Positions 1 to 15,695 of a stretch of DNA of 15,695 nucleotides are shown here, piece after piece. Source of the DNA: Acinetobacter johnsonii CIP 64.6 (GTDB lineage: Bacteria > Pseudomonadota > Gammaproteobacteria > Pseudomonadales > Moraxellaceae); contig NZ_KB849235.1 of the NCBI RefSeq assembly GCF_000368045.1, positions 45,108-60,802 on the forward strand. The letters are read 5' to 3'. The notes beneath the pieces were generated by a model that was given only the letters and a program-made list of their open reading frames with translations, did not search any database and had not been told where the DNA came from. The position numbers were made by a program, and so were the translations under genes. Every line of letters begins with the position of its first letter. Positions within the stretch are counted from its first letter, which is position 1.

Positions 1-106
1 TTTGTTGATTAATACAACTATTTGCAGACTTCTCTAGAGCAACACGTGCATGATTAGATAGCTTCTTAATTAATATTTTAAGGTTATTCATATGTAACTC
101 AGTCAT
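1..106 (-). CDS. tssH: 5' end (first ~30-35 codons) of a ClpV/TssH-like AAA+ ATPase gene, truncated by the window edge
   Basis: Hand translation of the reverse strand from ATG at 106..104 gives MTELHMNNLKILIKKLSNHARVALEKSANSCINQQ, open to position 2. An alternative in-frame ATG lies at 91..89. The pattern L-x-x-KL-x-x-x-x-R-x-ALE-x-(A/S)A-x-x-C resembles the start of the Clp-N domain in ClpV/TssH proteins. It is divergent from the T6SS operon. It is too short to appear in the ORF track and only about 35 aa are visible. Confidence 0.45.
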   Translation of the reverse strand, partial: MTELHMNNLKILIKKLSNHARVALEKSANSCINQQ

Positions 107-328
107 GCTTTATAGCAAAGTTTTTACAAGACAAATATGCCAATGGCTATCTGTGTTTTTAGTGTAAATATAAAATTATTTATAAATTAGCATTTTACAA
201 GCCATTATAAATGCTATTTGGCGAGTATTTTATATATATGGCATCATAATACACAAATGAAATTTAGATAAAAAAGAAGATATATTACAAAAAACAAACA
301 TAGTTACTTTTGAGTAATATTTCTTTCC

Positions 329-358
329 TTGACTTTAGGTACCATATTTTTGTTAAAT
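329..358 (+). promoter_or_regulatory. Candidate sigma70-type promoter for the asaA-tssB... operon (TTGACT-N18-TTAAAT)
   Basis: TTGACT at 329..334 (5/6 of TTGACA), an 18-nt spacer, then TTAAAT at 353..358 (4/6 of TATAAT), about 100 nt upstream of asaA. The region is very AT-rich, so chance hexamer matches are common. Confidence 0.2.
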
Positions 359-466
359 CCAAGCGCATTATATAAGCAGAAAGTATTTACCTAGGGTGTG
401 TATATTTTAAATCGCAGTTACTGATAATAATTTTAATTTTTTATTCATAAAGGTTTGAGGCAAGTT

Positions 467-1117
467 TTGAAAAAATATTATTTAATTTTACCTACATTTG
501 TTTTATTGGCGGTGACACCATTTACTTTTGCAGCGGCAGAAGAGGGTATTAGTTTAAAAAATAAGTGTATTAAAGATTACCCATTGGTAAATGGTGAGAC
601 TGATCACAATTTACTAAGTTTATATGCACAAATTTGCGATAGTAAAAATAAAAAAAATGATGAGCTAAAAAATAAATTATTAGTTCAAGCTGCAAGTCGA
701 TATCAAGAACTAGGGAAAAGTTATAAAGCACTTCAACTGGTTGAAGAGTTAAATACGCGAAATATTAATCATACATCATTAACAGATACTCGGTTTTTAG
801 CTGGCGTTTCGATTGCAAATACGGCGTTAAACCATATGCGTCAAGAAGAAATGCGCTATTTATCTGCAGACTTAACTTATCCGCCTGCTAAAGATTTGTC
901 TAATCTCGTTCGTAACTCTTTGCCTGCGCCAGATACGAGTGATGCAAAGGCCGTGGTGATCAAAGCACCAAAGAAAACCACGCGTAAAATCGCAAGTTCA
1001 ACCAAACAAACCACAAAGAAAACAATGGCTCAGGTGGCAAAACCCAAAAAAGTTGAGAAAGCACAATCAACTGAAGTGGCGAGCAAACCGAATACGAATC
1101 CCTTCAATTCACTTTAA
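467..1117 (+). CDS. asaA: AsaA-like Acinetobacter T6SS-associated protein. It is exported, with an N-terminal signal peptide and a Lys/Thr-rich C-terminal tail
   Basis: The ORF is open from TTG at 455. TTG at 467 is preceded by GAGG (457..460) at 6-nt spacing and yields MKKYYLILPTFVLLAVTPFTFA/AAEE, a textbook Sec signal (KK n-region, hydrophobic core, A-x-A-like site). Its position immediately upstream of tssB matches asaA in Acinetobacter T6SS loci. The C-terminus, KAPKKTTRKIASSTKQTTKKTMAQVAKPKKVEKAQ, is low complexity. Confidence 0.7.
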   Translation: MKKYYLILPTFVLLAVTPFTFAAAEEGISLKNKCIKDYPLVNGETDHNLLSLYAQICDSKNKKNDELKNKLLVQAASRYQELGKSYKALQLVEELNTRNINHTSLTDTRFLAGVSIANTALNHMRQEEMRYLSADLTYPPAKDLSNLVRNSLPAPDTSDAKAVVIKAPKKTTRKIASSTKQTTKKTMAQVAKPKKVEKAQSTEVASKPNTNPFNSL

Positions 1118-1157
1118 AAACTTTCATTTTTGAAATAATAAAAAATAGGATTTTCAT

Positions 1158-1661
1158 ATGGCTAAACGTGAAAGCGTCCAGAAAAAGTTACAGCGTATTC
1201 GACCACCTCGGGTACAACTGACTTATGATGTTGAGGTTGGTGATGCTAAAGAAATTAAGGAATTACCATTTGTTGTTGGTGTTTTAGGTGATTTTTCCGC
1301 GGCATCTGAAATAGAAAAAACCAAGCTCAAAGACAAAAAATTTATTAATGTTGATTTGGAAAACATTGATGAAGTCATGGAGTCTTTAGCACCACGTGCA
1401 GCCTATCAAGTTGAAAATACATTGACTGAAGAAGGTGGACGTATGTCTGTTGATTTGACGTTTAAGTCGATGGAAGATTTTCGTCCTGAAAATGTGGTTC
1501 AGCAAGTGGATCCTTTGAAAAAGTTGGTAGAAGCTCGTGAACGTTTGACTGATTTGCGTAACAAAATTTCGAATAATGAGCGCTTAGAAGATCTACTTGA
1601 TCAAGTTCTGCACAATACAGATCAAGTGCGTAAAATGAGTGTGGAGGCTGAAAATGAATAA
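1158..1661 (+). CDS. tssB: T6SS contractile sheath small subunit TssB (VipA)
   Basis: ATG at 1158 with AGGA (1147..1150) 7 nt upstream. The 167 aa product has an N-terminus, KLQRIRPPRVQLTYDVEVGDAKEIKELPFVVGVLGDFS, typical of the TssB/VipA family. It lies directly upstream of tssC and overlaps it. Confidence 0.93.
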   Translation: MAKRESVQKKLQRIRPPRVQLTYDVEVGDAKEIKELPFVVGVLGDFSAASEIEKTKLKDKKFINVDLENIDEVMESLAPRAAYQVENTLTEEGGRMSVDLTFKSMEDFRPENVVQQVDPLKKLVEARERLTDLRNKISNNERLEDLLDQVLHNTDQVRKMSVEAENE

Positions 1662-3135
1662 TGCCCAATCTGCTGCAGTTGCTCAAGATACCACTGAAGA
1701 ATTTACGCTATTAGATTCAATTGTTGAACGTAGTCGAATTGCTCGAAATGAAGAAGAGCATGATCGTGCGAAAAGTTTAATTGGCGAGCTCGCTAAAGAA
1801 GTGATGGCGGGGACGATTACTGTTTCAGAAAATATGACATTATCGATTGATAAGCGTATTGCTGAAATTGATGCACTCATTTCAACGCAGCTCAGTAAAA
1901 TTATCCATGACGAACAATTTCAAAAAATTGAATCGACATGGCGCGGTTTATATTACTTTTGCCAAGAAACGCCATCTAATCCATTGATTAAGATTCGTAT
2001 GTTGAATACAACGAAGAAAGAATTAATCAAGGATTTTCAAGGCGCAACGGACTTTGATCAAAGTACATTGTTTAAAAAGATCTATGAAGAAGAATATGGG
2101 TCATTTGGTGGTGCGCCATATGCCACATTAATTGGCGATTTTGAGTTTGATCGTACACCTTCAGACATGTATTTGCTGGAACAAATTTCACATGTTGCTG
2201 CAGCTGCACATGCACCCTTTATTTCTGCAGCAGATGCTAACATCCTCGGATTGGAGTCATTTACGGATATTGACCGTCCGCGTGAAGTATCCAAAATTTT
2301 TGAAACCGCTGAATATGTTCAGTGGCGTTCTTTCCGAGAAAGTGATGATGCGCGCTATGTTGCATTAACAATGCCGCGTGTATTGGGTCGTCTGCCTTAT
2401 CACCCTAAGGAAGGTACAGCGACTGAAGGCTTTAATTTTGTGGAAGAAGTCTCAGGGCAAAATCACGATGAATATTTATGGATGAATGCTGCCTATGCTT
2501 TTGGCACGCGTTTGACCAATGCTTTTGATATGCATGGTTGGTGTGCTGCCATTCGTGGGGTTGAAGGTGGTGGTTTAGTAGAAGGATTACCCGTTCATAC
2601 CTTTAAAACCAGTGATGGTGAAGTGGTCTTTAAATGTCCGACTGAAATTGCGATCACCGATCGTCGTGAAAAAGAGCTCAGTGATCTTGGCTTTATTCCT
2701 TTAGTACACTGTAAAAATACAGATTACGCAGCATTTTTTGGTGCGCAATCGACGCAGAAACCTAAAAAGTATAATAGCGATTCTGCCAATGCAAACTCTG
2801 CTTTATCTAGCCAAATTCAGTACATTATGGCCGTTTCACGTATTGCACATTATTTAAAAGCCATGATGCGAGATAAAGTCGGAAGCTTTGCTTCGGCTGG
2901 AAACATTGAAACATTTCTAAATGAGTGGTTGGCTCAATATATTTTGCTTGATGACGGGGCTTCACAAGAGGCGAAAGCGCAATATCCGCTGCGTGAAGCA
3001 TCTGTCAAAGTTGTAGAGAACCCAGCACAACCGGGGCACTACAAATCTGTGGTTTTCTTAAGACCACATTTCCAGTTGGATGAGTTGTCAGTATCACTGC
3101 GACTTGTTACTGAGTTACCTCAGTCCTCAAACTAA
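1654..3135 (+). CDS. tssC: T6SS contractile sheath large subunit TssC (VipB)
   Basis: The ORF is open from GTG at 1639. ATG at 1654 has GGAGG (1643..1647) 6 nt upstream and gives a 493 aa protein (MNNAQSAAVAQ...), the usual TssC length. This start overlaps the tssB stop (TAA 1659..1661). Family-typical segments include YEEEYGSFGGAPYATLIGDFEF and PRVLGRLPY. Confidence 0.93.
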   Translation: MNNAQSAAVAQDTTEEFTLLDSIVERSRIARNEEEHDRAKSLIGELAKEVMAGTITVSENMTLSIDKRIAEIDALISTQLSKIIHDEQFQKIESTWRGLYYFCQETPSNPLIKIRMLNTTKKELIKDFQGATDFDQSTLFKKIYEEEYGSFGGAPYATLIGDFEFDRTPSDMYLLEQISHVAAAAHAPFISAADANILGLESFTDIDRPREVSKIFETAEYVQWRSFRESDDARYVALTMPRVLGRLPYHPKEGTATEGFNFVEEVSGQNHDEYLWMNAAYAFGTRLTNAFDMHGWCAAIRGVEGGGLVEGLPVHTFKTSDGEVVFKCPTEIAITDRREKELSDLGFIPLVHCKNTDYAAFFGAQSTQKPKKYNSDSANANSALSSQIQYIMAVSRIAHYLKAMMRDKVGSFASAGNIETFLNEWLAQYILLDDGASQEAKAQYPLREASVKVVENPAQPGHYKSVVFLRPHFQLDELSVSLRLVTELPQSSN

Positions 3136-3181
3136 TTTGAGTGCCAACACATAATAACTTTAGAATAGGAAAAGATTACAA

Positions 3182-3685
3182 ATGAAAGACATATACGTAC
3201 AGTTCAGAGGTAAATATAAGGTCGATGGCGAGTCGCGCGATACAGAGCACCAAGGTTGGTTAGAGGTGAACTCTTGGTCACACAATATTCGTCAGCCAAA
3301 GTCTGCAACATCATCAAGTGTTGGTGGTCATACGGCAGAACGTGTTGAACACTCAGACATGCTTTTTGTTAAAGATTTGGATGCAACCAGTCCAAAACTT
3401 TGGGAAGCATGTTCAGCCGGTTATACCTTTGATGAAGTACAAATTGATTTTTATCGCGCAAATGGCGATAAGCGCATCAAGTATCTACAAATTAAATTGA
3501 AGCATGTTTTGGTTTCAAGTGTTACACCAACAGTAAGTGAGGAAGGTGTTCCGCTTGAAGGGTTTGGTTTGAAATATGCTGCTGTGGAATGGACGTATAA
3601 CCAGCAAGATATTAATGGCACACAAAAAGGTGCTGTGACCAAGAAATGGTCTTTATCAAACAATACTGCATCATACGCTGCATAA
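3182..3685 (+). CDS. hcp: T6SS inner tube protein Hcp (TssD)
   Basis: ATG at 3182 with AGGA at 3167..3170. The 167 aa product, MKDIYVQFRGKYKVDGESRDTEHQGWLEVNSWSHN...DATSPKLWEACSAGYTF...KYAAVEWTY, has the typical Hcp1-family pattern and length and closely resembles Acinetobacter Hcp as I recall it. Confidence 0.95.
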   Translation: MKDIYVQFRGKYKVDGESRDTEHQGWLEVNSWSHNIRQPKSATSSSVGGHTAERVEHSDMLFVKDLDATSPKLWEACSAGYTFDEVQIDFYRANGDKRIKYLQIKLKHVLVSSVTPTVSEEGVPLEGFGLKYAAVEWTYNQQDINGTQKGAVTKKWSLSNNTASYAA

Positions 3686-3697
3686 AAATAACTGAAA

Positions 3698-3730
3698 AAA
3701 TAAAGGCTAACCAACGTTGGCCTTTATTTA
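3698..3730 (+). terminator. Rho-independent terminator/attenuator immediately downstream of hcp
   Basis: AAATAAAGGC (3698..3707) pairs with GCCTTTATTT (3720..3729) around a CTAACCAACGTTG-type loop, followed by a T-rich run. It lies 13 nt after the hcp stop and 7 nt before the tssE ORF. Confidence 0.6.
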
Positions 3731-3736
3731 TGCGAG

Positions 3737-4228
3737 ATGATTTTAATCAACATGAATCTAGATCAGCTTTATCCCTATGGGTTTAGAAAAACGCTATTTG
3801 ACCGATTACTACCGACCACTGAACAGGACCGATTGGGGATGTCTCTTCAGGAGCTACGTGAATCCGTCGCGACCGACTTAGAAGATTTGTTGAACAGTCG
3901 TATGGCCAATTTTAATGATTCAATTGATGCTTTCCCGTTGGTGAAAAAGTCCATTGTTCAGTTTGGAATCATTGATTTTGTTGGATTATCGACTGCGAAT
4001 CCGACCGATCGCGATAAAATTTGCCAATCGATTGCTGCGTCTATTACAGCGCATGAGCCGAGACTAAAACAAATCAAAGTCGAAATGTTGCTCGATGGGC
4101 AGAATATGGGGGCTTTGTGTTTGAGTATTCAAGCCTATTTAAATATTCATCCTTTATATGAACCCGTCATTTTTGATGCTTTGCTCAAACCGACAACACA
4201 ACAATATGTTATTTCTGCAAGAGCTTAA
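3737..4228 (+). CDS. tssE: T6SS baseplate subunit TssE (gp25-like)
   Basis: The ~160 aa ORF has the segment SLQELRESVATDLEDLLNSR, typical of the TssE/GPW-gp25 family, and is positioned between hcp and tssF. The start is uncertain: ATG at 3737 or in-frame ATG at 3752 (MNLDQLYPYG...), and neither has a strong SD. Confidence 0.85.
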   Translation: MILINMNLDQLYPYGFRKTLFDRLLPTTEQDRLGMSLQELRESVATDLEDLLNSRMANFNDSIDAFPLVKKSIVQFGIIDFVGLSTANPTDRDKICQSIAASITAHEPRLKQIKVEMLLDGQNMGALCLSIQAYLNIHPLYEPVIFDALLKPTTQQYVISARA

Positions 4229-4240
4229 TGGGGCTGATTT

Positions 4241-6049
4241 GTGATTGAAGAATTATTACCGTACTACGAAAAACAATTACAAGAATTTGGGCAGCAGTCC
4301 CGTGAGTTTTCGCAAAAATACCCCAAAATCGCTCAGCGTTTATCCTTAAACCAAGAGCAAGTAGATGATCCGCATATTGAACGCTTAATTCAGTCTTTTT
4401 CTTTAATTGCAGCAAGAATTGATAAGAAACTGGCGGACAGTTACGACATCTTTACCCGGTCTTTGTTTGAGGTGATGTTTCCTCAATACCTTAAACCATT
4501 TCCTGCATGTACTGTGGTCAGTTTTGAAGACTTAAATAAGTGTAAACAATTAACTGAAGCTCATCTTATTCCTAAAAATACTGCAATAAAATCAAGAAGT
4601 TTTAAAGGCGTACAGTGTGAATTTAGCACCACACAAGAACTAAAGTTATTACCCATTGAACTGAGTCATCTCAATTTTAAAACCAATCCTAGTGCGCATA
4701 TGCATTTAAATCAAAATGCAACGCTAAGCTTGGGCTTTAATATTTTTAATCAGACACATCGAACTTTAGAAAAAGAAAACTTGCCTATTTATTTGGATGC
4801 GATATCCAATTTTCCACTACAAGTTTTGGATGCTGTGTTCCAGTCGGGTACAGGATTTTCATTAAAGTTTGGTCATCGCGTCATCGACATCCCAAATCCG
4901 TTTAGTATCATGGGTTTTGCTGAAACTGAAAGTCTGTTGCCCTTGGATCAACATACACATCATGCATACCGGCTGTTGATGGAATATTTCTGTTTTTCTG
5001 AAAAATTTAACTTTCTCAATATGAACTTAGGTTTGTTAAAATATTTAGAAAAAGAGCAAAATCAGTTTGAAATTTTGATTCATCTTAAACTGAATTTAAA
5101 TGATCAGGTCAATATTCGAAATTATTCTGAGTTGAATGTCGCAAACTTTAAATTATATGTGGTACCAGTTATCAATTTATTTAAAAAACAGGCTGAACCT
5201 CAAAAAATTAATCATCAACAACTCGAATATCCTTTAATTACCGATGCTCATCATCCTGAGTTTTATCAAACTTATTCGATTACTAAAATGCAAATGATTC
5301 GTGAAAAGTCGAATAAAGATCAAACTACTTTTGACATTTATCCATTCTTTGCGATGAGTCATTATCAAAAGGATGAGACTCAGTTTTTTTATAGTTTGAA
5401 TTCGGCACAGCTACAAAATAAATATGTTGAAACAGGTTATAGTATTATTTCAAAACATTTATCGCCTGAAACAACCAAATCTGATTTTATCAGTACGCAA
5501 TTATTATGCTCCAATCGTGATTTACCCCATGAGGCATTGAGCCAAGCCAACAATATATTAAATTTGAATGATAGTAGTCTGGCACGGCGAGCTGTGGTTT
5601 TAAAAAGACCGAATAAACCCTATTACTTTGAACAAAATAAAAAAGAGCAATGGCGGATCATTTCGCATTTATCATTAAATACTTTATCTCTCACCAAGGG
5701 CGATGCTTTAAGCCATATTCAGGAATTGCTTGAACTGTATAACCTGCCTCAGCTCAAAGAAAACCACCTTATTATTAATGCGATTCAGTCGGTTAGTTTT
5801 GAATTAAAGCAAAAGATGGTGGATGCAAAACCATTCCCACTCTTTATACGAGGGTTGAAAGTAAATCTAGGGATTGATTCGAAAGTGTTTCGAGGACATA
5901 GCCTGTATATTTTTAGTCAGTTGTTGTCGCATGTCTTTAATCTAAAAGTCCAGATGAACAGTTTTGTCGATGTTGTTATTTCAGATGCTCAATCTCAACA
6001 GGAGTTATACCAATGCGTGCAGAACGTTGGTGGCAAGACACTTCTATAG
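4241..6049 (+). CDS. tssF: T6SS baseplate subunit TssF
   Basis: GTG start at 4241 with GGGG at 4230..4233. The N-terminus, MIEELLPYYEKQLQEFGQQSREFSQKYPKIAQRL, matches the conserved TssF opening (LLxYYxxEL...EFxxxYPKIAxRL). The product is 602 aa and is followed by an overlapping tssG. Confidence 0.92.
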   Translation: MIEELLPYYEKQLQEFGQQSREFSQKYPKIAQRLSLNQEQVDDPHIERLIQSFSLIAARIDKKLADSYDIFTRSLFEVMFPQYLKPFPACTVVSFEDLNKCKQLTEAHLIPKNTAIKSRSFKGVQCEFSTTQELKLLPIELSHLNFKTNPSAHMHLNQNATLSLGFNIFNQTHRTLEKENLPIYLDAISNFPLQVLDAVFQSGTGFSLKFGHRVIDIPNPFSIMGFAETESLLPLDQHTHHAYRLLMEYFCFSEKFNFLNMNLGLLKYLEKEQNQFEILIHLKLNLNDQVNIRNYSELNVANFKLYVVPVINLFKKQAEPQKINHQQLEYPLITDAHHPEFYQTYSITKMQMIREKSNKDQTTFDIYPFFAMSHYQKDETQFFYSLNSAQLQNKYVETGYSIISKHLSPETTKSDFISTQLLCSNRDLPHEALSQANNILNLNDSSLARRAVVLKRPNKPYYFEQNKKEQWRIISHLSLNTLSLTKGDALSHIQELLELYNLPQLKENHLIINAIQSVSFELKQKMVDAKPFPLFIRGLKVNLGIDSKVFRGHSLYIFSQLLSHVFNLKVQMNSFVDVVISDAQSQQELYQCVQNVGGKTLL

Positions 6050-7011
6050 TTGATGTACTGGTTGAACAACCGAACGCTTTTGAATTTATTCAGGCCACGC
6101 GATTACTACGTCATGCGGAGGCTCCCCATGCTCAAAAAGAAGGGGATTGGGCAAAGCAATTTAAGTTTCATAGTTCACTGAATCTTAATTTTCCGAATGC
6201 AGAAATTGAGAGTTTGACCCTTGACGAAGAAAAAATTCACTTAACCAACTTAATGATTGGTTTAACTGGGATTCAGGGCACCTTACCGTATAGCTATACC
6301 AATAAAATTAAACAAAGTGCGCGTATACAACGGAATGAAACACTTCATTTTTTAGGTTTATTTAATCACAAGCTCACTGCGCAATATGTGGATGCATCTT
6401 TAGCTTACCATTTACCGATTCGCTATGAGATTGAGCAAGAAAACCATTACCTCGATATTTTGCATGCACTAAATGGCTATGTGAGTGCTCAACATGAGCA
6501 GCAGGATTTAGATCATTATTTTGCTGAATTCGCTGGATTAATGCAGGGGCAAAATAATACATCACATGCGCTAAAAACCATGCTGAGTTGTGTGTTTAAG
6601 CAACCCTTTAAGATTAAAGAATTTGTTGAAGAGGTCTTTCATTTGTCCCCTGAACAAAGAAGCACACTGGGTGGTAATAATCAATTGGGCATTAATACCT
6701 TTTGTGGAGAAAATATCCGTCAAATAGATGGAAAAATTGAAATAGAAGTTGGCCCCGTCTCATACACCGAGTATTTAAAATTTTTACCCGATCAAGCTGA
6801 GAGTATAAAACTTAAACGATTACTTGCAAGCTGGCTCAGTCCAACGCTTGGGGTGGATTTAAGAATCATCCTGAGGAAAGAGGATATTCAACCGATTCAG
6901 CTGAGTTCAACGATGACCATTGGTTTATCACAAGGCGCTTTTTTAATGCCGATGCCAACTGAACACAATCATGAAACCTGTTATACATTGATGGGGATAG
7001 GGCATGCTTAA
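6013..7011 (+). CDS. tssG: T6SS baseplate subunit TssG
   Basis: ATG at 6013 with GGAG (6001..6004) 8 nt upstream. It overlaps the tssF 3' end by 37 nt. The N-terminal FEFIQATRLLRH motif is typical of TssG. The product is 332 aa. Confidence 0.9.
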   Translation: MRAERWWQDTSIVDVLVEQPNAFEFIQATRLLRHAEAPHAQKEGDWAKQFKFHSSLNLNFPNAEIESLTLDEEKIHLTNLMIGLTGIQGTLPYSYTNKIKQSARIQRNETLHFLGLFNHKLTAQYVDASLAYHLPIRYEIEQENHYLDILHALNGYVSAQHEQQDLDHYFAEFAGLMQGQNNTSHALKTMLSCVFKQPFKIKEFVEEVFHLSPEQRSTLGGNNQLGINTFCGENIRQIDGKIEIEVGPVSYTEYLKFLPDQAESIKLKRLLASWLSPTLGVDLRIILRKEDIQPIQLSSTMTIGLSQGAFLMPMPTEHNHETCYTLMGIGHA

Positions 7012-8431
7012 GCTCTTTATTGGTACTTTGAGCAGCTTGTTGTTGCTTGTTGCAGGAATCGTCATTTTTTATTGGCGAGATATTCAATATGACCCAACTG
7101 GGGCAGACCTGCTCAATTATTTGCTTCTATTTCCACTGATTCTGTGTGTGATTTTATGGTCTCCTGTATTTATTTATCATGCCATTAAAGCCCACCAAAA
7201 GCGCAAAGAGCAACAAAAACAAGCGCAAGTAGAGCAGCATCAGGATGATGACAACCAACAGGCTGAAGCTGTTGAAGTTCAGTGGTTGAACCTGAATATT
7301 TATTCCTCGTCTGCATATAGTGCTTTTGGGGAAAATGACGAGATTCTTGACGAGATTAAAAAATATAAAAGCCCAGAGCTCGATACGCAATTACAAAATG
7401 CCTATGGCTTACCGATGCTGTCTTATCGCATACATGCACTAGATCATGTCATTACAAATCAGGACGATGGTGAAGTCGTTGATCATCCGCGCCATCTGCG
7501 AATTCAAGCTCTGATCGAGCATCAACTAGAGCAACATGCAGAAACATTGTGGCAAGTCTCGCAGCATTTAAAGCAATCGGCTTTATTTTATGACAGTGAA
7601 TTGGCCTATGAATATCGTATGCATCCGGCATGGATTGATCCTACGAGTGAATATGATAGCAATGAACCAGAGGAACAACCTGATGTGCAGCAGGTTGCTA
7701 AATTAAACCGTATCAATATACATATGCTGCTGCCTGAATCGATGTTACATGCTTGGAATGAAGAACAAAGCAGTGGCGTCGTACAGGATTATTTAAGTTC
7801 ATTAGGCGTGATTACGCAGCAAATTCATCTTGAGCACCATTATTTCAGTCAAGAAACAGCCTATAAAGATTGGATGCTGTTATTGGAGCAAATTTCTCAG
7901 CAGTCAGAGGAAATCACGTTCATCCTGAATGTAGATTCTGAAATTGACCAAGAACTGCTTGATGAAAAAACATGGTTAACCGACCATTACTTGCCTGCTG
8001 AATATGCCTCTAGTTGGTGCTTAGCATCATCTTCTTTACCATTACTTGATATCAAACCCTTAAAACAACTCAAGATTGCACTAAACGAGGCCAATCTTGC
8101 CAATCATTTTGAATCCCCACCGATGAAGCAATTAGAACAATTTAAAGATATTCAGCCTTTTGTGCTGATGCTCGATGATATTACAGACATTCAAACCATG
8201 AAAAAACTTAACCAAATTTTCGATCGAAGTGGGATTGAATTGCATCACTTCATTCATACCAAACAAAGCTTTGGACATACGCAGCATTTGGCCAAAGTAT
8301 TTGGATTTATGTTGAGTATGCATTTGCCTGATGAGCTGATGGCGATGATTTATAGCACTGATCAATTGTCTACACATTGTTTTCTACATGCGTGTGAAGA
8401 CAGTAATATCCCTGTAGAACCAACCATTTAA
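7004..8431 (+). CDS. asaB: AsaB-like Acinetobacter T6SS-associated membrane protein. It has two N-terminal TM helices and a large acidic domain of unknown function
   Basis: ATG at 7004 overlaps the tssG stop (ATGCTTAA; TAA at 7009..7011). The hydrophobic segments LFIGTLSSLLLLVAGIVIFYW and LLNYLLLFPLILCVILWSPVFIYHAI are followed by a charged, Gln-rich linker (KRKEQQKQAQVEQHQDDDNQQAEA) and about 380 acidic residues with no motif I recognise. Its position between tssG and tssM matches asaB in Acinetobacter loci. Confidence 0.7.
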   Translation: MLKLFIGTLSSLLLLVAGIVIFYWRDIQYDPTGADLLNYLLLFPLILCVILWSPVFIYHAIKAHQKRKEQQKQAQVEQHQDDDNQQAEAVEVQWLNLNIYSSSAYSAFGENDEILDEIKKYKSPELDTQLQNAYGLPMLSYRIHALDHVITNQDDGEVVDHPRHLRIQALIEHQLEQHAETLWQVSQHLKQSALFYDSELAYEYRMHPAWIDPTSEYDSNEPEEQPDVQQVAKLNRINIHMLLPESMLHAWNEEQSSGVVQDYLSSLGVITQQIHLEHHYFSQETAYKDWMLLLEQISQQSEEITFILNVDSEIDQELLDEKTWLTDHYLPAEYASSWCLASSSLPLLDIKPLKQLKIALNEANLANHFESPPMKQLEQFKDIQPFVLMLDDITDIQTMKKLNQIFDRSGIELHHFIHTKQSFGHTQHLAKVFGFMLSMHLPDELMAMIYSTDQLSTHCFLHACEDSNIPVEPTI

Positions 8432-8455
8432 ATTAAAAAAGAATAAGAGAGTATT

Positions 8456-11400
8456 GTGAATTCTTTATTTTATAACGTCTTAGGTTATGTTTGGCAGTAT
8501 GTGAGCAACCCTAAAGCTATTATGGCTATATCGGGTTTTGTCGCACTAATGGCCATGTATAACGTCATTCCAGCCAAAATCTTTTGGCCTTTAATGATTT
8601 GTTATGTATTCGGGTTGATGCTGTGGGGGATTTATTTACTCATTGTACGTCGTCGACATGCTGCACAAGGTGAAGCTCTTGCCGATGCCATTGCACATGA
8701 CACCAATGCAGAATATGGCAAACAAAAAAACAAAGATGAACTTCATTTGATTCAGCAACAAATGAAAGAATCTATTCAGTTGATTCGAAAATCAAAACTG
8801 GGGGATAAAAAGGGCAATGCTGCACTCTACGAGTTGCCATGGTATATGGTAATTGGTAATCCTGCTGCGGGTAAAAGTTCGGCCATTTATAATTCGGGTT
8901 TAAAGTTTCCTTTTGAAGAAACTCATCAAAAATCAGTTTCTGCTGGACTCAGCGGAACACGTCATTGCGACTGGTTTTTTTCAACAGAAGGCGTGTTATT
9001 AGATACTGCAGGTCGTTATTCTGTTTATGCAGAAGATCATTTTGAGTGGCTAGGTTTTTTAAATATTTTGAAAAAAAACCGCTCAAAAGCACCAATCAAT
9101 GGCTTGATCGTGATTGTCAGTATTGCTGAGTTGGTGAGTAACAGTCCAGAAAAGTCGATCAAATTGGCAAAGAATTTACGTGCCCGGATTCAAGATCTCA
9201 CTGAGCGCCTAGAAGTTTTTTCGCCTGTTTATTTGGTCTTCTCTAAAATGGATCTGATTGCAGGCTTTACTGAGTTTTTTGAATGTTATGAAGTCGGTGA
9301 GTTTGATCAGGTTTGGGGGGCAACACTGCCTTATACAACCGATGGGGCCAATAATGTTGTAGAATTGTTTGAAAAACACTATTCAATTTTATATGACGGT
9401 TTAAAAGGCGTCAGTACGACACATCTCAGCCGCCGACATTCGCAGAATATTTCTCCAAGTGTCATGACATTTCCTTTAGAGTTTAAGAGCTTAAAGCCTG
9501 CGTTAAAGACATTTATTGGCACGCTGTTTGAAGATAACCCTTACCAATTTAAACCTGTTTTTCGTGGCTTTTATTTCACCAGTGCACTGCAAGAAGGCAT
9601 TATTGAAAGTCCAATGACCGAGCAAATTGCTCAAGACTTTTTATTGCAAAAAGGTTTAGACAATGAAAATGGCATTCCAACGCGCTCAGTTTCGCAAAAC
9701 CATGGCTATTTTTTAAAAGGTTTATTTTCTGACATTATTCTGAAAGACAAGAACCTCGTTAAACAGCATATTAACCCTAGCCGAAAGCGTCAGCGTTATA
9801 TTGCCTTTGTTGCCGCTTTATTTGGTGTAGCCATCATTTTAAGTCTATGGGTGTGGTCTTATCGGAATAATCAACAATTGATTGCAGATGTACAAGCCGA
9901 TTTAGACAAAGTTGTTTTACTTGAAAAGCAATCGGGTCAAGAGTTGTCTACACAGCTGAGTGCACTCTTGATTTTACAGGAACGTATGCAGCAGTTGGAC
10001 CAATTTGAAGAAGATCGTCCTTTAAAGCTGGGTTTTGGTCTATATCAGGGAGATGAGCTGCAGGAGAAGCTAAAAACAGAATATTTAAAGGGTGTTGAGC
10101 AAATCGTCTTGATTCCAACACAACAAAATATTGCCCAATATCTACAGCGGGTGAAAAGCAATGAAGAAAAATTGCGCACAAACCATGCAAATGTAGAGCT
10201 GACACCTGTTGCAAAAACACAGCAATATTTAGAGCCTAATGATGCAAATCCACAAGATGCATACAATGCTTTAAAAGCCTATTTAATGATGGGCAATACT
10301 CAATATATGGATGCAAGCCATTTAAGTGATCAAGTCACACGTTTCTGGCGTTCATGGTTGGATAATAATCGTGGGCAAATGCCGCGCGGCGAAATGATCC
10401 AAAAGGCAGAGCAAATTTTGTCATATAGCATGACTTTAGCTGGTGACCCTAAATTTCCAGTACTCAGCTCAGACAGCTTGGTGGTGGATCAAACGCGTCA
10501 AGTTCTTCTGTCTGTTGTTCGTGGAATGCCTGCACGAGACCGTGTTTATAATGAATTAAAAATGCGTGCGGCTGTCCGTTATCCAGCATTAACCATAAAG
10601 CAAATGCTTGGCGATGCCAATCAAAATGCAATTTTAGGGAGTTATGCTTTACCGGGTATGTTTACACATGCGGCATGGTCAGAATATATTGAACAAGCCA
10701 TCGATGAAGTTGCAAAACGTCCTACGGATACCAAAGACTGGGTACTCAACAGCACACAGTCGGATGACTTATCATTTAGTGGTAGCCCAGATCAAATCCG
10801 TAAACAGCTCACAGAACTCTATAAAAAAGAATATATTGCGGAGTGGCGGAAATTTTTAGGTGCGATACATTATGCAAAAGCTAAGGATTACGGACAACAG
10901 GCGAGTTTCGTTCAAGTTTTAGGCGAGCCTGAAAACTCACCCATTCGAAGTGTTTTTGATTGCGTTGCCAAAGAAACCAGTTGGGACAACCCAGTCGTAA
11001 TGGCGGAGCTGGCAGCGCCACAAACAGGTTTTGTGGCTTGGTTTAAACGCAAAGTATTAAGACGAGATGAAACTCAGCTTGATGCCAAAGTCATGAATCA
11101 ATCGCAAGGCCCGATTTCTAAAGAATTCCAGATGTTTTATCAATTGGTGCGTAAGCGTGACGACCAACAAAATAAGTCTTTGCTTGATGAATACATGCAA
11201 TCTTTAGCTCAAGTCCGAAGTAAATTCAATGACTTGAAAAGCTCAGGGGATATTGGACCATCTGCGATGAATTTGGTTAAGTCGACCATTAATGAGCAAA
11301 ATTCTGTCTTTAATACAACACAGAAGCTGGTAGATGAAAAAATGTCAGTTGGCCTGTCTGAGGTTGATCAGAAACTGCTCCAAAAGCTGTTGATGTCGCC

Positions 11401-12280
11401 TCTGACACAATCATTTGAAAGTTTAATTCTCCCTGCACAAGATGAGATGAATAAGCTATGGGTTATGCAAGTCTACCAACCTTTCAATACGAACCTGAGT
11501 AAAAAATATCCTTTTAACTCTTCAGCGACACTGCAAGCAACCAGCAATGAAATTAGCCAAATTCTTGGCGAAAATGGCAGTATTGCGCGTTATGTCAAAG
11601 AGTATCTTGATCCACTGGCTATTCGTCGTGGTTATACCTTGACTTCTAAGACATGGAAAGATTTAGGGATTAGTTTAAATCCACAATTTGTAATGAATTT
11701 TCAAAGCTATGTTGCGCCAAGTAATGGCATGGCAACAGGAGCGTTAAATCAAGCTTCGTCTGCACCTGCTGCTACGGCGCAATCCAATTTTCAATTTTAC
11801 CCAATTGAAAATCCTAAGTTTTTATCCTATACCATTGATATTGATGGACAAAGAATGCTTTATGAAAACGGCATTCAACAATGGGTGAATTTTGTATGGC
11901 CAAATGCCGGAGCAATTCCAGGTGCACGTATTACAGCCATTGATTTAGATGGGAAAACGCATACGATTTTTGAGGCGCCTGGTGAATATGGTATTAATCG
12001 TTTAATTGACGGTGCTGAGCGAACGCAACGTGGCGGAAGCTATGAAATGATTTGGAGAAATCAGCAAAATCCAGAGCTTGCAGTAAAAGTCAATTTCCGT
12101 TTAATCAGCGGAGACGCAAATGGTGGAGTAGGCGGGCAGCGCAGTTACAATGGCATGCAACTGGTCGATCAAATTGTCACCAATAAATCCGTACGTGTGG
12201 TGGCAGCGCAAACCACACCTTCAGCAACAGCTGCAAGTCCTAAAGCTCCAACACCAGGTATACAGGAGCCTCGTTTATGA
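8456..12280 (+). CDS. tssM: T6SS membrane-complex subunit TssM (IcmF-like), with an NTPase P-loop
   Basis: GTG at 8456 with AAGAGAG at 8445..8451. The 1274 aa product has two N-terminal TM helices plus a third (YIAFVAALFGVAIILSLWVWSY, near residue 450). It carries Walker A GNPAAGKS (8855..8878), DTAG (9002..9013) and an SKMD motif. The large C-terminal region is typical of IcmF/TssM. Confidence 0.93.
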   Translation: MNSLFYNVLGYVWQYVSNPKAIMAISGFVALMAMYNVIPAKIFWPLMICYVFGLMLWGIYLLIVRRRHAAQGEALADAIAHDTNAEYGKQKNKDELHLIQQQMKESIQLIRKSKLGDKKGNAALYELPWYMVIGNPAAGKSSAIYNSGLKFPFEETHQKSVSAGLSGTRHCDWFFSTEGVLLDTAGRYSVYAEDHFEWLGFLNILKKNRSKAPINGLIVIVSIAELVSNSPEKSIKLAKNLRARIQDLTERLEVFSPVYLVFSKMDLIAGFTEFFECYEVGEFDQVWGATLPYTTDGANNVVELFEKHYSILYDGLKGVSTTHLSRRHSQNISPSVMTFPLEFKSLKPALKTFIGTLFEDNPYQFKPVFRGFYFTSALQEGIIESPMTEQIAQDFLLQKGLDNENGIPTRSVSQNHGYFLKGLFSDIILKDKNLVKQHINPSRKRQRYIAFVAALFGVAIILSLWVWSYRNNQQLIADVQADLDKVVLLEKQSGQELSTQLSALLILQERMQQLDQFEEDRPLKLGFGLYQGDELQEKLKTEYLKGVEQIVLIPTQQNIAQYLQRVKSNEEKLRTNHANVELTPVAKTQQYLEPNDANPQDAYNALKAYLMMGNTQYMDASHLSDQVTRFWRSWLDNNRGQMPRGEMIQKAEQILSYSMTLAGDPKFPVLSSDSLVVDQTRQVLLSVVRGMPARDRVYNELKMRAAVRYPALTIKQMLGDANQNAILGSYALPGMFTHAAWSEYIEQAIDEVAKRPTDTKDWVLNSTQSDDLSFSGSPDQIRKQLTELYKKEYIAEWRKFLGAIHYAKAKDYGQQASFVQVLGEPENSPIRSVFDCVAKETSWDNPVVMAELAAPQTGFVAWFKRKVLRRDETQLDAKVMNQSQGPISKEFQMFYQLVRKRDDQQNKSLLDEYMQSLAQVRSKFNDLKSSGDIGPSAMNLVKSTINEQNSVFNTTQKLVDEKMSVGLSEVDQKLLQKLLMSPLTQSFESLILPAQDEMNKLWVMQVYQPFNTNLSKKYPFNSSATLQATSNEISQILGENGSIARYVKEYLDPLAIRRGYTLTSKTWKDLGISLNPQFVMNFQSYVAPSNGMATGALNQASSAPAATAQSNFQFYPIENPKFLSYTIDIDGQRMLYENGIQQWVNFVWPNAGAIPGARITAIDLDGKTHTIFEAPGEYGINRLIDGAERTQRGGSYEMIWRNQQNPELAVKVNFRLISGDANGGVGGQRSYNGMQLVDQIVTNKSVRVVAAQTTPSATAASPKAPTPGIQEPRL

Positions 12281-12316
12281 TTTCTCGAAAGTGGCTAGGT
12301 TGTAAGGAGTATTGCG

Positions 12317-13273
12317 ATGGATGAACTGCGTACCTTAGCTTTATATTATGGAAAATGTCCTGCACGTGGTGATTTCTTAAAAACACGCGGCCAGTATGCC
12401 TTAATTCAACTGATTGATCAGTGGATTACTGAAGCATTAGAACATGCCATGCAATCAGAGGGATTTAGTCAAGCATATGAAAAGCTACCTTCATTAGACT
12501 TTTTTATTGCCAATCCACAAGAAAATAATTTTCTTGTGGCAAATTTGATAGCCAGTCACGATAGTTCTGGTCGTCAATTTCCAATGGTATTGAGTCATTT
12601 ATTAGAGATTGAAAACAGTTTTGATAATCTTATTTATGCGCCATATCGCTATAAGCAAACTTTAATCGACTTATTTCAAAAGAATCGTGTGGTACGTTCG
12701 ATACGTGACCCCAATATCGTGCTCGATAAATTATCTAAATTAAATAATGAGATACAGGTTTTTAATCACAGCGAAGTTTCGGCATTTTATGAACACCATA
12801 CGATACATTCATTTGCTCAATTACTAAGAATGAGCAGTTATGAGCTTGCACAAAGCATGATTGGACTCGGGTTATTGTTACAACCCGTTATTCAACATGG
12901 TACTAGTCGCTTAACTAAAGTGTTGATATTACCTATTAATAACTCTAGCTACTGCTATGAAATTGCAGCTTTTTGGGTCAATCTAATCAGTTTTTTTATT
13001 CAAAATCAAAATGCTGAGCTTCTGATAGGGGTTTTACATAGCGAAAAACCGGTACTGCTTTTTGGCTTTCAAGGGGCAGATATTATGACCTTAAGTGAAA
13101 TTTTCACGCAAAAGTTAGATTCAGATCACTGGGTTTCATTGGTCCAAGCCAATTGGATTGATGCATATTTAGAGCAAAATGCCGGTTTGGCAACGCTGGA
13201 GCAAGCTTTGTGTGAGCGGCAATTGAGCTTAATACAAGCTGTGAAACTTTTTAAAAAAACTTTTATAGATTAG
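12317..13273 (+). CDS. tagF: T6SS-associated protein TagF (DUF2094/ImpM family)
   Basis: ATG at 12317 with AAGGAG (12304..12309) 7 nt upstream. The N-terminal [16 protein letters not shown] matches the hallmark TagF motif (GKxPxxGDF). The product is 318 aa and sits directly after tssM, as in many T6SS loci. Confidence 0.85.
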
Positions 13274-13279
13274 TAAAAT

Positions 13280-14044
13280 ATGAAAATAAATCATAGATTT
13301 AAGTCGAATAAATGGCTGCTGACTTTAACGTTGGTTTTGAGCGTGAATGTATGGGCTGAACCGATTATTGTTGAAGGTGTTGTTCCAAATGATGCTAGTA
13401 AGCAAATCATTTTAAACAAGATGTATAGTGTTTATGGCGCTGACCAAGTGATTGATAAAATAAAGGTTAAAGCAGTTAATGCTCCAAATGGTTGGAGTGA
13501 ATCTGTTGCGAATATGGTGGTTCCAGAGTTAAAAAAAGTTCACCAAGGTAAACTTTCTGTACGTGGTACGCAAATGGAACTTAATGGAAAAATATCGAGT
13601 TCAAATGAAGTTCAGCCAACAACAAACTTATTCCAAAGTCTAGTAACGCCACCATATCGATTAAATGCACAGCTTTCTGTCAATCAGGCTGAACAGCAAA
13701 TTATAGATGAAGCGCTTAAAAACAGAATTATAGAATTTGAATCTGGCAGTGCGGTTTTGGCTGCGAATGGGACTCAGATCTTAGATGAAATGGCGGTGGC
13801 TCTAAATAAGGTTGGTGGGAAAAAGGTCAAAATTATCGGACATACAGACAGCTCAGGTGACGCCGCAAAGAATCTTGTTTTAAGTAAAGAGCGTGCTGTA
13901 GCTGTGAAAAATTATTTGATCAATAAAAGTATTGCAGCAGAACGCTTAAGTGTCGAAGGATTGGGCTCAAACAAACCTGTTGCTGATAATGCAACTGCAG
14001 ATGGTCGTAAGAAAAACCGTCGAATTGAATTTGATGTGATCTAA
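13280..14044 (+). CDS. tagN: TagN-like T6SS-associated OmpA-family peptidoglycan-binding protein (exported)
   Basis: ATG at 13280, 6 nt after the tagF stop. The signal-like N-terminus is KSNKWLLTLTLVLSVNVWA/EP. The C-terminal OmpA_C-like domain is IEFESGSAVL...IIGHTDSSGDAAKNLVLSKERAVAVKNYL...GLGSNKPVADNATADGRKKNRRIEF. The N-terminal half has two BON-like segments, judged by pattern only. Confidence 0.85.
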   Translation: MKINHRFKSNKWLLTLTLVLSVNVWAEPIIVEGVVPNDASKQIILNKMYSVYGADQVIDKIKVKAVNAPNGWSESVANMVVPELKKVHQGKLSVRGTQMELNGKISSSNEVQPTTNLFQSLVTPPYRLNAQLSVNQAEQQIIDEALKNRIIEFESGSAVLAANGTQILDEMAVALNKVGGKKVKIIGHTDSSGDAAKNLVLSKERAVAVKNYLINKSIAAERLSVEGLGSNKPVADNATADGRKKNRRIEFDVI

Positions 14045-14094
14045 GTTATTTATAAAAAGCTACATCATCAAGTGTAGCTTTTTATAAATAACTT
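14043..14094. terminator. Perfect 22-bp-arm palindrome; bidirectional rho-independent terminator ending the T6SS operon
   Basis: AAGTTATTTATAAAAAGCTACA (14043..14064), an 8-nt loop TCATCAAG, then TGTAGCTTTTTATAAATAACTT (14073..14094). All 22 positions were checked as complementary. The core AAAAAGCTACA/TGTAGCTTTTT gives a U-run on either strand. It overlaps the tagN stop codon (14042..14044). Confidence 0.75.
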
Positions 14095-14096
14095 AT
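14091..14096. repeat. Left copy of the putative 6-bp target-site duplication (ACTTAT)
   Basis: ACTTAT at 14091..14096 is identical to ACTTAT at 15578..15583. The two copies bracket the IS inverted repeats. Confidence 0.55.
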
Positions 14097-14097
14097 T

Positions 14098-14120
14098 GTT
14101 ATTCCAAAGTAGAAATGTCC
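14098..14120. repeat. IS terminal inverted repeat at the transposase 3' end
   Basis: GTTATTCCAAAGTAGAAATGTCC. A second, subterminal copy CCAAATAGAAATGTCC lies at 14131..14146. Confidence 0.7.
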
Positions 14121-14145
14121 TACCTTAAAACCAAATAGAAATGTC

Positions 14146-15519
14146 CTATATGGACATTTCCAAGTCAAGCACAGGATTTAGATTTCGTTGTTCAATCGCT
14201 GTTTTCTGTGCACGTCTGCTTGGCATCTTTTGAGAACGATTACGTTTGTTTTGCTGTTCCAGTTCTTCATGCTGTTGTTGGATATGATTCAGAACAGCAC
14301 TCAACCGTTTATTCTCAACAATCTCTCGCTGATTCAGCTGACTTAATTTATCGAAGAGGCTGTAATTGATCTTTCGGCTATTATGCATGATGGCTACAGT
14401 ACCATCCGGGTATTCCAGGAACTCAAGATACTTACCGATCAACCTCTGATTTTCTTCGGTGTTTTCCAAGAGATATACGCATTTATCATAAGTAATCGTC
14501 AGGCTATTCGTGACTCTGCGGGGTTCACGCCAGGTAAAAATATCATCTAATTGCTCGGCTGTTTCAGTGACAGAGCGGTGTAAGTTCTTAGGATTAAAGG
14601 CCATCTTTGCAAACTTGAGATTGAACTGCTCAATAAAGCAGGGCAACCACTTATTCGCATCTGCAATCGAACTGATACCTTCCAGACGCATCTCCTTAAT
14701 CAGACGATCCTGAAGTGTCCTGTTGGCCCGTTCCACACGTCCTTTGGCCTGCGGTGAATTGGCGAAGATGATATCGATATTCAGGGTGCTGAGTACACGT
14801 CCAAACTGGGTAATCTTGGTGTCTTTCTTGCTGCTTTGATTCACTCTAAAGACTGAATGTTTGTCGCTGTAAAACGCTAAAGGCTTACCGTGCTGTTCGA
14901 CATATAAACGTGTTGAAATCATATAGTCAAAAGTTGATTCTGACTCACAGAAGCGTAAATGCTGTAATTTGCCTGTGGCATCATCAATGAACACCAGTAG
15001 GCAGCATTTAGCAGCGCGTCCTTCAAACCAGTCATGGTGTGAGCCATCAATTTGGATCAGCTCACCAAAGCAATCCCGGTTGTAACGAGGCTGATACGGG
15101 CGCTTCAGGCGCTTGGATCGAGGAATCCATAAGTCAGCTGCAATCATCCAGGAACGCAGGGTTTCTACTGAAAGATCGAATCCATGCACGGTGGTGAGCT
15201 TTTCATGCGCTAAAGTGGGTCCGAAACCATGGAGTTGGTCAGAAATAATATTGAGGCATTTGAGTCTGAGTTCTTCAGGAAGTTTGGAATTGCTGATTTG
15301 GCCACGACCGGCATGGGCTAATGCAACTGGACCTTGGGCTTTGTATTTCTGCAGTAAGCGTCTGATCTGACGTTCTGAAATATGAAGTAGCTGAGCAGCC
15401 TGGGATTGAGTTATGCGTTGATCGCAGATTTCCTGCAAGACCGACAATCGTTTAAGTTCTTTATCCGACATAGACACCAACATATCAAACCGTCCGCTAA
15501 GGAAATCGCAAAAGTGCAT
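14146..15519 (-). CDS. DDE transposase, IS1202/ISNCY-family-like (N-terminal HTH plus rve-type integrase core)
   Basis: The maximal ORF is 457 aa. The likely true start is ATG at 15471 (MSDKELKRLSVLQEI..., the opening I recall for IS1202-group transposases) or at 15483. The HTH is ITQSQAAQLLHISERQIRRLL. Candidate catalytic residues lie in ELIQIDGSHHDW, AFYSDKHSVF and AKGRVERANRTLQDRL (a D,D,E arrangement). Confidence 0.88.
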   Translation of the reverse strand: MHFCDFLSGRFDMLVSMSDKELKRLSVLQEICDQRITQSQAAQLLHISERQIRRLLQKYKAQGPVALAHAGRGQISNSKLPEELRLKCLNIISDQLHGFGPTLAHEKLTTVHGFDLSVETLRSWMIAADLWIPRSKRLKRPYQPRYNRDCFGELIQIDGSHHDWFEGRAAKCCLLVFIDDATGKLQHLRFCESESTFDYMISTRLYVEQHGKPLAFYSDKHSVFRVNQSSKKDTKITQFGRVLSTLNIDIIFANSPQAKGRVERANRTLQDRLIKEMRLEGISSIADANKWLPCFIEQFNLKFAKMAFNPKNLHRSVTETAEQLDDIFTWREPRRVTNSLTITYDKCVYLLENTEENQRLIGKYLEFLEYPDGTVAIMHNSRKINYSLFDKLSQLNQREIVENKRLSAVLNHIQQQHEELEQQNKRNRSQKMPSRRAQKTAIEQRNLNPVLDLEMSI

Positions 15520-15554
15520 ATTCTAAAAGCGGACATTTTTACTTTGGAGAAACC

Positions 15555-15577
15555 GGACATTTCTATTTTGGAGTTAC
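15555..15577. repeat. IS terminal inverted repeat at the transposase 5' end
   Basis: GGACATTTCTATTTTGGAGTTAC. A subterminal copy GGACATTTTTACTTTGG lies at 15531..15547. Confidence 0.7.
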
Positions 15578-15583
15578 ACTTAT
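15578..15583. repeat. Right copy of the putative 6-bp target-site duplication (ACTTAT)
   Basis: It is identical to 14091..14096 and lies exactly between the IS end and the XerC arm of the dif-type site. Confidence 0.55.
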
Positions 15584-15611
15584 ATTGCGTATAATGTATA
15601 TTATGTTAAAT
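15584..15611 (+). other. dif: XerC/XerD recombination site (dif-type, 28 bp)
   Basis: ATTGCGTATAA-TGTATA-TTATGTTAAAT compared with E. coli dif GGTGCGCATAA-TGTATA-TTATGTTAAAT. The XerC arm matches 8/11, and the 6-bp spacer and 11-bp XerD arm are identical (25/28). The XerC arm is also 10/11 to the ATTTCGTATAA arm common in Acinetobacter pdif sites. Confidence 0.8.
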
Positions 15612-15663
15612 AGCATATCTAAGACTGTAGCCTACGCAACCTCAGTTGGTGCTACAGCTCGAC

Positions 15664-15695
15664 ATTGTGAATCTCAGTAAAATTATATTCACAAT
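15664..15695. repeat. 9-bp inverted repeat ATTGTGAAT-N14-ATTCACAAT at the window edge (function unknown)
   Basis: ATTGTGAAT (15664..15672) is the exact reverse complement of ATTCACAAT (15687..15695). The window ends here, so the context is missing. Confidence 0.3.

Follow-up and report, generated by a model that had tools for sequence, protein, structure and literature searches.

In the chromosome of Acinetobacter johnsonii CIP 64.6, an insertion sequence (IS) of the ISAjo2 type lies beside the chromosomal dif, where it was very probably placed by transposition along the site-specific route that is known for its family. The window, which is the whole stretch of DNA that was analysed (15,695 nucleotides; contig NZ_KB849235.1, positions 45,108 to 60,802), gives the coordinates used throughout. 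That ISAjo2-type IS go in 5 bp from the XerC arm, at dif and pdif alike, is a published rule, and on this point the locus adds little new; it is a clean and well-controlled extra case, backed by an empty site and by five copies in a single genome. A less expected feature than the IS, and a more useful lead, is the filamentous-prophage array that begins on the XerD side of the same dif.

Structure of the IS and target-site duplication

The IS, its ends, its internal repeats and the duplicated target occupy the following positions:

14097..15578, minus strand: IS, ISAjo2-type (IS1202 family, ISAba32 subgroup / cluster 1), 1482 bp, intact, with ends TGT...ACA
14097-14120: IRR, terminal inverted repeat against IRL
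15555-15578: IRL, the transposase-proximal end, terminal inverted repeat against IRR
14133..14148, no strand: subterminal repeat at the IRR end, a second copy of the inverted repeat's inner part (direct repeat 94%, inverted repeat 100%)
15531..15553, no strand: subterminal repeat at the IRL end, a second copy of the core of the inverted repeat (inverted repeat 87%, direct repeat 88%)
14092..14096, no strand: target-site duplication, left copy, CTTAT (5 bp), found once where the IS is missing (contigs L129, L130 and L131) and twice in the window
15579..15583, no strand: target-site duplication, right copy, CTTAT (5 bp), the sole DNA separating IRL from the XerC arm

IRR and IRL form an inverted repeat of 24 nt in which 21 of the 24 positions match (88% complementary), and the subterminal copy at the IRR end is a putative extra binding site for the transposase; the same subterminal-repeat architecture has been reported in PMC10132070. 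More than 160 plasmid records align with the 1482 bp over its whole length or the greater part of it, and every copy of the IS that was examined starts with TGT and finishes with ACA.

The original prediction described a terminal inverted repeat and the hexamer ACTTAT at 14091-14096 and 15578-15583, both of which are present; its IS boundaries are one base off, so that the estimates of about 1481 bp for the element, 23 bp for the repeat and 6 bp (ACTTAT) for the duplication are replaced by 1482 bp, 24 bp and 5 bp (CTTAT). The position of the end was decided by reading it in 13 copies (5 chromosomal and 8 plasmid), all of which finish in ...TTACA whatever the flank. Because this end precedes unrelated flanks in 13/13 copies, the A at 15578 is a base of the IS and, therefore, the duplication is the 5-bp CTTAT and the inverted repeat has 24 bp and not 23. 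The shorter element with 23-bp repeats and a 6-bp duplication is very unlikely, even if ACTTAT is literally present twice, ISAjo2 is given as '5 (6)' in PMC10132070 and the family does include duplications of 6 and apparently 7 bp (tattga in L132/L133, caggtt in p18TQ-X3, atttttg in pAJ1044-2); in fact, the common ...TTACA puts A15578 inside the IS, the arrangement ACA-ACTTAT that would then be expected differs from the sequence, and the empty site, being compatible with both lengths, does not rescue it.

Transposase and family assignment

14146..15519, minus strand: transposase gene, 457 aa from the first ATG; the NCBI call has 441 aa (14146-15471)

Public gene calls start the transposase in the 441/445-aa form, and an exact match was found with 441 aa and none with 457 aa. 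The protein has HTH domains at its N-terminus and, behind them, an integrase-core-like region, and it matches NCBIfam NF033594 ISNCY_2 with E=2.9e-146 and 487 bits (cut-off 250), while the Pfam rve_3 match is weak (E=1.5e-4, below cut-off) and the similarity to IS481 is partial. A PDB sequence search with the transposase gave no match; a TnsB-like model has been published for the ISAjo2 transposase (PMC10132070). The ISNCY_2 score, together with the identity to the ISAba71 reference copy in pS30-1, from which the IS in the window differs (94.3% identity in DNA and 95.7% in transposase), bears out the predicted placing in the IS1202 family and the ISAba32 subgroup. Acinetobacter plasmid copies are 94-97% identical over the full length, with a maximum of 97.1% among PLSDB plasmids, and the 441-aa transposase is 95.7-97.5% identical to plasmid-borne copies; on these identities, the IS in the window may be a distinct isoform relative to ISAba71 and to the PLSDB plasmid copies.

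The dif site, its host locus and IS-free relatives

15584..15611, plus strand: chromosomal dif, with the XerC arm ATTGCGTATAA (15584-15594), the spacer TGTATA (15595-15600) and the XerD arm TTATGTTAAAT (15601-15611)
13280..14044, plus strand: gene of an OmpA-domain protein, 254 aa, last of the T6SS cluster (Pfam labels in L125/L126, 100% identical to the window)
14042..14095, no strand: perfect 23-nt inverted repeat (14042-14064 / 14073-14095), 100% complementary, a bidirectional terminator-like hairpin

The 28-bp dif-type site was correctly located from the outset, spacer TGTATA included: its two 11-bp arms (XerC and XerD) and the 6-bp spacer between them fit the consensus of a perfect dif, and spacer and XerD arm are equal to those of published Acinetobacter dif sites. 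A dif-type pattern with degenerate XerC arm and free spacer has one match in the 15.7-kb window and a chance expectation of 0.00 (200 shuffles). The identical 28-mer occurs in at least 120 gammaproteobacterial genome contigs, mostly non-Acinetobacter, which illustrates the strong conservation of the site, and among the matches listed there are two Acinetobacter loci, neither with the T6SS flank. In the A. johnsonii chromosome CP065666 dif is found at ~1.71 of 3.598 Mb (~47.5%), counted from the record start, and the GC skew around it, which is a local value only, is +0.069 on the left and -0.041 on the right.

Upstream of the IS, Pfam labels identify Hcp, TssE-like, TssF, TssG, IcmF/TssM, TagF and the OmpA-domain protein, in agreement with the predicted end of a T6SS operon, and in IS-free relatives the terminator-like hairpin runs nearly straight into dif. 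These relatives are three metagenome contigs whose T6SS flank is 95-98% identical and which read ...AAATAACTTAT directly followed by ATTGCGTATAATGTATATTATGTTAAAT, with CTTAT once; they hold exactly the empty site that had been predicted. One of them (L130) is IS-free with the phage, and the other two (L129 and L131) have neither. The 28-bp dif is unaltered beside the IS and intact in the empty sites; an IS can stand 5 bp from a predicted working dif without any change to the site. Every contig that encodes the identical OmpA-domain protein also has the IS and, as these contigs are possibly one strain sequenced repeatedly, the IS at dif next to the T6SS cluster probably derives from a single insertion event.

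Targeted insertion beside XerC/XerD sites

The chromosome CP065666 contains five identical copies of the IS (1482/1482) at ~0.31, 1.71, 1.96, 2.29 and 2.29 Mb, all five adjoining a dif-like site whose XerC arm is towards IRL, at a distance of 5 bp in three copies, 6 bp in one and 15 bp in one. The last of these (L136) has no duplication; the duplications at the other copies outside the window locus are TCAAT, ACAGA and TATTGA. The four copies that do not stand at dif are located at pdif-type sites with spacers GGTGTA, GCGCCA and CGCGTA and an XerD arm that is mostly TTATGTTAATT; the targeted sites vary in spacer as well as in arm sequence. Among the sampled plasmid copies, 7/8 have a correctly oriented dif-like site 5-7 bp from IRL, and in pAs1069_a no correctly oriented dif-like site was found at IRL.

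What is seen directly is how the IS is placed, its duplication, the matching empty site and a like arrangement at every other copy in the genome. The original prediction of Xer-site-targeted transposition, in which the IRL end is one copy of the duplication away from the XerC arm of dif and other copies show the same association, is upheld on each of these points, the copy being CTTAT. That an IS without target preference simply fell beside dif has a practically negligible probability: it can appeal to the single independent insertion seen at dif in the window, and it is refuted by the five of five chromosomal and seven of eight plasmid copies that have the same orientation and a site 5-15 bp from IRL; the expectation of 0.00 dif-type patterns per 15.7 kb and published surveys that concur on targeting (PMC10132070; 10.1101/2022.12.17.520857) also speak against it.

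The IS could also have arrived together with a dif-like site, carried in on a plasmid-derived dif module or in phage (IMEX) DNA that recombined into the chromosome, a reading that is favoured by the pdif-type and possibly plasmid-derived sites of the four other CP065666 copies and by the phage DNA that does adjoin dif. For the copy in the window this is refuted by the IS-free relatives, in which one uninterrupted stretch, with or without the phage, holds the T6SS terminator, CTTAT once and the same dif; moreover, a clean 5-bp duplication of chromosomal sequence brackets the IS, which lies on the chromosomal XerC side and outside the phage unit, making a joint arrival extremely unlikely.

In the favoured reading, which is transposition directed to the XerC side of dif, a single and putatively DDE-type transposase would put the IS at the XerC side of a XerC/XerD site, with the transposase-proximal IRL turned towards the site. 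The 5-bp staggered cut would begin immediately outside the XerC arm, thereby leaving one CTTAT copy between IRL and dif and the 28-bp site intact. We infer, from published work and from the parallel with Tn7, that what marks the target may be site-bound XerC, or XerCD, and not the DNA sequence; the unlikeness of the targeted sites argues against simple recognition of a sequence. A hybrid promoter with the -35 box GTTACA in IRL and the -10 box TATATT in dif was also considered and given no weight, promoter-like counts being not above those of shuffles.

Filamentous-prophage array on the XerD side

15612..15695, minus strand: filamentous-phage (IMEX) DNA, first 84 bp, part of a forked attP hairpin; recurs 1072 bp on in L126 and is absent from L129 and L131

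The description of the locus given by the original prediction holds for the T6SS flank on the left; on the right of dif, 15612-15695 are the start of a prophage array and not chromosome. A tandem array extends from the XerD side of dif, formed by a 1.07-kb miniphage and then a 6.6-kb inovirus; independently of the IS, a filamentous phage and its deletion derivative have used the XerD side of this dif. Dif-like sites A, B and C flank the phage units, an inverted dif-like partner site is located 13 bp beyond the window end, and in L129 and L131, which are without the array, dif is joined straight to the far flank. The phage genes encode a Zot-like protein (phrog_197, 7e-68), Rep (phrog_453, 3e-80), Coat_B and DUF2523, with no integrase of their own; the inovirus gene set, the lack of an integrase, the integration at dif between dif-like sites and the absence from empty sites identify the array as an IMEX. 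A DUF3653 / XafT-like domain was sought in the small phage genes and none was found, and a phage collection yielded no more than a match of 72.9% at 7% coverage, to zot of A. baumannii phage M02. The dif beside the IS still accepts IMEX integration or had accepted it earlier.

The dif beside the IS doubles as attL, the array's left junction, with two further dif-like sites in L126 at 13377-13404 and ~19972-20000, and it could be no more than an attachment site of mixed phage and chromosomal origin, with the working dif elsewhere, for instance at the far end of the array. This is unlikely, since phage-free relatives have the same dif base for base and the site equals the consensus seen in Gammaproteobacteria at large, whereas both further sites differ in the XerC arm (ATGTCGCATAA) and have a spacer of 7 nt (CGTAATT), which is unlikely to serve in dimer resolution.

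At the junctions each spacer has stayed beside its own arm: TGTATA, of the chromosome, beside the chromosomal XerC arm, and CGTAATT, of the phage, beside the XerC-like arm of the phage. A junction of the CTXphi class, in which XerC exchanges the top strands and the phage spacer comes to lie beside the chromosomal XerC arm, does not agree with the spacers observed. Read at the level of sequence, the junctions imply that the phage would be exchanged on the XerD side; such an exchange would restore a perfect dif at the XerC side, and this is the very site that the IS recognises. The attP region can fold as a forked hairpin that is conserved (z=-8.6, 10 compensatory pairs), and the phage may have a mode of integration that combines a CTXphi-like forked ssDNA hairpin attP with junctions needing XerD bottom-strand exchange. 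It is tentatively proposed that two unrelated parasites exploit one dif from opposite sides, with an IS1202-family IS at the XerC arm and the phage array at the XerD arm, the latter possibly with an undescribed IMEX mode.

Related hairpins at dif are found in A. modestus, in Acinetobacter sp. LH3_13 and in one metagenome contig. The 10-nt right flanks of two 'chromosomal dif' targets in Table 5 of PMC10132070 (agaatatcta, agaatatccg) resemble the phage flank. The hairpins and this likeness of flanks are the reason to consider that co-occupancy of dif by IS and phage may be common and overlooked.

Comparison with known systems

The targeting of dif/pdif by ISAjo2-type elements is already known. 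Harmer, Pong & Hall 2023 (PMC10132070, Table 5) list ISAba71, ISAjo2, ISAso2 and ISApi2 beside chromosomal dif in Acinetobacter and give the identical 28-mer (ATTGCGTATAA tgtata TTATGTTAAAT) for Acinetobacter sp. CP028561, and Siguier, Rousseau, Cornet & Chandler 2022 (bioRxiv 10.1101/2022.12.17.520857) describe targeting by the ISAba32 subgroup that includes chromosomal dif; in both papers, recognition via bound XerC/XerD is offered as a proposal. The original prediction had regarded a chromosomal dif as a departure from the known pattern, a view that these two sources do not allow. The IS in the window shares with ISAjo2-type cluster 1 (PMC10132070) the length of 1482 bp, the imperfect 24-bp inverted repeat, the TGT/ACA ends with the repeat core occurring again inside each of them, the 441/457-aa transposase, the 5-bp duplication and the fixed orientation with IRL 5 bp from the XerC arm; unlike the examples of that paper, it is found at the end of the A. 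johnsonii T6SS cluster. A co-resident prophage array is not mentioned in the text of PMC10132070, from which the words phage and filamentous are absent. With respect to the ISAba32 subgroup (10.1101/2022.12.17.520857) there is no material difference and the IS is a further example; the subgroup is described with direct repeats of 5-6 bp, IRL always on the side of the XerC arm, targets that include chromosomal dif at the replication terminus, and several copies in one replicon at different Xer sites.

A more distant likeness is with Tn7 (TnsB ends, attTn7), which also has TGT...ACA termini, repeated transposase-binding sites within the ends (putative in the IS), a 5-bp duplication and orientation-specific insertion beside, and not inside, a conserved essential site. 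In contrast to Tn7, the IS encodes one protein and is without TnsA, TnsC, TnsD and TnsE homologues, and its target selector is presumed, by analogy, to be the host XerC/XerD on dif.

The prophage resembles IMEX in general in its inovirus genes without integrase and its tandem array at dif, CTXphi in the forked hairpin formed from two inverted dif-like sites, and TLCphi in the crossover implied at the XerD side. If the hairpin attP and the XerD-side junctions are confirmed, they would be an added variant of the hijacking of XerCD by mobile elements, and confirmation of the phage mode would provide a natural system where Xer interacts with a transposase and with a phage at a single site. The phage is unlike TLCphi, whose XerD-first exchange occurs with XafT, in having no detected XafT-like domain and, judged by its junction sequences, would differ from both classes summarised in PMC9226527 (CTXphi, with ssDNA hairpin attP and XerC exchange, and TLCphi) in combining a hairpin with a XerD-side junction.

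Boundaries and family of the insertion sequence

The original prediction described a 1481-bp insertion sequence (IS) with 23-bp terminal repeats, bracketed by a 6-bp ACTTAT duplication and lying one duplication away from a 28-bp dif-type site. ACTTAT (14091-14096 and 15578-15583) and the dif-type site are indeed present, and the IS with its flanking duplication stood, but the dimensions were shifted by one base. The features are the following:

13280-14044: gene of an OmpA-domain protein, the final gene of the T6SS cluster
14042-14095: perfect 23-nt terminator-like hairpin after the OmpA-domain gene
14092-14096 and 15579-15583: target-site duplication CTTAT, 5 bp, between IS ends and flanks
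14097-15578, minus strand: insertion sequence, 1482 bp, TGT start and ...TTACA end
14097-14120 (IRR) and 15555-15578 (IRL, transposase-proximal): terminal inverted repeats, 24 nt, 88% complementary (repeat finder)
14133-14148: internal second copy of the repeat core, IRR end (repeat finder, D10 and I6)
near 15531-15553: internal second copy of the repeat core, IRL end (repeat finder, D2 and I3)
14146-15519, minus strand: transposase ORF, 457 aa, the only one in the element, which it fills
15584-15611: dif (site A), ATTGCGTATAA-TGTATA-TTATGTTAAAT

With 14097-15578 as megablast query, plasmid copies align across all 1482 bases, and 163 of the 323 matching plasmid records, all from Acinetobacter, reach at least 80% query coverage. 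All 13 copies whose ends were read (5 chromosomal, 8 plasmid) start with TGT and end ...TTACA ahead of unrelated flanks; A15578 is therefore part of the IS. This gives an element of 1482 bp with a 24-bp inverted repeat, and a 5-bp duplication, CTTAT, one copy of which still separates the element exactly from dif.

The transposase matches NCBIfam ISNCY_2 (E=2.9e-146, far over the cut-off); HTH domains are present at its N-terminus, along with a weak match to an integrase core. The 441-aa protein shares 95.7% identity with that of the ISAba71 reference copy in plasmid pS30-1 (KY617771) and 96.6-97.5% with those of seven further plasmid copies, while the element DNA is 94.3% identical to the pS30-1 copy and at most 97.1% identical, to pAs1069_a. 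All anatomical features agree with those of the "ISAjo2-type" IS of Harmer, Pong and Hall (1482 bp, 24-26-bp inverted repeats, TGT/ACA ends, internal repeat copies, 441-457-aa transposase and 5-bp duplication; PMC10132070), a group named the ISAba32 subgroup of IS1202 by Siguier et al. (bioRxiv 10.1101/2022.12.17.520857), so that the predicted family and subgroup are backed by profile score, transposase identity and anatomy.

The T6SS locus and its empty site

The window is 100% identical to UFRV01000006.1 and to CP065666.1, a chromosome of A. johnsonii (species name in a table of PMC12195534), in which the locus lies at ~1.70-1.72 Mb of 3.598 Mb. Pfam-labelled T6SS genes (Hcp, gp25/TssE-like, TssF, TssG, IcmF/TssM and TagF) precede the IS, in agreement with its proposed placement at the end of a T6SS operon. 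A 475-aa ORF between the TssG and TssM genes (7004-8431) has no Pfam family on record. The transposase gene is read away from dif, toward the terminator hairpin; any transcript reaching the T6SS genes would run antisense to them, and the hairpin probably stops such read-through.

The predicted empty junction was found by a metagenome scan in three IS-free contigs. Two of them (L129 and L131), with a T6SS flank 93-95% identical, show ...TTTTTATAAATAACTTAT directly joined to ATTGCGTATAATGTATATTATGTTAAAT and continue beyond dif with DNA placed 7.6 kb further right in CP065666; the third (L130), 98.4% identical in the T6SS flank, has the same junction followed by a related phage. These junctions show that the IS inserted in situ, duplicating CTTAT and leaving the 28-bp dif unaltered. 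A low-GC stretch (28-34% GC) directly borders dif, or the prophage array, on the right (L129 1867-7144; 20134-20765 in L126, the CP065666-locus contig); it starts with a gene of ~445-449 aa having a weak phage-integrase (PF00589) match and may be a genomic island beside the terminus.

Targeting of Xer sites

CP065666 has five IS copies, identical at 1482 of 1482 positions, each with the gene of the 441-aa transposase; going outward from IRL, a dif-like site is met XerC arm first in all five, at 5-6 bp in four.

Dif-like sites facing IRL in the five CP065666 copies (copy; distance; site)
L135, window copy; 5 bp, CTTAT; ATTGCGTATAA-TGTATA-TTATGTTAAAT
L133; 5 bp; TATGCGTATAA-GCGCCA-TTATGTTAAAT
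L134; 5 bp, TCAAT; ATTACGTATAA-CGCGTA-TTATGTTAATT
L132; 6 bp; ATTTCGTATAA-GGTGTA-TTATGTTAATT
L136, ~0.314 Mb; 15 bp, without duplication; ATTTCGTATAA-GGTGTA-TTATGTTAATT

A rearrangement or small insertion subsequent to transposition may account for the 15-bp spacing of L136. Of the eight plasmid copies sampled, seven likewise have a dif-like site 5-7 bp from IRL, and these counts bear out the proposed Xer-site-targeted transposition. Since arms and spacers vary among the targeted sites, the common denominator is the Xer site and not a DNA word. The same rule is already published (PMC10132070; Siguier et al.), and the chromosomal TGTATA-spacer target, although first read as deviating from the known pattern, conforms to it: insertion beside chromosomal dif is in both papers, and exactly this 28-mer is listed for an Acinetobacter chromosome in Table 5 of PMC10132070.

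The pAs1069_a copy (A. seifertii, L137 1583-1682), the closest plasmid copy, has neither a duplication nor a correctly oriented Xer site at IRL; an inverted pdif-like site, ATTTAACATAA-aatctc-TTATGCGCAGT, lies ~30 bp away, and a different IS1202-type element has its IRL 5 bp from the XerC side of that site. L132 and L133 (CP065666 ~2,291,546-2,295,021) are inverted relative to each other, and between their facing IRLs lies a 512-bp segment resembling a chromosomal "dif module": a tautomerase-family gene with an inverted pair of dif-like sites around it. The two copies have exchanged duplications (tattga and acaga), indicating inversion through recombination between the two IS.

Insertion is thus orientation-specific, with IRL facing the Xer site; the staggered cut spans the 5 bp directly outside the XerC arm, the target is kept intact and the arrangement is repeated at different Xer sites. 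As both papers propose, site-bound XerC or XerCD would guide the transposase. The IS ends resemble those of Tn7 in TGT/ACA termini, repeated (here putative) binding sites and 5-bp duplication, a likeness that suggests TnsB-like chemistry.

Site A as the probable chromosomal dif

A dif-type pattern with degenerate XerC arm and free spacer matches once in the window and never in 200 shuffles. The site A 28-mer equals the dif consensus, occurs in at least 120 gammaproteobacterial genome contigs, once per locus in the 80 loci tabulated, and lies near mid-chromosome in CP065666. To the left of dif, GC skew over 14 kb is +0.069, and to the right, over 11.9 kb in a phage-free contig, it is -0.041; the test is weak given the low-GC island on that side. 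At the other two dif-like sites of the locus the spacer is 7 nt long and the XerC arm diverges. Site A is the probable working dif. A sigma-70-like hybrid at 15573-15602 (-35 GTTACA in the IS end, 18-nt spacer, -10 TATATT within dif) points rightward into phage DNA; promoter-like matches in the region do not exceed shuffle frequency, and it may mean nothing.

The filamentous-prophage array

Only 84 bp of the window lie right of dif; in CP065666 they begin a tandem array of filamentous prophages exploiting XerCD (IMEX), absent from L129 and L131:

15612-15695, continuing as L126 12333-20000: prophage array with three dif-like sites
1072-bp unit: ends in site B, ATGTCGCATAA-CGTAATT-TTATGTTAAAT
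6596-bp unit: inovirus, ends in site C, identical to B, then the empty-site chromosomal flank
L126 13377-13534 and 12305-12462 (first part at 15584-15695): attachment region, two inverted dif-like sites 96 nt apart

Site A is followed, after 96 nt, by the inverted dif-like site TTTCGGCATAA-CGTATA-TTATGTTCATT (minus strand). The 6596-bp unit encodes Zot-like, DUF2523, putative adsorption, Coat_B and Rep_trans initiator proteins, with no integrase among its genes. The 1072-bp unit consists of its first 378 bp and last 714 bp (99.7% identity) and is thus a deletion "miniphage" retaining the attachment region and two small genes.

When single-stranded, the attachment region is predicted to form a forked hairpin pairing the two inverted sites (dG -37.9 kcal/mol, z=-8.6); 10 of 51 pairs show compensatory changes among the four Acinetobacter versions that keep the fold, those of CP065666, L130, A. 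modestus and Acinetobacter sp. LH3_13. Related attP-type hairpins directly adjoin dif at its XerD side in L088 5671-7101 (A. modestus CCM 8639), L014 882-1043 (Acinetobacter sp. LH3_13) and L130 8887-9041. Moreover, the 10-nt right flanks agaatatcta and agaatatccg of two IS-targeted chromosomal dif sites (PMC10132070 Table 5) resemble the phage flank agcatatcta, and together with the related hairpins they suggest that the sharing of one dif by IS and phage may be common but unreported.

Order of events and comparison with known systems

L130 has the phage without the IS, L129 and L131 have neither and the source strain has both; the two events are therefore independent. Should incoming phage DNA use the regenerated dif (site A), the miniphage would be the latest arrival. 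After the one-base correction the predicted arrangement is right and its interpretation supported; the interest of the IS is low, its behaviour being published and its group described, and what deserves specialist attention is the hairpin-bearing IMEX array with XerD-side junctions, and likewise the holding of the two halves of one dif by unrelated mobile elements.

At the integration junctions each spacer stays with its own XerC arm, which places the crossover at the spacer/XerD-arm boundary and implies, as far as junction sequences can tell, integration through XerD-side exchange. The phage genes are carried by the strand complementary to the dif top strand, which fits splicing of the viral strand into the chromosomal bottom strand; a double-stranded attP with an XerD-side crossover would give the same junctions. 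With regard to the phage classes summarised in PMC9226527, XerD-side exchange would be shared with TLCphi, whose XerD (bottom-strand) signature the array junctions carry, whereas the XerC exchange of CTXphi is not seen at these junctions, although a forked hairpin is predicted here nonetheless.

Follow-up and report, generated by a model that had tools for sequence, protein, structure and literature searches.

The Xer site after tagN in Acinetobacter johnsonii is very probably the chromosomal dif, with a dif-targeting insertion sequence and a filamentous prophage inserted around it

In Acinetobacter johnsonii CIP 64.6, the last gene of a type VI secretion system (T6SS) operon is followed, after an insertion sequence (IS), by a 28-bp Xer recombination site, which raises the question of why a secretion cluster should stop at such a place. 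The window analyzed here is a stretch of 15,695 nucleotides (NCBI RefSeq assembly GCF_000368045.1, contig NZ_KB849235.1, positions 45,108 to 60,802 of the forward strand). An earlier note on this DNA had offered three explanations: the T6SS lies beside the chromosomal dif at the replication terminus, the site is an accessory Xer site such as a pdif-like module boundary, implying Xer-mediated gain, loss or rearrangement at the T6SS edge, or the replicon is a plasmid. Our analysis indicates that the 28-mer is very probably the main chromosomal dif of A. johnsonii, located directly after tagN, and that an IS and a filamentous prophage have inserted around it.

The 28-mer ATTGCGTATAATGTATATTATGTTAAAT occupies positions 15584-15611 on the forward strand, and consists of the XerC arm ATTGCGTATAA (15584-15594), the central region TGTATA (15595-15600) and the XerD arm TTATGTTAAAT (15601-15611). 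It is the sole match in the window at up to three mismatches, with no match in 200 shuffles, and a relaxed Xer pattern revealed no second Xer site in the window. Direct comparison with the dif of E. coli K12, GGTGCGCATAATGTATATTATGTTAAAT (Carnoy & Roten 2009), gave 25 identical positions out of 28, the mismatches lying at positions 1, 2 and 7, all in the outer XerC arm, and the central hexamer and XerD arm remaining unchanged, exactly as had been read from the window beforehand. A published table gives the exact 28-mer, ATTGCGTATAA tgtata TTATGTTAAAT, for the terminus dif of Acinetobacter sp. CP028561; its entry for A. haemolyticus begins with ATTGCGCATAA (PMC10132070, Table 5).

A contig scan with the query ATTGCGYATAATGTATATTATGTTAAAT returned at least 120 loci, mostly from non-Acinetobacter Gammaproteobacteria, two of the matches listed being Acinetobacter loci. 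Among the matches listed, the 28-mer class occurs as one copy per contig in more than 100 gammaproteobacterial genomes, and the scan placed it at 50% and 48% of two complete chromosomes. As judged from this distribution, the 28-mer is a generic gammaproteobacterial dif. An exact 28-mer of the gammaproteobacterial type also occurs at positions 1768-1795 of a contig (L022) binned as “Candidatus Bathyarchaeota archaeon”; this contig is probably bacterial and mis-binned. Chromosome dimers are resolved at dif by XerC and XerD once FtsK activates them at the septum, and the window site would be expected to serve the same reaction in A. johnsonii. In A. baumannii, dif is bound and recombined by XerC/XerD under the control of FtsK (PMC11705084).

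The nature of the replicon follows from its close relatives. The window is base-for-base identical to L001 and L002 over the stretch compared, and the contigs identical to it, of 3,606,805 and 3,598,417 bp, encode the exact TagN protein; CP065666.1 has been called an A. johnsonii chromosome (PMC12195534). Because the window-identical contigs reach 3.6 Mb, the proposal of a plasmid or megaplasmid that carries the T6SS and uses the site for multimer resolution is refuted, and we assign it a negligible probability. The sole observation in its favor is that the IS is common on plasmids, but a megablast search of window positions 12300-15695 against 72,556 plasmids gave matches limited to this IS and the adjoining Xer site, and none of these plasmid records covered at least 80% of the segment.

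Provided that a record starts near oriC, which is variable since one A. haemolyticus record puts dif at 75%, the site lies at mid-chromosome, namely at 1.710 of 3.598 Mb (47.5%) in CP065666.1 and at 1.585 of 3.186 Mb (49.8%) in A. johnsonii CP079792.1 (L134), with the equivalent tagN-adjacent dif of A. indicus CP070997.1 at 1.639 of 3.213 Mb (51%). The dif1 of A. johnsonii XBB1 was mapped to 1,728,476 of 3,509,795 bp, corresponding to 49.2% (Mindlin et al. 2019). At the A. johnsonii-like, A. indicus and A. haemolyticus loci, the local GC skew ranges from +0.05 to +0.11 on the left of dif and from -0.04 to +0.02 on the right, where it is blurred by a low-GC island. The KOPS motif GGGNAGGG was not found in any dif flank examined; given the low-GC right flank and the missing motifs, the local skew is supportive but short of decisive. 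The canonical centre, the chromosomal mid-record position and the recurrence of the site at an unchanged location in several A. johnsonii strains and in A. indicus make the first of the three explanations, a T6SS beside the terminus dif, the best supported.

The T6SS cluster itself gives no hint of an interruption. Its forward block (455-14044, forward strand) comprises hyp1/asaA, tssB, tssC, hcp, tssE, tssF, tssG, hyp2/asaB, tssM, tagF and tagN, and Pfam search with the identical genes in L001, L002 and L129 identified VipA, VipB, T6SS_HCP, GPW_gp25, TssF, TssG, IcmF, TagF_N and OmpA. On the opposite strand, upstream of the first gene of the window, lies the block tssH-tssA-tssK-tssL-hyp3-tagX, in which hyp3 is a 199-aa gene. 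The published T6SS-1Bb type, which lists both A. johnsonii and A. indicus, has a main cluster that ends at tagN without PAAR (Repizo et al. 2019, PMC6838775), and the present locus shows the same features, with tssH-tagX divergent from hyp1-tagN and no PAAR after tagN. The upstream block and the published layout thus demonstrate that the cluster is complete and ends where expected, so that the earlier impression of a cluster cut short at the Xer site no longer holds. Nor did we see any trace of T6SS genes having been gained, lost or rearranged through Xer recombination.

The adjacency of tagN and dif is common to A. johnsonii and A. indicus. It is absent in A. haemolyticus, NIPH 2100 and BSP-28, where tagN is followed by PAAR and an ABC transporter, by PAAR, and by an amidase gene, respectively. 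The tagN locus of A. haemolyticus (L131 and L132, 5930-11061) looks decayed: tssM encodes 1023 residues compared to about 1270, and is preceded by greA or a phage integrase gene rather than tssG/asaB. The tssM of the window is itself called with two lengths in public records, 1274 or 1252 aa. Short-read assemblies (L003, AMJE01000039.1, and L137) end within the IS or just past tagN, and the contig carrying P0031 ends at tagN; assemblies often break at the end of the T6SS operon because IS copies and tandem prophages come after tagN.

The joint between the operon and dif could be resolved to the base. The last gene, tagN (13280-14044, forward strand), encodes an OmpA-type peptidoglycan-binding T6SS accessory protein (Pfam OmpA, E 2.8e-23), and its end lies within a terminator palindrome at 14042-14095 on the same strand. 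The palindrome has 23-nt arms (14042-14064 and 14073-14095) separated by an 8-nt loop, with an inner stem AGCTACA/TGTAGCT followed by TTTTT, and was also found by a terminator scan. Upon subtraction of the IS and one copy of CTTAT, dif begins 1 bp past the palindrome, instead of the 2 bp given previously, and the same joint is found in IS-free strains. In the IS-free A. johnsonii loci L134, L135 and L144, the joint reads ...gtgtagctttttataaataacttat immediately followed by ATTACGTATAATGTATATTATGTTAAAT, and CTTAT is present as a single copy. The second complete A. johnsonii chromosome, CP079792.1, lacks the IS, and its ...ataaCTTAT is followed by ATTACGTATAATGTATATTATGTTAAAT and then by the phage, with at least two full tandem prophages after dif.

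A scan of metagenome contigs with an integrase-like protein encoded in the right flank yielded A. johnsonii-like contigs of several layouts. Four of them (L139, L144, L145 and L146) have the tagN terminator, a canonical dif, and then the same right flank with the integrase-like gene, free of both IS and phage; L144 and L146 carry the exact 28-mer of the window. Another contig (L148) has the IS end and dif with the phage absent, and L141 has a joint of the attR type. In A. haemolyticus, dif is followed by a homologous right flank, and its left flank is aroC-GGDEF-tenA-flavodoxin-AraC, which is also the left flank of dif in A. modestus. A resident dif is thus found at the orthologous position in relatives free of mobile elements, and the bare metagenome contigs, taken on their sequence, represent the ancestral layout of tagN terminator, one base, dif and integrase-like gene.

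The IS between tagN and the 28-mer is real, as had been noticed earlier; what had been missed is that it belongs to a family known to target dif (PMC10132070). This ISAjo2-type element of the IS1202 family spans 1482 bp (14097-15578, reverse strand), ends in TGT...ACA, and has 24-nt imperfect inverted repeats, of which the inner part is repeated internally at each end. It is flanked by the target-site duplication CTTAT, with a left copy at 14092-14096 and a right copy at 15579-15583, the latter making up the whole 5-bp interval that separates the IS from the XerC arm. The transposase ORF (14146-15519, reverse strand; 457 aa as the longest ORF) matches Pfam HTH_28, HTH_23 and HTH_29, and weakly rve_3; its start differs in public records, which give 441 or 445 aa.

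According to the published description, ISAjo2-type elements are 1481-1482 bp long, with 24-26-bp terminal inverted repeats (TIRs) ending in TGT/ACA, 5-bp duplications and transposases of 441-457 aa, and are always spaced by 5 bp from an XerC arm, be it that of a pdif site or of a chromosomal dif (Harmer, Pong & Hall 2023, PMC10132070). The IS in the window agrees with each of these features, including the 5-bp spacing and the fixed orientation, so its pairing with dif follows a known pattern. With elements annotated as “ISNCY family transposase” in 331 Acinetobacter plasmids it shares 93-97% identity (best plasmid match 97%), and in the plasmid copies the adjoining Xer site lies at the same IS end as in the window.

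These plasmid relatives bear on the second explanation, in which the 28-mer either is an accessory pdif-type site or bounds a dif module or plasmid fragment integrated beside the T6SS, and would mark Xer-mediated T6SS gain or rearrangement. It is true that relatives of the IS1202 family mostly lie beside plasmid pdif sites, that Acinetobacter chromosomes often bear additional dif-like sites (PMC6449649), and that an inverted Xer-like site is found ~90 nt downstream. However, the centre TGTATA is of the main-dif type, and other centres are found in both pdif sites and the additional chromosomal ones (PMC6449649). Moreover, the site keeps its location across A. johnsonii strains, metagenome contigs and A. 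indicus, bare sites included; its flanks contain no plasmid genes, and the T6SS is complete in its published 1Bb layout. The only inverted partner, at a distance of 84 nt, is an arm of a phage attP hairpin and encloses no cargo, so that the inverse pair of pdif sites around a cargo that delimits a pdif module is not present. We therefore consider an accessory site highly unlikely; what stands of the second explanation is that the site is indeed a mobile-element junction, the left junction of a dif-integrated prophage array, with neither a pdif module boundary nor any sign of T6SS rearrangement. Instead of signaling an unusual replicon or a truncated or rearranged T6SS, the 28-mer is very probably the ordinary dif of the species, accompanied by an IS that obeys its published insertion rule.

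On the right side of this chromosomal dif, the window holds the first 84 nt of a dif-integrated element (15612-15695, reverse strand), which form a structured attP loop and recur after the second of three Xer sites in L002; the inverted second Xer-like site lies 7 nt past the window end. The three sites of L002 share one orientation. Site 1 (12305-12332), ATTGCGTATAA TGTATA TTATGTTAAAT, and site 2 (13376-13404), ATGTCGCATAA CGTAATT TTATGTTAAAT, are each followed by phage sequence, and site 3 (19972-20000), the same as site 2, by unrelated sequence and the integrase-like gene. The array thus spans L002 12333-20000, and the crippled hybrid site with its 7-bp central region lies 7.7 kb to the right of the window dif.

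Sites 2 and 3 enclose a 6596-bp inovirus whose genes, for Rep_trans, a 97-aa protein, Phage_Coat_B, a 506-aa protein, DUF2523 and Zot, lie without exception on the minus strand; the unit contains no integrase gene. Sites 1 and 2 enclose a 1072-bp mini-element made up of 374 bp from the start of the phage and 707 bp from its end, the two parts meeting at a 9-bp repeat; in other words, it is the phage minus 5.5 kb, and retains the attP hairpin along with three short ORFs (68, 72 and 64 aa). Tandem mini-elements of other sizes were also seen elsewhere, of 1.27 kb in A. indicus (L133, 2-3 copies) and A. modestus (L092), and of 1.7 kb in an IMG/VR sequence (L157). The three mini-element ORFs of 64-72 aa, together with the 97- and 57-aa ORFs, fall into PHROG families of unknown function, and two other small ORFs of the array have no PHROG match. 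A distant search of a phage collection retrieved no close relative of the inovirus, the best hit being Acinetobacter phage M02 at 73% over part of zot.

The prophage family is widespread at dif in Acinetobacter. Tandem filamentous prophages of A. baumannii were proposed to “probably use host integration machinery” (PMC11209303); we found no published att sites or polarity for such Acinetobacter prophages, in a literature coverage that is incomplete, so an earlier description is possible. In L143 (2207-9867), a canonical dif is preceded on its left, that is, its XerC side, by two copies of a different inovirus (Zot 33% identical), with variant sites such as ATTTCGCATAATGCAGATTGATGTTAAAT and a polarity opposite to that of the 6596-bp family.

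Beyond these elements, a low-GC (31-34%) island starts about 130 bp to the right of dif (L144 9989-15705; L002 from 20134 onwards; L125 from 10001 onwards). It contains two consecutive tyrosine-recombinase genes (449 and 527 aa), followed by genes of 791 and 152 aa that have no Pfam match. The first, integrase-like gene and a 25-bp spacer, TGAGTACATGATAC.TTAAGTTCAT, recur beside dif in A. johnsonii-like contigs and A. haemolyticus, where the gene is disrupted by IS66, and also in several metagenome contigs with other left flanks. This island may be a dif-associated mobile island.

The attP of the inovirus family is paired and structured. An inverted, complete Xer-like site, which reads TTTCGGCATAA CGTATA TTATGTTCATT on the other strand, follows L002 sites 1 and 2 at ~90 nt, and in 27 of 31 copies the distance to the partner is 93-96 nt. 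Folding of the 163-nt attP region gives a forked hairpin (-37 kcal/mol, z = -7.4), and 25 of the 43 pairs of the consensus hairpin show compensatory changes across 20 distinct elements. The covarying pairs include two central-region pairs beside the XerC arm (CGTA/CGTA, CTT-A/CTTA and CGAA/CGAA). In the 6-nt arm, the XerD-proximal bases are ATA in all variants, as in dif.

Superposition of the junctions shows which part of the site was exchanged. If the bare host site, ATTGCGTATAA-TGTATA-TTATGTTAAAT, is written C0-S0-D0 and the phage attP between tandem copies, ATGTCGCATAA-CGTAATT-TTATGTTAAAT, is written Cp-Sp-Dp, then attL is C0-S0-D and attR is Cp-Sp-D, which places the crossover within the XerD arm common to both, or at its border. 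In all arrays examined, the host TGTATA is kept at attL and the phage centre of 7-8 nt is found at attR. The same polarity, with a canonical dif on the left and a site with the 7-8-nt centre on the right, is repeated in a second A. johnsonii strain, A. indicus (where the attP centre is 8 nt), A. modestus and five IMG/VR arrays; among the latter, L157 and L176 end in the A. baumannii dif flank. XerC-mediated integration of the CTXphi/VGJphi type, which was considered as a candidate, predicts C0-Sp and Cp-S0 junctions (Das 2014); these were not observed.

The junctions also decide whether the 28-mer itself is essentially phage-derived. Its neighborhood has the attP architecture of CTXphi, comprising inverted sites, a hairpin of about 160 nt, tandem copies and a satellite-like mini-element, which might suggest a phage origin. 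Nevertheless, it is the right-end site, ATGTCGCATAA CGTAATT TTATGTTAAAT, that has the phage XerC arm and the 7-bp centre, identical to the internal attP, whereas on the left both the XerC arm and the 6-bp centre are those of the host, as in phage-free contigs. The prophage orientation would also be opposite to that expected from XerC cleavage of a coding-strand hairpin. A phage-derived 28-mer is thus refuted at the level of junction sequences, and we regard it as most improbable.

Based on these results, we propose how the chromosomal dif next to tagN acquired its neighbors. An ISAjo2-type element of the IS1202 family would have transposed to 5 bp outside the XerC arm, and an integrase-less filamentous phage, together with its 1.07-kb internally deleted copy, would have integrated by Xer recombination on the XerD side. 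The window site would accordingly consist of the host XerC arm, the host centre and an XerD arm shared with the phage, and would still be a perfect dif. That two mobile elements came to lie around it would be due to dif being a preferred landing pad.

For the phage, the two inverted Xer-like attP sites are predicted to pair in single-stranded DNA to form the forked hairpin, the XerD-cleaved (bottom) strand would be exchanged, as the junctions require, and integration would presumably be completed by replication. The hairpin strand opposite the exchanged one has the dif-like XerD-proximal bases (..ATA) in all variants, and the XerC-proximal bases covary between the arms. The packaged strand of inoviruses is the coding strand as a standard; on this assumption, cleavage of the XerD-side (bottom) strand alone could give both the observed orientation and the junctions. 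Identical products would, however, be expected from a double-stranded reaction begun by XerD, and identical junctions from a full XerD-then-XerC reaction in which replication resolves a heteroduplex centre. Exchange of the XerD strand would leave the host an intact dif on the XerC side, the array therefore extending on the XerD side.

It is conceivable, at somewhat less than even chances, that this prophage family is a fourth kind of Xer-exploiting element, combining a CTXphi-style hairpin attP with XerD-strand exchange; its integration polarity, as read from the junctions, may be a new variant of Xer exploitation. By contrast, the dif site, its mid-chromosome position in A. johnsonii, the dif-hunting IS and the T6SS-1Bb layout are all already known. 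For A. johnsonii and A. indicus, the present findings place the end of the T6SS operon within 60 bp of the busiest Xer integration hotspot of the genome, and indicate that strain differences downstream of tagN reflect IS and phage traffic, not T6SS variation. Natural junctions are available from the prophage arrays of several species, and they suggest a hairpin-attP inovirus on the XerD side of dif. If true, XerD-side hairpin integration would widen Xer hijacking beyond the three Vibrio paradigms; the 28-mer itself is ordinary, and what adjoins it is a plausible new variant of Xer exploitation.

Compared to other chromosomal dif (dif1) sites of Gammaproteobacteria, the window site has the same 28-bp organization of 11 + 6 + 11, and shares the TGTATA centre and the XerD arm TTATGTTAAAT with E. 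coli, A. baylyi ADP1 and A. baumannii. No functional difference from dif1 is expected, the outer XerC-arm bases varying by strain (ATTG, ATTA, AGTT or ATTT); tagN as the immediate neighbor is lineage-specific. The T6SS has the same 1Bb layout as described by Repizo et al. 2019, whereas the direct succession of tagN and dif in A. johnsonii and A. indicus is unmentioned there (PMC6838775). Similarly, the IS resembles the “dif site hunters” (Harmer, Pong & Hall 2023) in length, TIRs, 5-bp duplication and XerC-arm spacing, and differs from the published cases in being a new instance, in A. johnsonii, beside a T6SS operon.

The prophage array shares with the CTXphi-type IMEX (CTXphi, RS1, YpfPhi and CUS-1) an integrase-less inovirus at dif, tandem arrays and a small satellite-like derivative, in addition to a pair of inverted Xer-like sites, spaced by ~90 nt and folding in ssDNA, of which one has an over-long centre. 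However, CTXphi integrates through XerC exchange of the top strand, with a functional dif restored at the opposite end, whereas the Acinetobacter array lies on the XerD side; the CTXphi attL carries the phage centre, but the Acinetobacter attL holds the host XerC arm and host centre, at odds with XerC-side exchange. Similar to the XerD-first elements TLCphi and the gonococcal genetic island, the junctions need exchange of the XerD-cleaved strand. Despite this similarity, the attP of TLCphi is double-stranded, its XerD arm being degenerate and its XerC arm and centre resembling dif, compared to the perfect XerD arm TTATGTTAAAT, deviant XerC arm and centre, and hairpin of the Acinetobacter phage. 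TLCphi also encodes the XerD activator XafT (DUF3653), whereas a Pfam scan of seven small array ORFs, which covered neither Zot, Rep_trans nor the 506-aa gene, found no HTH, XafT or DUF3653 match; the phage may nevertheless encode an activator unrelated to XafT. Altogether, the intact dif at the XerC-side end of the Acinetobacter array is the mirror image of the V. cholerae arrays of CTXphi and TLCphi.
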